Assembly: GCA_965226585.1 (NCBI GenBank)
Contig: OZ245366.1
Coordinates: forward strand, 1,248,001 to 1,312,000
DNA from: Thermodesulfobacteriota bacterium
GTDB taxonomy: Bacteria; Desulfobacterota_D; UBA1144; Nemesobacterales; Mycalebacteriaceae
Length of the DNA: 64,000 bases
Reading direction: 5' to 3'
The notes under the pieces were generated by a model. That model saw only the letters and a program-made list of their open reading frames with translations. It made no database searches and was not told the origin of the DNA. Shown here piece by piece: positions 1 to 64,000 of this stretch (positions are counted from its first letter, which is position 1; each line of letters begins with the position of its first letter). The position numbers were made by a program, and so were the translations under genes.

Positions 1-1
1 G

Positions 2-2110
2 GCAAACACCGGATTTAAGACCGAAAAAAAATCCGCAATCACCTTCGCCCCCGGAGAGGGGGTGGCGGGAATGATACTTGAAACCATGCGCCCGTTTGTG
101 TCTATGAACGTGTCTCAGCACCCGAAATACAAGCCGGTTTTCGGCGCGGGCGAGGAAAAATACGATTGCTATCTCGGCATTCCCATTGTTTTGAACAACC
201 GCTGTGTGGGCGTTCTTGTGGGGCAGACAAGCGAGCATCGCCACATAACTCCGGCAGAGCAAACGCTTTTTGAGATTATCGCCCTTCGTCTTGCGGGGCT
301 TCTTGAAGTTGCCGACACGCTTGACCGTTTGCACACGCCTTCAATTCTTGAGCATAAGACCAGAACCTATCAGGGCACGGGGGCGTCTCCCGGAGTTGCC
401 GTTGGAAATGTGTTTCTCATAAGGGGGCTTTTCGGGCGCGCCGGCGCGGGATTTTCCGCCCCTTTGACGGTTGAGGAAGAGAAAAAACGCCTGCTTGAAG
501 CCGTCTTGCGTGTGGAGCGCGATATGAAGGAATTGATAGAGGTTTTGCGAAAAGACAACATTCTTTCGCCCGGAGAGGTGGAGATTTTTGAAGCGCATTT
601 GATGTTGCTTTCAAGCGACAGCGCAGATTCGGTTAGGGGTGTGATTCTCTCCTTTCTTGAAAAGGGCGGGGTTACGGCTGAGAACGCCGTTGTTCAGGGA
701 ATTGAGTCCATTGCCGGAAGGTTTGAGCATCAGGAAGACCGTTATGTGAGGGAGAAAGCGCAGGATTTCAGAGACATTGGCGAGAAACTGCTTCACGAAC
801 TTGTGGGGCTTAAAACGCCGGACGGCGCGGAGGCGGGAACGCAGGGCGGCGCGGTGCTTGTGGCTCCTGAAATAGGACCTTCGTTTGTGTCCATGCTTGG
901 CAAAAACAAGGCGGCGGGCGTGGTAACGGAGCGCGGCGGTGAAACTTCTCACGCGGTCATCATAGCGAAATCGCTTGGCATTCCCGTTGTGATTGGCATA
1001 GACAACATTTGCGATATGGTGAGTTCGGGAGACCGCGTTGTTGTGGACGGGCGCACGGGTTTTGTTTTTGTCAATCCTGATGAGACGCTTGAGAACGAGT
1101 ATCTGGACAGTGGAAGGCGGATTGAGGAGATACGCCACTTTTTTGAGACTGACAAAAAGGCGGGAGAAAACGCGCTTGGCATTTCTCTTACGGCGAACAT
1201 AGGTTTTCCTGATGATGTGGAGGCGGCTTTGCGGCACGGTGTTCGGGATGTGGGTTTGTTCAGAACGGAGTTTGCTTTCACGAGGTTTGAGAAATCCCCT
1301 GATGTTAAGGAGCAGACAAAAATATATTGTGATATGTCGAACCGGTTTGACGGGCACGTAACGGTGAGAACGCTTGATATCGGGGCGGACAAGATGCTTC
1401 CGTATTTCAACATTCCCGAAGAGGAGAATCCGCTTTTGGGGCTGAGGGCGATACGGTTTTCAATGGAGTATCTTGATTTGTTCAGAGACCAGATAAAGTC
1501 CATTGTTCTTGCCGCCGACCATGGGGCGCGGTTGAGGATTCTTCTTCCGATGGTGTCAAACATTTGGGAGGTTGAGACGGCGAAGCAGATAATGGATGAC
1601 GTTGCGTCTGAGATAGGGCTTGCTGAGGAGGATATTCCGGAGCTTGGCGTTATGCTTGAGGTTCCCGCTCTTGTGCCGCTTGTTGACGAGTACGCGAAGA
1701 TAGTTGATTTCATATCAGTAGGCACGAATGACCTTGTGCAGTATCTTCTTGCCGTTGACAGGAATTCAACCGCTGTTGGGCATCTTTACACATCGTTTCA
1801 CCCTGCGGTTTTGCGGGTTTTGGATGAGATCAGAAAAAGCGCGGACAAGAACGGGACAGAGGTTTCCATTTGCGGTGAGATAGCGGGAAGTCCGAAGGGT
1901 GCGTTGCTTATTTTCGCTCTTGGCTACAAGCATTTAAGTGTTTCCCCGTACAGAATTCCCGTTGTGCGGTTCATATCGAACCGTATTAAGAAGGGGGTTC
2001 TCGCGGATTTGAGGAAAGAGTTGATGCTTCAAAAAAGCGATGCCGATGTAGAGCGTCTGCTCGCAGACCATCTTGAGGAGATAGACCCCTCGCTGATGGA
2101 ATTGGGATAG
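2..2110 (+). CDS. ptsP: PEP-protein phosphotransferase with N-terminal GAF domain (EI-Ntr), 5'-truncated by the window edge
   Basis: Frame open from position 2 (..FAPGEGVAG.. GAF-like). Phospho-His motif GGETSHAVIIAKSLGIP, VGLFRTEF, EENPLLGLRAIR, DFISVGTNDL, SICGEIAG. Confidence 0.92.
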   Translation, partial: ANTGFKTEKKSAITFAPGEGVAGMILETMRPFVSMNVSQHPKYKPVFGAGEEKYDCYLGIPIVLNNRCVGVLVGQTSEHRHITPAEQTLFEIIALRLAGLLEVADTLDRLHTPSILEHKTRTYQGTGASPGVAVGNVFLIRGLFGRAGAGFSAPLTVEEEKKRLLEAVLRVERDMKELIEVLRKDNILSPGEVEIFEAHLMLLSSDSADSVRGVILSFLEKGGVTAENAVVQGIESIAGRFEHQEDRYVREKAQDFRDIGEKLLHELVGLKTPDGAEAGTQGGAVLVAPEIGPSFVSMLGKNKAAGVVTERGGETSHAVIIAKSLGIPVVIGIDNICDMVSSGDRVVVDGRTGFVFVNPDETLENEYLDSGRRIEEIRHFFETDKKAGENALGISLTANIGFPDDVEAALRHGVRDVGLFRTEFAFTRFEKSPDVKEQTKIYCDMSNRFDGHVTVRTLDIGADKMLPYFNIPEEENPLLGLRAIRFSMEYLDLFRDQIKSIVLAADHGARLRILLPMVSNIWEVETAKQIMDDVASEIGLAEEDIPELGVMLEVPALVPLVDEYAKIVDFISVGTNDLVQYLLAVDRNSTAVGHLYTSFHPAVLRVLDEIRKSADKNGTEVSICGEIAGSPKGALLIFALGYKHLSVSPYRIPVVRFISNRIKKGVLADLRKELMLQKSDADVERLLADHLEEIDPSLMELG

Positions 2111-2125
2111 AGGGGGAATTATGGT

Positions 2126-2531
2126 GTCATTCCTGCGGAAGCAGGAATCCAGTATTAATTAACCAGTTGAATACTGGATTCCGTGTCAGGCACGGAATGA
2201 CGGAAGTGGAGAAGCGTCATTCCGTTGCCTCCTCCGTCATTCCTGCGAAAGCAGGAATCCAGTATTAGTTAGCCAGTTGAATACTGGATTCCGTATCAGG
2301 CACGGAATGACGGAAGTGGAGAAGCGTCATTCCGTTGCCTCCTCCGTCATTCCTGCGAAAGCAGGAATCCAGTATTAATTAACCAGTTGAATACTGGATT
2401 CCGTGTCAAGCACGGAATGACGGGAGTGGAGAAGCGTCATTCCGTTGCCTCCTCCGTCATTCCTGCGAAAGCAGGAATCCAGTATTAATTAACCAGTTGA
2501 ATACTGGATTCCGTGTCAGGCACGGAATGAC
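2126..2531. repeat. Tandem array of four 76-bp composite palindromic elements, 110-bp period (2126-2201, 2236-2311, 2346-2421, 2456-2531)
   Basis: Unit GTCATTCC-TGCGRAAGCA-GGAATCCAGTATT-N13-AATACTGGATTCC-GTRTCARGCAC-GGAATGAC, separated by near-identical 34-bp linkers GGRAGTGGAGAAGCGTCATTCCGTTGCCTCCTCC. Confidence 0.97.
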
Positions 2532-2546
2532 GGAAAGGCAAGTATC

Positions 2547-2597
2547 TTGACCTACCCCCATTCTTGTCCATAGACTAATCTTTAATAGAGTTTGGAG
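2547..2597 (+). promoter_or_regulatory. Putative sigma70 promoter and RBS for the autotransporter cluster
   Basis: TTGACC (2547-2552), 18 bp, TAGACT (2571-2576); GGAG at 2594-2597 before ATG 2606. Confidence 0.55.
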
Positions 2598-2605
2598 CAC
2601 CTAAA

Positions 2606-5600
2606 ATGTCTAAAACCGCAACCACTCTTATTCTGCTTTCTCTCTTACTCGCGCTTGCCGCGCCGCCCTCTTATGCACAAACAGCAACAACCGTTGTAGT
2701 CAACGGCTCTGAAGAGCGGACGGAAGACGACGGAAGCAACACAATAGTGGCGGAAACGGTCAACATTGTGAACGAAGGAAAAGTGTGGGCAAGCGGAGAG
2801 AATAGTTCGGCGATTGCTTCGGGAAATTCGGGAAACGTTACTATTATTTCAGGAGACGGAACGGGAGAGGTTTGGACAACCATTAGCGGCGTTTCAACAG
2901 TGAATGCGACAGGAACGGCGGAAATCAAAAACCTGAAAGTGTGGGCTAACGGTCGCTCAAGCAATGCGGCTAAGGCGGCAACGGCAATAATCAACGGAGC
3001 ACAAGTTTGGACGAACGGAAACTTTTCAAGAGCCGTGTTTGCGACCACGGCGATTGTTCACGGCGCGGACGTTTGGGCTGACGACAGCATTGGAGGCATC
3101 GCTATTTACACACCGCTCGGAACAGCAACCGTAAGTAACAACTCGCAGGTTTGGGCTAACGGCGTTGGAGGCATGGCTATTTTCACACCGGGCGGAACAG
3201 TAACCGTAAGTAACAACTCACAGGTTTGGGCTGACGACATTGGAGGCATCACCATTTACGCACTGGGCGGGACAGTAAATGTAAGCAACTCGCGGGTTTG
3301 GGCTGACGACACTGGAGGCATGGCTATTTTTACAACGGTCGGGACAGCAACCGTAAGTAACAACTCACAGGTTTGGGCTAACGGCGGTGAAGGCAGAGCC
3401 ATTTACGCACCGGGTGGAACAGCAAATGTAAGCAACTCGCGGGTTTGGGCTAATGGATTTGGAAGCACCGCCATTATTGCGAATAACGTAGAGATTGAAG
3501 GTTCTGATGTTTGGACGGAAGAAGATTCCTCCGTTGTTACAATCAGCTCGGGAATTTCAAGCGTGAACAGTTCAAACCTTACTGCTTATAAGGACGGAAA
3601 GGTTTTTGCTCTGGACGCAAGCGAGGGCGACATTGAACTCAACCTTCACAACTCAACAATCGGGTTTAATGGCGCAGGCGGAGAGTTTTTTAAGATTATT
3701 GACACAGAAGACAGCGGAACAGTAAACATTCAATCCCGCAACTCATCTTTCTGGATGGGAAAAGAGAACGCGGCTGTTTTCTCAACCATAGTAGAGGCGA
3801 ACGGAACGGTAACAGACCGGATTGGTGAATTTGAACTGACAGACAGCATTGAAATTTCCGATATGAACAGAGTATGGACAAAAGGCAAAAACGGCGCCGC
3901 CTTCTCTCTTGACTACCAAGGGATGAATGATGTGAAAATCAGCGAATACTTCAACGCTCAACAGGCATGGACGGAAGGGGATAACAGCAACACAATCCGC
4001 ATAAATACGGGAACCGGAGATGTCTCATTCGCCACCACCAGCAAGATATGGGCAAACGGCGCGAACAGTTCGGTGATAAGTGCGGAAACCGGCGGCGGAG
4101 ATGCGAACATTGAAATAGGAGCAGACCATAGTGTCTGGACAAGCGGCGTGAATTCTGTGGCAGTTAAGGCAAAAGCAACCGGAGCGGGAAACGCAAGCGT
4201 CTACACCCGTGCGGGCGCAAGGATTTTCACAAATGCGGCGGATAGTGTGGCGGTTTTTATTCGGGCAGGCGGTTCGGCTGGAAGCAGTGGAGTAGAGTTA
4301 AACATTGGAAATGGCTCGGTTGTGTGCGGTGGTGTGTTTTCAGATTCAAGTGACTGCACACAGGGAGCAAATTCTTACGCCGTGCAGTTTGAGTCTGAGG
4401 AAGGAGATACAAAAATAGTAATCGGCGCGGGCGGCTCTATAGCGGGAGTGGTGTTGCTTTCAGAAAAACGCGATTTTATCTACAACAACGGTTCTTTCAC
4501 GGGTTCGGGAACAACCGGAGACGGTGATGATACGGTTGAAAACAAGGGAACTTTCACCCTCACCGGAGATTTTGACATGGGAGACGGTGAAGACATTTTC
4601 CAAAACAGGGGCACAATAAACGGCACGGGTATGGTCATATACGGTGACGATGACGAAGTTGGTGGGCTTTCTACGCCCGCCCGTCATTCGTCCGCGCCCT
4701 CCCGTCATTCCGCATCCTCCCCTTCCCGTCATTCCGTGCCTGACACGGAATCCAGTATTCAACTGGCTAACCAATACTGGATTCCTGCTTCCGCAGGAAT
4801 GACGGAGGGGGCAGGAATGACGGGGGAGGCAGGAATGACGGGGGAGGGGTCAGCAAGCGGCGACAGCCGTTTCCGCCTTTCCGCCGCCGCGCCGGAACGG
4901 GAGCCGGAACGGGTAACCATCAACTTTGGCGATGGCGATGACCATTTCATAAACGAAGGCACAGTAGTTCTTGGAGGCACGGGCGGCTTTAACGGCTTGG
5001 ACAAAATAACCTTCGGCGTGAACTCAACCCTTGTTGTCTCGGCAGACCCTGAAGAAATGAATGACAAACCGCTCATAGATATTGAAGGCGAGATAACTGC
5101 GGAAGATATTGAGGGTTTTAGAGTCAGGGTTGATGTTCCCGGAACGCACGTAACGGAATACACAATTTTTGAAGCGGATGACTTGCCGGACGGCGAGGAA
5201 AGGCAGGAAGTTGTGGAGCGTCTGAATGCGGAAATAGGCGAAAGGGGAAGTGTTCAGACAGATGGAGACGGCAATCTGTTTTTGACAGCAATATCGTTAA
5301 AAGACGCCAGTTTGGATATTTATGACTCTCTCATCCAATCCGCTTACCGCGCAGACAGGAGTTTTGCCACAAAACTTTCAAGCGGTTGCGGTTACGGATC
5401 TGCGGCGAGTGATGAGATAGACGGAGATTTCTGGACTGGTTGTGTGTGGGCAACATCGGGCGGAAGATACACACGTTATTCTTCAGCAATTAACTATGAT
5501 GAAGATGCCTATACCTTCACCGGAGGCGTTTCAGCTCCGTTCAACAGTATCCTTGTCTCGGTGGCAGGCGGTTATGAAATCTCAACCCTTGATATGGATG

Positions 5601-6271
5601 TGCTGACTGATGAAGGCAGGGCAGACGCAAGCGGAGAAGCGACAAGATTTATGGGCGGTATCTTTGCCTCCACAATAGTGGACAGATACATGGTTGACGG
5701 CAGGTTTCAGTATGTTTCTACGAGTTGGGAGTCAACCCGCTCTGATGGAGATAACCGTTACTCTGCGGATACAAACGCGACAGTATTCGGCGGCGCGCTT
5801 AGCGCGGCAATGCCGTTTTTGTCCGGCAGTTTCGCGTTATTTCCCCGCATAGAGATTGGAGCGTCTTATGTAACAGCGGGCGCGTTTGATGAGACTTCCT
5901 TAACAGACTCAGAAGAGGCAAGGGCTGATGCTTTCAAGGTAAAAGACACAAGTGAGATATTGGTATATGTAAGTCCGTCATTTGAGGCGCGTTCACCTTT
6001 GAGTGAAACGGTAAATATGAGAATTCGCGTGGGGGCGGATATACACATCTTGAACCCTGAAGCCGACCTTGAGGCAACTCTTGATGGCGGTAGCGTTCCC
6101 CGAAGCGGCGGGCAGGACCGGATAATGTTCAACTACGGCGCAGGTTTTGAATACACACCGTATGCTCCTCTGCGGGAATTGAGTGTAAGGATTGACTACG
6201 ATGGCGGAATGAGCGCGAGTTTTGATACTTTCGTGCAAGAGTTCAGAGGCGGCGTTAATTACAGTTTTTAA
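2606..6271 (+). CDS. Autotransporter-like outer-membrane/surface protein 1 (beta-helical passenger plus C-terminal beta-barrel)
   Basis: Sec signal peptide (..LAAPPSYA/Q), G/S/T/N-rich VWANG repeats, GDGDD-x-N-x-G repeats, C-terminal amphipathic strands ending in Phe (GGVNYSF). Confidence 0.85.
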   Translation: MSKTATTLILLSLLLALAAPPSYAQTATTVVVNGSEERTEDDGSNTIVAETVNIVNEGKVWASGENSSAIASGNSGNVTIISGDGTGEVWTTISGVSTVNATGTAEIKNLKVWANGRSSNAAKAATAIINGAQVWTNGNFSRAVFATTAIVHGADVWADDSIGGIAIYTPLGTATVSNNSQVWANGVGGMAIFTPGGTVTVSNNSQVWADDIGGITIYALGGTVNVSNSRVWADDTGGMAIFTTVGTATVSNNSQVWANGGEGRAIYAPGGTANVSNSRVWANGFGSTAIIANNVEIEGSDVWTEEDSSVVTISSGISSVNSSNLTAYKDGKVFALDASEGDIELNLHNSTIGFNGAGGEFFKIIDTEDSGTVNIQSRNSSFWMGKENAAVFSTIVEANGTVTDRIGEFELTDSIEISDMNRVWTKGKNGAAFSLDYQGMNDVKISEYFNAQQAWTEGDNSNTIRINTGTGDVSFATTSKIWANGANSSVISAETGGGDANIEIGADHSVWTSGVNSVAVKAKATGAGNASVYTRAGARIFTNAADSVAVFIRAGGSAGSSGVELNIGNGSVVCGGVFSDSSDCTQGANSYAVQFESEEGDTKIVIGAGGSIAGVVLLSEKRDFIYNNGSFTGSGTTGDGDDTVENKGTFTLTGDFDMGDGEDIFQNRGTINGTGMVIYGDDDEVGGLSTPARHSSAPSRHSASSPSRHSVPDTESSIQLANQYWIPASAGMTEGAGMTGEAGMTGEGSASGDSRFRLSAAAPEREPERVTINFGDGDDHFINEGTVVLGGTGGFNGLDKITFGVNSTLVVSADPEEMNDKPLIDIEGEITAEDIEGFRVRVDVPGTHVTEYTIFEADDLPDGEERQEVVERLNAEIGERGSVQTDGDGNLFLTAISLKDASLDIYDSLIQSAYRADRSFATKLSSGCGYGSAASDEIDGDFWTGCVWATSGGRYTRYSSAINYDEDAYTFTGGVSAPFNSILVSVAGGYEISTLDMDVLTDEGRADASGEATRFMGGIFASTIVDRYMVDGRFQYVSTSWESTRSDGDNRYSADTNATVFGGALSAAMPFLSGSFALFPRIEIGASYVTAGAFDETSLTDSEEARADAFKVKDTSEILVYVSPSFEARSPLSETVNMRIRVGADIHILNPEADLEATLDGGSVPRSGGQDRIMFNYGAGFEYTPYAPLRELSVRIDYDGGMSASFDTFVQEFRGGVNYSF
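3071..3460 (+). repeat. Intragenic 72-78-bp tandem repeats (VWA[ND]..GG.AI...GT..VSN(N)S[QR])
   Basis: Five full units plus the start of a sixth; DNA core GTAAGYAAC(AAC)TCRCRGGTTTGGGCT recurs. Confidence 0.9.
4728..4803. repeat. 76-bp palindromic element inside autotransporter 1, opposite orientation to the array
   Basis: GTCATTCCGTGCCTGACACGGAATCCAGTATTCAACTGGCTAACCAATACTGGATTCCTGCTTCCGCAGGAATGAC, translated RHSVPDTESSIQLANQYWIPASAGMT. Confidence 0.97.
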
Positions 6272-6300
6272 TACCCCTTCTGATTTGCGGAGGCAATGTT

Positions 6301-9300
6301 TTGTCTAAAAAATTATCCTGTATTATTCTGTCTACTCTCTTATTTGCATTTTCCGCGCCGTCATCCTCTTACGCGCAACCAGCAGTCTTCGAAATCTGTG
6401 GCGACAAAAGCATCATACCCAACGCAGTCAATTTAAGATGTATCTCCACAACCGGAAACGCAGTTATTATCCTGTACCTTCCTGGTGCCGAATTTACTGA
6501 AGACAGTGGCAACTTTAGTCTGCTCAACGCCACCGAAGCGGGTGCGGATGCAATCTTTAACACTCACGCTATAAAGATCACAACAACCCAAACAGGCGGA
6601 GATACTATAATTATCGGCGGCGCGGGAAACGCTGCTTTCAGAGCCGATGACGAAGCATTTACCATCAAATCTGGCGGCGGGAATGTTGTTACTATGACAG
6701 CCGGAACGGGTGATGCGAATATAGAAATTTACAATCAATCAAAAGTTCAAATTGAATCAACCGGCGGCGGGAACGGAATTGTCGCTTCAAGCGAAAGCGG
6801 AGATGTGTTTGCGGACTTCTCCAATCAAGGGAGAATCTATTCAGTTCAAGATGACGCGACCGGGTTTATCGCGACAACCAACGGCGGTGAAATCAGCGCG
6901 AATTTTGACGGTTTGTATTCAAGAATACTTATGTACCCCGTAGGCAATCACGGTGGCTCATCAGACGCCAAAGGCGCGACACTCACATCCACAAGCGGCG
7001 ATATAAGTGTTTTGCTTACAAACTCCTCGGCAATCCTCGCCCCGTCTCTGGGAGATTCCCACGGCTTGGAGGCGGTAACGGGAGGGGACGGCGACATAAA
7101 CATACATTTGCAAAATGGAAACGCCTGCATAGTCGGCAGAAACGGGGTTAAAGCCACTACTGTTGACGGAGATATAAACATATACCTGTCGAACGCGCTG
7201 ATTCGCGGCATAGGCACAGGCGGACGGGCTTTGAATGCAACATCTACAAACGGAGATATCACAATCACAGGCGATGGCACGGGCAATATCAACTCTGTTA
7301 GTAACGTCGTCTATCTTGACACCAGCGGCGAGGCAAACATCAGCGGTGTCAGAATCGGGACAGAAGCCGGTACGGCTGTCGAGTCAACGGGAAACCTGAC
7401 TGTTTCAAACGCAGAGATTTGGGCGAACGGCAATTCTAGCGATGCGGTGAAAGCACAGACGGTACATGTATCGGGCGGAATGATCTGGACTAACGGCTTT
7501 TCTAGCGAGGCGGTGAATGCACAGACGGTGTATGTATCGGGCGGAATGATTTGGACTAACGATTTGTTTAGCGATGCGGTGGAAGCACAGACGGTGCATG
7601 TATCGGGTGGAATGATTTGGGCGAACGGCAGCGGTGCATTGTCCTCAGAGACGGTGAATGTGTCGGACGGAATGATCTGGACAACCGGCGATGTTGATGA
7701 TGCGGTGTCCTCAGATACGGTGAATGTGTCGGGCGGAATGATTTGGACAATCGGCGATTCTAGTGATGCCGTGGACGCAGATACGGTAGTGAATGTGTCG
7801 GGCGGAATGATTTGGGCTAACGGCAGATCTAGCGAGGCGGTGAAAGCACAGACGGTGTATGTGTCGGGTGGAATGATTTGGGCTGACGGCTCCCATGGCG
7901 CAGCGGTGAGTGCACAGACGTTAGTAAATGTGTCGGACGGAATGATTTGGGCTGACGGCTCCCGTGGCACAGCGGTGAATGCACAGACGGTAAATGTGTC
8001 GGGTGGAATAATTTGGTCTAACGGCTCGAATAGCCATGCGGTGAGTGCACAGACGGTAAATGTGCCGGGCGGAATAATTTGGTCTAACGGCTCCGGCATA
8101 TTATCCAGTGCTGTGTTTCTCAGAAACATAGAAGGTCCAGCGGAGTTGAAGGTTGGAGGAGGCGCGGTTGTGTGCGGCGGTATACTTTCGGGTTCTGTCT
8201 GCACGGCGGGTGGCTCTGACGTGCATGCCGTGCGTGCTGATGACTTTGCAACCACTGGCGGAACGATAACAACCGAAGACGGCGGCAATATAACGGGCAG
8301 AATTTTGCTTTCAAAACACAACGATGTTTTCTACAACAACGGCTCATTCACCGGACACGGAAACACCAGAGGCGGCGATGACAGGGTTGAAAACAAGGGA
8401 ACCTTCACCCTGACTGGAGACTTTGAAATGGGTGAAGGCGATGACACTTTTGAAAACAAAGACAGTGGAATGGTAGTTTATGGCAACCACTCAATAATCG
8501 CAGAAACCAAGCCTGACCCACCCTCCACGCAACAATCCTCTCCTTCCCGTCATTCCGCATCTTCACCTTCCCGTCATTCCGTGCTTGACACGGAATCCAG
8601 TATTCAACTGGCTAACCAATACTGGATTCCTGCTTCCGCAGGAATGACGGAGGGGGCAGGAATGACGGAGGGGGCAGGAATGACGGAGGGGGCGGGAATG
8701 ACGGAGGGGGCAGGAAACAGCCGTTTCCGCCTATCTTCTGCAGACCCCGCCCCTGCGGACACAACCGCAACCATTAACTTCGGAGATGGCGATGACCATT
8801 TCATAAACAATGGCACAATCGTAATTCAAAACACAGGCGGATTTGCGGGGCTGGAGAAAATAACCTTCGGCGAAAACTCAACCGTAATGGTTACCGCAGA
8901 CTCTACAGAAATGACAACAGACAAACCCCTCATAGAACTTGAAGGCGAGATAACTGCGGAAGATGTTAAAGACTTAAACATAAAATTAGCCAACCCTGAA
9001 AGACATTCAGACGAATTTTCTTTATTCAGTGAAACCGCCTTGCCAGACAGCGAAGCCGAAAGGCAAGAGGTATTGAGCATGATAAGCGGCGGGCTTGGTG
9101 AAGGCAGTAGCGCGGGGATGGATTCAAACGGCAACATATTTGTTGTGCTTGCAAATTCCGTCCACTTTAACTACTTGAGAAACTATGACGCGATGATTCA
9201 ATCCGCTTACCAATCGGATAGTGCCTTTTCAGAAAAACTGCGAGGCAGTTGCTACGGCGGAGAGGCGGAAACACAAGATTTAAGCGGCGGCTGTCTCTGG

Positions 9301-10077
9301 GCAGACGCAGGAAGCCGTCACACACGGCACGACACAAAGGTTAAATACGGAGAAGATGCCTATGTATTTGCCGGAGGTTTGTCCATCCCCGCAGGGCAGT
9401 CCGCCGTGTCAATCGGCGCGGGTTATGAAACATCAGACTTTAACGCCGGAACGGACACAAACGCGGCGGGTGAGCGTTTTATGGCAGGATTATCAGTAGC
9501 AGGTGAGATTTGGAAAAGAATTATCGCAGATGCAAGAACACAGTTTGCAAAAGCGGCATGGGAATCAACATCCGCAAGGGGAGAAGATACCTACTCCGCA
9601 AAGACAAATATAACAACGTGGTCTGCCGCAATAGGGGCGGAAATGCCATTCTTTCCCGGTGGTGTATTTATGGTGGTTCCGCGTCTTGAAGCGGGAGTAG
9701 CCCGTGTATCTGCGGATGGTTTTACAGAAACCGGAGACATGCCTCTTTCTGTTGAAGGATTATCACAAACATATTTGCGTGTAACTCCATCAGTAACGGC
9801 TTATGCTCCCGCAGGGGAAAGTGTAAATATGTGGATGACCGCCGGAGCGGATGCTCACTTAACAGACCCCAAAACAGACTTAAAAGCCGCCTTTTCCCCT
9901 GATGACCCGGTAAATACAAAAGGCGGACTTGAACGCATAAACATAAGATACAGCGCGGGTGCAGAGGTAAGTCCGTTAAAAGGTGTAAGTGTTCGTGTGG
10001 CGTATAGCGGCGGTGTTTCCACTACCTTTGATACGCTTACGCAGACATTTACGGCAAGGTTCGGAGTGGCGTTTTAG
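6301..10077 (+). CDS. Autotransporter-like outer-membrane/surface protein 2
   Basis: TTG start after GGAGG; signal peptide (..FSAPSSSYA/Q); about 22-aa VSGGMIW repeats; C-terminal barrel ending ARFGVAF. Confidence 0.85.
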   Translation: MSKKLSCIILSTLLFAFSAPSSSYAQPAVFEICGDKSIIPNAVNLRCISTTGNAVIILYLPGAEFTEDSGNFSLLNATEAGADAIFNTHAIKITTTQTGGDTIIIGGAGNAAFRADDEAFTIKSGGGNVVTMTAGTGDANIEIYNQSKVQIESTGGGNGIVASSESGDVFADFSNQGRIYSVQDDATGFIATTNGGEISANFDGLYSRILMYPVGNHGGSSDAKGATLTSTSGDISVLLTNSSAILAPSLGDSHGLEAVTGGDGDINIHLQNGNACIVGRNGVKATTVDGDINIYLSNALIRGIGTGGRALNATSTNGDITITGDGTGNINSVSNVVYLDTSGEANISGVRIGTEAGTAVESTGNLTVSNAEIWANGNSSDAVKAQTVHVSGGMIWTNGFSSEAVNAQTVYVSGGMIWTNDLFSDAVEAQTVHVSGGMIWANGSGALSSETVNVSDGMIWTTGDVDDAVSSDTVNVSGGMIWTIGDSSDAVDADTVVNVSGGMIWANGRSSEAVKAQTVYVSGGMIWADGSHGAAVSAQTLVNVSDGMIWADGSRGTAVNAQTVNVSGGIIWSNGSNSHAVSAQTVNVPGGIIWSNGSGILSSAVFLRNIEGPAELKVGGGAVVCGGILSGSVCTAGGSDVHAVRADDFATTGGTITTEDGGNITGRILLSKHNDVFYNNGSFTGHGNTRGGDDRVENKGTFTLTGDFEMGEGDDTFENKDSGMVVYGNHSIIAETKPDPPSTQQSSPSRHSASSPSRHSVLDTESSIQLANQYWIPASAGMTEGAGMTEGAGMTEGAGMTEGAGNSRFRLSSADPAPADTTATINFGDGDDHFINNGTIVIQNTGGFAGLEKITFGENSTVMVTADSTEMTTDKPLIELEGEITAEDVKDLNIKLANPERHSDEFSLFSETALPDSEAERQEVLSMISGGLGEGSSAGMDSNGNIFVVLANSVHFNYLRNYDAMIQSAYQSDSAFSEKLRGSCYGGEAETQDLSGGCLWADAGSRHTRHDTKVKYGEDAYVFAGGLSIPAGQSAVSIGAGYETSDFNAGTDTNAAGERFMAGLSVAGEIWKRIIADARTQFAKAAWESTSARGEDTYSAKTNITTWSAAIGAEMPFFPGGVFMVVPRLEAGVARVSADGFTETGDMPLSVEGLSQTYLRVTPSVTAYAPAGESVNMWMTAGADAHLTDPKTDLKAAFSPDDPVNTKGGLERINIRYSAGAEVSPLKGVSVRVAYSGGVSTTFDTLTQTFTARFGVAF
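7402..8110 (+). repeat. Intragenic ~66-bp tandem repeats (about 11 units, V.VSGGMIW......AV.AQT)
   Basis: Recurring GTGTCGGGCGGAATGATTTGG and GCACAGACGGT cores; units of 20-23 aa. Confidence 0.92.
8573..8709. repeat. 76-bp palindromic element (8573-8648) inside autotransporter 2, with four 18-bp GCRGGAATGACGGAGGGG units (8638-8709) starting in its right end
   Basis: Direct match to the element; translation RHSVLDTESSIQLANQYWIPAS(AGMTEG)x4. Confidence 0.97.
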
Positions 10078-10098
10078 AGACGCGGACGCGCCCACTCC

Positions 10099-10141
10099 GT
10101 CATTCCGTGCCTGACACGGAATCCAGTATTCAACTGGCTAA
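10099..10141. repeat. Half copy of the palindromic element between autotransporters 2 and 3
   Basis: GTCATTCCGTGCCTGACACGGAATCCAGTATTCAACTGGCTAA, then the match stops in AT-rich sequence. Confidence 0.93.
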
Positions 10142-10168
10142 TTTCATATATATTAAAAAAACAAACAA

Positions 10169-13100
10169 ATGTCATTGCCACAAAAAATATTTTTTTTCTC
10201 TCGTTTTTCCTCACCGCTGTAACGCTTACGGCAATTGCACCTGTTCCCGCTTATTCGCAATTGCAATTCAATTATTGCGACAACCCTCCCCCTCCCTCTG
10301 CGACTTGCACCCCAGACAACATATACATCCGATTTTATCACGAACACATAAGAACCGTACTGCTTGAACCTCCGGACAAAACCTCCGTTGATGAAACAAC
10401 CGTCCGTGACGGAACCATCACCATACTCTTTAACAAACAAGGCAGAATTGCATCAAGAGTACCGGATGGCGCGAACGGGATTTTGGCAACAACTGAAAAC
10501 GGCGATATGACCGCAACTTTTGACGGACTGGGTTCGGGAATCTTTATGTATCCAAGTGGCAAACGCGACACCTACTCAAATGCCAGAGGCGCGACATTCA
10601 CAAGCGATAGCGGCAATATAAGTGTTTTACTAACAAACTCTGGGTCAATCCTCGCGCCGTCTCTGGGAGATTCCCACGGCTTTGTGGCTCAAACGGGAGA
10701 GGACGGAGATATAGACATAGTGATGAAAAACGGGAACTCATGCATAGTAGGCAGAAACGGTGTTAAAGCAACTACTGTTGACGGAGATATACGCATAGAA
10801 CTGTCGGGCGCGCTGATTCGCGGTATAGGCACAGGCGGATGGGCTTTGAATGCAACATCGGTAAATGGAGATATCACAATCACAGGCGATGGCACGGGCA
10901 ACATTGCCTCTCTGAATCATAATAGCAGCGGCGTTTATCTTGACACCGATGGTGAGGCAAGCATCAGCAATATTGATATATGGACGCAAGGAGATGGCGG
11001 CACAACAATAGAATCGGTGAGCGGCTTGCGTGTAGTATCGGGAAACATCTGGGCTAACGGCTCGGGCGGCAATACGGTGGAAGCGGGAACTGTGAATGTG
11101 TCGGGCGGAGATATTTTTACGACAGTCCATAACAGCAATGCGGTGGTTGCGCAGGCGGTGAATATATCGGGTGGAGGGATTTGGACACTCAGAGGCGGGT
11201 CATCAGAGAGCATTTTCAGTACCGCCGTGCTTCTCAGAAACGAAGACGGGCAAGCGGAATTAACGGTTGGAGGAAGCGCGATTGTGTGCGGCGGTGCGCT
11301 TTCGGGCATAATCTGCACGGCAAGCGACTATGGCTATGCCGTGCGTGCTGAGACCCCGGCGGCGACCTATGGCACAAAGATAACAACCGAAGGTAGCGGC
11401 AATATAACGGGCAGAATTGGGCTTTCAGACAACAGCGATGTTTTCTACAACAACGGCTCTTTCACCGGACACGGAAACACCGGAGCCGGTGATGACAGGG
11501 TTGAAAACAAGGGAACCTTCACCCTCACCGGAGATTTTGAAATGGGTGAAGGCGATGACAGCTTTGTGAACATAGACGGCGGAATGGTAGTAGGCGATGA
11601 CACTCACACAATAACGCCTACACCGACTACGGGAACACAATCCTCTCCACCCCGTCATTCCGCATCCTCTCCTTCCCGTCATTCCGTGCTTGACACGGAA
11701 TCCAGTATTCAACTGGGTTACCCAATACTGGATTCCTGCTTTCGCAGGAATGACGGAGGGGGCAGGAATGGCGAGAGTGGGGAATGTCATTCCGCGCCTG
11801 CGTCTTCCACCCCGTCAGCAAGCGGCGACAGCCGTTTCCGCCTCTCTTCTGCAGACCCCGCCCCTGCGGACACAACCGCAACCATTAACTTCGGCGATGG
11901 CGATGACCATTTCATAAACAACGGCACAATCGTAATTCAAGATACAGGCGGCTTTGCGGGCTTGGAGAAAATAACCTTCGGTGAAAACTCAACCGTTATG
12001 GTTACCGCAGATTCTACAGAAATGACAACAGACAAACCCCTCATAGAACTTGAAGGCGAGATAACCGCAGAGGATGTTAAAGACTTAAACATAAAATTAG
12101 CCAACCCCGAAAGACATTCAGACGAATTCGCCCTGTTCAGTGAAACCGCCTTGCCTGATAATGAAGCCGAAAGGCAAGAGGTATTGAGCATGATAAGCGG
12201 CGGTCTTGGTGAAGGCAGTAGCGCGGGGGTGGATTCAAACGGCAATATATTTGTTGTGCTTGCCAATTCCGTTCACTTTAACTACCTGAGAAATTATGAC
12301 GCAATGATCCAATCCGCTTACCACTCGGATAGTGCCTTCTCAGAAAAACTGCGCGGCAGTTGTTACGGCGGGGAAGCGGAGACACAACATTTAAGCGGCG
12401 GCTGTCTCTGGGCAGACGCAGGAAGCCGTCATACGAGACACGACACAAAGGTTAAATACGGAGAAGACGCTTATGTATTTGCCGGTGGTTTGTCCATCCC
12501 CGCCGGGCAGTCTGCCGTATCAATCGGCGCAGGTTATGAAACATCAGACTTTAACGCCGGAACTGATACAAACGCGGCAGGTGAAAGGTTTATGGCAGGA
12601 TTATCAGTAGCAGGTGAGATTTGGAAAAGAGTTATCGCGGATGCAAGAACACAGTTTGCAAAAGCGGCATGGGAATCAACATCCGCAAGGGGAGAAGATG
12701 CCTACTCCGCAAAGACAAATATAACAACATGGTCTGCCGCAATAGGGGCGGAGATGCCGTTTTTCCCCGGTGGTGTATTTATGGTGGTTCCGCGTCTTGA
12801 AGCGGGAGTAGCCCGTGTATCTGCGGACAGTTTCATGGAAACCGGCGGCGGAGATATGCCTCTTTCTGTAGGCGGATTATCACAAACATATTTGCGTGTA
12901 ACTCCATCGGTAACGGCTTATGCTCCCGCAGGGGAAAGTGTAAATATGTGGATGACCGCCGGAGCGGACGCTCATTTAACAGACCCCAAGACAGACTTAA
13001 AAGCCACCTTCTCTCCTGATGACCCTGTGAATACAAAAGGCGGTTTTGAACGCATAAACATAAGATACAGCGCGGGTGCTGAGGTAAGTCCGTTAAAAGG

Positions 13101-13194
13101 TGTAAGTGTTCGTGTTGCGTATAGCGGCGGGGTTTCCACTACCTTTGATACGCTTACGCAGACATTTACGGCAAGGTTCGGAGTGGCGTTTTAG
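10169..13194 (+). CDS. Autotransporter-like protein 3. The ATG at 10169 is out of frame at a T8 tract, so it is either phase-OFF or an assembly error (track ORF 10261-13194).
   Basis: The main frame upstream of 10261 encodes a signal-peptide h/c-region (FFLSFFLTAVTLTAIAPVPAYS/Q) with no in-frame ATG. The last ~450 aa are nearly identical to autotransporter 2 and end ARFGVAF. Confidence 0.8.
11678..11754. repeat. 77-bp variant of the palindromic element inside autotransporter 3
   Basis: Loop CAACTGGGTTACCC is 1 bp longer than CAACTGGCTAACC; translation RHSVLDTESSIQLGYPILDSCFRRND. Confidence 0.96.
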
Positions 13195-13637
13195 TTTCGC
13201 CTCTTTACCGCACGCGCCATCTCCCTCTCGGCATCCTTCTTCTTAATATCCGCCCTCTTGTCAAACTTCTTCTTCCCCTTCCCCAACGCCAACTCCACCT
13301 TCGCGTAACCGCCCCTGAAATAAACCTTCGTAGGCACAAGCGCGAAACCCTTTATCTGCGTCTTGCCAGTCAACTTGTCTATCTCCCGCTTCTTTAACAA
13401 CAACTTCCGGGAACGGGTCGGGTCGTAACCATCAATATCCGCCGCCTCATACGGCGCGATGTAACTCCCAACAAGAAAAACCTCGCCAGCCCTCGCTACG
13501 GCGTAACTCTCCTTTATGCTCGCCTTGCCGCCCCTTAACGATTTAACCTCGGAGCCGGTTAAAACCATTCCGGCTTCAAACCTCTCCTCTATGCTGTAAT
13601 CCCTGTTAACCGTGGGGTGTTTGCATACCTGCTTCAT
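13191..13637 (-). CDS. smpB: SsrA-binding protein
   Basis: EAGMVLTGSEVKSLR, PTRSRKLLLKKREI, ALGKGKKKFDKR. Confidence 0.96.
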   Translation of the reverse strand: MKQVCKHPTVNRDYSIEERFEAGMVLTGSEVKSLRGGKASIKESYAVARAGEVFLVGSYIAPYEAADIDGYDPTRSRKLLLKKREIDKLTGKTQIKGFALVPTKVYFRGGYAKVELALGKGKKKFDKRADIKKKDAEREMARAVKRRN

Positions 13638-13642
13638 CAAAA

Positions 13643-14296
13643 TCAGTAAAAAGTTCCCGCCACTCCAAGAACGGTGGCGATAAAACTGACGGGAGCAAGA
13701 TCTTCTATGGTGTCCAAACTGGTGTTGGCTTTCAATATCGTGTCTTTCGCGGCGTGATACAAATCATCCTCATTTACCAACTTCCCTATCGCGCCTTCAC
13801 CCTCGTCTATCTTCTCAAGAATGGAATCCAAACGCGCCGCCGCACTGGACGCCTCACTTAAAAACTTTCCGGCGTCATCTATTATCCCGTCAAAATTATG
13901 CGGCTTCTTGCCGTCAAGAGAATCCCCCGAAAAAAGCATCTCGCCACTGCCGGACGGCAAAGAAAGATTTATGTATCCAGACCCAAGAAAACTGACAAGC
14001 CGTATTGATGCAACCGTGTCTGTGGTAACGGGAGTGTTTTTCGCTATCCGCGCAACCACCTTTATCCTCTCGCCGTCTTCGGAAAACTTTATCTCCTTAA
14101 CATTGCCGACACGCACGCCCTCCATCTTTACAAGCGTCCCCTCGTTCAAACCGGACGCAGACTCAAAATAAATGTTCAGATTTTTGTAACTTGAAAAAAA
14201 CGGCAGGCTTCCCGCGAACTCAAGCACAACAAGAACGGCAAGAATGCCGGTGAGGAAAAACGCGCCCGTCTTTAAATTTTTTCTTCCGCCTTTCAC
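13643..14296 (-). CDS. mlaD: MlaD/Mce-family substrate-binding protein
   Basis: N-terminal TM helix; ASGLNEGTLVKMEGVRVGNV MCE motif; GEGAIGKLVNEDDLY. Confidence 0.88.
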   Translation of the reverse strand: MKGGRKNLKTGAFFLTGILAVLVVLEFAGSLPFFSSYKNLNIYFESASGLNEGTLVKMEGVRVGNVKEIKFSEDGERIKVVARIAKNTPVTTDTVASIRLVSFLGSGYINLSLPSGSGEMLFSGDSLDGKKPHNFDGIIDDAGKFLSEASSAAARLDSILEKIDEGEGAIGKLVNEDDLYHAAKDTILKANTSLDTIEDLAPVSFIATVLGVAGTFY

Positions 14297-15060
14297 AATT
14301 CTTCCTCCCTCTCCGCTTCAAAGAAACTCCTTACAAGAGGGTCTTCACTGGCGGAAACCTGTTCAACCGTTCCGGTCTCTATCACCCTTCCGCCATGCAT
14401 TATAGATAACCGCTCGGCAAGGGTAAAAGCAAGTTGTATGTCGTGCGTTACAATCATCTGCGTTATGCCGATATTTTCGCGTATGGCGACAATCAGGTCG
14501 CTCACGGCTTTTTTTGTGGCGGGGTCAAGCCCGGTTGTCGGCTCGTCAAACAGCAAAACATCAGGGTTTGTCAGCAAAGCCCGCGCTATGGCGACACGCC
14601 TTTTCATTCCACCGCTTAATTGTGAAGGCAAAGCGTCTTCCCTTCCCGATATGCCGACAACGGAAAGCGCGGCGCGGGAAAGAGCGGTTATCTCGCGCTC
14701 GTTTTTCATAAAAACCCGCTCCCTTAAATACAACTCCACATTCTCCGCCACCGTCATTGAATTGAAAAGCGCGGACGACTGAAACACAAGAGACACCGTT
14801 GCCCCCGCCTCAGAGGGAGGAAGCGAGTTTATCAGCACCTCGCCCTCATCCGGCTCTTCCAGTCCGCATATCTGGCGCAAAAGCGTGGTTTTTCCCGAAC
14901 CGCTTCTGCCGATAACCACCATCATCTCGCCCGCTTTGACCTCAAGATTCGCCCCGCTCAAAACCTTAAGTTCACCAAAAGTTTTTGTTACACCTTTAAC
15001 CTCAATCCCCGTAGGCTTTCCGCACAGATGCGCCATCAGTATTTCAAGGTCGCCGCTCAT
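14293..15060 (-). CDS. mlaF: MlaF/Mkl-family ABC ATPase
   Basis: Walker A GRSGSGKT, LSGGMKRRVAIARAL, LLFDEPTTGLDP; lies between mlaE and mlaD. Confidence 0.88.
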   Translation of the reverse strand: MSGDLEILMAHLCGKPTGIEVKGVTKTFGELKVLSGANLEVKAGEMMVVIGRSGSGKTTLLRQICGLEEPDEGEVLINSLPPSEAGATVSLVFQSSALFNSMTVAENVELYLRERVFMKNEREITALSRAALSVVGISGREDALPSQLSGGMKRRVAIARALLTNPDVLLFDEPTTGLDPATKKAVSDLIVAIRENIGITQMIVTHDIQLAFTLAERLSIMHGGRVIETGTVEQVSASEDPLVRSFFEAEREEEL

Positions 15061-15066
15061 AACTTC

Positions 15067-15840
15067 CTACACTATCCCCGCCACAGACAACACTTTGGAG
15101 ATGAAATAATCGCAAACAAGTATCATCACAATTGACGCCACAACCGCCCGCGTAACCGAAACCCCTATCTGGCGGGGTCCTCCCCTTGTTTTAAGCCCGA
15201 TTTTACAGCATATCATCAGGATTACCAGACCGAAGAAAAGCGCCTTTATAACGCCGTTCAAAACCGTTTTGTAGGTTACGAAATCGCCGAGATTGTTGAA
15301 ATACACAACCGCCGGAAGCGACACCTGAGGGTTTGTCGCGCTCACCACCGCGCCGCCTATCCAGCCCGTTACTATCATCAAAAGCACCAGCACGGGCATT
15401 GATATCGCGAAAGCCACAAGGCGCGGAGTTACGAGAAACTTCACGGGGTCTATCTTCATCGTTTGGAGCGCGTCTATCTCGTCATAAACCCGCATTGACG
15501 CCAGTTCCGCGGTTATCGCCGAACCCAGCCGCCCCGCGACAAGAATTGAGCACATAACGGGACCTATCTCCCTTGAAACCGCTATCCCCACAAGACCGCC
15601 AAGCGTTTCCTGTATGCCGAAACCGGCAAGCAGGGGTCCCGTCTGCAGGGCAAGCACCGCGCCGCTTGAAAGCCCGATTATCGCCGCCACAACAAGCGTG
15701 TCCGCCCCGATAACAACTATCTGGAACATCACCTTGTCTGCGTTCGCCCTGATGTCTTTGCACCAGTAGACGGACGAAGCAAACAGGGCGAGAGCGTCTC
15801 CCGTGAAAGCCGCGAACCGGTGTAAAACTCCCCGCTTCAT
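15067..15840 (-). CDS. mlaE: MlaE-family ABC permease
   Basis: REIGPV..ILVAGRLGSAITAELASMRVYDEIDAL..M.IDP..FLVTPR; ATG at 15840 overlaps the upstream TGA. Confidence 0.92.
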   Translation of the reverse strand: MKRGVLHRFAAFTGDALALFASSVYWCKDIRANADKVMFQIVVIGADTLVVAAIIGLSSGAVLALQTGPLLAGFGIQETLGGLVGIAVSREIGPVMCSILVAGRLGSAITAELASMRVYDEIDALQTMKIDPVKFLVTPRLVAFAISMPVLVLLMIVTGWIGGAVVSATNPQVSLPAVVYFNNLGDFVTYKTVLNGVIKALFFGLVILMICCKIGLKTRGGPRQIGVSVTRAVVASIVMILVCDYFISKVLSVAGIV

Positions 15841-17234
15841 AACTGTCTGCACATCTCCTCGCTTTTTACCGCCTCTCCAATCTTAACAGGCAAAAACAGA
15901 AATCTAATCTTCCGCGCTTCAAAATCCGAAGAATATCCAAGCGCGCCGCCCGCAACCAGAAACGATGACTTCTCGCACGATTTTCTGAATGAGAACGTTC
16001 CGAAAAGAAACGAAACCGCCGTTCCCTTTCCTTCCATCGTCCGCACATCAAGAGGCCGCCACAAAAAGGCGTAGTTTCTGTAAAGTTTTCCGCTTGACCC
16101 TATAAACGGCTCTATGGGCGAGAACATATGAAACCGCGCCGCCCCGCGCTCGTCCCGCTTGTAAGTGAACAGGGGCCAGAGGTCAACGCGAATGGACTGC
16201 CTTTTGTTTGTGTTGTGGGGAATCTCGCGCCGGATTTTCAGGGCGAGAAGAAAAGTGTCTTTTGTGGAGACGCTTGAAGTCAGGTTGAAGCGGACTGAGG
16301 TATAGAGGGGCCAGAGGATAAACCGCGTTTTTTTAACGCCGCGTATTTCCGATTTTTCAAAAAACGGGAAAAACCGCACCCGCCTTGAGTTGTCAGACTT
16401 GCTGAAATTGATAAGGGGCCAGGGCACATGATACGACTTCAAATTGGTTGCCGAATCCGTGCTTTTCTGAAACAGGGGCCACAGGTACATACGGTGCGAC
16501 TGGGTTTGGTAGTCAAAACGGTAGTAGAACGGGAAAAACGCCTTGTAGTATCTATAATTGCGGTCTTCCAGTCTGCCCTTCTCTTTTTCCAGATACAGGG
16601 GCCACAGGGCGAAGCGCAGGCGCGAGTTAGAGTCTTTCACAGAGCCGTAAAGGGGCCAGAAGCGGAAGCCCTCTTTGCCGTCCGAATAGAAACCGATAAG
16701 GGGCCAGAGGATGTTGTGCGAAACCCCCGTTTCCGAGCGCGTTTGCAGGTAGAGCGGGAACATATACGTCTTCACCTTGCCGCCGAAATTGCCGTAGAAC
16801 GGGGCGAATGAAAACAGGTTTCTTTCAGGCATTTCCGAAGAGCGGTAGAAAAGCAGCGGGTAGATTCTGAAACTTGTTTCCGTTATGGCGGCGGCTTCCA
16901 CATCCCTTACCTCTCCGCGCAGGGATATCAGGTTGAAAAGAAAACCCGCGTTGTAGCCGTTGTGGTCTTTTCTGAAATTGAAAAACGGATACAGCAGTTC
17001 CACGTTGAGAGTCTCGCGCTGAAGATTTCTGCTGACATGAAAAAACGGTCTGAACCCGTATGAGCCCGTCTCTCTGTCGTCATTTCTTGTTTTTACATAG
17101 GGACCCAGTTCGTAGGCGGAAGTCTTTTCGCTTGAAAACCCGAAAGGGTCCGGCTCCATAACAAACGCGCTTGCGGGCGCGGATAAAAGAACGCACAACG
17201 CGAAAACCGCCGCCTTGATGACTGTTTTTTTCAA
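15837..17234 (-). CDS. Exported aromatic-rich repeat protein, probably outer-membrane, function unknown
   Basis: Signal peptide (..SAPASA/F); many (L/F)WP(L/F)(Y/F) and FFPF motifs; overlaps both alr and mlaE by 4 bp. Confidence 0.7.
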   Translation of the reverse strand: MKKTVIKAAVFALCVLLSAPASAFVMEPDPFGFSSEKTSAYELGPYVKTRNDDRETGSYGFRPFFHVSRNLQRETLNVELLYPFFNFRKDHNGYNAGFLFNLISLRGEVRDVEAAAITETSFRIYPLLFYRSSEMPERNLFSFAPFYGNFGGKVKTYMFPLYLQTRSETGVSHNILWPLIGFYSDGKEGFRFWPLYGSVKDSNSRLRFALWPLYLEKEKGRLEDRNYRYYKAFFPFYYRFDYQTQSHRMYLWPLFQKSTDSATNLKSYHVPWPLINFSKSDNSRRVRFFPFFEKSEIRGVKKTRFILWPLYTSVRFNLTSSVSTKDTFLLALKIRREIPHNTNKRQSIRVDLWPLFTYKRDERGAARFHMFSPIEPFIGSSGKLYRNYAFLWRPLDVRTMEGKGTAVSFLFGTFSFRKSCEKSSFLVAGGALGYSSDFEARKIRFLFLPVKIGEAVKSEEMCRQL

Positions 17235-18328
17235 GATGGCTTAAACACCTTCCTGACCGTCTTTCCGCCCATAACGGTCATCACCTCGTAAGGCACGGTG
17301 CCGGCCCACGCCGCCACATCGTCAACCGAAACGCGCCCGTCTCCGAAAAGAACCACCTCATCGCCCACGCAAACGCCGGGAATATCCGTTACGTCAACCG
17401 TTGTGGAGTCCATACAAACCTTTCCCGCCACCGGCGCGGCGGCTCCCCTCACCGATACGTTTGCGCGGTTTGAAAGCGCGCGGAAATAGCCGTCTTTATA
17501 TCCGGCGGGAACTGTTGCAAGCACAGACGGTTTTTTTGTTACAAATGTTCCGCCGTATCCTATGGGCTTGCCCGCCTCCACGCGCCTTATGTGCGCGACT
17601 GAAGTTTTTATGCTCATCACGGGCTCAAGCCCTTTTTTCTCAAACGAAGAGCCGTAGAGCATAATTCCGGGGCGCACGGCGTTTCCGAAAGATTCGGGAA
17701 ACCTTTGCACCGCCGCGCTGTTTGCCATGTGTTTTTGCGCCGCCGCCGCGCCGCAGTTTTCAAGGGTGGAAACTGCGCGGTTGAAACGGTCTATCTGCCC
17801 AAGTGTCGGCTCTTTTTCAGGGGCGGAAGAATAAGCGAGATGGGTAAAAACGCCGTCAAGCCGCAGGCTTTTCATTTCCCGCGCTTGCCGGGCGAGAGCG
17901 GCGGCTTCATCCTCCTCCGCGCCGAAACGCCCCATTCCCGTGTCTATTTTCAAATGAAAGCCAACCTGTTTTCCGTTCTTCGCCGCAGATGATGAAAGGG
18001 ATTTGAGGCAATCTGAAGTAAAAATGGAAAGCGTTATGTCCGCCTTTACAGACTGCTCAACCATCGCCCCCGGAACGGCTCCGAGAACAAGCACGGGAGC
18101 AGACACGCCCGATTCTCTCAATTCAAGTGCCTCCTCCATGGAGGAAACTCCAAGCATTGAAACTTGCGGGATTTGTTCAAGAACGCGGGATATTTCAACG
18201 GCTCCGTGTCCGTAAGCGTCCGCCTTGACGACCGCTATAATTCCGACATCGCCGCCAACCGTCCGCGCTGACAGTTCCACATTGTTTTTCAACGCATTTA
18301 AGTCAATTTCAGCCCATACACGGTTCAT
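17231..18328 (-). CDS. alr: Alanine racemase
   Basis: AVVKADAYGHG PLP-lysine motif, HLKIDTGMGR, VRPGIMLYG, GKVCMD. Confidence 0.97.
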   Translation of the reverse strand: MNRVWAEIDLNALKNNVELSARTVGGDVGIIAVVKADAYGHGAVEISRVLEQIPQVSMLGVSSMEEALELRESGVSAPVLVLGAVPGAMVEQSVKADITLSIFTSDCLKSLSSSAAKNGKQVGFHLKIDTGMGRFGAEEDEAAALARQAREMKSLRLDGVFTHLAYSSAPEKEPTLGQIDRFNRAVSTLENCGAAAAQKHMANSAAVQRFPESFGNAVRPGIMLYGSSFEKKGLEPVMSIKTSVAHIRRVEAGKPIGYGGTFVTKKPSVLATVPAGYKDGYFRALSNRANVSVRGAAAPVAGKVCMDSTTVDVTDIPGVCVGDEVVLFGDGRVSVDDVAAWAGTVPYEVMTVMGGKTVRKVFKPS

Positions 18329-18414
18329 TAAATAACAAGGCGCTGCGGGAGATTAAAGGCCTCTGATTATGATAAGATACCACTTCAAGGAAAGCAACAG
18401 GACACCCCGCCAAT

Positions 18415-19575
18415 ATGAACCCCGCCGAGGCGAGATCAACTCAGATAATAGGAATTGTGCTTGCGACCCGTCTGCTGGGAATTTTTCTCATACTTCCGGT
18501 TTTCAGCCCCTATGTGATTGACTATCCCGGCTCATCTCACTTTCTCGCCGGTCTCGCGTTCGGAATGTACGCCCTCACACAGGCGGCTTTACAAATTCCA
18601 TTCGGACGCGCAAGCGACAGGTTCGGGAGAAAGCCCGTTATTGTGGCGGGATTGATGATTTTCTGCGCGGGAAGCGTCTGGTGCGGACTTGCGGACGGAA
18701 TATGGGAATTTGTCGCCGCACGGTCGCTTCAAGGTTGCGGCGCGGTCGGTTCCGTGGCAATTGCCGCCCTGGGAGACTCCACCAGACCGCAAGTGCGCGG
18801 ACAGTGCTTTGCGGTAACGGGAATTATCATCGGGGCGAGTTTTATGGTGTCTATTGTCGCGGGTCCCGCCCTTGTGTCGTGGATTGATTTTCAGGGGCTT
18901 TTCTACATAACGGCGGCGCTTGGAGCGGCGGCGGCGGTTATAACCCTGCTGTTTTTTCCCGAAACGGAAAAGATGCCTGAGCGGTCGCGTGAGGGAGTTC
19001 TGTCTGTTTTGCGGAGACGGGGGGCGAGAAAAATTCTGCTCGGCGCGTTTTTCCTGTCGTCTGTTTTGAGCATATTTCTTTTTGTGTTTCCGCTTAACTG
19101 GGAAGAATCCGCCGGAGGGGAAATCTCGCGCATCTGGACGGCGTATCTTGCCGCGCTCGCTCCCGCCGCGCTGATTACTTATCCGTTTGTGAAACTGATG
19201 GAAAAGCGCGGCACGATGAACATACCGCCGTCTGTGGCGATGGTTCTGCTCGGCGCGGGAACGGCGGCGGCAATGGCAAGCGGCGGAAAAGCGGGAATGA
19301 TAGCGGCGGGCGCGGCGTTTTTTCTGGGTCATTCCATATTTCAGACGCTTCTGCCCACCTTTCTCACAAGCATCGTTCCCGAAGGCGAGAGGGGAAACGC
19401 GAGCGGTTTTCTCAATCTTGCGGGATTTTCAGGGGCTTTTGCCGGAAGCGCGCTCGCGGGGCTTCTCTATGCGGCGGGAGCGGGCGCGGCTCTGGCTTTG
19501 TGTCTGGCGCTGATAGCGATATGGTTCTTTGCGGGCGCGCCTGAGCCGCCCGAAGCGGAGGCGGACAAAGCATGA
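18415..19575 (+). CDS. MFS transporter (YajR-like)
   Basis: R.LGIFLILPVF, GLAFGMYALTQA.LQIPFG..SDRFGRKPVI; about 12 hydrophobic segments. Confidence 0.88.
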   Translation: MNPAEARSTQIIGIVLATRLLGIFLILPVFSPYVIDYPGSSHFLAGLAFGMYALTQAALQIPFGRASDRFGRKPVIVAGLMIFCAGSVWCGLADGIWEFVAARSLQGCGAVGSVAIAALGDSTRPQVRGQCFAVTGIIIGASFMVSIVAGPALVSWIDFQGLFYITAALGAAAAVITLLFFPETEKMPERSREGVLSVLRRRGARKILLGAFFLSSVLSIFLFVFPLNWEESAGGEISRIWTAYLAALAPAALITYPFVKLMEKRGTMNIPPSVAMVLLGAGTAAAMASGGKAGMIAAGAAFFLGHSIFQTLLPTFLTSIVPEGERGNASGFLNLAGFSGAFAGSALAGLLYAAGAGAALALCLALIAIWFFAGAPEPPEAEADKA

Positions 19576-20462
19576 CTTTTGAACGGATTTATTCGGGAAA
19601 CAAATCAGGCGGCAAACCCGTCATATCGTTTGAAATCTTTCCCCCGAAAACACCTGAGGGAATGGACAACCTTTCCCGCACTCTGGACGAACTCGCCGCC
19701 CTTTCGCCGGGATTCATATCGGTTACCTACGGCGCGATGGGAACAACGAGGGAAAACAGTTTTGAAATCGCCTCGCGCATAAAAGAGATGGGAATTGAGA
19801 CGGCGAGCCACCTGACTTGTGTCGGCTCTTCAAGCGGCGAAATAGAGCGGATATTGGGCGAACTGCGCGAACGCGGGATAGAAAACATAGTCGCGCTGAG
19901 AGGCGACCCGCCCGGCGGAGGAGGAAGCTTTGTCGCGGAAAACGGCGGATACAGTTACGCAAACGAACTGGTAAGCCACATTCGGGATTTTGACAAAAGG
20001 GGCGGCGGCAAAAGTTTCGGGGTCGCCGTTGCGGGCTATCCTGAAAAGCATACCGAAGCGGAGTCTCTTGAAAAAGACATAGAAAACCTCGCGAAAAAAA
20101 CACGCGCCGGGGCGGACGCTGTCATCACACAGCTTTTTTATGACAACGCTTTCTATTTTGACTACCTTCAAAAAGCGCGGAGCGCGGGCATAGAAACGCC
20201 CGTTGTGCCGGGTCTTATGCCGATAGTGTCTGCAAAGCAGGTGGTGAAAATAACTTCAATGTGCGGCAGTTCCATACCGAAAGGGATTATGGCGCGGCTT
20301 GAGGAATGTGAGAAAGAAAACCGGAGCGCGGAGGATGTGGGGGTAAACGTTTGCGCGGCGCAGGCTGAGGAACTTCTGGAAAAAGGCGCGCCGGGAATAC
20401 ACTTTTACGTTCTCAACAGAGCGGCGCAGGTGAAAGCCGTTTTGAACCGGCTCGGTTTATAA
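19572..20462 (+). CDS. metF: 5,10-methylenetetrahydrofolate reductase
   Basis: SFEIFPPK, SVTYGAMG, ALRGDPP, AGYPEKH, ITQLFYD, HFYVLN. Confidence 0.96.
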   Translation: MTFERIYSGNKSGGKPVISFEIFPPKTPEGMDNLSRTLDELAALSPGFISVTYGAMGTTRENSFEIASRIKEMGIETASHLTCVGSSSGEIERILGELRERGIENIVALRGDPPGGGGSFVAENGGYSYANELVSHIRDFDKRGGGKSFGVAVAGYPEKHTEAESLEKDIENLAKKTRAGADAVITQLFYDNAFYFDYLQKARSAGIETPVVPGLMPIVSAKQVVKITSMCGSSIPKGIMARLEECEKENRSAEDVGVNVCAAQAEELLEKGAPGIHFYVLNRAAQVKAVLNRLGL

Positions 20463-20470
20463 ATCAGCCG

Positions 20471-21100
20471 TCAGGGGGCGAGACGCTCAACAACCCATCC
20501 GCCGCCGCCCATGCGGTAGCGGATTCTGTCGTGCATCCGGTTTTTTCTTCCCTGCCAGAACTCAAAAACGGAGGGAACAACGCGGTAGCCTTCCCAAAAC
20601 GGCGGACGGGGAACCTTGTCCGTATTTTTGAATTCCTTTTCTCTTTGGGCAAACAACTCGTCAAGCTCGCTTCTGTCGTTCACAACCTCGCCCTGCGGCG
20701 AAGCCCACGCCCCTATCGCGCTCATCCGGGGTCTTGTGGCGAAATAGGCATCCGCCTCCTTGTCTCCGACCTTTTCCACTTTGCCCTCAACTCGCACCTG
20801 CCTTTCCATGGACACCCAGAAAAAACACATTGCGGCGCGGGGGGCGGATTTGAGTTCCGCGCCTTTTCTGCTGAGAGAGTTTGTGTAGAAAACAAACCCG
20901 CTTTTGTCCGCCCCTTTGAGAAGAAGCGTTCTTGATGACGGATTTCCGCCCGCGGCGGTTGAAAGCGTAAAGGCGTTTGGAAGGTCTATCCCAGCATTTT
21001 TCGCGTCTGTGTACCAGAGGTCGAACTGCTCAAAAGGGTCTTTTGAAACGCCGTTTTCATCAAGTGTCATAAGGTTGTATTGCCTGTCTGTTTTTGTCAT
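20471..21100 (-). CDS. pdxH: Pyridoxamine 5'-phosphate oxidase
   Basis: RTLLLK, FYTN..SRKG, RQVRVEG, IGAWASPQ, EFWQGR..RMHDR. Confidence 0.96.
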   Translation of the reverse strand: MTKTDRQYNLMTLDENGVSKDPFEQFDLWYTDAKNAGIDLPNAFTLSTAAGGNPSSRTLLLKGADKSGFVFYTNSLSRKGAELKSAPRAAMCFFWVSMERQVRVEGKVEKVGDKEADAYFATRPRMSAIGAWASPQGEVVNDRSELDELFAQREKEFKNTDKVPRPPFWEGYRVVPSVFEFWQGRKNRMHDRIRYRMGGGGWVVERLAP

Positions 21101-21969
21101 CAGCCGCCACCGCTTAATTCGGAAAGCAGAAATTCGTCAAGGTTTTCGTCTTCAAACTCAAAACCCGCGTCCGCCAGTTTGCCCGGAACCGCCCTCGCGC
21201 TCGCGGTAATAACTTCCCCGCCCATCTCACCGAAAACAAGTTTTATAATCCCCGCAGGCACGGAAAGAAAAACCTTTCGCCCCACGGCGCGCGCAACGGC
21301 GCGAGTGAATTCGCGGTTTGTTGCCGGCGAGGGCGACACGATATTCACCGCCCCCGAAACAGTCTCGTTTTCCATCGCAAACTCCATCGCCCTCACCGCG
21401 TCTTTTAACGATATCCACCCCATATAGCCGCTTCCGTCTCCCGCCACCGCGCCAAGCCCAAGTTTGAAGGGCAGTTTCATAGTTTTAAGCGCGCCGCCCT
21501 TTGATGAGAGGACGATGCCGAACCGCAAATTCACAACCCTTACAGAAGGCGGAACCTCTTTTGCGGCGGCTTCCCACCTGCCCGCGACACGGGCAAGAAA
21601 ACCCTCTCCCTCCGCGCTTTGCTCGTTTAGAATCTCATCCGCCCTGCTTCCGTAAAACCCCGTGGCGGAAGCGCAGAGAAACACCTTCGGCGGTCTGTTG
21701 AGACGCGAAAAGACAGACGCCAAATAACTCGCGCTCTCAACCCTGCTGTTCTCAATCTCTTTTTTGACTGATGAGTTCCACCTTCGCATTATGCCGTATC
21801 CGCAAAGGTTGACCGCCGCGTCCGCGCCCTCAAAATCCGCGTCATGGAAAAACGGACTGCCGCCCCGCATGTTTCTTTCAAGACGCTCAACATCGTGCCC
21901 CCGCGCCTCAAGAGAGGCGGCAAAAGCCGAGCCTATCAGACCGCCGGAACCGGAAATCAGCACTCTCAC
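21100..21969 (-). CDS. TIGR01777/YfcH-family NAD-dependent epimerase
   Basis: VLISGSGGLIG, SASATGFYG-like motif, LRFGIVLS..GGAL, LGLG...G.G...MGWI. Confidence 0.88.
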   Translation of the reverse strand: MRVLISGSGGLIGSAFAASLEARGHDVERLERNMRGGSPFFHDADFEGADAAVNLCGYGIMRRWNSSVKKEIENSRVESASYLASVFSRLNRPPKVFLCASATGFYGSRADEILNEQSAEGEGFLARVAGRWEAAAKEVPPSVRVVNLRFGIVLSSKGGALKTMKLPFKLGLGAVAGDGSGYMGWISLKDAVRAMEFAMENETVSGAVNIVSPSPATNREFTRAVARAVGRKVFLSVPAGIIKLVFGEMGGEVITASARAVPGKLADAGFEFEDENLDEFLLSELSGGG

Positions 21970-22010
21970 AGTTTTTCAATACTGTTTGATAAAGGGCGGG
22001 AAAGCAAACA

Positions 22011-23039
22011 TCAGCGGGAGCCGAATGCGTCTATTATGCGCCCCTGATACATGGCGACCTGTTCGGGCGAAAGGTAGTAATGCGGCGCGCTCAGTATCGG
22101 CAAGTCAACATAAGCGGCGCACTCCTCAATCCTGTCTCTGCACTGCCGTGCCGTGCCGACAACGGCAAAGGTTTCAAGCATCTCGTCGCTAACATTTTCT
22201 ATCATCGCTTCGATGTCTCCGCTGAAATAGGCGTCACGTATCTTTTCCGCCACATCCGCGAATCCGTGCAATTTGAACGGCTCTCTGTAAGTTTTGACTG
22301 TGGCGTAGAACGCGACTGTGGCTTTTGCGGCTCTACGGGTTTGCTCAACATCGCTGTCACCGCAAACGGCGCAGATAAAGATGGTTGACAGGGTAAAGTT
22401 CGCACGGTCTCGCCCCGATTGTGAAAGACCTTCAAGCAGGGCGGGAAGAACCCGCTCTTTTGTGTATTTTTCCGTGCAGACGATATGCCCTATGTATCCG
22501 TCAGCGGAACGGGCGGATTCCCGCGCCATATTTTCCCCGACCGCGGCGAGAAAAACCGGCACTTCCTCGCGGACGGGCTTAAACGGTCTTCTGAAACCTT
22601 TGATGTTGATGTTGTAGTGTTCGCCCTCATACACAACATCCGCCCCCTTGTGAGAGCCGGAAATGACGCGCCGTGCGATTTCAACGCACTCCCTGATTCT
22701 CGCCACCGGTTTGCCGTGCGTTTGTCCGTGCCACATCTCGTTTGTTCGCCGCGCCCCGGAGCCCAGCCCAAGTATCAAACGACCGCCGGACGCTTCGTCC
22801 AAGTCCATCGCGCTTATCGCCGTTATAAGCGGGCTTCGCACAAACGCGAGCGCGACTGATGTGCCAAGTTTAATTTTTGAGGTCGCGGGCGCGATAGCCG
22901 CGAGTTGCTGAAACGCTGTTCTGTAAAGTTCGGTTGTCCAGACGGAATGAAAACCCGCATTTTCCGCCGCGCGGGAGACTTCAACGATTTCCCTTATGGA
23001 GTGAGAGTCAACTATCAGTCCGAGGGGAATGTTTTTCAC
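22011..23039 (-). CDS. LLM-class flavin (possibly F420)-dependent oxidoreductase
   Basis: AENAGFHSVWTTE, IKLGTSVALAFVRSP, LDEASGGRLILGLG. Confidence 0.88.
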   Translation of the reverse strand: MKNIPLGLIVDSHSIREIVEVSRAAENAGFHSVWTTELYRTAFQQLAAIAPATSKIKLGTSVALAFVRSPLITAISAMDLDEASGGRLILGLGSGARRTNEMWHGQTHGKPVARIRECVEIARRVISGSHKGADVVYEGEHYNINIKGFRRPFKPVREEVPVFLAAVGENMARESARSADGYIGHIVCTEKYTKERVLPALLEGLSQSGRDRANFTLSTIFICAVCGDSDVEQTRRAAKATVAFYATVKTYREPFKLHGFADVAEKIRDAYFSGDIEAMIENVSDEMLETFAVVGTARQCRDRIEECAAYVDLPILSAPHYYLSPEQVAMYQGRIIDAFGSR

Positions 23040-23623
23040 TCTTTCTTCTCTTTGTTGTCCTTATCTGCGGAAGAGTCAGCCGGCGGCGTTTCCGCTTTGG
23101 TTTCCTGCTCTGTCTCCGCCTTCGCTTCTTTCGCTTCTTCTTGCGCCTCCGCCGCTTTGTTTTCTTCCGCCTTCTCGTCTTTCGGCGGCGGCGCGGGAAG
23201 GTTTGATTTGCGCGGTGTTTTCTCGCGTGCGGACGGTTTGTATTCTTCCGCTACCAGTTCTATCCGCGAAACGGGTGCTTGGTCGCCCCTGCGGAATCCG
23301 AGGCTCACTATCCTTGAGTATCCGCCCGGACGCTGTTTGTATCTTTCCGCTATCTCGGTGAAAACCTTGCGCGCGACCTGCTTGTCTGTGATACAGCCGA
23401 ATATGCGTCTTTTGTAGGAAAGCCCGTCGCCCGCCGCGCTATCTTTCGCGCCGTTTTTGGCGATGGTGATGATTTTGTCCGCGAAACGTTTGAGTTCTTT
23501 GGCTTTTACGTCAGTCGTCTGTATTTTCTCGTGACGGAACAACTCTGTGGCGAGGTTTCTTAACATCGCCTTTCTGTGCTTGGTCGTTACGCCAAGTTTT
23601 CTTCCCAGTCTTCTGTTTCTCAT
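23036..23623 (-). CDS. rplQ: 50S ribosomal protein L17 with long low-complexity C-terminal tail
   Basis: GRKLG...HRKAMLRNL, RPGGYSRI, RRGDQAP. Confidence 0.96.
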   Translation of the reverse strand: MRNRRLGRKLGVTTKHRKAMLRNLATELFRHEKIQTTDVKAKELKRFADKIITIAKNGAKDSAAGDGLSYKRRIFGCITDKQVARKVFTEIAERYKQRPGGYSRIVSLGFRRGDQAPVSRIELVAEEYKPSAREKTPRKSNLPAPPPKDEKAEENKAAEAQEEAKEAKAETEQETKAETPPADSSADKDNKEKKE

Positions 23624-23652
23624 TTCTCAAACTTCCCGTATCCCTGACAGTT

Positions 23653-24681
23653 TTATGACTTGGCTACGCTTTCCCTCTTTCTGTCGTAAATCTCGCGGTT
23701 GATTTTCATGTCAAGAGACATGGACGGCGAGAGTGTTTTGAGTTTCGCGCGCACATCGTCAAGGGAACTTTTGCCAAAACTCGGAAGGTTGAGCAGTTCG
23801 CCTTCGGTTTTCTGAATCAGGTCGCCGACAAACTCTATCTGCGCCCCCATCAGGCAGTTGAGCGAACGGACGGAGAAATCCACCTCGTCAAGCGGGGTGA
23901 ACAGAATGTCTTCATCACCCTTTACGGTGTATGCCTCTTCGGTCTCCTCCTCCTGATCCTGTTTCTGGTCGTCAAAGTTGATGAACTTCTCAAGTTGGTG
24001 GTTGATTATCTTCGCCGCGTACGCGAGCGCGTCTTCGGAAAGCACCGAACCCTTTGTCCACATCTCTATCACGAGGTTTTCGTAGTCGGTTTTCCTGCCG
24101 ACACGCGCGTTTTTGATTGTGTAGTTCACCTTCGTAACCGGAGAGAAGAACGCGTCTATCGGAAGGTATTCCTCGCCCATTGAACGCGGGTTTTCCCTTT
24201 CCTCAACGGGCTGATAGCCCCTGCCGGTTTCAATGACAAGACTCATCTCAACCTTCGTTTTGTCCGACACGGTTGCTATGAAGTGGTCGCCGTTTAGAAC
24301 CTCAACCTTGTCGGTTGATTTTATGTCCGCCGCCGTTATCTCGCCGGGACCCTGAAAAACAAGGTCAAGCACCTGCGGTTCTGCGGTTGTCGCCTTGAAG
24401 TTGACACCTTTGAAGTTGATGAGGATTTCCGTAACATCCTCCACAACTCCCGATATTGAGGTGAATTCGTGAAGAATGCCCTCTATCTTTACCGCCGTGA
24501 TGGCGGGACCTTGCAGTGATGAGAGAAGAACTCGTCTGAGCGCGTTTCCCACCGTAACGCCGTAACCCCTTTCCAGCGGCTCAAAGCTGAACTTTGAGTA
24601 GAAAGGTGTAGCCGTCTTTTCGTCCTTTTGAACCTTTTTAGGTCTTACAAGTGTCGTCCAGTTATTTTGAAAATCTTTCAA
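23653..24681 (-). CDS. rpoA: RNA polymerase alpha subunit
   Basis: EPLERGYGVTVGNALRRVLLSSL, ARVGRKTDY, FSVRSLNCL. Confidence 0.98.
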   Translation of the reverse strand: MKDFQNNWTTLVRPKKVQKDEKTATPFYSKFSFEPLERGYGVTVGNALRRVLLSSLQGPAITAVKIEGILHEFTSISGVVEDVTEILINFKGVNFKATTAEPQVLDLVFQGPGEITAADIKSTDKVEVLNGDHFIATVSDKTKVEMSLVIETGRGYQPVEERENPRSMGEEYLPIDAFFSPVTKVNYTIKNARVGRKTDYENLVIEMWTKGSVLSEDALAYAAKIINHQLEKFINFDDQKQDQEEETEEAYTVKGDEDILFTPLDEVDFSVRSLNCLMGAQIEFVGDLIQKTEGELLNLPSFGKSSLDDVRAKLKTLSPSMSLDMKINREIYDRKRESVAKS

Positions 24682-24741
24682 ATTCAGCCCTCCGCTTCAA
24701 TTCCTCTAAAATTCGCCCGCTCTTTTGAACGGGACTTTTCA

Positions 24742-25374
24742 TTAAACCCTTGAGTAGAATTCAACAATCAGGTTCTCGCTAATCGGAACCTGAACGTCTT
24801 CCCTCTCGGGCCTCCTGCTTACCGTTCCCTTGTATTTCTCCCTGTCCAGATTCAGCCACGCGGGAATGCCCTTCTTTTCGGAAACCCCCAGAGATTTGTT
24901 TATGCTCGGCATTTGTCTGCTCCGCTCCCGTATCTCCACAATACTGTCAGGCTGAACCCTGTATGACGCGACATCCACGCGGCTGCCGTCAACGGTGATG
25001 TGTCCAAGGTTCACAAGTTGGCGAGCTTCGTTGCGCGATGAGGCAAATCCGAGCCGGAACACAACGTTGTCAAGCCGCGTTTCTATGATGGAAAGAAGCA
25101 GGGAGCCGGTTACGCCCCTTGTTCTCACCGCTTCGCGGAAGTAAATCTTGAACTGCCTCTCCGTTACGCCGTAAATCCTTCTGGCTTTCTGTTTTTCCCT
25201 CAAACGCAGACCGTATTCCGTAACCCTTCTGCGTATCCTCTTGCCCTGCATTCCGGGCGGATACGGCTTTCTCTCAATGGCGCACTTGCTCGTAAGGCAT
25301 CTTTCGCCCTTGAGGAAAAGCTTTTCGCCTTCCCGCCTGCAAAGTTTGCAAACTGCTCCCGTGTATCTTGACAT
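24742..25374 (-). CDS. rpsD: 30S ribosomal protein S4
   Basis: MSRYTG..CKLCRREG, LREKQK, ETRLDNVVFRLG. Confidence 0.98.
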   Translation of the reverse strand: MSRYTGAVCKLCRREGEKLFLKGERCLTSKCAIERKPYPPGMQGKRIRRRVTEYGLRLREKQKARRIYGVTERQFKIYFREAVRTRGVTGSLLLSIIETRLDNVVFRLGFASSRNEARQLVNLGHITVDGSRVDVASYRVQPDSIVEIRERSRQMPSINKSLGVSEKKGIPAWLNLDREKYKGTVSRRPEREDVQVPISENLIVEFYSRV

Positions 25375-25392
25375 ATCTTTTTTGTCTCCCGC

Positions 25393-25776
25393 CTATACCC
25401 TTCTCTTGCCCGGAGGTCTGCATCCGTTGTGGGGAATCGGGGTAACGTCTCTAATTGAGGCGACCCTTATGCCCGCCGTCTGGATTGACCTTATCGCGGA
25501 CTCTCTTCCGGGTCCGGGTCCTCTCACGTAAACGCGGGCGGTTTTCATTCCCGAACCGATTGCCCTTTTCGCAACATCTTCGGCGGCTATCTGAGCCGCA
25601 AACGGTGTTCCCTTCCTCGTGCCCTTGAAGCCTCTCGCGCCGCCGCTTGACCACGCGATAACATCTCCCTGAGGGTCTGATATTGTGATAATCGTGTTGC
25701 TGAAAGTGGCGTGTATGTTTATCACGCCGTCTTCAACAGATCTTTTTATCTTCTTTTTTGTTTTCTTTTTAGCCAT
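25393..25776 (-). CDS. rpsK: 30S ribosomal protein S11
   Basis: [33 protein letters not shown]. Confidence 0.98.
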
Positions 25777-25795
25777 TGTTAACTAATCCCGTTTC

Positions 25796-26176
25796 CTATT
25801 TGCCAACCTTCTTCTTCTTCGCTATCGCCGTGCCGCGCGGACCTTTTCTGGTTCTCGCGTTCGCCTTTGTTTTCTGCCCGCGAACGGGAAGCCCGGTGCG
25901 ATGCCGGACGCCTCTGTAACAGCCAATCTCCACAAGGCGTTTGATGTTCATCTGCACATCTTTGCGGAGGTCTCCCTCAACAACGCAGTTTTGTTCTATA
26001 AAAAGCCGTATGTTCGTTACTTCCTTTTCGTCCAGATCTTTCGCCCTTTTTGTCGGGTCTATGTTGAGCGATTTCACTATTCCGGCGGCGGTAGTTCTGC
26101 CTATCCCGAATATGTAAGTCAGGGAAAACTCCACCCTCTTGTTCAGGGGAATGTCAACGCCGGCTATTCTGGGCAT
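25796..26176 (-). CDS. rpsM: 30S ribosomal protein S13
   Basis: [31 protein letters not shown]. Confidence 0.98.
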
Positions 26177-26183
26177 ATCCCGT

Positions 26184-26297
26184 TCACCCCTGCCTCTGCT
26201 TGCAACGCTTGTTGACGCAGATGACCCTCACAACTCCTCTGCGTTTTATAAGCCTGCATTTGTTGCAAATTTTCTTTACCGATGACCTTACTTTCAA
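26184..26297 (-). CDS. rpmJ: 50S ribosomal protein L36 (37 aa, not in the ORF track)
   Basis: Manual translation from [40 protein letters not shown]; canonical position between infA and rpsM. Confidence 0.96.
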
Positions 26298-26536
26298 TTT
26301 ACTCTCTCCGGTCTCATTCTGTACGTAATCCTGCCCCTTGAAAGGTCGTAGGGCGATATCTCAATCTTTACCTTGTCTCCGGGAACTATTCTCACAAACC
26401 TCGATCTTGCCCTTCTCATTTTACCTGAAACATAGGCAAGCACACGCGAACCGTTTTGCATCTCAACCCTGAACATCGCGTTGGGCAATGCCTCAACAAC
26501 CGTTCCTTCAAACTCTACCGCGTCATTCTTTCCCAT
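26294..26536 (-). CDS. infA: Translation initiation factor IF-1
   Basis: [37 protein letters not shown]. Confidence 0.97.
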
Positions 26537-26558
26537 AAATATCTCTTTCCGTTCCCTC

Positions 26559-27332
26559 TCAGTTAAACATCGTCAGCACTTCGGGACCGTTTTCCGTGAT
26601 GGCGACTGTGTGCTCAAAATGAACGGACATTTTACCATCACTTGTAACAACAGTCCAATTATCCGGCAAAGTTTTTACATCGGGAGACCCCTCGTTCACC
26701 ATCGGCTCTATCGCGAGAGCCATACCGGGACGCAAAAGCGCGCCGCCTGAACCGTCTCCTCCGGGCGGAACAAAGTTGGGAACCTGCGGCTCTTCGTGAA
26801 GTTTTTTCCCTATGCCGTGACCCACAAAAGCCTTGACGACAGAAAAACCGTTTTTTTCCACATGGCTCTGTATCGCCCCCGATATGCCGTAAAGACGGGC
26901 GGATGGGCGCGCCTTTTCTATGCCTCTCTCAAGCGACTCTTTTGCGATTTTCATTAGACGCTCTCTGCCCGGAGCAACGCGCCCGACCGGAACGGTGATG
27001 GCGGAATCTCCGTGAAACCCTTTTACAACCGCACCGAAATCCATTCCCACTATGTCGCCCTCTTTAAGAACCCTGTCTTTTGACGGTATGCCGTGAACAA
27101 CCTCTTCGTTGACGGCAACGCACACCGAGCACGGAAAGTTCATATACCCTTTGAACGCGGGACGCGCCGACCGTTTTTCGGCAATCTCTTCAGCAACGCG
27201 GTTGAGTTCCCACGTGGAAACACCGTCTCTCGCGGTTTCGCTCAATGTTTCAAGAACCTCTGAAACAACAGCCGCCGCCGCTTTCATGCCATCCAGTTTC
27301 TCTTTTATCTCGCTTGACGTCATCTTCTTCAC
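26559..27332 (-). CDS. map: Methionine aminopeptidase type I
   Basis: [40 protein letters not shown]. Confidence 0.97.
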
Positions 27333-27892
27333 AGCAAGGAAACCACCGAGTCTATCCTCCCCCTGACTTCCTCAATCGCGCCGGTTCCGTCTATGCCGTG
27401 AAAAACCCCTCTGGATTTGTAGTAATCGGCAAGCGGAAGGGTCTGCTCGCGGTACACGTCAAGACGTTTGCGGATAACGGATTCGTTGTCGTCTGTCCGC
27501 CCCTCAATCTCCGCCCTTTTCAAAAGCCGCTCAACCACCTCGCTCTCGTTCACTTCAAGAGAGATAACGGCTGAAATCTTCATTCCCTGTTTTTCAAGCA
27601 TCTCGTCAAGGGCGCACGCCTGCGCGGTGGTTCGCGGAAAACCGTCAAGAAGAAAACCCCCGCCGCCAAGCGCGTCCGTTTTCTGCCTGATAATCTCTAT
27701 CACCACCTCATCGGGAACCAGTTTGCCCTCGTCCATATAAGTTTTCGCCATAAGCCCCGTTTCGGTTTCGTTTTTGACCGCCTCCCTCAGAAGGTCGCCC
27801 GTTGATATGTGCGCCGTGCCGCGGGCACTCACTATGAAATCCGCCTGTGTTCCTTTTCCCGCTCCCGGCGGTCCGAATATTATCAGATTCAT
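27329..27892 (-). CDS. adk: Adenylate kinase (short-LID type)
   Basis: MNLIIFGPPGAGKGTQ, HISTGDLLR, LDGFPRT, GRTDDNE; start placed at ATG 27892. Confidence 0.96.
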   Translation of the reverse strand: MNLIIFGPPGAGKGTQADFIVSARGTAHISTGDLLREAVKNETETGLMAKTYMDEGKLVPDEVVIEIIRQKTDALGGGGFLLDGFPRTTAQACALDEMLEKQGMKISAVISLEVNESEVVERLLKRAEIEGRTDDNESVIRKRLDVYREQTLPLADYYKSRGVFHGIDGTGAIEEVRGRIDSVVSLL

Positions 27893-27917
27893 TTTCCGTC
27901 CTCTCCCGTGTTTTTTC

Positions 27918-29237
27918 TTAGAAACGTCTCCTGCGGCGTCCGGCTTGCGCTCCGCCCCGGCTGCCTCCCGCCCCTGAAAACGATTCGTAGTTGCGTGTGA
28001 TGACAAACGACTGAACCCTCTGCATAAAATCAAGCGTTACCCCGATGATAATCAGAAGCGAAGTGCCGCCGAAGTAGAAAGGCAGATTGAACGGGTCTCT
28101 CTGGAGAAAGCTGGGAAGCACGCAGACGGCAACAAGGTATATGGAACCGATAAGCGTTATCCTGTTGAGAATTGTGCCAATGTATTCCGTTGTTTTCGCG
28201 CCCGGTCTGATGCCCGGAATGTTCGCGCCGCTGTTTTTTACGTTGTCTGAAAGGTCTGCGGGGTCATACACGATGCCGGTGTAGAAAAACGAGAAAAACA
28301 CTATCAGCACCGCAAACACTATGTTGTAGAAAAGAGGATTCTGAAGAACGCCCTCTGAAAGAGTTCTGACAAGCGGGTTGTCCGTTACCACAAGCAGGGT
28401 GGCGGGGAATATCAGCAGAGACGAAGCGAATATGGGCGGAATAACCCCGGACGGGTTTATCTTGAGCGGAAGGTGGGTCGCCTGTCCCTCCATCATCTTT
28501 CTGCCCACAACCTTTCGCGGATGCTGAATTGGAATCTTCCTTGAAGCCGTCTCAACAAAAACGATAACACCCATGACGATTATAAGAAAAACCGCTATTA
28601 AAAGCATTCCAAGCGCGGTTATATCGCCGCCCTGCACAAGCCGCCCCATGTTCCACAGCGCGCCCGGAGTTCCGGCAAGTATGGACATTGTGATTATCAG
28701 CGAAACGCCGTTGCCAACCCCTTTTTCCGATATCTGCTCTCCGAGCCACATAACAAGCATGGAGCCGGACGTGAGCGTCAATATCGCGCTCAGGCGGAAG
28801 CCGAGCCCCGGAGTTTCGGAAGCGCCGCCTTCAAGGGCGAGAGTCAGAACAGTCGCCTGAATAATGGATATCGGCACAGTTCCGTAGCGGGAATACTGGT
28901 TTATCTTCCTTCTGCCCGCCTGACCCTCCTCTTTCTGCATCGCTTCAAGCGAGGGAATCGCCTTCACCATAAGAGACATCAGAATTGAAGATGTGATATA
29001 GGGAATAACGCCGAGAGCGAAAATTGACGCCTGTTCAAGAGCGCCGCCCGAAAACATATTAAAAAGGTCGAAAACCGTTCCGCTCGTGCGCTCAAACAGT
29101 TCCGCAACTTGTGTCGGTGAAACCCCCGGAACCGGGATGAAAACCCCCAGTCTGTAGACGAGGATTATAAAAAGGGTGATTAGCAGCCTTTTGTTAAGTT
29201 CGGAAATGCGGGGAGCCGATGAAGAAGCCGCGCTCAT
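27918..29237 (-). CDS. secY: Preprotein translocase SecY
   Basis: SIFALGVIPYITSSI, WLGEQISEKGVGNG, IPGIRPG, FGGTSLLI. Confidence 0.98.
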   Translation of the reverse strand: MSAASSSAPRISELNKRLLITLFIILVYRLGVFIPVPGVSPTQVAELFERTSGTVFDLFNMFSGGALEQASIFALGVIPYITSSILMSLMVKAIPSLEAMQKEEGQAGRRKINQYSRYGTVPISIIQATVLTLALEGGASETPGLGFRLSAILTLTSGSMLVMWLGEQISEKGVGNGVSLIITMSILAGTPGALWNMGRLVQGGDITALGMLLIAVFLIIVMGVIVFVETASRKIPIQHPRKVVGRKMMEGQATHLPLKINPSGVIPPIFASSLLIFPATLLVVTDNPLVRTLSEGVLQNPLFYNIVFAVLIVFFSFFYTGIVYDPADLSDNVKNSGANIPGIRPGAKTTEYIGTILNRITLIGSIYLVAVCVLPSFLQRDPFNLPFYFGGTSLLIIIGVTLDFMQRVQSFVITRNYESFSGAGGSRGGAQAGRRRRRF

Positions 29238-29665
29238 ACAAACTCTACCTTGCCTCCGGATTTCTCTATCTTCTCAACGGAAACCCCGCTCGCGGCGTTC
29301 ACCACAAGGATCAGCTTTTTCTTAACCTCTCCGTTTCCGAGAAGTTTTACCGGACGTTTGCCGCTCACAAGGTTCTCTTTGACAAGCGTTTCGGAATCAA
29401 CTGTCGCGCCGTCATCAAAACGTTCAAGCGCGCTCACGTTGACGGTGTCATATACGTTTCTAAATCTGTTTTTGAAGCCCCTTTTCGGAATCCTCATTTT
29501 GAGCGGTGTCTGTCCGCCTTCAAACCAAAGGGAAACGCCTCCGCCCGTTCTGGAGCCCTGCCCCTTCTGCCCGCGCCCCGAAGTTTTGCCGCGCGAACCC
29601 GCGCCCCTGCCGACTCTGCGGCGGGATTTTGCTGAACCTGCTGGTTTGGGAAGTCTGTCTAACAC
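29234..29665 (-). CDS. rplO: 50S ribosomal protein L15
   Basis: RVGRG.GS.GKTSGRGQKGQ, FEGGQTPL..RIPKRGF. Confidence 0.97.
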   Translation of the reverse strand: MLDRLPKPAGSAKSRRRVGRGAGSRGKTSGRGQKGQGSRTGGGVSLWFEGGQTPLKMRIPKRGFKNRFRNVYDTVNVSALERFDDGATVDSETLVKENLVSGKRPVKLLGNGEVKKKLILVVNAASGVSVEKIEKSGGKVEFV

Positions 29666-29676
29666 TGTTTCTACCT

Positions 29677-30234
29677 CTAAACTCTGTAATACGGCGGAAG
29701 GTCAAGGTCTGAAACCTGCCGGTCTCTCTCCGCCGCAATGTCTTCGGGAAGGGAAAGCATGGAAAGCGCCTTCATAACCGCCGCCACAACGTTGATTGGA
29801 TTTCTTGAGCCCACAACTTTGGAAAGTATGTCGTGTATGCCCGCAAGGTCTGCGACCGCACGCACGGCTCCGCCGGAGATAACCCCGGTTCCGGGAGCGG
29901 CGGGCAGAAGCACAACACGGCTTGAAGAACTCTCGCACGTAACCTCGTGCGGTATGGTTGAGCCGCGAAGCGGAATTTTTATCAAGCTTTTGCGCGCCTT
30001 GTCCGTCCCCTTCTTAATCGCGCCCGGAACCTCGTTTGATTTGCCGAGACCATAGCCGACTATGCCATTTCCGTTGCCCACAACCGTCATCGCGGTAAAG
30101 TGGAACCTTTTTCCGCCCTTGGTAACTTTGGCGACACGCCTTATGTCCACAACCTTCTCCTCCAGTTCAAGACCGGCGGGGTCGATGTATTTAGGACTGA
30201 AACCGGAGCCGATTATACTGCTGTTAGAATTCAA
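29677..30234 (-). CDS. rpsE: 30S ribosomal protein S5
   Basis: RVAKVTKGGKRF.F, PAAPGTGVI.GG; start inferred at TTG 30234 after AGGGAG. Confidence 0.95.
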   Translation of the reverse strand: MNSNSSIIGSGFSPKYIDPAGLELEEKVVDIRRVAKVTKGGKRFHFTAMTVVGNGNGIVGYGLGKSNEVPGAIKKGTDKARKSLIKIPLRGSTIPHEVTCESSSSRVVLLPAAPGTGVISGGAVRAVADLAGIHDILSKVVGSRNPINVVAAVMKALSMLSLPEDIAAERDRQVSDLDLPPYYRV

Positions 30235-30589
30235 CGCCTTTCTCCCTGAGTCCGCTCGCAAGAGATTTAACCCTTCCGTGAAAAGGGTATCCGCCCCTGT
30301 CAAAGACCGCTTTTTTTACGCCCCCGTCAACTGAAATCTGCCCGAGGTACTCTCCAACGGCTTTCGCCTGTTCAACTTTTGAGTCGCTTTCTCCAATGCT
30401 TTTCCGTATTTCAGGCGTAAGCGATGACGCGGCAAACATGGTTTTGCCCTCAACATCGTCAACTATCTGGGCGTATATGTGCCTTGAAGATTTGAAAACG
30501 CATATTCTGGGAATCGCGGCGGTGCCGGATATAACCCTTCTTATCCGCTTGTGCCTTTTGTTTCTGAGGGCTTTTCTGTCTTTCTTCAT
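30224..30589 (-). CDS. rplR: 50S ribosomal protein L18
   Basis: PRICVFKS.RHIYAQ, VFDRGGY.FHGRV. Confidence 0.97.
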   Translation of the reverse strand: MKKDRKALRNKRHKRIRRVISGTAAIPRICVFKSSRHIYAQIVDDVEGKTMFAASSLTPEIRKSIGESDSKVEQAKAVGEYLGQISVDGGVKKAVFDRGGYPFHGRVKSLASGLREKGVEF

Positions 30590-31131
30590 TTCTTCACCCC
30601 TGACTTTCCAGCCTTGAGAATAATCCTTTCCGTTGAAAGCCGCACTCCCTTGCCTTTGTAGGAGTCCGGTTCGCGCAGTCTGCGTATCTTCGCCGCCGCT
30701 TCGCCGACAACCTGTTTGTCAATCCCTTCAAGAGTAAGTTTTGTTCCACGCGCCTCCACTTTGGCGGTAACGCCTTCAGGAAGCGGAAAGACAACCGGAT
30801 GCGAATAGCCGAGAGACATCTTGAGGGCGTCTTTTCCCGAAAGTTCCGCCTTGTATCCAGTTCCCACTATCTCAAGCGTTCTTGTGAAACCCTCCGTAAC
30901 ACCCTGAACCGAGTTTGCTATGAGCATCCTCACAAGTCCGTGATACGACCTCGCAGACCTCGCGCCATCTGTTTTCACTTTTACGGCTCCGTCTGCGACT
31001 TCAACCTGAACCCCTTGCGGAACGGAAACAGGCAGTTCGCCTTTGGGACCCTTGACGTTCACAAGTCGCCCCGTCTGACTGACGTCCACCTTCTCAGGGA
31101 GAATCACAGGTTTGTTTCCAATTCTTGACAT
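30586..31131 (-). CDS. rplF: 50S ribosomal protein L6
   Basis: MSRIGNKP, LGYSHPV, PDSYKGKG. Confidence 0.97.
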   Translation of the reverse strand: MSRIGNKPVILPEKVDVSQTGRLVNVKGPKGELPVSVPQGVQVEVADGAVKVKTDGARSARSYHGLVRMLIANSVQGVTEGFTRTLEIVGTGYKAELSGKDALKMSLGYSHPVVFPLPEGVTAKVEARGTKLTLEGIDKQVVGEAAAKIRRLREPDSYKGKGVRLSTERIILKAGKSGVKK

Positions 31132-31136
31132 ATCAA

Positions 31137-31529
31137 TCACACCACCGTGCAGATAACTTCCCCGCCCACGCCGATATTTCTCGCGTTGCGTCCGGTCATT
31201 ATGCCGTTTGAGGTTGAAAGTATAGCCGTTCCTATGCCCGTAACAACACGGGGAATTTCGTCTTTTCCTATGTACACCCTGCCGCTCGGCTTGCTAATTC
31301 TCGTTATCTCTCTGATGCTCGGAACGCCGTCTCCGGAATATTTGAGCGTAACCTTTATCTGACGGGTTACGCCTTCGCCTTCATCCGTGATTTCCGCAAT
31401 GTAGCCCTCTTCCTTGAGAACCCTCGCAATCTCCCGTTTGATGCCGGAGTGGGGAATTGAAACGTCCCCGTGCCGCGCCATAAGGGCGTTTTTAATTCTG
31501 GCAAGCATGTCCGCTATTGGATCAGTCAT
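31137..31529 (-). CDS. rpsH: 30S ribosomal protein S8
   Basis: MTDPIADML.RIKNA, ISKPS.RVY, GGEVIC. Confidence 0.97.
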   Translation of the reverse strand: MTDPIADMLARIKNALMARHGDVSIPHSGIKREIARVLKEEGYIAEITDEGEGVTRQIKVTLKYSGDGVPSIREITRISKPSGRVYIGKDEIPRVVTGIGTAILSTSNGIMTGRNARNIGVGGEVICTVV

Positions 31530-31549
31530 TTTCTTTATTTCCCGGCGGT

Positions 31550-31735
31550 TTAGAAACTCGCCTTTCTCACTCCCACAATTTCACCCCGGCTCGCGAGTTC
31601 CCTGAAACACAGACGGCAGATGCCGAATTTTCTCATAAACGCGCGGGGTCTTCCGCACAGGGAACAGCGGTTGACCTTCCTGACCGCATACTTGGGTTTC
31701 CTCATGGATTTTTCCCAAAGTGATTTTTTAGCCAT
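31550..31735 (-). CDS. rpsN: 30S ribosomal protein S14, zinc-binding type Z
   Basis: 61 aa; [21 protein letters not shown]. Confidence 0.97.
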
Positions 31736-32308
31736 CTAAGCGTCCTCCCTGGAAAAAGGCACGCCCAGTTCCTCAAGCAGAACTCTTGCCTCGCCGTCGT
31801 TTTCCGTTGTTGTTACAAAAGTTATGTTGAGCCCCTTCACACGCGCAACTTTGCTGTAGTCAATTTCGGGGAATATGATGTGCTCTTTGATTCCGAGCGT
31901 GTAGTTGCCGTTTCCGTCAAACGATTTCTTGTTGACCCCTCTGAAGTCTCTGACTCGCGGAAGCGCGAGATTTACAAGGCGGTCGAAAAATTCGTACATC
32001 ATCGTCCCTCTCAGCGTAACGGCACAGCCGATGGGCATATCTTCACGGAGTTTGAAACCCGCTATGGATTTTTTGGATATCGTTACCGCAGGCCTCTGCC
32101 CCGCTATAAGGGCGAGTTCGGCAACCGCTTCTTCCACAACCGTTTTATTGCGTCCAGCTTCGCTCAAACGCCCCAGCCCCATGTTCAGAACTATGCGCTC
32201 AAGGCGGGGAACCCTCATCGGATTGGAGTAAGAGTTTCTCTCCATAATCCGGGGAACAACTTCCTCGTTGTATATCTTCTTCATTCTTGGTTGCGCGCCA
32301 GACATCAT
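31736..32308 (-). CDS. rplE: 50S ribosomal protein L5
   Basis: KKSIAGFKLRE, LPRVRDFRG, FDGNGNY, IFPEIDY. Confidence 0.98.
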   Translation of the reverse strand: MMSGAQPRMKKIYNEEVVPRIMERNSYSNPMRVPRLERIVLNMGLGRLSEAGRNKTVVEEAVAELALIAGQRPAVTISKKSIAGFKLREDMPIGCAVTLRGTMMYEFFDRLVNLALPRVRDFRGVNKKSFDGNGNYTLGIKEHIIFPEIDYSKVARVKGLNITFVTTTENDGEARVLLEELGVPFSREDA

Positions 32309-32625
32309 ACCTTCTTCCCCGTTTTGCGGTTCACTCTGACCTTTTTGCCGCCTTCATCCGTGTAGCCCGCTTTGACGGGGGAAGACTCCTTTGAATCGTA
32401 AAGCATCAAATTTGAGATGTGCAGACTCGCTTCCTTGTCCACTATTCCGCCTGAAGGGTTGTCGCGGGTGGGGCGCGTGTGGCGTTTCACCATGTTGAGT
32501 TTTTGCACTATCGCCCTGCTTTTTCCGGTGAGAATGCCGGCAACCGTGCCGGTTTTGCCCTTCTCCTTTCCGGAAAGCACGATAACTTCATCGCCTTTCT
32601 TTATGTGGAACTTCACGTTTGCCAC
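32305..32625 (-). CDS. rplX: 50S ribosomal protein L24
   Basis: IKKGDEV.VLSGKEKGK, GGIVDKEA.LHISN. Confidence 0.97.
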   Translation of the reverse strand: MANVKFHIKKGDEVIVLSGKEKGKTGTVAGILTGKSRAIVQKLNMVKRHTRPTRDNPSGGIVDKEASLHISNLMLYDSKESSPVKAGYTDEGGKKVRVNRKTGKKV

Positions 32626-32627
32626 CG

Positions 32628-32996
32628 CTACACAACCTCCGGGGCGAGCGATATGATTTTCATAAAGCCCTTGAATCTGAGTTCTCTCGCTATCGGTCCG
32701 AAAACCCTTGTCCCTATCGGTTCCCTGTTGTCATCTATTATCACCGCCGCGTTGTTGTCAAAACGCACGTAAGTGCCGTCAGTCCTTCTGCTCTCTTTTC
32801 TCACGCGCACAACAACCGCCTTGCACACATCGCCCTTGGAAACTCTGGAGTTCGGCATCGCCTCTTTAATGGACACCACCACCACGTCTCCCAGACGCGC
32901 AAACCTTCTTCTGGAGCCACCGAGAACCTTTATGCAGTAAAGCCTCTTTGCTCCCGTGTTGTCAGCGGAATCAAGATATGAACTTGACTGAATCAT
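32628..32996 (-). CDS. rplN: 50S ribosomal protein L14
   Basis: [32 protein letters not shown]. Confidence 0.98.
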
Positions 32997-33295
32997 TCTT
33001 CCGCTCCGCCCTCACCGGCAAGCACGGGATTTGCCTTGCCAACGATTTTGCCAACTCTCCATCTCTTGGTTTTGCTCACGGGCTTTGACTCGTATATCAG
33101 TGCCTTGTCTCCAACTTCGCACTGGTTTTTTGCGTCATGAACGACGTAGCGAACCCGCTTTTTGATAGACCTGTTGTAGAGGAGGTGCTTCTTTGTTGCC
33201 ATAACGTCCACAACGGCGGTTTTGTCGGAGCCGGTTTTTACAACCGTTCCGATAAGCGAAGTAAGACGCCCTCTTTTTGACTGTTGTTCAGACAT
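32993..33295 (-). CDS. rpsQ: 30S ribosomal protein S17
   Basis: G.VV....[22 protein letters not shown]. Confidence 0.95.
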
Positions 33296-33296
33296 T

Positions 33297-33518
33297 TTAT
33301 CCTTCCGTGTTCTCCGGTTTATTCTTCCTCTCAAGTTCCGCCCTCACCGTCCGTATCCTCGCTATGTCTCTTCTGAGAATCTTTATCTTCGCAAAAGCTG
33401 TGGTCTGCTTCGTTGAGACCTGCATGCGGAGATTGAAAAGGGAGGAAGCCAGCTCGCGCTCCTTTTTGTTGAGGTCGCCGACCGTTAACTCTCTGAGTTT
33501 AGCAGGTTTTTCAGCCAT
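33297..33518 (-). CDS. rpmC: 50S ribosomal protein L29
   Basis: LFNLRMQ, RRDIARIRT; operon position. Confidence 0.95.
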   Translation of the reverse strand: MAEKPAKLRELTVGDLNKKERELASSLFNLRMQVSTKQTTAFAKIKILRRDIARIRTVRAELERKNKPENTEG

Positions 33519-33937
33519 TATACAACATCCTCGCTGCGCTCAACCGTGCGCGTTTTCAGGGGCAGTTTGTGGGAGGCGAGCCTGAAAGCCTCTTTGGCGA
33601 GACTTGTGGGAACGCCGCTCAACTCATAAAGCATCTGTCCGCGTCTCACGGGAGCCACATATTCCGACAGGTCGCCCTTTCCTTTTCCCATCCTCGTTTC
33701 GGCGGGCTTTTTCGTAAGCGGTTTGTCGGGGAATATCCGTATCCAAAGTTTCGCGCCCCTTTTCACATGGCGGGTTATTGCTATCCTCGCCGCCTCTATC
33801 TGCCTTGAAGTGAGACGCCCGTTCTCAAGCGTCTGGAGACCGAACTGACCGAAATCAATTCCGGTTCCTCTGGTCGCCGCGCCGCGTATACGCCCCTTGA
33901 ACATCTTGCGGTATTTTGTTTTTTTAGGTTGAAGCAT
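33518..33937 (-). CDS. rplP: 50S ribosomal protein L16
   Basis: [28 protein letters not shown]. Confidence 0.98.
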
Positions 33938-33949
33938 TGCGTTTCACCG

Positions 33950-34597
33950 TCAGGAAGATGCCTTTTTCTCTATGATGTCTCCTTTGAATATCCAGGTCTT
34001 GATGCCGATAACCCCGTATTTGGTCTTTGCCTGAGCAAAGCCGTAGTCTATGTCCGCTCTCAATTTCGCAAGGGGGATACTGCCTTCCTTGTACCATTCT
34101 CTTCTGGCTATCTCCGCTCCGGCAAGCCGCCCCGCCGCCATAATTTTTATCCCGAGTGCGCCGGTTCTCATGGCGGATGAAATTGCCTGCTTCATCGCCC
34201 TTTTGTATGCCACCCTGCGCTCTATCTGAAGCGCGACATTTTCCGCGACCATTTGCGCGTCTGTCTCGGAACGGCGGACTTCTTTGATGTCCACAACCAT
34301 TTCCTTGCCCGTTTGCGCCTGAAGTTCCTTGCGTATTCTCTCAATCTCCTGCCCGTTGCGCCCTATGATGATTCCGGGACGAAGGGCGTGTATGACGACC
34401 TTGACCTTTTTCTGAATGACGCGCTCTATCTCAATCCGGGAAATGCCCGCCTGATAGAAATCCTTTTTGAGAAATCTCCGTATTCTGATGTCTTCGTTCA
34501 GCATTTCCGTAAAAGACGCCTTCTCCGCATACCATTTGGAGTCCCAGGTTTTCGTTATGCCTATTCTCAGACCTATTGGATTTACTTTCTGTCCCAT
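33950..34597 (-). CDS. rpsC: 30S ribosomal protein S3
   Basis: [34 protein letters not shown]. Confidence 0.98.
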
Positions 34598-34598
34598 A

Positions 34599-34937
34599 TT
34601 AAAGCCCCTTCCTCTCAAGCACTATTGTGATATGGCTTGTTTTTCTTTTTATCTGAAAAGCCCTTCCCATCGCCCTTGCCTTGAACCTTTTAAGAGCGGG
34701 GCCTTCATCGGCGTACGCCTCTTTAATGTAAAGTTCATCCGGCTCCGGAAAGCCCTTCTCCGAAGCATTTGCCACTGCGGACTTGAGAATTCCGGCGATA
34801 ACCGGCGCAGACCTTTTACGCAGAAGGTGAAGCACCGAGAACGCTTCCTCCACATTCCTGCCCCTTATAAGCGGAAGAACAAGGCGAACCTTGTCGGGAG
34901 ACATTCTGTAATATTTGAGAACGGATTTTGAAACCAT
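34599..34937 (-). CDS. rplV: 50S ribosomal protein L22
   Basis: [32 protein letters not shown]. Confidence 0.97.
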
Positions 34938-34948
34938 TTGAAAAACCC

Positions 34949-35248
34949 CTATCTTCCCACCTTGGATTTTTTGTCTCCGCCGCCGCCGGCCGCGTGTCCC
35001 TGAAAACTTCTTGTCGGCGAAAACTCTCCGAGTTTGTGCCCTATCATGTGTTCGTTAACCGACACGGGAATAAACCTCTTGCCGTTGTGAACGGCTATTG
35101 TCAGCCCTATCATCTCAGGTATCACCATTGATGAGCGCGACCACGTTTTGATATACGCGTCGCTCTTTTTCTGCTCTTTTGCCGCGAGCACCTTCTTGAG
35201 AAGTTTCTCGTGAATAAACGGCTGTTTCTGTTTTGCGTCTTCTGTCAT
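34949..35248 (-). CDS. rpsS: 30S ribosomal protein S19
   Basis: [30 protein letters not shown]. Confidence 0.97.
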
Positions 35249-35250
35249 GG

Positions 35251-36093
35251 TTAATCCATCCCGTACCCTACCCTGCGGGGCCTTACTATGTATTTGTCCG
35301 TCCTTTTGTTCTTTCTCGTTTTGTATCCGATGGTTATCCAGCCCCAGGGGGAAACGGGGTGAGGATTTCCTTTCGCGGCTTTGCCCTCTCCGCCGCCGTG
35401 AGGGTGGTCAACGGGGTTCATCGCCACTCCCCTGACGTTGGGTCTGCGCCGTCTGTGCCTGTTTCTTCCGGCTTTTCCGATTGTTACAAGTTCATGCTCT
35501 GAGTTGCCAACTTTTCCGACTGTCGCCATACATTCAAGGCTTATCATCCGTATTTCCCCTGACGGCATTTTAAGAAGCGCGCGTCCGCCCTCTTTGGCGG
35601 TTATCTGCACCGAACTTCCCGCGCTGCGGGCTATCTTGCCGCCGCCGCCCGGGCGAATCTCAACGTTGTGAACAAACACGCCCGTGGGGATATCTTTCAG
35701 TTTCAGCGCGTTGCCCGATGTAACTTCGGAACCTTCGCCCGAAAAAATTGTGTCTCCAACCGACATTCCGTCGCAGGCGATAACGTATCTTTTCTCGCCG
35801 TCTGCGTAGTGCAGAAGCGCGATTCTGGCAGATCTGTAAGGGTCGTACTCTATTGACGCGACCTTTGCGGGAACTCCGGATTTTGCTCTTTTGAAGTCAA
35901 CCTCGCGGTAGAGCCGTTTGTGCCCGCCGCCCCGGTTGTAACTTGAGATGCGTCCGCCGCTTCCTCTTCCCGCCTTGTTGGGTATGGAGGCGGTGAGCGG
36001 CTTGTGCGGGGTGGATTTCGTCACTTCGGAGAAATCTTCGCCCGTTCTGAAACGCGTTCCCGGAGATGTGGGTTTGAACTTTCTTATTCCCAT
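35251..36093 (-). CDS. rplB: 50S ribosomal protein L2
   Basis: [36 protein letters not shown]. Confidence 0.98.
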
Positions 36094-36381
36094 TTATACG
36101 CCCTCAAAAATTTCTATCTTTCCCTCAATTACTTTGACATACGCCTTTTTGTAGCCGGGTCTTCTTCCCGCCGCCCCGCGCGCCCGCCTGACAGTTTTGC
36201 CGGGCATAACGGCGGTTCTAACCTTGCCGACCTTCACACCGAACGCCTTTTCAACGGAATCCTTTATCTGATGCTTGGCGGTTCTCTCGTCAACCGAGAA
36301 AACGTACCAGCCGTTTTCACGAACAGACAGACTCTTCTCCGTAACAACGGGAGACTTGATGATTTTATACGGGTCGTTCAA
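36094..36381 (-). CDS. rplW: 50S ribosomal protein L23
   Basis: PVVTEKS, K..IK..VE..FGVKV, YKKAYV. Confidence 0.96.
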   Translation of the reverse strand: MNDPYKIIKSPVVTEKSLSVRENGWYVFSVDERTAKHQIKDSVEKAFGVKVGKVRTAVMPGKTVRRARGAAGRRPGYKKAYVKVIEGKIEIFEGV

Positions 36382-37007
36382 TGCTCAAGAGCCTCCTGTA
36401 CGGACTTGACCGCATCCACGGTCATTATCACTCCGTCAAATCCCAGAGTGTCGTAAACATTCACTCCTTTGTCCGCAAGAATCTTCACTCCCGGAATATT
36501 GTTTGCCGATTTCGCGAAGTTCTCCCAGTTGCTTCCCGGAACATCCACAAAAAGCGCGCTGGAAACCCCGAAAGCCTTCATCATTTCGGCGACCTGTTTT
36601 GTCTTTATTTCGGGAAGGCTCAAGTCCTGCACAACCGTTATCGCGCCGTCACGGAACCTTGCCGAGAGGGCAGACTTGAGAGCCTGTTTTCTTACCTTGC
36701 GCGGAACTTTGAAAGACCAGTCTTTGGGTTTGGGACCGAAGGTAACTCCGCCTTTTCTCCATATAGGGGAACGGGTGGAGCCGTGCCTTGCGCGCCCTGA
36801 GTGTTTCTGCTTCCAGGGCTTCGCGCCGCCGCCTCTCACCTCGCCGCGCGTTTTGGTTGAAGCGGTTCCGCTTCTCGCCGCGGCAAGCTGCCACCTGACG
36901 ACAACCTGCATAAGGTCTTCTCTGACGGCAGACTCAAAAACATCGCCTTTGAGGTCAAGTTTGCCGACCGGAGATTTGCTCATGTCATATACTTCAACCG
37001 TCGGCAA
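36378..37007 (-). CDS. rplD: 50S ribosomal protein L4
   Basis: GTASTKTRGEV.GGG.KPWKQK..GRAR.GS.RSP, GG.TFGPKP. Confidence 0.98.
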   Translation of the reverse strand: MPTVEVYDMSKSPVGKLDLKGDVFESAVREDLMQVVVRWQLAAARSGTASTKTRGEVRGGGAKPWKQKHSGRARHGSTRSPIWRKGGVTFGPKPKDWSFKVPRKVRKQALKSALSARFRDGAITVVQDLSLPEIKTKQVAEMMKAFGVSSALFVDVPGSNWENFAKSANNIPGVKILADKGVNVYDTLGFDGVIMTVDAVKSVQEALEH

Positions 37008-37635
37008 CAGACCCGCCTCCTTTTACAGAATGTCTTATAAAAACCCCCGAACCCCTGTGCCCCGCAACGGAGCCCTTAACGGTTACAAGGTTCTTTTCCC
37101 TGTCAACCGACACAACTTTCAAACCTTGAGAAGTTACACTGCGTCCGCCCGCTCTTCCCGCCATCTTTATTCCCTTCCACACACGCGCCGGATATGACGC
37201 CTGCCCGATTGAGCCGGGTCTGCGGTGCGCCTTTCCGCCGTGCGAAGCGGGCTGTCCCGCAAATCCGTGCCTTTTAATAACGCCCGTAAAACCTTTTCCT
37301 TTTCCGGTTCCAACCACGTCAACCTTGTCTCCCTCTTTGAAAAGATCTGCGGTGAAAATGTCTCCCGGCTTTATATCTTCGCCCTCGCAACTGACTTCAA
37401 CAATACGTTTCATTGCCGGAAGCCCGGCGGCGGAGCAATGCCCGGCGGCGGCTTTATTCGGGGTAAAATCTTCCCCGTATCCGATTTGAACCGAGTTGTA
37501 GCCGTCTGTATCTTCGGTTTTTTTCTGAATCACGTAGCACGGACCCACCTCAAGAACCGTAACGGGAACAAGCACGGAGCCGTCCTGAAACACTTGAGTC
37601 ATCGCCACTTTCTTTCCTATAAGTCCGCCTATCAT
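36994..37635 (-). CDS. rplC: 50S ribosomal protein L3
   Basis: GKK..MTQVF, DGYNSVQ, KGKGF.GVIKRH.F, RRPGSIG. Confidence 0.98.
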   Translation of the reverse strand: MIGGLIGKKVAMTQVFQDGSVLVPVTVLEVGPCYVIQKKTEDTDGYNSVQIGYGEDFTPNKAAAGHCSAAGLPAMKRIVEVSCEGEDIKPGDIFTADLFKEGDKVDVVGTGKGKGFTGVIKRHGFAGQPASHGGKAHRRPGSIGQASYPARVWKGIKMAGRAGGRSVTSQGLKVVSVDREKNLVTVKGSVAGHRGSGVFIRHSVKGGGSVADG

Positions 37636-37653
37636 TTTTTCTGCCGCCGTTTG

Positions 37654-37968
37654 TTATGTCAGTTTGATGTCAACATCCACGCCTGAAGCCAAATCCAGCT
37701 TCATGAGTTCGTCAACCGTCTGGTGTGTCGGCTCAAGTATGTAGACAATACGTTTGTGAGTCCTCACCTCAAAATGCTCCCTTGAATTTTTGTTCACGTG
37801 CGGGGAACGCAGAACGCAAAACCTGCGTATGTGCGTGGGAAGCGGAAGGGGACCTGAAATTCTGGCTCCCGTTCTCTTCGCCGTGTCCGCTATCTCAAAC
37901 GCCGACTTGTCGAGGAGACGGTGGTCGAACGATTTGAGTTTGATTCTTATTTTTGAGGCAAGGTTCAT
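37654..37968 (-). CDS. rpsJ: 30S ribosomal protein S10
   Basis: [34 protein letters not shown]. Confidence 0.98.
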
Positions 37969-37971
37969 GGC

Positions 37972-39147
37972 TTACTCGATAATACCCGTGACGACGCCTG
38001 CGCCCACGGTTTTGCCTCCTTCCCTTATGGCGAAGCGGAGTTGTTCCTCCATCGCCACCGGGGCTATAAGTTCAACTTCCACGTTCACACTGTCTCCGGG
38101 CATAACCATCTCCACTCCGTCAGGGAGTTTCACCGAGCCCGTTACGTCCGTTGTCCTCAGGTAAAACTGAGGCCTGTATCCGGGGAAAAACGGCGTGTGC
38201 CTGCCGCCTTCCTCTTTCTTCAAAACATACACTTCCGCGGAAAACTTCTTGTGCGGCGTTATACTTCCCACCGCGCTCAAAACCTGCCCGCGCTCCACAT
38301 TCTCTTTGTCTATGCCTCTGAGAAGCACACCCACATTGTCTCCGGCAACAGCATCGTCAAGTATCTTGCGGAACATCTCAAGGCTCGTGGCCACAGTCTT
38401 GACCGTCTCGCCAAAACCCACTATCTCAACCTCGTCTCCAGCCTCTATCTTGCCCTTCTCCACCCTGCCCGTTACAACAGTCCCGCGTCCCGATATTGTG
38501 AACACATCCTCCACCGCCATAATGAACGGCTTGTCCACCTCTCTCACAGGCTCGGGAATGTAGCTGTCCACGGCGCTCATCAACTCCCGTATCTGCGCCT
38601 CCGCATCCGCATCCCCTTCAAGCGCCTTAAGTGCGCTTACTTTTACTATCGGTATGTCGTCACCGGGAAACTTGTACTCACTCAAAAGCTCCCGTATCTC
38701 TAACTCTACAAGATCAAGCAACTCAGGGTCGTCCAGCATGTCAATCTTGTTCAACGCAACCACTATCGACGGAACACCTACCTGACGCGCAAGCAGTATG
38801 TGCTCCCGCGTCTGGGGCATCGGTCCGTCTGGTGCGCTCACCACAAGTATCGCGCCGTCCATCTGCGCAGCTCCCGTTATCATGTTCTTTACATAGTCCG
38901 CGTGACCGGGACAGTCAACGTGCGCGTAGTGCCGCGTATCCGTCTCATACTCCACGTGAGATATGTTTATCGTTATCCCCCTGTCCTTCTCCTCAGGAGA
39001 CTTGTCTATGTCACCAAACTCTACATACTCTGCCTTGTCCAAAACCTTCGTTATCGCCGCTGTAAGTGTCGTCTTGCCATGGTCCACGTGACCCACTGTC
39101 CCTATGTTTAAATGCGGCTTCCCTCTCTCAAACTTCTCCTTCGACAT
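37972..39147 (-). CDS. tuf: Elongation factor Tu
   Basis: [42 protein letters not shown]. Confidence 0.99.
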
Positions 39148-39170
39148 ATCTGTATACCTCCTTTCTTGTG

Positions 39171-41255
39171 TCAGCCGTCGCCCGCCGACTGTCTAAGTTC
39201 TTCCGCTATATTCGGCGGAAGAGCCTCGTAACGCGCGAACTCCATTGTGAAGGAACCCCTTCCCTCAGTCATCGACCTCAGCGTTGTAGCATATCCGAAC
39301 ACTTCGCCGAGGGGAACATCTGATTTTACCGCCTGCATTCCGCCGCGCATTTCAGTGCTTACGATTCTTCCCCTTCTGGAGTTCAAATCCCCAATAATTC
39401 CGCCGGTAAAGTCTTCCGGCGCGACAACCTCAAGGCTCATCACCGGCTCAAGAATTGACGGAGACGCTTTCGCAAAACCGTCTTTGAAAGCCATTGACCC
39501 CGCGATTTTGAACGCTATCTCGGAAGAGTCAACCTCGTGGAAAGAGCCGTCATAAAGCGTAACGCGCACGTCAACAACCGGATAGCCGGAAATAACTCCG
39601 GTCTCTATAACCTCTTTCATTCCCTTCTGAACGGCGGGGATGTATTCCCTCGGTATCACTCCGCCTTTTATCTTGTCAATAAACTCAAAACCGCCGCCTC
39701 TCTCAAGCGGCTCCATCTGTATCTTCACGTGCCCGTACTGCCCGCGCCCGCCCGTTTGCCTGATGAATTTGGCTTCAACATCCGAGGAACCCATTATGGT
39801 CTCCCTGTACGCGACCTGCGGCTTTCCAACATTCGCATCCACGCCGAACTCCCTTGAAAGCCTGTCAACAATAACGTCAAGGTGAAGTTCGCCCATTCCC
39901 GATATAACAGTCTGCCCGGTCTCCTCGTCGCTTCTGACCCTGAATGAAGGGTCTTCAAGGGCGAGGCGCGAAAGGGAAACCGCGAGTTTTTCCTGATCGG
40001 GTTTGGATTTCGGCTCAATCGCGATAGATATGACGGGGTCTGAAATATTGAGACTTTCAAGCACTATGGGGTTTGCCTGATCGCAAAGCGTGTCGCCGGT
40101 TATGGAGATTTTAAGCCCAACGGCGGCAACTATTCCGCCCGCCCCTATCTCTTTGATTTCCTCTCTCTTGTTGGCGTGCATTCTCACAAGCCGCCCTATT
40201 TTTTCTTTCTTGCCCTTGGTTGAGTTCAAAACCGTACTGCCGGAAACCATCTTCCCGGAATACACCCTCACGTATGTAAGTTGTCCCACAAAGGGGTCGT
40301 TCATAATCTTAAAAGCCAGCCCTGAAAAAGGAGCCTCCGTGTCTGAGGGTCTTGAATCCTCTTCGCCGTCATCGTTTAACCCCGGTATCGGGGGAAGGTC
40401 AACCGGAGAGGGAAGGTAGTCCACAACGGCGTCAAGAAGAAGCTGAACGCCCTTGTTTTTGAACGCCGAACCGCAGAACACCGGAATTATGTTAAGGGCG
40501 ATGGTCTGCTCTCTCACAACTTTTTTAACGATGGCGGTGTCCACATCTTCGTCGCTCAGGTACGCCTCCATTATGGAGTCGTCAAAATCGGCAATCGCTT
40601 CAAGCAGTTGTTTGCGCCCCGCCGAAAAATCTTCCCGCGACTCTTCGGGGATGTCTTTCTCTTCAAACTTCGCCCCCAGAGATTCTCCGTCCCACACCAC
40701 AAGTTTTTGCGAAACAAGGTCGATTATGCCCTTAAAGTCTTCGCCCTCAAACCAGGGTATGTGCATATAAACGGGGCGGGCGTTCAGCCGCTCCTCAATC
40801 TGTTTGACAACCTTGAAAAAGTCCGCGCCGATTCTGTCCATCTTGTTGACAAAGCACATTCTCGGAACGCCGTAGCGGTCTGCCTGCCGCCAAACGGTTT
40901 CGGTTTGCGGCTCAACTCCGCCAACGCAGTCAAACACAACAACGGCTCCGTCAAGAACTTTGAGCGAACGCTCAACCTCTATCGTGAAATCAACGTGTCC
41001 GGGAGTGTCAACGATGTTTATCCTGTGGTCGTCCCAGAAGCAGGTTGTTGTTGCCGAAGTGATGGTTATTCCGCGCTCCCTTTCCTGGTCCATCCAGTCC
41101 ATCGTGGCGGTTCCTTCGTGAACCTCTCCTATTTTGTAGGTAAGCCCGGTGTAGAAAAGTATGCGTTCGGTGGTTGTGGTTTTACCCGCGTCTATGTGCG
41201 CCACAATCCCTATATTGCGCACCTTGTCCATGGGGACTTTTATTTCTTCTGCCAT
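39171..41255 (-). CDS. fusA: Elongation factor G
   Basis: [47 protein letters not shown]. Confidence 0.99.
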
Positions 41256-41270
41256 CTCTTGTCCCCCTTT

Positions 41271-41744
41271 TTACCATCTGTAGTGGGCGAAGGCGCGGTT
41301 TGCCTCAGCCATTTTGTGAGTGTCTTCCCTCTTTTTGATTGCCGCGCCTTTGTTCTGCGAGGCTTCAAGTAATTCCATTGCGAGTTTTTCGCGCACGCCG
41401 TTTTCCGGTCTTTTGCGCATGGCGTCAAGAAGCCAGCGTATCGCCAGATAGTTTCTTCTGACGGGTTTTACTTCCATCGGCACCTGATAGGTCGCGCCGC
41501 CAACCCTTCTTGAGCGAACTTCAAGAGACGGCTTCACATTGTCCATGGCTTCATAGAACACCTTTACCGGCTCTTTCGTGTTCGCCTTTTCGGCGAGCAG
41601 GTCAAGCATCTCGTAGAACACCTGTTCCGCTTTGCTCTTCTTTCCTTCAAGCATGAGCGAGTTGATGAACTTCGCTATAAAAACGTCCCCGAAACGCGGG
41701 TCGGGCTCAACTCTGAGCCGTGCTGATGAATTTTTTCGTGACAT
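41271..41744 (-). CDS. rpsG: 30S ribosomal protein S7
   Basis: [26 protein letters not shown]. Confidence 0.99.
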
Positions 41745-41755
41745 TTTCTATACTC

Positions 41756-42127
41756 TTATTTGGGTTTTTTGCTTCCGTATTTGGAGCGTCCTCTGCGCCT
41801 GTTTTCAACGCCCGTTGTGTCGAGGGTGCCCCTGACAACGTGGTAGCGGACGCCGGGAAGATCTTTCACTCTGCCGCCTCTCACAAGAACAACGGAGTGT
41901 TCCTGCAAGGTGTGCCCCTCTCCGGGGATGTATGCCGCAACCTCAACGCCGTTTGTAAGGCGAACTCTGGCGACTTTTCTCATTGCGGAATTGGGTTTTT
42001 TCGGGGTCGTTGTGTAGACCCTGACGCACACCCCTCTTTTTTGGGGGTTATTCTGAAGCGCGGGCGAACTGCTTTTGGAAACTGTCCGCTTTCTGCCCTT
42101 TCTTATAAGTTGGTTTGCGCTTGGCAT
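41756..42127 (-). CDS. rpsL: 30S ribosomal protein S12
   Basis: [30 protein letters not shown]. Confidence 0.99.
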
Positions 42128-42175
42128 ATCCTCAAATACTCCCGTCTTTATAGCAAAGACAGAGCGGTAGTTTTA

Positions 42176-44452
42176 TCAGGTGGCGGGCGTGTTGTCAAGC
42201 AGTTCGGGGGCTGCGCTTAAAATACCTTTTATCTCGCGGGCAACCTTTTCAGACGGGGCGCGAACCGTTCTGCACTTCGGCACGGATTCAACAAACCGTT
42301 TTCCGTATCCTTTGCTCACTATTCTGCTGTCCAGAACCGCCACCGCGCCCTTGTCTGTGGCGGCGCGTATCAGTCTTCCGAACCCCTGGCGGAAGCCCAC
42401 AACCGCCATCGGAACGGCGTAGCGCGAGAAAGCATCTCCGCCCGCCGCCGTGATTGCCTCCATTCTCGCCTGAAAAACCGGCTCGTCCGGCACTCTGAAC
42501 GGCAGGCGCGTTATCACAACGAGGCGCAGGGCGTTTCCCGCGATATCAACGCCCTCTCTGAAGCTGTCTGTCGCGAAAAGGGCGGAGTTTTCGTCAGACT
42601 TGAAACCGGCAAGCAGTTTTTCTCTCGGCAGGTCGCCCTGAGTGAGAACCTTCACGCCCTTTTCCGCAAGGCGCGGGGAAAGAGCGGAACTCACCTTCCT
42701 CAGCATCTGATAAGAGTTGAACAGAACAAGCGCGCCGCCGCCCGCCGCCGTTACGCAGTCAAAAACCGCTTCGGTCAGTTTTTCCGTATGGTTTTCCCGC
42801 GAGGGTTCCGGCACATCGGTTGCGAGGGCGAGAAGGGCTTGATCTTCATAGCGGAACGGAGACGGCACGGCGAGTTCGCTCAGGCGGTGATTTTCCGTAA
42901 GACCCAGCGAGCGTTTTTGAAAATCAAACCCGCCTTCCGCCGTCAGTGTGGCGGAGGTCATTATCACGGTTCCGTATTTGGCGTAAATCTTTTTCAACTG
43001 CGCGGCAATGTCTATCGGCGAAAGGGAGACGGCGGTAAAAACCTTTTTGCCTCTGCGCCGTATCTCAACGCTTTTCACAAACTCTTCAAACGATTCCGCT
43101 CCGGCAAAAAGCCCGGCGACATCGGCAAGGCGCACAAGTCCGTTAAGAGCCGCCTTGAGTTCCGAAACCAGAGCCGCGTCATCCGCGCCCACATCGGCAA
43201 GAGTGGCGGCGGCGTCTTTCACGGCAGACGCAAGCCCCAGAGCAGACGCTCTGATTTGGGCGCACGGCTCCACGCATTCGTAAAAGTTTCCGCCTTGTTC
43301 AAGGTCGGTTTTCGTAACGCGCATATTTTGCGCCCCCGTGTTTGCGGCGCGGGAGGGCAAAACGCATGAGCCGAGAGACTCAAAGAAAATTTCAGAAGCC
43401 GTCATCAGCGCGTCAATTCTGGGCATAAAAACCCTCTGCATTCCCGAAAGAGCTTTGAACACCTTTGTGTTTGCGGATGCGGAGTCCGCTCTTTTCATTT
43501 TCCGCGCGGCTTTTTCCGAACGCGCCACCACCTTTCTCAGCCGTCCGAGAGTTTTCGCGACTGCGGCGGTGGACGCTCTCATGGAGAAATGCGAAGTGGC
43601 GGAATCCACAACGTTGTGGGCTTCGTCAATAACAAGCCGTCTGTTTTGAGGCAGAACCCCCGCGTCTTCTCTGCCCGATGACTCTTTAATGGCGATGTCT
43701 GAAAAAAGCAGGTGGTGGTTGACAACTATAATGTCTGACTCCGCCACTTTCCGCCGCGCTTTGAAAAAGAAACATTCTTTATAGTGCGGGCATTCCCTTT
43801 TCACGCAACTTTCGCTTTCTGCGGCAAATTTGTCCCACACTTCGCCTGACGGCTCAAACCCCAGGTCTGACACTGAGCCGGCGGAAGTTTTTCCCGCCCA
43901 TTCAACTATTGCGCGCTCTTCGCTCATCTCCGGGTCGGGATTTTCAGCGTTTTCGTCTTCAAACAGAGTCCGCAATTCGTCTCGTTCGGAGTCTGCGCGC
44001 AAGAGGCACAGGTAGTTTCTCATTCCCTTCACAAGCGAGTATCTGATGTCTTCGCCGAGGATGTTTTTTAGCATTGGCATATCTTTGTTGATTATCTGGT
44101 CTTGCAGGTTGATTGTGTTTGTGGATATGACGATTCTTTCTTTGTTGAGCAAAGCCCAGCGCGCGGCGGGCACGAGGTATGAGAGGGTTTTTCCGGTTCC
44201 CGTCGGGGCTTCGAGCAGTGATATTGAGTCTCCGTTAAACGCGGCGGTGATTTCCCTTGTAACGGACTGTTGTTCTTTTCTGAATTCGTATCCCTCGCCG
44301 AATGTGGTTTCCACTCTGCCGCCGGGCAGGAAGTAGGAGGCGATTTCCTCAGGGTTCATAAACTTGCGTTCCCCTTCAATCACGGCGTCGGGTGTAAAGA
44401 CTTCCGGCGCAATGTCGGGAAGGTCGTTTGTTTTTTCCGGTTTGTCGCTCAT
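42176..44452 (-). CDS. DinG/YoaA-family SF2 helicase with Fe-S cysteines
   Basis: EAPTGTGKT, STNTINLQDQ, KG..NYLC, C....CPHY..C, DEAH, TSATL, EGVD, QGFGRLIR. Confidence 0.93.
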   Translation of the reverse strand: MSDKPEKTNDLPDIAPEVFTPDAVIEGERKFMNPEEIASYFLPGGRVETTFGEGYEFRKEQQSVTREITAAFNGDSISLLEAPTGTGKTLSYLVPAARWALLNKERIVISTNTINLQDQIINKDMPMLKNILGEDIRYSLVKGMRNYLCLLRADSERDELRTLFEDENAENPDPEMSEERAIVEWAGKTSAGSVSDLGFEPSGEVWDKFAAESESCVKRECPHYKECFFFKARRKVAESDIIVVNHHLLFSDIAIKESSGREDAGVLPQNRRLVIDEAHNVVDSATSHFSMRASTAAVAKTLGRLRKVVARSEKAARKMKRADSASANTKVFKALSGMQRVFMPRIDALMTASEIFFESLGSCVLPSRAANTGAQNMRVTKTDLEQGGNFYECVEPCAQIRASALGLASAVKDAAATLADVGADDAALVSELKAALNGLVRLADVAGLFAGAESFEEFVKSVEIRRRGKKVFTAVSLSPIDIAAQLKKIYAKYGTVIMTSATLTAEGGFDFQKRSLGLTENHRLSELAVPSPFRYEDQALLALATDVPEPSRENHTEKLTEAVFDCVTAAGGGALVLFNSYQMLRKVSSALSPRLAEKGVKVLTQGDLPREKLLAGFKSDENSALFATDSFREGVDIAGNALRLVVITRLPFRVPDEPVFQARMEAITAAGGDAFSRYAVPMAVVGFRQGFGRLIRAATDKGAVAVLDSRIVSKGYGKRFVESVPKCRTVRAPSEKVAREIKGILSAAPELLDNTPAT

Positions 44453-44514
44453 ATCGCGGGGTTTAAGTTAACAGCAATTTGCCCGCAGTGCTTGCGGGGT
44501 GTAACTTAACCGCC

Positions 44515-44604
44515 GGAGGGATGGCCGAGTGGTCGAAGGCGCTGGTTTCGAAAACCAGTAGAGTCTCACGGCTCTCAGGGGTTCGAATCCCCTTCCCTCC
44601 GCCA
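44515..44604 (+). tRNA. tRNA-Ser(CGA), long variable arm, CCA encoded
   Basis: GGAGGGA acceptor pairs with TCCCTCC, then G-CCA; anticodon stem CTGGT-TTCGAAA-ACCAG; T-loop GGTTCGAATCC. Confidence 0.96.
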
Positions 44605-44679
44605 AAAGACTGTGGCATACTTGCAGGAAAGAATAACGCTTTTTTTGATAATAAAGAGGTTTTGGAGAAGCGGAAATCC

Positions 44680-45876
44680 ATGAGAGTTGCTAAGAAAAGG
44701 CAGTACCGAATTACTAGCGTGTCCCAAGCAAAAGAGGTCTCTAGGAATTTTCTCAAGAATCTCGACCTACATAATGCTGTGGTCTTTGGGTTGCCAGAGA
44801 TTGATGACCGCTATCATATTTGGCGGGTTCCCCTGCTTGGTAAAGAGAAGGAATCCATCGGAGAAATTGTTATAGACGCTATTACCACTTTGGTCAACGA
44901 GAAGAAAACCACAGACAAGGAAGTACTTGAATCAAGACTTCTTGGTAGAAAGAAGTTAAAGAGTCTACAAATAAAACAGCAACCTTGTGCAAGAGGAAAA
45001 TCGACTCCAAAACTTTCCACTTTGAGGAACACTATAGGGCTTGGCGATAGTGAAGAACTTTTGTCTGAGACACCAAACGAGTCTGTGGATTTAGTTTTCA
45101 CCTCACCTCCATATTACAATTCAAGACCTGAATACTCAGAGTACCTAACCTATGAAGGTTATCTATTAAAAATTCAGAAAATCATACACCAATGCCATCG
45201 CGTCATGAATGAGGGACGATTTTTCGTTATGAACGTATCACCCATACTGATTAGACGACCAAGCAGGAACCAATCATCTAAACGCATCGCTGTACCATTT
45301 GATTTTCATCGCCTTTTTATTGAAGAAGGATTTGAATTTATTGATGACATACACTGGGTAAAACCCGAAGGGGCCGGTTGGGCAACAGGTAGGGGGAGAA
45401 GGTTCGCAGCTGACAGGAATCCACTACAATACAAACCGGTTCCAGTAACTGAATACTTGCTAGTTTATCGCAAAAAGACTGACAAACTGATTGATTGGCA
45501 CATTCGCAATCATCCTAATCGAAAACTAGTCAAGCAATCAAAAATCAAAGATGGATATGAAAAAACTAATATTTGGAAAATTCATCCTGCTCACCATTCA
45601 AAACATCCAGCTGTTTTCCCCTACGAACTTGCAGAGAAGGTGATTAGTTACTATTCATTCAAAAGCGATGTTATTCTTGACCCCTTCGCCGGAACAGGGA
45701 CAGTAGGACAAGCAGCTATAAACCTTGAGCGCAGATTCATACTTTTTGAACAAGAAAACGAATATATGGAAGTCATGAAAGAAAAAATACAAAAATTAAT
45801 GAAAAACAAGATGGATGAGATTAATTGGATAAATACACAGCCTAGCAAACCTCACAATTACCCTCTGGATTTTTAA
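44680..45876 (+). CDS. Beta-class N4-cytosine DNA methyltransferase of a type II RM system
   Basis: Motif IV FTSPPYY precedes motif [17 protein letters not shown]; start placed at ATG 44680, after the tRNA. Confidence 0.9.
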
Positions 45877-45877
45877 G

Positions 45878-46975
45878 TTGCCTAAAAAGAAACAATCCGA
45901 AGCACGACTCGCCCAAAACATACCATCTGTAGGTTTGAATTTAGCGAAATATACCAGTGGACAACTAATTGAAAGATTAGGAGAGGACATAATAAGGCAA
46001 GTTGTTACTTCCATACTCTGTGGAGGAAATGTCCGCTCCCTAACTGAGGGGCTGACCCAGAGACGAGTGGCACTTTCAAATGCCTCTATGTTTGTTGCAT
46101 TTTTGCAGGCATCAAAAAATGTTTCAAAGTTTCCAGAGAACCTCACAAAAATTGTCAGCAAAGAAATAAACACAGCAAATCTTTCCCGCGAAGAAACAAT
46201 ATTCCTTAATTGGTTTGTTGGGTTAACGGGAAAAAGCATTCAAAACGTTTTAAGAAGTGACCGCAAACAACTGGCCACATACTTAGAGGAACTTGACAAG
46301 TCACTACATAAGTCCATTCAACAATCTCAGAAAGAATTTGGAGATCTCTCCGGCATTATCAATCTCAACAAAGACGAATACCCCGTAAGTTGGAATTCAA
46401 TTCTACATTTGTTTCTTGCCATCGGAGCTCAAACGCTTTCCATAAGAGGGTCTGAAAAATCCATGTACGGAAAATTGTTTGAGAAACTCATACTTGGTTC
46501 ACTTCTTACAATTCTTGGTTTTGAAAAAATTGATAGTACCAAATCTAACAAATCCAAAAAAGTGTTCTGGCTTTCGCAACGGGAGGAAAAAAGAGAAAGT
46601 GATGCGACACTACTTCTGAATCCGGGAACAGGCATCAGATTTGATATCGGCTTCATAGGTCCGGGCAATACTGAAATCTCCCTTGACAAGGTTTCCCGTT
46701 TTGAAAAGGAAATGGAACACGGGAAGAAACTTCATTTTATGTCAACCATCATCCTAGTTGACAGAATTGGAGAAGGTAGCAACATCACCCACCTTGCAAA
46801 GGAAATTGAGGGAGATATTGTACAAATGAGCATGGCATACTGGGTTAAGCAAGTGTGTGAAATACTAAAATCAAAAACAGACTTTAAACACCCTCTAACA
46901 AAAATTAGTGACGAGAAAAGCATACGCTACATAGAGGATGCAATGAAAAACATGGATTTAAAATCCTTTATTTAA
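45878..46975 (+). CDS. Type II restriction endonuclease, CfrBI-family-like
   Basis: Directly follows the MTase. IRGSEKSMYGKLFEKL, RESDATL and RFDIGFIG.GN.EISLDKVSRF resemble CfrBI-family enzymes from memory; not searched. Confidence 0.75.
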   Translation: MPKKKQSEARLAQNIPSVGLNLAKYTSGQLIERLGEDIIRQVVTSILCGGNVRSLTEGLTQRRVALSNASMFVAFLQASKNVSKFPENLTKIVSKEINTANLSREETIFLNWFVGLTGKSIQNVLRSDRKQLATYLEELDKSLHKSIQQSQKEFGDLSGIINLNKDEYPVSWNSILHLFLAIGAQTLSIRGSEKSMYGKLFEKLILGSLLTILGFEKIDSTKSNKSKKVFWLSQREEKRESDATLLLNPGTGIRFDIGFIGPGNTEISLDKVSRFEKEMEHGKKLHFMSTIILVDRIGEGSNITHLAKEIEGDIVQMSMAYWVKQVCEILKSKTDFKHPLTKISDEKSIRYIEDAMKNMDLKSFI

Positions 46976-47051
46976 GTCTATCCCTAAATATCGGAATTGA
47001 ATTCTCTTCGCTTACTTAAAGATAGTCCTCTACCGAGCCTGTGAAATCCTT

Positions 47052-47186
47052 CTACTTGTCCGAATATTCACCTTCCGCAATTTCCCGCTCAATAGATTCA
47101 CCTACAAACTGATTGAGTGATATGCCCCTTGCGGCTGCCATCTCGCTCGCCCTGCGGTGAATATCCGGGAAAACGCGGATATTGAA
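47052..47186 (-). pseudogene. Start-less duplicate of the hicB C-terminal (ribbon-helix-helix) segment
   Basis: Reads FNIRVFPDIHRRASEMAAARGISLNQFVGESIEREIAEGEYSDK*; in-frame TGA just upstream and no start codon; 47071-47186 matches 48342-48457. Confidence 0.8.
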
Positions 47187-47237
47187 CCAAGAACAACCAT
47201 TTTCGCGGACTCACGAAAATGGTCTGAACAACTTGTA

Positions 47238-48302
47238 TTACTCATCTTCACCACCGCCGCGCTTCTTTCCCCCCGCCTTCTCAATCTCCTTCACTTCTTT
47301 ATCAAAATCAGACTCAAACTTCCGGTCTTGAATAACCCGATATTTCTCAAACTCGCTTTTAGCATGTTCTTTGGCATTTGCCGCGCTTATCGCTCCGGCG
47401 TCTGGCAAAATATCGCGTTCGTTCAATTTCAGAAACCCATCAAGACGTTTCGCCCAATCTTCCATTGTCATCGGGATTTTTCTTTCCGCCATATCCTCGG
47501 CAAGGTCAAGATACGAGTTGACAGTCCGCCCCAGTGATTTCATCTCATCCTTTGTCAGATAGTTCTTAGCCACTACAACGTCAGTTTTGAGAATTTTACC
47601 TTCGGGACCTCCCTCCCAACTCGTCAGCCCCATATTGGACTTCCCGCTGTCCGCCCGTTTGCTAATCAACTCCGGCGCGGTGTTGCCGTGAATGGCGTAA
47701 TGCAACTTGTTCTGAACTTTGGCGAAAAACTCCCGTGTAGTCGGCGCGTCCCGGTTGTAATCCACGCTTGTGGCGTAAATATCGGTAACTTTCTGATAGA
47801 AACGCCGCTCACTCAGGCGAATCTCCCTGATTTCCTCTAACAGTTGCTCAAAATAGTCGTTGCCGAGAAATGCGCCGTTCTCAAGACGCTTCGTGTCCAT
47901 CACATAGCCCTTGATGGCAAACTCACGCAAAACACTTGTTGCCCACTGGCGAAACTGAGTTGCGCGCCGGGAATTGACGCGGTAGCCGACCGCAATGATG
48001 GCATCCAGATGGTAGAACTTGACGGTGCGTCGTACCTCTCTATTGCCCTCTTTTTGAACTACCGAGAAATCCTCGGCAGTTGCTTTTTCCTGCAATTCCT
48101 CCTCCGCATAGATGTTTTTCAGGTGCAGGCTAATGTTGTCACTGGAAGTGCCAAACAGTTCCGCCATCAGTTTCTGCGTAAGCCAGATGGTTTCATCCTG
48201 ATAGCGCACCTCAATCCCACCTTCTCCGGCTTGCCCGGTAAAAATGAGAAACTCCGCTGTGCTGTTGCGGATAGTCAAACTCTTGGAACGCCCTTTGCTC
48301 AC
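47238..48302 (-). CDS. rhuM: RhuM-family DNA-binding protein
   Basis: IRNSTAEFLIF, ETIWLTQKLMAELF, LDAIIAVGYRVNS.RATQFRQWAT, IREIRLSERRFYQKVTDIYA, VAKNYL. Confidence 0.88.
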   Translation of the reverse strand: MSKGRSKSLTIRNSTAEFLIFTGQAGEGGIEVRYQDETIWLTQKLMAELFGTSSDNISLHLKNIYAEEELQEKATAEDFSVVQKEGNREVRRTVKFYHLDAIIAVGYRVNSRRATQFRQWATSVLREFAIKGYVMDTKRLENGAFLGNDYFEQLLEEIREIRLSERRFYQKVTDIYATSVDYNRDAPTTREFFAKVQNKLHYAIHGNTAPELISKRADSGKSNMGLTSWEGGPEGKILKTDVVVAKNYLTKDEMKSLGRTVNSYLDLAEDMAERKIPMTMEDWAKRLDGFLKLNERDILPDAGAISAANAKEHAKSEFEKYRVIQDRKFESDFDKEVKEIEKAGGKKRGGGEDE

Positions 48303-48337
48303 CGCTCTATCCCCTTAAGCAACTTATCCATCTCGCC

Positions 48338-48676
48338 CTAGCCTTCCGCAAGTTCCCTCTCAATGGCTTCACCCACAAACTGATTGAGTGATATGCCCCT
48401 TGCGGCTGCCATCTCGCTCGCCCTGCGGTGAGTGTCCGGGGAAACACGGATATTGAAAGAGCCCTTGTATTGCTTGAATACCGGAATTGAATTCTCCTTG
48501 CATGTTTCAAGGTAGAGATCTATCGCGTCTCTAAAATCTTTTTTGAGTTCCTTGACTGACCTGCCCTCAAAAGAGACAGAGCCGGAAATACTCAGCACAA
48601 CACCAAAGAAAACATCATCCTCTTCGCTGTATTGAACCTTCGCCACAAAATCTTTGTATCTCATTACACTTGCCAT
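48338..48676 (-). CDS. hicB: HicB-family antitoxin with no adjacent hicA
   Basis: M.YK.F...V.YS..D..FFG.V, SFEG.SV.EL...F..A.D.YL, YKGSFNIRV.P..H......A...G.SLN. Confidence 0.88.
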   Translation of the reverse strand: MASVMRYKDFVAKVQYSEEDDVFFGVVLSISGSVSFEGRSVKELKKDFRDAIDLYLETCKENSIPVFKQYKGSFNIRVSPDTHRRASEMAAARGISLNQFVGEAIERELAEG

Positions 48677-48754
48677 AATAAAACCCTCTTCGGCAAGATT
48701 CTAACTTATAAAAAATGAATAGCAACTAAAAAACAGTCGCAAAAAGAAAATTCT

Positions 48755-50563
48755 CTAAACCGGCTCCATAATAGTCCGTTTCTTTTCCAAATCCGCGCCC
48801 ACAACCCTCAGTTTCAGTTCCTGTCCGAGACTGAACCACTTTCTTCTGCCGCTTTGTTTCATCTTCTCGCGGGGCACAAAACCCTCGCAACACATCTCAC
48901 TCAACTCAAGAAACATCCCAAACGGCAAAACACTTATCACCTTGCCCGTCAAAGTTCTGCCCGTGAGCGTTTTCATAAAATTCGCGGTCTCAAGATTTAC
49001 CGTCTCCCTCTCAGCCTTCTCCGCGTTTCTCTCAAGAACCGAAGCCCGCTCGCACAAACCGTCAAGCGATTCCTGCGAATAGGATGTGCCGCCGTTCGCT
49101 ATGCGGTCAACCATCCGGTGCGCTATCACATCGGGGTAACGCCTTATCGGAGAGGTGAAGTGCGAATACATCTCAATGGCAAGCCCGAAATGCCCCAACT
49201 CGCGGGTTGAATAAACCGCCCTCTGAAGCGACTTGAGCACAAGCATATTGACCGCGCTCTCCTGTTTTCCACCCTTGAAATCGGAAAGCAATTTCTGAAT
49301 CGCCTTCCCGGTTATCCCGTCCGGCATATCCGCCTCATAACCCAGTTTGCCAAGTTCCGAAACAAGTTCGGAAGCAGAATCACCCGTTGGCGGCTCGTGA
49401 ACCCTGTACACACCGCAACCCGCGCTCTTACGCAGAAGCGTTCCAACCGCCCTGTTCGCAGATATCATAAACTGCTCTATTATCATGTTCGCAACGCCCC
49501 TCTGCGCGTTCCTTATCTCCGTTACCCTGCCTTGAGAATCCCTGACTATCTCCGGCTCCGGCAGGTCAAAATCCAACTCTCCGTTTGCCAAACTGCGCCT
49601 CTTTATCGCCCCGTAAAGATCCCTCATCATCTTGAGACTTTCTTTGACATCCGGCGACAGATTATCGCCGCTTCCGCTCTCAAGAAATGCCGTTACCTGA
49701 GAATAGGTTAAACGCGCCGCGCTGTTGATGATGCTGTTGTAGACATGAAAATCCTTTAACTCGCCGTCACGGGAAAACTCCATCTCCACCGTCTTGGTAA
49801 GCCGGTCTTGCTTCGGAACAAGACTACACAAATCGTTTGACAGCTCTTCGGGAAGCATCGGTATCACGCGGTTGTCAAGATAAACGCTCGTGCCTCGCGC
49901 CACCGCCTCTTTGTCAAGAGCGCCGCCCTCGGTAACGTAGTGCGAAACATCCGCGATGCACACCCACAGAGAATAGCCGGAGCCCTCTTTTCTGATGCCA
50001 ACCGCATCGTCATAATCCTTTGCGTCATCGCCGTCTATTGTGAAAATGGTTTTCTTTCTGAGGTCAACCCTGCCGGCGGTGAACTCTTCGGGACGCGCGC
50101 GGCAAACATCTTTTGCGTGGCTCAAAACCTCAGGCGGAAACTCGCCCGGAAGCGAGTATTTGTATTCAATCGCCTTCTTTTCCGTCTCATACTCGCCCGC
50201 CCTTCCGATAATCTTCTCCACACTCACAACCGGAACCGCGTCTTTCATTCCCCGGTACCGGACAACGGCAAGGTAGCCGGGTCTCATTTTCGGTTCCTGT
50301 GACGGGTCAGAAATAAACGCGTGCGGAAAATCTTCGCCCCTGGGAATAAGACGCAAGCCTTCCGGACCCTCAACCGCTTTGGCAAGAAAAACAGACGAAA
50401 TCCCTTCTCCCGAAACACGTCTCGGTTTGCCCGGTTTTCCCTTTGCTCCCCCGGGGCGTGAAGACGCGGAGCGGGAGCGGTTTGAGGGCGGTTTCGGTTT
50501 GCCCGAATGCGGTTTTGCTCCGCCGGACGGGCGGGGGCGGCGGCCTCCTCTTTTTCGGGTCAT
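48755..50563 (-). CDS. rnr: Ribonuclease R (RNB family)
   Basis: FTIDGDDAKDYDDA, IADVSHYV, RGTSVY, CSLVP, HFTSPIRRYPD, C-terminal S1 domain; basic N-terminal tail. Confidence 0.93.
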   Translation of the reverse strand: MTRKRGGRRPRPSGGAKPHSGKPKPPSNRSRSASSRPGGAKGKPGKPRRVSGEGISSVFLAKAVEGPEGLRLIPRGEDFPHAFISDPSQEPKMRPGYLAVVRYRGMKDAVPVVSVEKIIGRAGEYETEKKAIEYKYSLPGEFPPEVLSHAKDVCRARPEEFTAGRVDLRKKTIFTIDGDDAKDYDDAVGIRKEGSGYSLWVCIADVSHYVTEGGALDKEAVARGTSVYLDNRVIPMLPEELSNDLCSLVPKQDRLTKTVEMEFSRDGELKDFHVYNSIINSAARLTYSQVTAFLESGSGDNLSPDVKESLKMMRDLYGAIKRRSLANGELDFDLPEPEIVRDSQGRVTEIRNAQRGVANMIIEQFMISANRAVGTLLRKSAGCGVYRVHEPPTGDSASELVSELGKLGYEADMPDGITGKAIQKLLSDFKGGKQESAVNMLVLKSLQRAVYSTRELGHFGLAIEMYSHFTSPIRRYPDVIAHRMVDRIANGGTSYSQESLDGLCERASVLERNAEKAERETVNLETANFMKTLTGRTLTGKVISVLPFGMFLELSEMCCEGFVPREKMKQSGRRKWFSLGQELKLRVVGADLEKKRTIMEPV

Positions 50564-50759
50564 ATTGCCAAAACCCGCCGGGCGCGAAGACTCGGCGATT
50601 CAGGAACCGTATTTGGATTTGAGTTTGAAAAAAGTCTCACAAGAACCTTGGCGGAACGGGTCCGCAAAACACAGTCTACACGGTATAAGCGGATTTTTCT
50701 CAAAAAACCCCCGAAGGCGGTCTTGAAAACAAAACCCCTTTGTATAGATTGTGTCTGAA

Positions 50760-50942
50760 ATGCTTAAAACAAACATCCCGGGCGGAATCGCGGTTGTCGC
50801 TCTTATATTCTCAGTCGTTGGCTTCGGCATATCGCTCAACACTTCAATAAACTGGGATCTCTACTTCAAAATCATCGGCTCGGTCGGAGGCATCGCCCTC
50901 ACGGTCGCCATTATCGCGCGTTTTATCCCCTCATCGGAATAA
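50760..50942 (+). CDS. Small two-TM membrane protein, unknown function
   Basis: Two hydrophobic stretches (IAVVALIFSVVGFGISL; IIGSVGGIALTVAIIA); occupies an otherwise empty gap. Confidence 0.6.
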   Translation: MLKTNIPGGIAVVALIFSVVGFGISLNTSINWDLYFKIIGSVGGIALTVAIIARFIPSSE

Positions 50943-50949
50943 CCGCCGC

Positions 50950-52350
50950 TCAAAGTATCACGCGCGGCGTTATGAAGAGAAGCAGTTCTCTCTCCACAGT
51001 CTGCCTTTTTGAACTTCTGAACACGTGCCCGACAATCGGAATTGCAGACAGAATGGGAACACGCGAAACGTTGTTGCTGACTGTCGTGGTAACTATTCCG
51101 CCGAGAACTATGGTTTCTCCGTCTTCGGCAAGAACCCTTGTTCTGGCTTCGTTTCTCCTGATTGACGGCTGAGAGCCGACCGAGAAAGTCGCGTCGGGCG
51201 AGTTGTCTGTGATGTGAATGTCCATAAAGATGTTGCCGTCATTGGTGATTTTGGGCTTCACCTCAAGGCTCAAAGTTGCGTCCGCGAATTCTGTTTTTGT
51301 TCCCTGCTCCGAAACTGTTGAAAACGGGATTGAAATTCCCTGCTCTATGCGCGCCACCCAGTTGTCTACGGTGATGATTTTCGGAGATGAGAGGATTTTC
51401 ACTTTGCCGCTTGCTTCAAGGGCGGAAAGCCGCACGTCAAGGTCGAAAGTGCCGGCAAGGTTTCCGAGAACAACCCCAAGCGTTCCCCCGCTTCCGGCTC
51501 CGGCGGCGGCGGGCATGTCAACTATGAAGCCGTCTCCCACGCTTCCAAACGGGCTGTCTATTCTTGCCCCGCCGATGTTTATGCTTGAAGGAAACGCGGC
51601 TCCGGTGTTCTTGCTCGTGTAATGGGCTCCCCACTGAATGCCCAGTTCCCTTGAGAAATCCGTTCCCGCCTGCACAATGCGCGACTCTATCAGTATCTTC
51701 GGCGTGGGCTTGTCGAGCGAACTGACTATGTTTTTGATTCTCTCTATGTTGAGCGGAGTCTCAAGAACCACGATGCTGTTTGTTCTTTCGTCAACCGCCA
51801 CTTTTCCCCTTTTCGTGAGAAGGCTTTTCACCGCCGCCGCCATTTCCCTCGCGGTCGCGTAGTTCACAAAAAACTGTTTGGAAACAAGTTTCTCGGTTTT
51901 CTCAACAAGCAGAGCGGTGTCTGAGGTCTGCCGCCGCCTTTTGCTTATGTTTTCAAGAGACGAGACTTTGATAACGTCTCCCTCAACAAACGCGCCGAGA
52001 CTGCTTTGCTCAAGCACGATGGCAAGCGCCTGATCCCACGGAATATTGCGCAGTTCCATGTCAACCGTTCCGCTCACGTCTCCGGTCATGATGATGCTGA
52101 ATTTGCCGATTTGCGCGATGTGCCTCACAACCTCCCGCGCTGAGGCTCCCTTGTACACAAACACTCCTTTTTCGCCCCTGTACACGGTTGCGTCTGAGCC
52201 GAGCGATGAAGCCCGGAAGTCAAACGCCCACATCTTTCCGTACGAAGACGGCTCAGCCCCTGTGGCGGAATCCCCCGCGCCTGCGGCGGGAAAAGCGGTT
52301 GCCGCAAACAGCGCGGCAAATCCGCAGAGCAGGTAAGTTTTCAACTTCAT
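50950..52350 (-). CDS. pilQ: Type IV pilus / DNA-uptake secretin (short, HofQ-like)
   Basis: Signal peptide; IPWDQAL, VDERTNSI, LD.PT..ILIESRIV, LGIQWG, DGETIVLGG, ELLLFITPR. Confidence 0.92.
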   Translation of the reverse strand: MKLKTYLLCGFAALFAATAFPAAGAGDSATGAEPSSYGKMWAFDFRASSLGSDATVYRGEKGVFVYKGASAREVVRHIAQIGKFSIIMTGDVSGTVDMELRNIPWDQALAIVLEQSSLGAFVEGDVIKVSSLENISKRRRQTSDTALLVEKTEKLVSKQFFVNYATAREMAAAVKSLLTKRGKVAVDERTNSIVVLETPLNIERIKNIVSSLDKPTPKILIESRIVQAGTDFSRELGIQWGAHYTSKNTGAAFPSSINIGGARIDSPFGSVGDGFIVDMPAAAGAGSGGTLGVVLGNLAGTFDLDVRLSALEASGKVKILSSPKIITVDNWVARIEQGISIPFSTVSEQGTKTEFADATLSLEVKPKITNDGNIFMDIHITDNSPDATFSVGSQPSIRRNEARTRVLAEDGETIVLGGIVTTTVSNNVSRVPILSAIPIVGHVFRSSKRQTVERELLLFITPRVIL

Positions 52351-52760
52351 TTTTTAAACGGGAAAAACACCTCTCCGCCCGCGCCCGAGGCTCTGCGGGT
52401 GACAATCCCTTCCTCCTTGATTTTCGCAACTTTCAAACCGAACGCCTCATCTCCTTCCTCAACCCACAGGGCGCGGCGTCCGGAAACCAGCATCGCGAAA
52501 TTCTTATCCATAAAACTCACAAACCCCGCAACCCTTAAAGACGGATTGCGCCACTGCTTCCGTTTGTCCTTCCCCGCCTTGCGGGCAGACGGGGCTTGCG
52601 CGAATGACGAAGATTCCCGCTCCGGCGGCTCATAAATTCCGGGGGCAAACACCGTCTTAAAATACAGCGCGCCTGTAACGGCTATCACGGCGGCGGCAAT
52701 AACCGCCGCGCGCGAGTAGCGTCTGCGTCTGCCGGATTTGGCAAGGTTTATCTCTATCAT
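52347..52760 (-). CDS. Small membrane-anchored pilus assembly protein (PilN-like N-terminus, PilP-like C-terminus)
   Basis: MIEINL start plus TM helix; C-terminal LRVAGFV..AML..V.EGD..KV.KI...GI; sits between pilM and pilQ. Confidence 0.6.
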   Translation of the reverse strand: MIEINLAKSGRRRRYSRAAVIAAAVIAVTGALYFKTVFAPGIYEPPERESSSFAQAPSARKAGKDKRKQWRNPSLRVAGFVSFMDKNFAMLVSGRRALWVEEGDEAFGLKVAKIKEEGIVTRRASGAGGEVFFPFKK

Positions 52761-52771
52761 TGGACTGAAAA

Positions 52772-53827
52772 CTACCCCGTCATCCTCAGCGCGAGCCCGA
52801 ACGCAACGGCGGATTTCGGAGACAGCCGCTTCATATGGTCTCCGCCGTTCTCATCACACGCCGAACGGAGAGGGTCTGAATAAACTGTTTCCGCGCCAAG
52901 TGTTTCTGAAATGCCGCTCTCAAAACCGTGCAGAAGCGAGCCGCCGCCTGAGAGTAAAACCTTTTCCGCCTTTGCTCCGGAGCCGAGAAAGGTCTCAAGG
53001 TTGGATTTCACTTCACGCCCCAGAGATTCAGCAAACCCGCGCGCCGCGCTGAGAAACTCAGGCCTTGAGCCGCCTGAGAGCGAAACCTTTTCCTTTTCCG
53101 CCTCTTCCGCGGTCATGCCTCCCTCACCGGCGATTTTGGAAGTCAGACTGCCGGAGCCGTGGGGCAAATCTCTCATAAGAACCGTCTTTTTCCCCTCAAG
53201 AACCGCAAAATTGGTCGCGCCCCGCCCAACGTTCAGAAGAACCGCAAGCCCGTCCGGCGGCGTTGATGTTCGCAAGTGCGAATTGACAAGCGCGAAGCAG
53301 TCGCAGTCAACAACGGAGGGAACAAAACCCGCTGATGAAAGAGCGCGGGAACACAGGGAAACGGCATCGCTTTTTGCCACCGCAATAAAAATGTCTTCGG
53401 GGCTGTCCGGGTCTTTCCAGAAGTCGTAACGCAAGCCGTCCATCCCTTCGGGGAAAAACCGGCTCAAATGGAGCAGAACTTCATCTTTCACCACGCGGCG
53501 CGGCGCGTCTGCCGAAACCTTCAGCCTGCTTGTGAAAACCTCTCCGCCCGAAACCGACACCGCCGCCCTCGCTCCCCTGATGCCGAGGTCGTCTCGCAGG
53601 AAAGAGAGGGACTGCCCTATGGAATCAAAATCCGCGCCGGAGCCGTGCACAATCTCGCCCGCGCTTACGGCAAAATCTTCGCCGCCGGAGCCGTTTCTCA
53701 AAACAACCGCTTTTACGGAATGGGAACCGATATCAATTCCAACTGCGGGTCTGAATACGGGAAAGCGGCGCGGAAATAAGCCCTTCAACTTCGCAATGCC
53801 GTCTACGATGAAGTCGGGTTGCTTCAT
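52772..53827 (-). CDS. pilM: Type IV pilus assembly protein PilM (actin-like)
   Basis: VGIDIGSHSVKAV, VVD...FAL.N, NVG...TN, LLSGGGS, AVAFGLALR. Confidence 0.9.
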   Translation of the reverse strand: MKQPDFIVDGIAKLKGLFPRRFPVFRPAVGIDIGSHSVKAVVLRNGSGGEDFAVSAGEIVHGSGADFDSIGQSLSFLRDDLGIRGARAAVSVSGGEVFTSRLKVSADAPRRVVKDEVLLHLSRFFPEGMDGLRYDFWKDPDSPEDIFIAVAKSDAVSLCSRALSSAGFVPSVVDCDCFALVNSHLRTSTPPDGLAVLLNVGRGATNFAVLEGKKTVLMRDLPHGSGSLTSKIAGEGGMTAEEAEKEKVSLSGGSRPEFLSAARGFAESLGREVKSNLETFLGSGAKAEKVLLSGGGSLLHGFESGISETLGAETVYSDPLRSACDENGGDHMKRLSPKSAVAFGLALRMTG

Positions 53828-53836
53828 AAGTGAGGG

Positions 53837-54613
53837 TCAACTGTTTTTCGAAATAAACTTGGAAATGGAAATTATCTTCTTGCCGCCCGCCTTTTTACCG
53901 TCTTCGGGCGCTTCGGCGGCGGGATTGTTGGCTTTTCTCTCTTCGGGATGGTCTTCAATTATCTCCTCAAGAATTTTGCGCATAACTTTAAGCGCGCCGA
54001 TGGAATGCTGTTTCATGTAGGGTCTTGTGTATCCCTTGTCTATGATGTCTTTCTGTCTTTTCTGCGTGAAGTAGTGGAGGATGAACACCTGGTTGTTCAG
54101 CACAACAAACAGGGCGAGATAGAGAAGAATGTTGTCTCTGAGCACCTTTTTCATTATCAGGGTTTTTGAGGAGTTTATCGTGATAACTCCGTAGGGATTT
54201 CCGTCCGCGCCCATAAGGAAGGGAACGGTAACGGAATACGTGCCGCCGCCGTCCACAACGCCGTAGCCCTTTTTGGGGGAATACAGACTGCCGCGAAATC
54301 CGGTTTCGCCGGTTTCACGCATGAACGCGACCCCGAAGGATGAAGGCGTAACGGTGAAGGTGTTGAGAACGCCCGCCTGCCCGTGCTTGCTTCTGAGGAA
54401 AGAGTAGAACTCTTTGCTTGTCGGTGCTTGTGTGTAGACCGCGAATTCTGCGGCATCATCACCTATGACTCTGGAAGCCGCGATGGTTTCGCGCACAACA
54501 TTTGCTTTTGCTTTGCTGAACTGGCTGTAGAAAACCGCGCCGATAAGAAAAAGTATCGCCGCTTCAACGAATAGTATCTTGTAGAAAAGTCCGAAATTTC
54601 CAATCAGGCGCAT
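53837..54613 (-). CDS. Hypothetical membrane protein (two TM helices around an extracytoplasmic domain, cytoplasmic tail)
   Basis: Hydrophobic segments near the N-terminus and around aa 160-182; overlaps the upstream regulator gene. Confidence 0.65.
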   Translation of the reverse strand: MRLIGNFGLFYKILFVEAAILFLIGAVFYSQFSKAKANVVRETIAASRVIGDDAAEFAVYTQAPTSKEFYSFLRSKHGQAGVLNTFTVTPSSFGVAFMRETGETGFRGSLYSPKKGYGVVDGGGTYSVTVPFLMGADGNPYGVITINSSKTLIMKKVLRDNILLYLALFVVLNNQVFILHYFTQKRQKDIIDKGYTRPYMKQHSIGALKVMRKILEEIIEDHPEERKANNPAAEAPEDGKKAGGKKIISISKFISKNS

Positions 54614-55017
54614 TTGAGAAATTCTTCAAGAATCTTTTTGGCCTCAGAGTTCTCATAGTGTTTGAACAGCATGAACACCATTCCGTTGAAGTCTTTTTTA
54701 ACCTCATCGTCCAGAACCCTGTAAAGCTTTACGAGATACCTCTCCTCGTTGGTTAGAATTTCAAGATCTTTCTCACCTACAAGTTCCTTCTCAAGGAACT
54801 TTTTCAGTTTCTCGCGCCGTGAGAAGTTCCATATCTCCTCCACGCCCACACGCAGGAACTGGGCAATCTGGTGGCATCTTTCACGGGAGGGGGAGTCTGC
54901 CTTGCCGGTTTCAATCTGGTGGATGTACACCTTCGAAACGCCAAGGTAGTGCGCAAGCGCGCCTTGAGTTACGCCCCTGTGTTTCCGCTTTGCCTTTAAG
55001 TAGTCGCCAAATGTCAT
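54604..55017 (-). CDS. XRE-family helix-turn-helix transcriptional regulator
   Basis: FGDYLK..R..RG.TQ..LA..LGVS..YI.QIE.G. Confidence 0.9.
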   Translation of the reverse strand: MTFGDYLKAKRKHRGVTQGALAHYLGVSKVYIHQIETGKADSPSRERCHQIAQFLRVGVEEIWNFSRREKLKKFLEKELVGEKDLEILTNEERYLVKLYRVLDDEVKKDFNGMVFMLFKHYENSEAKKILEEFLKCA

Positions 55018-55036
55018 AATAAAACCCCAACCGCCT

Positions 55037-55092
55037 GTTAAGTAAGATGGTTAAGTTCTTCAAATTTAGCCGGTTTTACGGGAATTTGTCAA
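55037..55092 (-). promoter_or_regulatory. Putative sigma70 promoter of the XRE-pil operon with a downstream direct repeat
   Basis: Minus strand TTGACA (55092-55087), 18 bp, TAAATT (55068-55063); GTTAAGT at 55037-55043 and 55050-55056. Confidence 0.6.
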
Positions 55093-55126
55093 TAGAGAGG
55101 GAAAGTTTGCTGTTTGGCGGAAAAGT

Positions 55127-55199
<73 letters not shown>

Positions 55200-55250
55200 A
55201 CAGAAAAATCAAAACCAATTTACAGCACTGCCTCTTTTTTCCGGGCGCGC

Positions 55251-55607
<357 letters not shown>

Positions 55608-55671
55608 TTATATTAATGAAAGCCCGCATAAAAACCAAATCACTGCCGGCACGGGCGGACAGGGGAAAATT

Positions 55672-56637
55672 TCAGTCTATCTTTGCGTTTTCCGCATCCC
55701 GCAGAAGGTCTTTCGGCACACTGAAATGGACACTTTCCTTCACTCCGCCCGTTTCTGTAACAACCGCTCCGCCCGTCCACTCTCTCAAACGTGAAGCGAT
55801 GTCTTTCACTATGGCTTCGGGCGCGGAAGCCCCCGCCGTGAGCCCTATTTTGCTCGCCCCTTCAAGCCACCCGCGGTCTATGTCGTCTGCGCTGTCTACA
55901 AGGTAGGCGCGCGCTCCAAGCAGGCGGGCAACCTCTTTCAAGCGGTTTGAGTTGGAACTTGCCACAGAGCCGACAACAAAAACCACATCGCAGTCCGCCG
56001 CCATCGCCTTAACGGCGTCCTGCCGGTTTTGCGTGGCGTAGCAAATGTCGTCTTTTTTCGGCAGGCGGATTTGCGGAAACTTTTCGCGAAGCAGTCTTAC
56101 AAGTTCCCGCGTGTCGTCAACCGAAAGCGTGGTCTGTGTTACATAAGCCAGCTTTGAAGGGTCTTTCACTTTCAGGGCGGATATGTCGCCTGAGTTTTCC
56201 ACAAGGTATATCCCGCCGTCCGACTGCCCGAGCGTTCCCTCAACTTCGGGATGACCCTTGTGCCCTATCATCACAATTTCGTATCCGCCCGCGCGAAGGC
56301 GCGAAACTTCGGCGTGAATCCGCGAAACAAGCGGGCAGGTGGCGTCATATATCTTGAGTCCGCCGTCTTCGGCGGCTTTGCGGACACTGCGGGAAACTCC
56401 GTGCGCGGAATAAACAAGCGGCATTCCCGCCGGAACATCCGAGGGGTCTTCTATAAAAATCACCCCGCGCTTTTTGAAATCGTCCACAACCGTTCTGTTG
56501 TGAACAATCTCGTGTTTTACATAAACCGGCGCGCCGTGCTTTTCCAGAACCTTCTCAACAATGGTTATCGCCCTTTCAACCCCGGCGCAGAAACCGCGCG
56601 GGCTTATGAGAAAAACAGAACTGCCGGAGCCGCTCAA
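55672..56637 (-). CDS. ispH: 4-hydroxy-3-methylbut-2-enyl diphosphate reductase
   Basis: PRGFCAGVERA, IVHN, DATCPLV, GHPEV, QTTLS, ICYATQNRQ, SSNS, TAGASAP. Confidence 0.98.
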   Translation of the reverse strand: MSGSGSSVFLISPRGFCAGVERAITIVEKVLEKHGAPVYVKHEIVHNRTVVDDFKKRGVIFIEDPSDVPAGMPLVYSAHGVSRSVRKAAEDGGLKIYDATCPLVSRIHAEVSRLRAGGYEIVMIGHKGHPEVEGTLGQSDGGIYLVENSGDISALKVKDPSKLAYVTQTTLSVDDTRELVRLLREKFPQIRLPKKDDICYATQNRQDAVKAMAADCDVVFVVGSVASSNSNRLKEVARLLGARAYLVDSADDIDRGWLEGASKIGLTAGASAPEAIVKDIASRLREWTGGAVVTETGGVKESVHFSVPKDLLRDAENAKID

Positions 56638-57968
56638 TCAACCAATTCCCCGCGCAGAGAGTTGGCGAGCCCCTCCATCACGCGCACACGGGCGAGAGTT
56701 CCGGTGAGCGCGGGGTCGCCGGTGAAGTTCACTATTCTGTTGTGGGTTGTGCGCCCGGTCATCAAACCGCTTCCGCGTTTGCTTGAGCCGGAAACAAGCA
56801 CCTCTTCACACGCGCCCTCACGCGAGCGGTTGCTCTCAAGGGTTATCTCCCTCTGCCTTGTTTGATAGACGGCAAGCCGCCTCTCCGATTCCTGAGGGCT
56901 TATCTGCCCGGGGGCGTCTGATGCGGGAGTTCCGGGGCGTTTTGAATATTTGAAGGAGTAGGCGGCGTCAAAACGCACTTTATCAAGAAACTCCATCGTT
57001 TCAGAAAAGTTGCGCTCCGTCTCTCCGGGAAAGCCGAGTATCATGTCGGTTGAAACGGTTATGCCGGGAATTGAGTCTCTAAGGCGGTCAACCACTCCGG
57101 CGTACCAGCCGGTTGTGTAGGTGCGGTTCATCAGTTTCAGCACATCGTCTGAGCCGGACTGTATCGGAAGGTGTATGTGGTCGCACACTTGCGGAACCTC
57201 TTTCATCGCGTCTATCATCTTTTTCGTAACATCACGCACAAACGGGCTTGTGAAACGTATCCTCTCAACCCCTTCAATATCGCCCGCTATGCGGAGAAGG
57301 TCGCCGAACTTTTTGCCGTCATGCTTCCACGAATTGACCGTCTGCCCGACAAAAACAATCTCTCTCGCCCCTTTTGACACGAGAAGCTCAATCTCGCGCT
57401 CTATGCCGTCAAGCGGGCGGTTTATCTCCGTTCCCCTCACGGACGGCACTATGCAGTAGGCGCATTTCTTGTTGCATCCCTGCTGAACAGACACAAACGC
57501 GCTTACGCGGGATTTGTCGTGAGCGGGCGAGATTTCAAAAGTTTCAAGAACATCAAAAGAAGTTTCGGTTTTTCCGGCGCGGTCTATCTCTCTCGACCGC
57601 TCTATGTCTGCGATGATTGCCGGAAGTTTCGGTATCCCTCTGGGCCCGATTACAAAATCCAGATGCGGATTCTTTTTTATAAGTTTTTCGCCGTAAAGCT
57701 GAGCCACACATCCCGCCATTCCGATAACCACGTCGGGCTTTGAGTCTTTGAGGCGTTTGAATTTGCCCAGACTGCTGAACGCCTTGTGGTCTGCCTTCTC
57801 CCTTATGGCGCAGGTGTTCACAACTATGTAGTCGGCGGATGAAGGGTCTGCCGTCTTTTCCGCCCCCAGCGCGGCGCGGATTCTGTCTGAGTCGTACTCG
57901 TTCATCTGACACCCGTAGGTCTCAATGTAGAGAAGCGGAGACTGTTGCGTGTTTGCTGTTTCTTTCAT
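56634..57968 (-). CDS. miaB: tRNA-2-methylthio-N6-dimethylallyladenosine synthase
   Basis: ETYGCQMNEYDS, NTCAIREKA, GCVAQ, CNKKCAYC radical-SAM motif, YS.RPGT, TRAM domain. Confidence 0.96.
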   Translation of the reverse strand: MKETANTQQSPLLYIETYGCQMNEYDSDRIRAALGAEKTADPSSADYIVVNTCAIREKADHKAFSSLGKFKRLKDSKPDVVIGMAGCVAQLYGEKLIKKNPHLDFVIGPRGIPKLPAIIADIERSREIDRAGKTETSFDVLETFEISPAHDKSRVSAFVSVQQGCNKKCAYCIVPSVRGTEINRPLDGIEREIELLVSKGAREIVFVGQTVNSWKHDGKKFGDLLRIAGDIEGVERIRFTSPFVRDVTKKMIDAMKEVPQVCDHIHLPIQSGSDDVLKLMNRTYTTGWYAGVVDRLRDSIPGITVSTDMILGFPGETERNFSETMEFLDKVRFDAAYSFKYSKRPGTPASDAPGQISPQESERRLAVYQTRQREITLESNRSREGACEEVLVSGSSKRGSGLMTGRTTHNRIVNFTGDPALTGTLARVRVMEGLANSLRGELVD

Positions 57969-58039
57969 ATTGTAAAAACCGGCGATATTATTTACATAAT
58001 ATAGACCCGTTTATAAAGTGGCGCGGACACAAAGCCGGA

Positions 58040-58249
58040 ATGAAAATGAAAAACAACGGACACTGGAAAATCTTTCTGCCCCTCACTGTCGTGATAGCGG
58101 GCTTTGCGTTTGTGCCCGCGATTGTGGGCGAAGGCGTTACAGAGCCGAACCTTTTCGGAATACCGCGAACGCTTTGGGTAAGCATGGGAATCTCGCTCTG
58201 CATATATGTTGTTCTGATAGCGGCGATGATTATGTCAAAAGAGAGTTGA
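58040..58249 (+). CDS. Small two-TM protein, probable partner of the SSS transporter
   Basis: MKMKNNGHWKIF...EPNLFGIP..LW...; ends 3 bp before the SSS gene, a common arrangement. Confidence 0.7.
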   Translation: MKMKNNGHWKIFLPLTVVIAGFAFVPAIVGEGVTEPNLFGIPRTLWVSMGISLCIYVVLIAAMIMSKES

Positions 58250-58252
58250 AGG

Positions 58253-59692
58253 GTGGGCAAGGGAACTACATTTATAACGGTCGCCCTCGTGTACCTCGCA
58301 GTTCTTATTTCCCTTGCGGTTATAGGCAACAGAAAAAACAAGGGCGATGAGCACGAGTTCTTTCTCGCGGGCGGAAGCCTTGGAACCACAATCGGGTTTC
58401 TAACTTTTTTCGCCACCCTTTACAGCACATTCATTCTGATAGGAATGCCGAACTTCTTCCGCGTTCACGGCGTTGGAACGTGGATATTCCTCGGCGTTAC
58501 GGACATGGCGCTCGCCGTCTTCACCCTTTGGCTGTGCTTCAAACTGAAAGACCGCGTGGCTTCAAAGGATTTCCGCAGTATGTCTGATTTGATAAGAGAT
58601 TCATTCGGCGGATACGGCGTGGCGGTTTATGTAACCGGGCTTGTGATTTTTCTGATTCCATATATCGCGATACAGATAAAAGGCGCGTCCGGGCTGTTGT
58701 TCACAATTGTTCCGGAGTTCAGTCCTGAATACGCCATTCCGCAGTGGGGCTGGGCGCTGATAATTCTCGCGCTGATGTTTTGCTACTCGTCAATCGGGGG
58801 CTTGCGCGGAATCATGTATTGCGACGCGCTTCAGGGAATTATGCTGTTCACCGTGATATGGATAATGGCGGCTATCGCGCTGTCAAAATTCGGCGGTGTG
58901 GGCGAGCTGTTTCAAGCGGTGGCGGAAACCGATGAGCGATTACTTTCAGTTCCGGGGCCAAAGGGATTGCTGTCTGTTCAGTGGCTTCTCGCGGGATTTA
59001 TCTCCATCGTTCTTCTGCCGGTGTCTCAACCCCAGCTCACTTCGCGCCTGTCCATTCTCAAAGGGATAAACGAGCGGCGCAAGGTGCCGGTTCTGCACGC
59101 CTCTTTCACTTTTCTGCTTCTGATAGCGGGGCTGATAATCGGTCTCTACGGCGCGGTGTCAATCACGGCGAAAACGGGACCCGAATTCATAGGGAACTTC
59201 ATACTTGAACAAAACGCGACAATCGGCGCCATCGCCCTTATCGGAATTCTTGCCGCGGCGATGTCAACATCTGATTCTCAATTCTTCGCGCTCGGTTCGG
59301 AAATCAACAACGCGCTCGGCAGAATCAGCAGGAAACTGAAAATCTCGTCTGTGGTTTTCGTAAAATTGGTAATTCTGATATTCTGCGCGGCGGCGTTTAT
59401 TGTGGCGATGAAAAGCTCTCAGGGCATCATCTCTCTTGCCATATCGGGCTTTATGGGAACCGCCCTTATGGCTCCCATGGTGCTAACTTCAACCCTCACC
59501 CGCAACAGAAGGTTCGGGGCTTTCATTCCGGCTCTCACGGGCGTAACGCTTGTTGTGTTCCTGCTGTCCCTTTTCGGTGTTGCTCCAAACACCGCCGCGG
59601 GAATCCGCCTTGACCTCCTGCTTCTTGCCATAAACTCGGTTGCGGCGGCGGTCGCGGTTTTCCCGTCCGGGCGCGCGGCGCGGGAAGCCTGA
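58253..59692 (+). CDS. Sodium:solute symporter family transporter
   Basis: EFFLAGGSLG, ATLYS, YSSIGGLRG..YCDALQG, AAAMSTSDSQ; many TM segments. Confidence 0.92.
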   Translation: MGKGTTFITVALVYLAVLISLAVIGNRKNKGDEHEFFLAGGSLGTTIGFLTFFATLYSTFILIGMPNFFRVHGVGTWIFLGVTDMALAVFTLWLCFKLKDRVASKDFRSMSDLIRDSFGGYGVAVYVTGLVIFLIPYIAIQIKGASGLLFTIVPEFSPEYAIPQWGWALIILALMFCYSSIGGLRGIMYCDALQGIMLFTVIWIMAAIALSKFGGVGELFQAVAETDERLLSVPGPKGLLSVQWLLAGFISIVLLPVSQPQLTSRLSILKGINERRKVPVLHASFTFLLLIAGLIIGLYGAVSITAKTGPEFIGNFILEQNATIGAIALIGILAAAMSTSDSQFFALGSEINNALGRISRKLKISSVVFVKLVILIFCAAAFIVAMKSSQGIISLAISGFMGTALMAPMVLTSTLTRNRRFGAFIPALTGVTLVVFLLSLFGVAPNTAAGIRLDLLLLAINSVAAAVAVFPSGRAAREA

Positions 59693-59699
59693 CATCTCC

Positions 59700-61370
59700 G
59701 TGCCGCAAAACACCAACCCCAAATTTCAGCCTTCATCCCTGCCGTCATCATGCGGCGTTTATATGATGAAAAACTCTGAAGGGCGCGTGGTTTATATCGG
59801 CAAGGGCGCGGATTTGAGAAGCAGAGTCCGTTCCTATTTCAATCCCGGAAACGACTCAAGACCTCAGATTGAGTATCTGATGAGAGAGACGGAAAATGTT
59901 GACTACATCGTCTCACAAAACGAACACGAGGCGCTTATCCTTGAAAACTCGCTCATAAAAAAACACAAGCCGAAGTTCAACATACAGTTGAAAGACGACA
60001 AAACCTACGCCTCTTTGCGGCTTTCAATGAACGAAGATTTTCCCCGTCTTTCCATGACACGCGGGGCGCGGGCAGACGGCGGTTTTTATTTCGGGCCCTT
60101 TTCTCGCGGCGGGGATTTGAAAAAAACCGCGAAACTGGTTCACCGTCTTTTCCCCGTTAGAGACTGCACAAACTCGAAGTTCAAGCGGCACAGCCACCGC
60201 CCCTGCCTCAACTACGATATGCGGCTTTGCGCGGGACCGTGCGCGGGGAAGATAGACAGAGGAAGTTACCGCGACATCTGCCGGAGCGCGGCGGCTTTTC
60301 TTGGAGGCGACAGGGGAGGCGTCTCCTCGCTTCTCAGAAAAAAAATGAAAAAGGCGTCCGGTGAGATGAGGTATGAAGACGCTTCATATTACAGAGACCA
60401 GATTGAAGCCCTGAGGGCGGACGGCGGTTCTGAAAAAATCGCGTCATCAAGTTTTGCGGACAGAGACGTTATAGAAGTGGCGGCGGACGGGAAGGGGTTT
60501 GAGTTTGTGGTTCTTTTTCACAGAGGCGGCGGAGTGGCGGACAAGGCGGAGTTTTCCGCGAAAAACACGGGAGTTGAAACCGCCCGCGCTCTTGCCGAGT
60601 TCATGGGAAGGTTTTATGACGGGGGCAGACAGCCGCCGCCTGAAATAATTGTTCCACGCGCCCCGGAACACAAACACGCTTACGAGCAATGGCTGACGGA
60701 AAAGCGCGGCGGAAGCGTAAAGATAATAGTTCCGGCGCGGGGAATGAAGGCGAAACTTTTGCGCCTCGCGGCGGACAACGCGCGTGAATCGCTCAGAAAG
60801 AAACGCGCTTCAGAGCGGAAAGACAGAGACATTCCGCACCGCCTGAAAGTTGCTTTAAGACTGTCAAAAACCCCTCACACGGTTGAGTGTTTCGACATAT
60901 CAAACACTCAAGGGAAGCAGACAACCGGCTCTGCGGTAAGGTTTGCGGACGGCGAGCCGGACAAGCGGCGGTATAAACGCTACAAAATCAAAACCGTTTC
61001 CGGTCAGGATGATTTCGCGGCGATAAGGGAGATGCTTGTCCGCCGTTTGAAAAGAGCAAACGAACCCGGATGGGAACTTCCCGATTTGATACTCATAGAC
61101 GGCGGAAAGGGACAGCTTTCTGCGGCGGTTGAAGCGATAAAAGAGACCGGTTTTGAGGGAAAAATAGACATCGCCGCCATTGCCAAAGGGCGCACAAGAA
61201 AACAGGGCGATTCAATTCACGCGCCGGGAAGAAAAACCCCGTGGACGCCGCTGAGAGACAAAGACGGGTTGTTTCTTCTAATGCGTGTCAGAGACGAAGC
61301 CCACCGCTTCGCGCTGAGTTATCACAGAAAATTGAGAGAAAAAGAGTTTTTTAAAAGGAAAAAAGCATAA
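59700..61370 (+). CDS. uvrC: Excinuclease ABC subunit C, lacking the C-terminal HhH domain
   Basis: GVY...YIGK..DLR.RV.SYF, P.FNI.LKDDK.Y, Cys cluster, ECFDIS, DDFA, LIDGGKGQL, RDEAHRFA; start inferred at GTG 59700. Confidence 0.95.
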   Translation: MPQNTNPKFQPSSLPSSCGVYMMKNSEGRVVYIGKGADLRSRVRSYFNPGNDSRPQIEYLMRETENVDYIVSQNEHEALILENSLIKKHKPKFNIQLKDDKTYASLRLSMNEDFPRLSMTRGARADGGFYFGPFSRGGDLKKTAKLVHRLFPVRDCTNSKFKRHSHRPCLNYDMRLCAGPCAGKIDRGSYRDICRSAAAFLGGDRGGVSSLLRKKMKKASGEMRYEDASYYRDQIEALRADGGSEKIASSSFADRDVIEVAADGKGFEFVVLFHRGGGVADKAEFSAKNTGVETARALAEFMGRFYDGGRQPPPEIIVPRAPEHKHAYEQWLTEKRGGSVKIIVPARGMKAKLLRLAADNARESLRKKRASERKDRDIPHRLKVALRLSKTPHTVECFDISNTQGKQTTGSAVRFADGEPDKRRYKRYKIKTVSGQDDFAAIREMLVRRLKRANEPGWELPDLILIDGGKGQLSAAVEAIKETGFEGKIDIAAIAKGRTRKQGDSIHAPGRKTPWTPLRDKDGLFLLMRVRDEAHRFALSYHRKLREKEFFKRKKA

Positions 61371-61380
61371 AGCAAGGGGA

Positions 61381-61686
61381 CTAAAGTTTCGCGATAATGC
61401 GCTCAAGTTCTTCTACTGAACATTTCTTATATTTTTCGTAAATGCGTTTTGTGTTGCTTGAGAACTTATCCCAACTGCCAATCCCATCGAGAGATTGAAA
61501 GTTTCCTATTTTACAACGTATGGAGTTCTTACCGGGCTTCACATCCGGCAGTTCCGCCATTTCCTTGCAATACTGTGTCTGCCTCCCGCGAGGAGAACCT
61601 TCTTTTTGCAATTTTCTCATTATTAACAAACACCGAAGTTCGTTCTTATCGTTCCAACCGGAATTGCGTCTATATGTCATTCTCAC
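61381..61686 (-). CDS. Hypothetical small basic protein (AT-richer than its neighbours)
   Basis: ORF fills the uvrC-gloA gap; start overlaps the gloA stop (GTGA). Confidence 0.55.
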   Translation of the reverse strand: MRMTYRRNSGWNDKNELRCLLIMRKLQKEGSPRGRQTQYCKEMAELPDVKPGKNSIRCKIGNFQSLDGIGSWDKFSSNTKRIYEKYKKCSVEELERIIAKL

Positions 61687-62063
61687 TTCCTTTCTATCAA
61701 CTCAACCTTGTAGCCATCGGGGTCTTCCACGAAGGCGAGGATGGTTTTGCCGTGTTTCATTGGTCCCGGAGGGCGGACAACCTTGCCGCCGAGTTGCGCG
61801 ATTTTATCGCAGGCGGAGTTTATGTCTTCAACGGAAAATGCCATGTGCCCGTAAGCGGCTCCGTGTTTGTATTCGCCCACTCCGTAGTTGTATGTGAGTT
61901 CAAGAAACGGCTCCGTGTCGCCGCCGTATCCGAGAAACGCAAGGGTGAACTCGCCGTCCGGGTAGTCTGTGGTGCGGTGGTGGACAAGACCCAGAACATC
62001 GGTGTAGAAGCGGATTGACCTCTCCAAATCCCCCACTCTTATCATTGTGTGCAAATACTTCAT
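61683..62063 (-). CDS. gloA: Lactoylglutathione lyase (glyoxalase I)
   Basis: LHTMIRVGDLERSI.FY..VLG, LELTYN, AYGH.A, AFVEDPDGYKVELIE. Confidence 0.96.
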   Translation of the reverse strand: MKYLHTMIRVGDLERSIRFYTDVLGLVHHRTTDYPDGEFTLAFLGYGGDTEPFLELTYNYGVGEYKHGAAYGHMAFSVEDINSACDKIAQLGGKVVRPPGPMKHGKTILAFVEDPDGYKVELIERK

Positions 62064-62084
62064 AGCCGCCCGCAAAGTTCGCGG

Positions 62085-62414
62085 TCAGGAAAACTGACCC
62101 GCTATTGTGTTGCTGTAATAGTAGTTAATCAGGGTGTCCAGACGAAGGCAAAAAATCTCAACCGCTCTCGCGCTTTTTTCCGCCCCCCACTCGCTTTCCG
62201 CGCTTTCCTCCCGGTTTCCGAAACTCTCAACAAACGATTCTTTAAGCGCGTCCAGCTCCTCTTTCAGAACCGCCTCAATAATTGTTGTGTCCTGAACATC
62301 GTATTTCTTCTTCGCTATCGCCGCTTCAAAATCGGCAAAAACCGATTCGGGCTTCTCCCCCGGAAACTCGGAAAGACACAACTTGAAAATCTCGCTGAGA
62401 TTTGAAACGCACAT
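62085..62414 (-). CDS. Hypothetical acidic protein
   Basis: ORF abutting the M42 peptidase stop; no recognised motif. Confidence 0.6.
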   Translation of the reverse strand: MCVSNLSEIFKLCLSEFPGEKPESVFADFEAAIAKKKYDVQDTTIIEAVLKEELDALKESFVESFGNREESAESEWGAEKSARAVEIFCLRLDTLINYYYSNTIAGQFS

Positions 62415-63433
62415 CACACGCTCCCGATGTTCTCAACAACCCCCTTCATAAGTTTTATTGTCGCCTCAATGTCGCTTTTGCGGGCAATTGAACTGGGGCT
62501 GTGCAAATACCTTGTCGGCACGGAAACCGCCGCCGCGCGAGAACCTTTGCCCGTTACCTGCATGGCGGTCGCATTTGTTCCGCCGGCTTTCTTGACGGTG
62601 ATTTGCGCGGGAATTTTCTTTTTGTCGGCAAGCGATTTGATGAAAAAACTGAACTCCCTGTCCGCCACAAGGTAGCGGTCTGAAAGGCGGATTTCCGCGC
62701 CCTTGCCCGTGTTCGCAAGCGTTTTGTGCGGGGCAACTCCCGGCAAGTCCATCGCAACCGTTCCCTCAAGGGCGACCACAAAATCCGGCTCAACCGCAGG
62801 CGTTATAACCCTCGCCCCTCTAAGTCCGGGCTCTTCCTGAACGGTCATCGTAACAAACAGTTCGCAAGAAAGTTTTGGTTTTGCCGCAAGCATCTCAAGT
62901 ATGACGAAAATGCCCACTCTGTCGTCAATGGAGCGGGCGATTACGGAGTCTGCCGTCTCAACAAGTTCGGTGTCAAAAGTTACGGGGTCTCCGATTTTGA
63001 CGGACTTCTTCACTTTGTCCGCTTCAAGTCCGAGGTCAACAACGCAGTCATCAACATCGGGAACGCCCTTGTCTGCGCTTGTTTTGCTCACATGAGGAGG
63101 AATGGCGGCAACCATTGCGGGAAGCGGTTTTGTTCCGTGAACAACAAGCCGCTGTCCGTAGAAAACGCGAGAGTCAATCCCGCCGATGGCGTGAACCCTC
63201 ACAAAACCCCTGTCGTCTATGTGGCTAACCATAAAGCCGACCTCATCCATATGGGCGTCAACAACCAGTCTGGAACCTTTGCCGCCGATGCGGGCGATGA
63301 TGTTGCCCATCGTGTCAACGGAAATCTCTTTTGTGTATTTGCGGAGTTCTGTAAGCAGAAAATCCCTCACCGCGCCCTCGTCTCCGGCAATGGCGGGAAT
63401 ATCGCACAGTTTTTTCAGAAGTTTTGTGTTCAT
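62414..63433 (-). CDS. M42-family metallo-aminopeptidase
   Basis: D.MGN, DAHMDEVGF.V, GGID, DDRVG, VQEE.GLRGA, GGTNA, PTRYLHS; start placed at ATG 63433. Confidence 0.92.
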   Translation of the reverse strand: MNTKLLKKLCDIPAIAGDEGAVRDFLLTELRKYTKEISVDTMGNIIARIGGKGSRLVVDAHMDEVGFMVSHIDDRGFVRVHAIGGIDSRVFYGQRLVVHGTKPLPAMVAAIPPHVSKTSADKGVPDVDDCVVDLGLEADKVKKSVKIGDPVTFDTELVETADSVIARSIDDRVGIFVILEMLAAKPKLSCELFVTMTVQEEPGLRGARVITPAVEPDFVVALEGTVAMDLPGVAPHKTLANTGKGAEIRLSDRYLVADREFSFFIKSLADKKKIPAQITVKKAGGTNATAMQVTGKGSRAAAVSVPTRYLHSPSSIARKSDIEATIKLMKGVVENIGSV

Positions 63434-63523
63434 AAGGTTTGAATTATAGCCGAAAACGGTTTTGAAGGGGCGCGAGGGAAAACCGCCCCGCGTGCCAAGT
63501 ATAATACCGGCGGAGAAAAGAAG

Positions 63524-64000
63524 ATGGAAAACACCCCGCTTGCGGAGCGCATGAGGCCGCGCTCTCTTGACGAAATCGCCGGACAGAGCCACCTCGTTGG
63601 CGCAGACGGCGTTTTGCGCCGCGCTGTTGAAGGCGGCGGGGCTTCGCGCTCGGTGATTTTGTGGGGTCCTCCCGGAACGGGAAAAACCACCCTTGCCCGC
63701 GTTCTGACGGGAGACGGCGGAGGCGAATTTATTCATATGGACGCCGTTTCATCCGGCGTGAAAGAGATACGGGCGGCTCTTGCCCGCGCGGCGGAGGCAA
63801 AGGAAAACGGCGCAAGCGCGGTTCTGTTCATAGACGAAATTCACAGGTTCAACAAAGCCCAGCAGGCGGCGCTTCTGAAAAGTGTTGAGGAGGGGGAAAT
63901 CTCACTCATCGGCGCGACAACGGAAAACCCTTCGTTTGAGGTTATCTCCCCTCTGCTCTCCAGATGCGCGGTTTATAAACTTGAGCCGCTTGCCGAAAAA
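63524..64000 (+). CDS. rarA: Replication-associated recombination protein A (MgsA), 3'-truncated, not in the ORF track
   Basis: Manual translation MENTPLAERMRPRSLDEIAGQSHL...ILWGPPGTGKTTLA...LFIDEIHRFNKAQQ...IGATTENPSFEV...LLSRC. Confidence 0.96.
   Translation, partial: MENTPLAERMRPRSLDEIAGQSHLVGADGVLRRAVEGGGASRSVILWGPPGTGKTTLARVLTGDGGGEFIHMDAVSSGVKEIRAALARAAEAKENGASAVLFIDEIHRFNKAQQAALLKSVEEGEISLIGATTENPSFEVISPLLSRCAVYKLEPLAEK

Follow-up and report, generated by a model that had tools for sequence, protein, structure and literature searches.

The window, as we call the whole stretch of 64,000 nt that was analysed, carries three tandem autotransporter genes on the forward strand, preceded by an array of a palindromic element. 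The array consists of four units of the form GTCATTCC...GGAATGAC on the forward strand (2126-2201, 2236-2311, 2346-2421 and 2456-2531, period 110 nt) and as a whole (2126..2531) lies between a PEP-utiliser/GAF gene on one side and autotransporter 1 on the other. Directly behind it follows a sigma-70-like promoter match (TTGACC-18-TAGACT, 2547..2576, forward strand), which agrees with the consensus at 9/12 positions and is a consensus match only, and three other paralogs are preceded by the same element-promoter junction. Autotransporter 1 (2606..6271, forward strand, 1221 aa, barrel clade A) was assigned by homology and from a low-confidence model with a mean pLDDT of 57, whose best fold matches are EstA, AaaA, BrkA and EspP; it comprises a putative signal peptide, a beta-rich passenger, a predicted helix and a barrel of about 12 strands, has no Pfam match of its own and shares 39% identity with gene 2 in the barrel region of the latter. 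Autotransporter 2 (6301..10077, forward strand, 1258 aa) and autotransporter 3 (10169..13194, forward strand) both belong to barrel clade B and match PF03797 with 55.8 bits (cut-off 26) and 49.9 bits, respectively. A Pfam search with the three full-length proteins and an NCBIfam search with five queries gave no match. The signal peptides of genes 1 and 2 were recognised by eye. In gene 3 the reading frame of the ATG (10169) and the signal peptide departs from that of the long ORF at a T8 run (10190-10197); in this assembly the secreted protein is therefore predicted to be absent, and a length variant of this run was found in sequencing run X4. The proteins resemble type Va autotransporters (EstA, BrkA, EspP, NalP) in a candidate signal peptide, a beta-rich passenger, a helix and a C-terminal barrel ending in Phe; PF03797 is matched by genes 2 and 3, and the best fold matches are autotransporters. 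Unlike type Va autotransporters generally, the family found here is lineage-specific, with 29 genes that fill 149 kb or 10% of the genome.

A preliminary description of this DNA had noticed four copies of the element within 2126-2531, a half copy at 10099 and none in the remaining ~50 kb. All four are present, the half copy is a 46-nt part copy (10098-10143, reverse strand, intergenic between genes 2 and 3) made of one hairpin and the central spacer, and no copy was detected from 11755 to 64000 of the window, though the genome has 160 copies, 141 of them full, in 67 clusters. An Rfam search of the window returned two tRNAs and nothing else. Single-strand folding gave hairpins in 6/6 stretches of the window, with z from -6.2 to -7.5 for five full-length copies and -4.8 for the part copy, and in each case 0/200 shuffles folded as well. 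The left hairpin departs by 2–3 mismatches from the NTS consensus (28 nt, including the oriented 5' tag; six such matches in the window, 0 expected), which bears out the suspected kinship to dRS3 and CGTC-REPs, and the right hairpin, with its 5-nt loop, was not matched. As the published NTS filter allowed 1 mismatch (Chenal et al. 2025, PMC11893778), the element is to be regarded as an NTS variant. Read from the sequence, it also has the features that define CGTC-tagged REPs (PMC3733652), namely a CGTC/TGTC tag, an 8–9-bp stem starting from AT, a 4–5-nt loop, a CCA tail and a head-to-head dimer. On the 5' side of each hairpin the bases vary, and many copies carry partial duplications there. 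Two NTS/SRM (CGTC-REP) hairpins joined head to head make up the element, which represents the empty form of the putative ssnA nuclease cassette: nearly all hairpins in the genome occur as a fixed 77-nt pair, identical in layout to that cassette minus its gene.

The cassette with its gene is present twice, each time as a GIY-YIG gene between element bases 1-39 and 38-77. The two 96-aa products are identical, consist of a single domain (PF01541, 58.3 bits) with the repeat on both sides of either gene, and have no match in NCBIfam. With an unannotated ORF of Neisseria gonorrhoeae the protein shares 56.5% identity over 96%; 8 NTS matches fall within 1076 nt there, and this NTS-flanked ORF is taken to be ssnA. 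A GIY-YIG gene flanked by the element was among the search targets suggested before. A RAYT was rejected as mobiliser, as the sole PF01797 (TnpA-Y1) match has no hairpin in its 3249-nt locus, and no IS110/Piv family match was obtained in this 94.6% complete genome.

Inside the three genes the element is found where it had been reported, on the reverse strand, at one homologous site and with the frame left open. The copy in gene 1 (4728-4803) encodes SRHSVPDTESSIQLANQYWIPASAGMTEG and sits in a block (4692..4842) in which repeats of one element end, 24 and 21 nt long, lie upstream of it, while downstream the other end is repeated twice over 18 nt; the one in gene 2 (8573-8648, block 8549..8705) has four terminal repeats beside it, one of 24 nt and three of 18 nt. 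The copy in gene 3 (11678-11754, block 11654..11797) is one base longer and agrees fully, across 79 nt, with an intergenic copy (genome position 39650). Because of this extra base it encodes a different peptide, in a shifted reading frame (...SSIQLGYPILDSCFRRNDGG...) that is restored by the spacer behind the element. Only the predicted translations of genes 1 and 2 contain SSIQLANQYWIPASAGMTEG. The site is homologous in all three, but it is not the passenger-barrel junction itself: it is predicted to be a disordered loop about 130 residues ahead of the translocator helix, in a segment with pLDDT<50 between confident beta regions in the predicted structure, where the low pLDDT may stem from a shallow alignment (15 rows).

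Genome-wide mapping agreed with the expected enrichment near surface genes, as 26/41 gaps adjoining family genes contain the element versus 26/1131 other gaps (P = 2e-28, computed on a crude ORF list; as duplication of the genes also multiplied many of the copies beside them, the value is not taken to indicate independent insertions). Full coding copies number 14 in 13 paralogs, all 14 of them antisense and at the one linker site. The linker anchor is absent in 5/29 paralogs, which have no internal copy and were omitted from the mosaic and switch analyses, so that 24 alignable paralogs remain; roughly half of these carry the hairpin and half lack it at the same site, and the states observed are empty, half, full and double. 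In a quick barrel tree the bearers are distributed over four subclades (7/8, 4/5, 1/3 and 1/5 genes; support 96–100). The periods of the flanking repeats are a multiple of three in 29/29 coding but only in 49/150 intergenic cases, and the reading frame of the inserted element is under clear selection, which lends indirect support to translation of the peptide. As in RPEs, the insertions are in frame, the ORF is kept open and relatives with empty alleles exist. That 13/24 alignable paralogs bear the element and that all state changes seen fit gain hints at drive and speaks against a purely passive role.

Relatives of the family outside this genome are scarce. A search of 1.84 billion representatives gave 19 matches only, the family query was not found in five genomes of the same genus, and a metagenome scan gave three weak 35% matches that were left unused. 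The only close outside members are P0010–P0012, with the half form of the site in P0010 and P0012 and the empty form in P0011; all comparisons are between paralogs of one assembly plus these three proteins. No in-frame copies were seen in the autotransporters of congeners in nine barrel-centred loci of ~3.7 kb, nor in L075, L076 and L085; these stretches mostly cover genes in part. Four sequencing runs were examined for chimeras and yielded short contigs that break at repeats, none spanning the stretch, and most contig joints at the element are for this reason indistinguishable from other paralogs; one joint in sequencing run X5 fits the empty form of the site.

Taken together, the element occupies one site in four barrel subclades and in several states, its flanking repeats keep the frame, and the paralogs are mosaics of passengers and translocators, as had been supposed, with breakpoints spread over ~700 nt. 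We consider it probable that the element entered the loop once or twice, was spread by short patches of gene conversion and acts passively, as a tolerated stretch of sequence that the paralogs have in common. The site would have passed from empty to one 33-nt hairpin and then to the full pair, the element would move between paralogs via short conversion patches driven by RecA-type homology, and its peptide would be translated. As a passive homology island it would widen a zone of recombination that was already there, and SsnA, if it has any role, may have contributed to the making of copies.

A more active role is conceivable as well. SsnA would cut single-stranded DNA beside the hairpins, the cut or freed end would start conversion, and the element would spread with 100–200 nt of linker being co-converted and the surface repertoire being actively diversified; we regard this as unlikely. 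It could draw on the two intact ssnA genes, on the variable and partially duplicated 5' bases of the hairpins, on a rare 78-nt variant that is common to coding and intergenic copies and on ComEC and DprA genes, though these are also present in 10–11/14 control genomes. That SsnA cleaves within a few bases on the 5' side of the NTS (PMC11893778) would fit too, but in Neisseria the same enzyme reduces the integration of NTS-bearing DNA (PMC11893778). Shared tracts, on which the passive reading relies as well, are highest beside the element. After its removal, high-identity tracts between clades cover 0.30–0.46 of the pairs of bearers within 0 to +125 nt of the anchor but ≤0.06 beyond ~150 nt (other pairs 0.00–0.05). 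Events are few and non-independent, with reciprocal pairs counted twice; the peak may rest on 2–3 of them, and conditioning on any shared marker would yield a similar one. From -250 to +45, donor switches number 19 in bearers and 0 in element-free genes, a comparison of low power because the latter have a close donor for only half of this stretch. Against the passive view, these bearer-only switches could be explained by an active role, too. The element itself shows no excess of switches, however. Also against this model, the congener G001 has ssnA, with 13/14 pattern matches around it and none near its 7 autotransporter matches, and G002, G004 and G005 have repeats but no ssnA was found in them with this query. 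Moreover, in classical homing, cleavage of the allele that carries the element favours loss of the latter and not its gain. A complete diversification system for a 150-kb autotransporter repertoire, made of a domesticated single-strand nuclease and its hairpin, in which cuts start conversion, the hairpin homes from gene to gene and the end arrays help to duplicate promoter-gene cassettes, is unlikely to the same degree.

Repeated independent insertion, with a mobile hairpin pair striking one preferred target in several paralogs, is clearly less probable. It would account for four or five distinct left flanks at the site and for two genes whose coding copies are closer to an intergenic variant than to other coding copies. 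An independent origin is, however, difficult to reconcile with the same orientation and frame in 14/14 copies, with a single hairpin-loop type and two variants of the centre being common to 12/14, or with the same 24- and 18-nt terminal repeats; only 44/124 intergenic copies would be open and of the right length in the coding frame.

The preliminary description had suggested a possible fixed recombination hinge, in which crossovers at the element swap passengers on a common translocator, and this has become very unlikely. Exchange inside the element block is indicated, as the 13 bearers show four left-flank and four right-flank types in 8 combinations (read by eye), which requires at least one exchange inside the element block, and as 10 painted switches fall within it. 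These are 10 of 40 on 28% of a 700-nt switch zone (11/47 and 8/29 at the other two penalties), so the expected clustering of breakpoints did not emerge and the share of the element equals its share in length. Per kb, bearers have 3.9 switches in the element, 3.2–5.4 in the flanks and 1.7–2.2 in the barrel, and discordant pairs amount to 11/78 at the element versus 13 at -90, 20 at +60 and 18 at +180 nt. Genes 445149 and 1189475 are 99.2% identical over 785 nt up to the element end and have different barrels, but once the element is removed their tract continues to about +340. Element-free genes change their barrel partner in the same zone (1340783/1359842 at +171, 830181 at +48 to +57, 1318889 at 0 to +30), and the search for a recombinase gave no IS110/Piv match in this 94.6% complete genome and a sole Y1 gene with no hairpin in its 3.2-kb locus. 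With its breakpoints spread in this way the hinge is largely refuted, and a first answer would be that the hairpin lengthens homology but is no recombination hotspot. A single ancestral insertion passed on solely by whole-gene duplication with losses, earlier named as the simpler alternative, is hardly credible: one site, one orientation and bearers among 7/8 clade-B genes would suit it, but barrels of clades A and B are ~39% identical (protein) while their elements are 92–100% identical, simple inheritance is excluded by near-identical copies in four well-supported subclades that also hold empty sister genes, and the barrel tree refutes its pure form unless the barrels rather than the linkers were swapped, which is recombination again.

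Compared with known systems, the parts are known and the arrangement differs. NTS/SRM and SsnA (PMC11893778) are alike in the NTS-type left hairpin, in the 96-aa single-domain GIY-YIG gene between inverted hairpins and in clusters adjoining membrane-protein genes in a symbiont-type host; different here are the fixed 77-nt pair and the intragenic copies, which make up 14/141 full copies at one site of one family versus 2% in N. meningitidis (PMC11893778). CGTC-1/CGTC-2 including Rickettsia RPE-6 (Di Nocera et al. 2013, PMC3733652) share the tag, the CCA tail, the head-to-head dimer, an 8-bp stem from AT and a 4- or 5-nt loop. Their intragenic dimers encode 20–30 residues, which linkers or loops are considered to tolerate, and the examples described there lie in scattered, unrelated proteins, whereas one homologous site of one paralog family is used here and the dimer joins a 4-nt-loop with a 5-nt-loop hairpin. 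Neisseria dRS3/NIME arrays (Bentley et al. 2007, PMC1797815) also flank surface-protein genes and differ in how many units they have; a role in recombination, either passive or dependent on a specific recombinase, has been proposed for them. They lie between genes and affect orthologs of different strains, while here the element is also intragenic, exchange is between paralogs and no Piv/IS110 was found. Literature searches outside subscription journals found no paper on this arrangement, and no follow-up work on Ssn was among the matches listed.

Since the work on Neisseria dRS3 it has been asked whether such hairpins promote recombination of surface genes and whether a nuclease is involved. 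With its 24 alignable paralogs, about half of them with the hairpin, and two intact genes for the predicted nuclease, this one genome offers an unusually clean natural experiment. If the nuclease did drive conversion, this would be the first role of the Ssn family in antigen-type variation. In any case a selfish repeat is predicted to add 30–80 residues to secreted proteins.

The element lies in the window as an array of four tandem copies of 76-77 nt (2126-2531), as one antisense copy in each of the three long autotransporter ORFs (gene 1, 4728-4803; gene 2, 8573-8648; gene 3, 11678-11754) and as a part copy (10098-10143), and a search of the whole window found no others, just as the preliminary description had it. 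These stretches fold far better than shuffled sequence (z -4.8 to -7.5). Each copy consists of two outward-facing hairpins around a 13-nt variable centre; every hairpin has an 8-bp stem with a loop of 4 or 5 nt and carries a CGTC tag and a CCAGTATT tail. In the accessible part of PMC3733652 this architecture fits the head-to-head dimers of CGTC-1/2, and CGTC-1 is equated there with Neisseria dRS3 and Rickettsia RPE-6. Together with a left hairpin that is 2-3 mismatches off the NTS consensus (PMC11893778, accessible part), this bears out the proposed kinship with dRS3 and CGTC-tagged REPs. The genome (1.48 Mb) holds 160 copies in 67 clusters, and 141 of these copies reach 70 nt or more. Two of the arrays contain a 96-aa GIY-YIG gene placed exactly between element bases 1-39 and 38-77, so that the 77-mer is the nuclease cassette minus its gene. 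The encoded protein shares 56.5% identity with a Neisseria ORF that has 8 NTS matches around it. Of the suggested mobiliser genes the GIY-YIG type is thus present between element halves, but no hairpin lies near the sole Y1 transposase gene and the genome search found no IS110/Piv gene. As far as the accessible parts of the papers go, hairpin arrays around surface genes, for which a part in recombination was proposed (PMC1797815), the hairpin-nuclease pair (PMC11893778) and in-frame palindromes (PMC3733652; PMC10969869) are already known. For such an element fixed at a single site across a paralog family our literature search found no paper, and the supplementary list of intragenic copies in PMC3733652 may include autotransporters.

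To compare the linkers we used the 24 paralogs with a common linker anchor, from which all offsets are counted. A full element is present in 13 of them (twice in one), a 33-nt half in one and none in 10 (with a 21-nt fragment, oppositely oriented, in one of these). The 14 full in-gene copies are all antisense and at one homologous site, which extends the earlier observation on the window genes, and no full internal copy was found in long genes outside the family. The other 20 overlaps with ORFs concern ORFs of 100-183 aa that are formed by the arrays or, for one of them, by the upstream extension of the nuclease ORF. Element ends tend to duplicate as short units, with in-gene periods of 18, 21 or 24 nt in 29/29 cases (kin by descent, perhaps four or five independent units) versus multiples of three in 49/150 intergenic cases; the direction of this bias is clear and indicates selection for a frame kept open through the element. 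The gene 3 copy has one extra base; its reading frame is shifted, and the spacer behind it brings the ORF back into frame. The claim that the copies leave the ORFs open holds at the element, but the ATG of gene 3 (10169) is out of frame and meets a stop after 17 codons, while a signal-peptide-like stretch continues in the long-ORF frame, the shift lying at a T8 run (within 10169-10197). Sequencing runs X1 and X2 agree with the window here and run X4 from another study has one extra T at full depth, which points to likely slippage-type phase variation of gene 3. The start codon of another paralog (1189475-1192759) is likewise out of frame with the signal peptide, beside a C-rich run (G000:C1:1192759-1193000).

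Two related outside proteins, P0010 (clade-B linker) and P0012 (clade-A linker), carry a half hairpin at the homologous site and a third, P0011, is empty; judged from sequence, these would be earlier states of the site. A contig joint in run X5 agrees with the P0011-type empty form. Genes 1258261 and 686839 carry a 78-nt variant that is identical over 79 nt to an intergenic copy at 39650; an exchange of sequence between coding and intergenic copies is therefore likely. Most likely, and with rather better than even chances in our judgement, a hairpin would have landed in a tolerant loop, at first as a 33-nt half, become a full pair by recombining with copies from the pool across the genome and later spread among paralogs in conversion patches. 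It would thereby provide 100-250 nt of near-identical sequence in otherwise divergent genes and so widen an existing recombination zone. With the element removed, cross-clade tract sharing in bearer pairs peaks beside its site (0.46 at +75 nt) and is gone within about 150 nt, and a tract in common with clade B occurs in 4/6 non-B full bearers versus 0/9 non-B empty genes. These tracts suggest that the element passed from clade to clade in stretches some hundreds of bases long; that it causes conversion is not demonstrated by them, because any marker moved by conversion leaves such a pattern.

An active version, in which SsnA cuts start the conversion, is possible but doubtful: two nuclease genes are intact and the variable, duplicated element flanks sit where SsnA reportedly cuts, yet the published effect of SsnA is less integration of hairpin-bearing DNA (PMC11893778, accessible part), and among five congeners the repeat load does not track the nuclease. 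One congener, G001, has two tandem ssnA cassettes (G001:C1:1388717-1390698) with 13 hairpins around them and one elsewhere in the genome, possibly a pre-expansion state. Some congeners contain autotransporter ORFs of >10,000 aa. Repeated independent insertion fits worse than conversion patches and is improbable. The fixed hinge with breakpoints clustering at the element, as first proposed, also fits worse and is very unlikely. Pairwise tract ends are scattered from -750 to +420 nt. Donor painting and window discordance were computed with our own scripts from a single assembly, and each reciprocal event enters twice. The painting gave bearers 3.9 switches/kb in the element and 4.5 just upstream of it; rates were 3.2-5.4 over the 400 nt that follow downstream and 1.7-2.2 in the barrel. 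In the zone from -100 to +450, of which the element makes up 28%, it took 10/40 switches (11/47 or 8/29 at other penalties). The discordance count agrees: of 78 pairs 11 were discordant at the element, 13 at -90 nt, 20 at +60 nt and 18 at +180 nt. Empty genes switch partner in the same zone, e.g. 1340783/1359842 at +171. One result speaks against the passive reading: between -250 and +45 there were 0 switches in empty genes versus 19 in bearers. The contrast is weak because half of this interval is without a close donor in empty genes, but it shows that in genes with the element the switch zone extends further upstream. Pure inheritance of a single ancestral insertion by duplication likewise fits worse and is highly improbable, since elements are 92-100% identical between clades A and B with barrels about 39% identical, and bearers make up 7/8, 4/5, 1/3 and 1/5 genes in four supported subclades of the barrel tree.

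The window's three ORFs (2606-6271, 6301-10077 and 10169-13194) belong to a family of 29 genes that takes up 149 kb (10% of the genome). The products of genes 2 and 3 score above Pfam's autotransporter threshold; gene 1 falls short of it but is homologous. In its model (mean pLDDT 57), whose best fold matches are EstA, AaaA, BrkA and EspP at low TM-scores, the passenger end is beta-rich and is accompanied by one long helix and a barrel of about 12 strands. The element encodes residues 149-174 of this model, within a segment of pLDDT <50 (123-209) that is flanked by confident beta regions. The family is specific to its lineage: a search gave 19 hits among 1.84 billion representatives, mostly from this genome, and the query used on five same-genus genomes found none there. 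Members outside this genome carry the label Thermodesulfobacteriota. Among the runs containing the stretch, one comes from a sponge metagenome.

Every one of the 29 family genes has an element copy inside or at most 500 nt away. The element occurs in 26/41 gaps adjoining family genes versus 26/1131 other gaps. This enrichment makes the copies look more independent than they are, since paralogs share element-promoter and stop-element junctions, which were duplicated along with them. A 3197-aa YadA-head protein (G000:C1:46738-56331) has a 9-copy array on one flank and a single copy on the other, and further clusters adjoin a porin, an efflux channel and glycosyltransferases among 23 genes scanned. 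The suggested link to surface genes hence stands for this genome, but the scanned clusters also adjoin housekeeping genes (PNPase, release factor, NAD kinase), and the link is weak in congeners: hairpins in G005 lie behind three paralogous autotransporters of a different family and none were found near the seven autotransporters of G001.

A two-gene unit recurs at G000:C1:24223-33305, 441444-447740 and 771583-781146 and at window 2126-10143: it opens with an element and a promoter, continues with a gene of clade A or C and one of clade B, and closes with a further element. Arrays may be the ends of such duplicated cassettes. Upstream of an intact clade-B gene, a paralog remnant (G000:C1:686542-686808) retains only its promoter and the last 90 barrel codons and would be the collapsed first gene of the usual cassette. 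A half element of 33-36 nt extends over the stop codon in five genes of the family (G000:C1:690231, 780650, 832940, 1189446 and 1328689), and run X5 has such a junction at window 13193 where the assembly has none. The C-terminus of a 954-aa protein (G000:C1:833076-835940), putatively isoleucyl-tRNA-synthetase-like, is the element-encoded VIPAEAGIQY. Upstream of the array (window 2-2110) lies a GAF-domain PEP-utiliser, PtsP-like by domain order, and downstream of gene 3 follow what are, from their translations, presumably smpB-like and Mla/MCE-type ABC genes.
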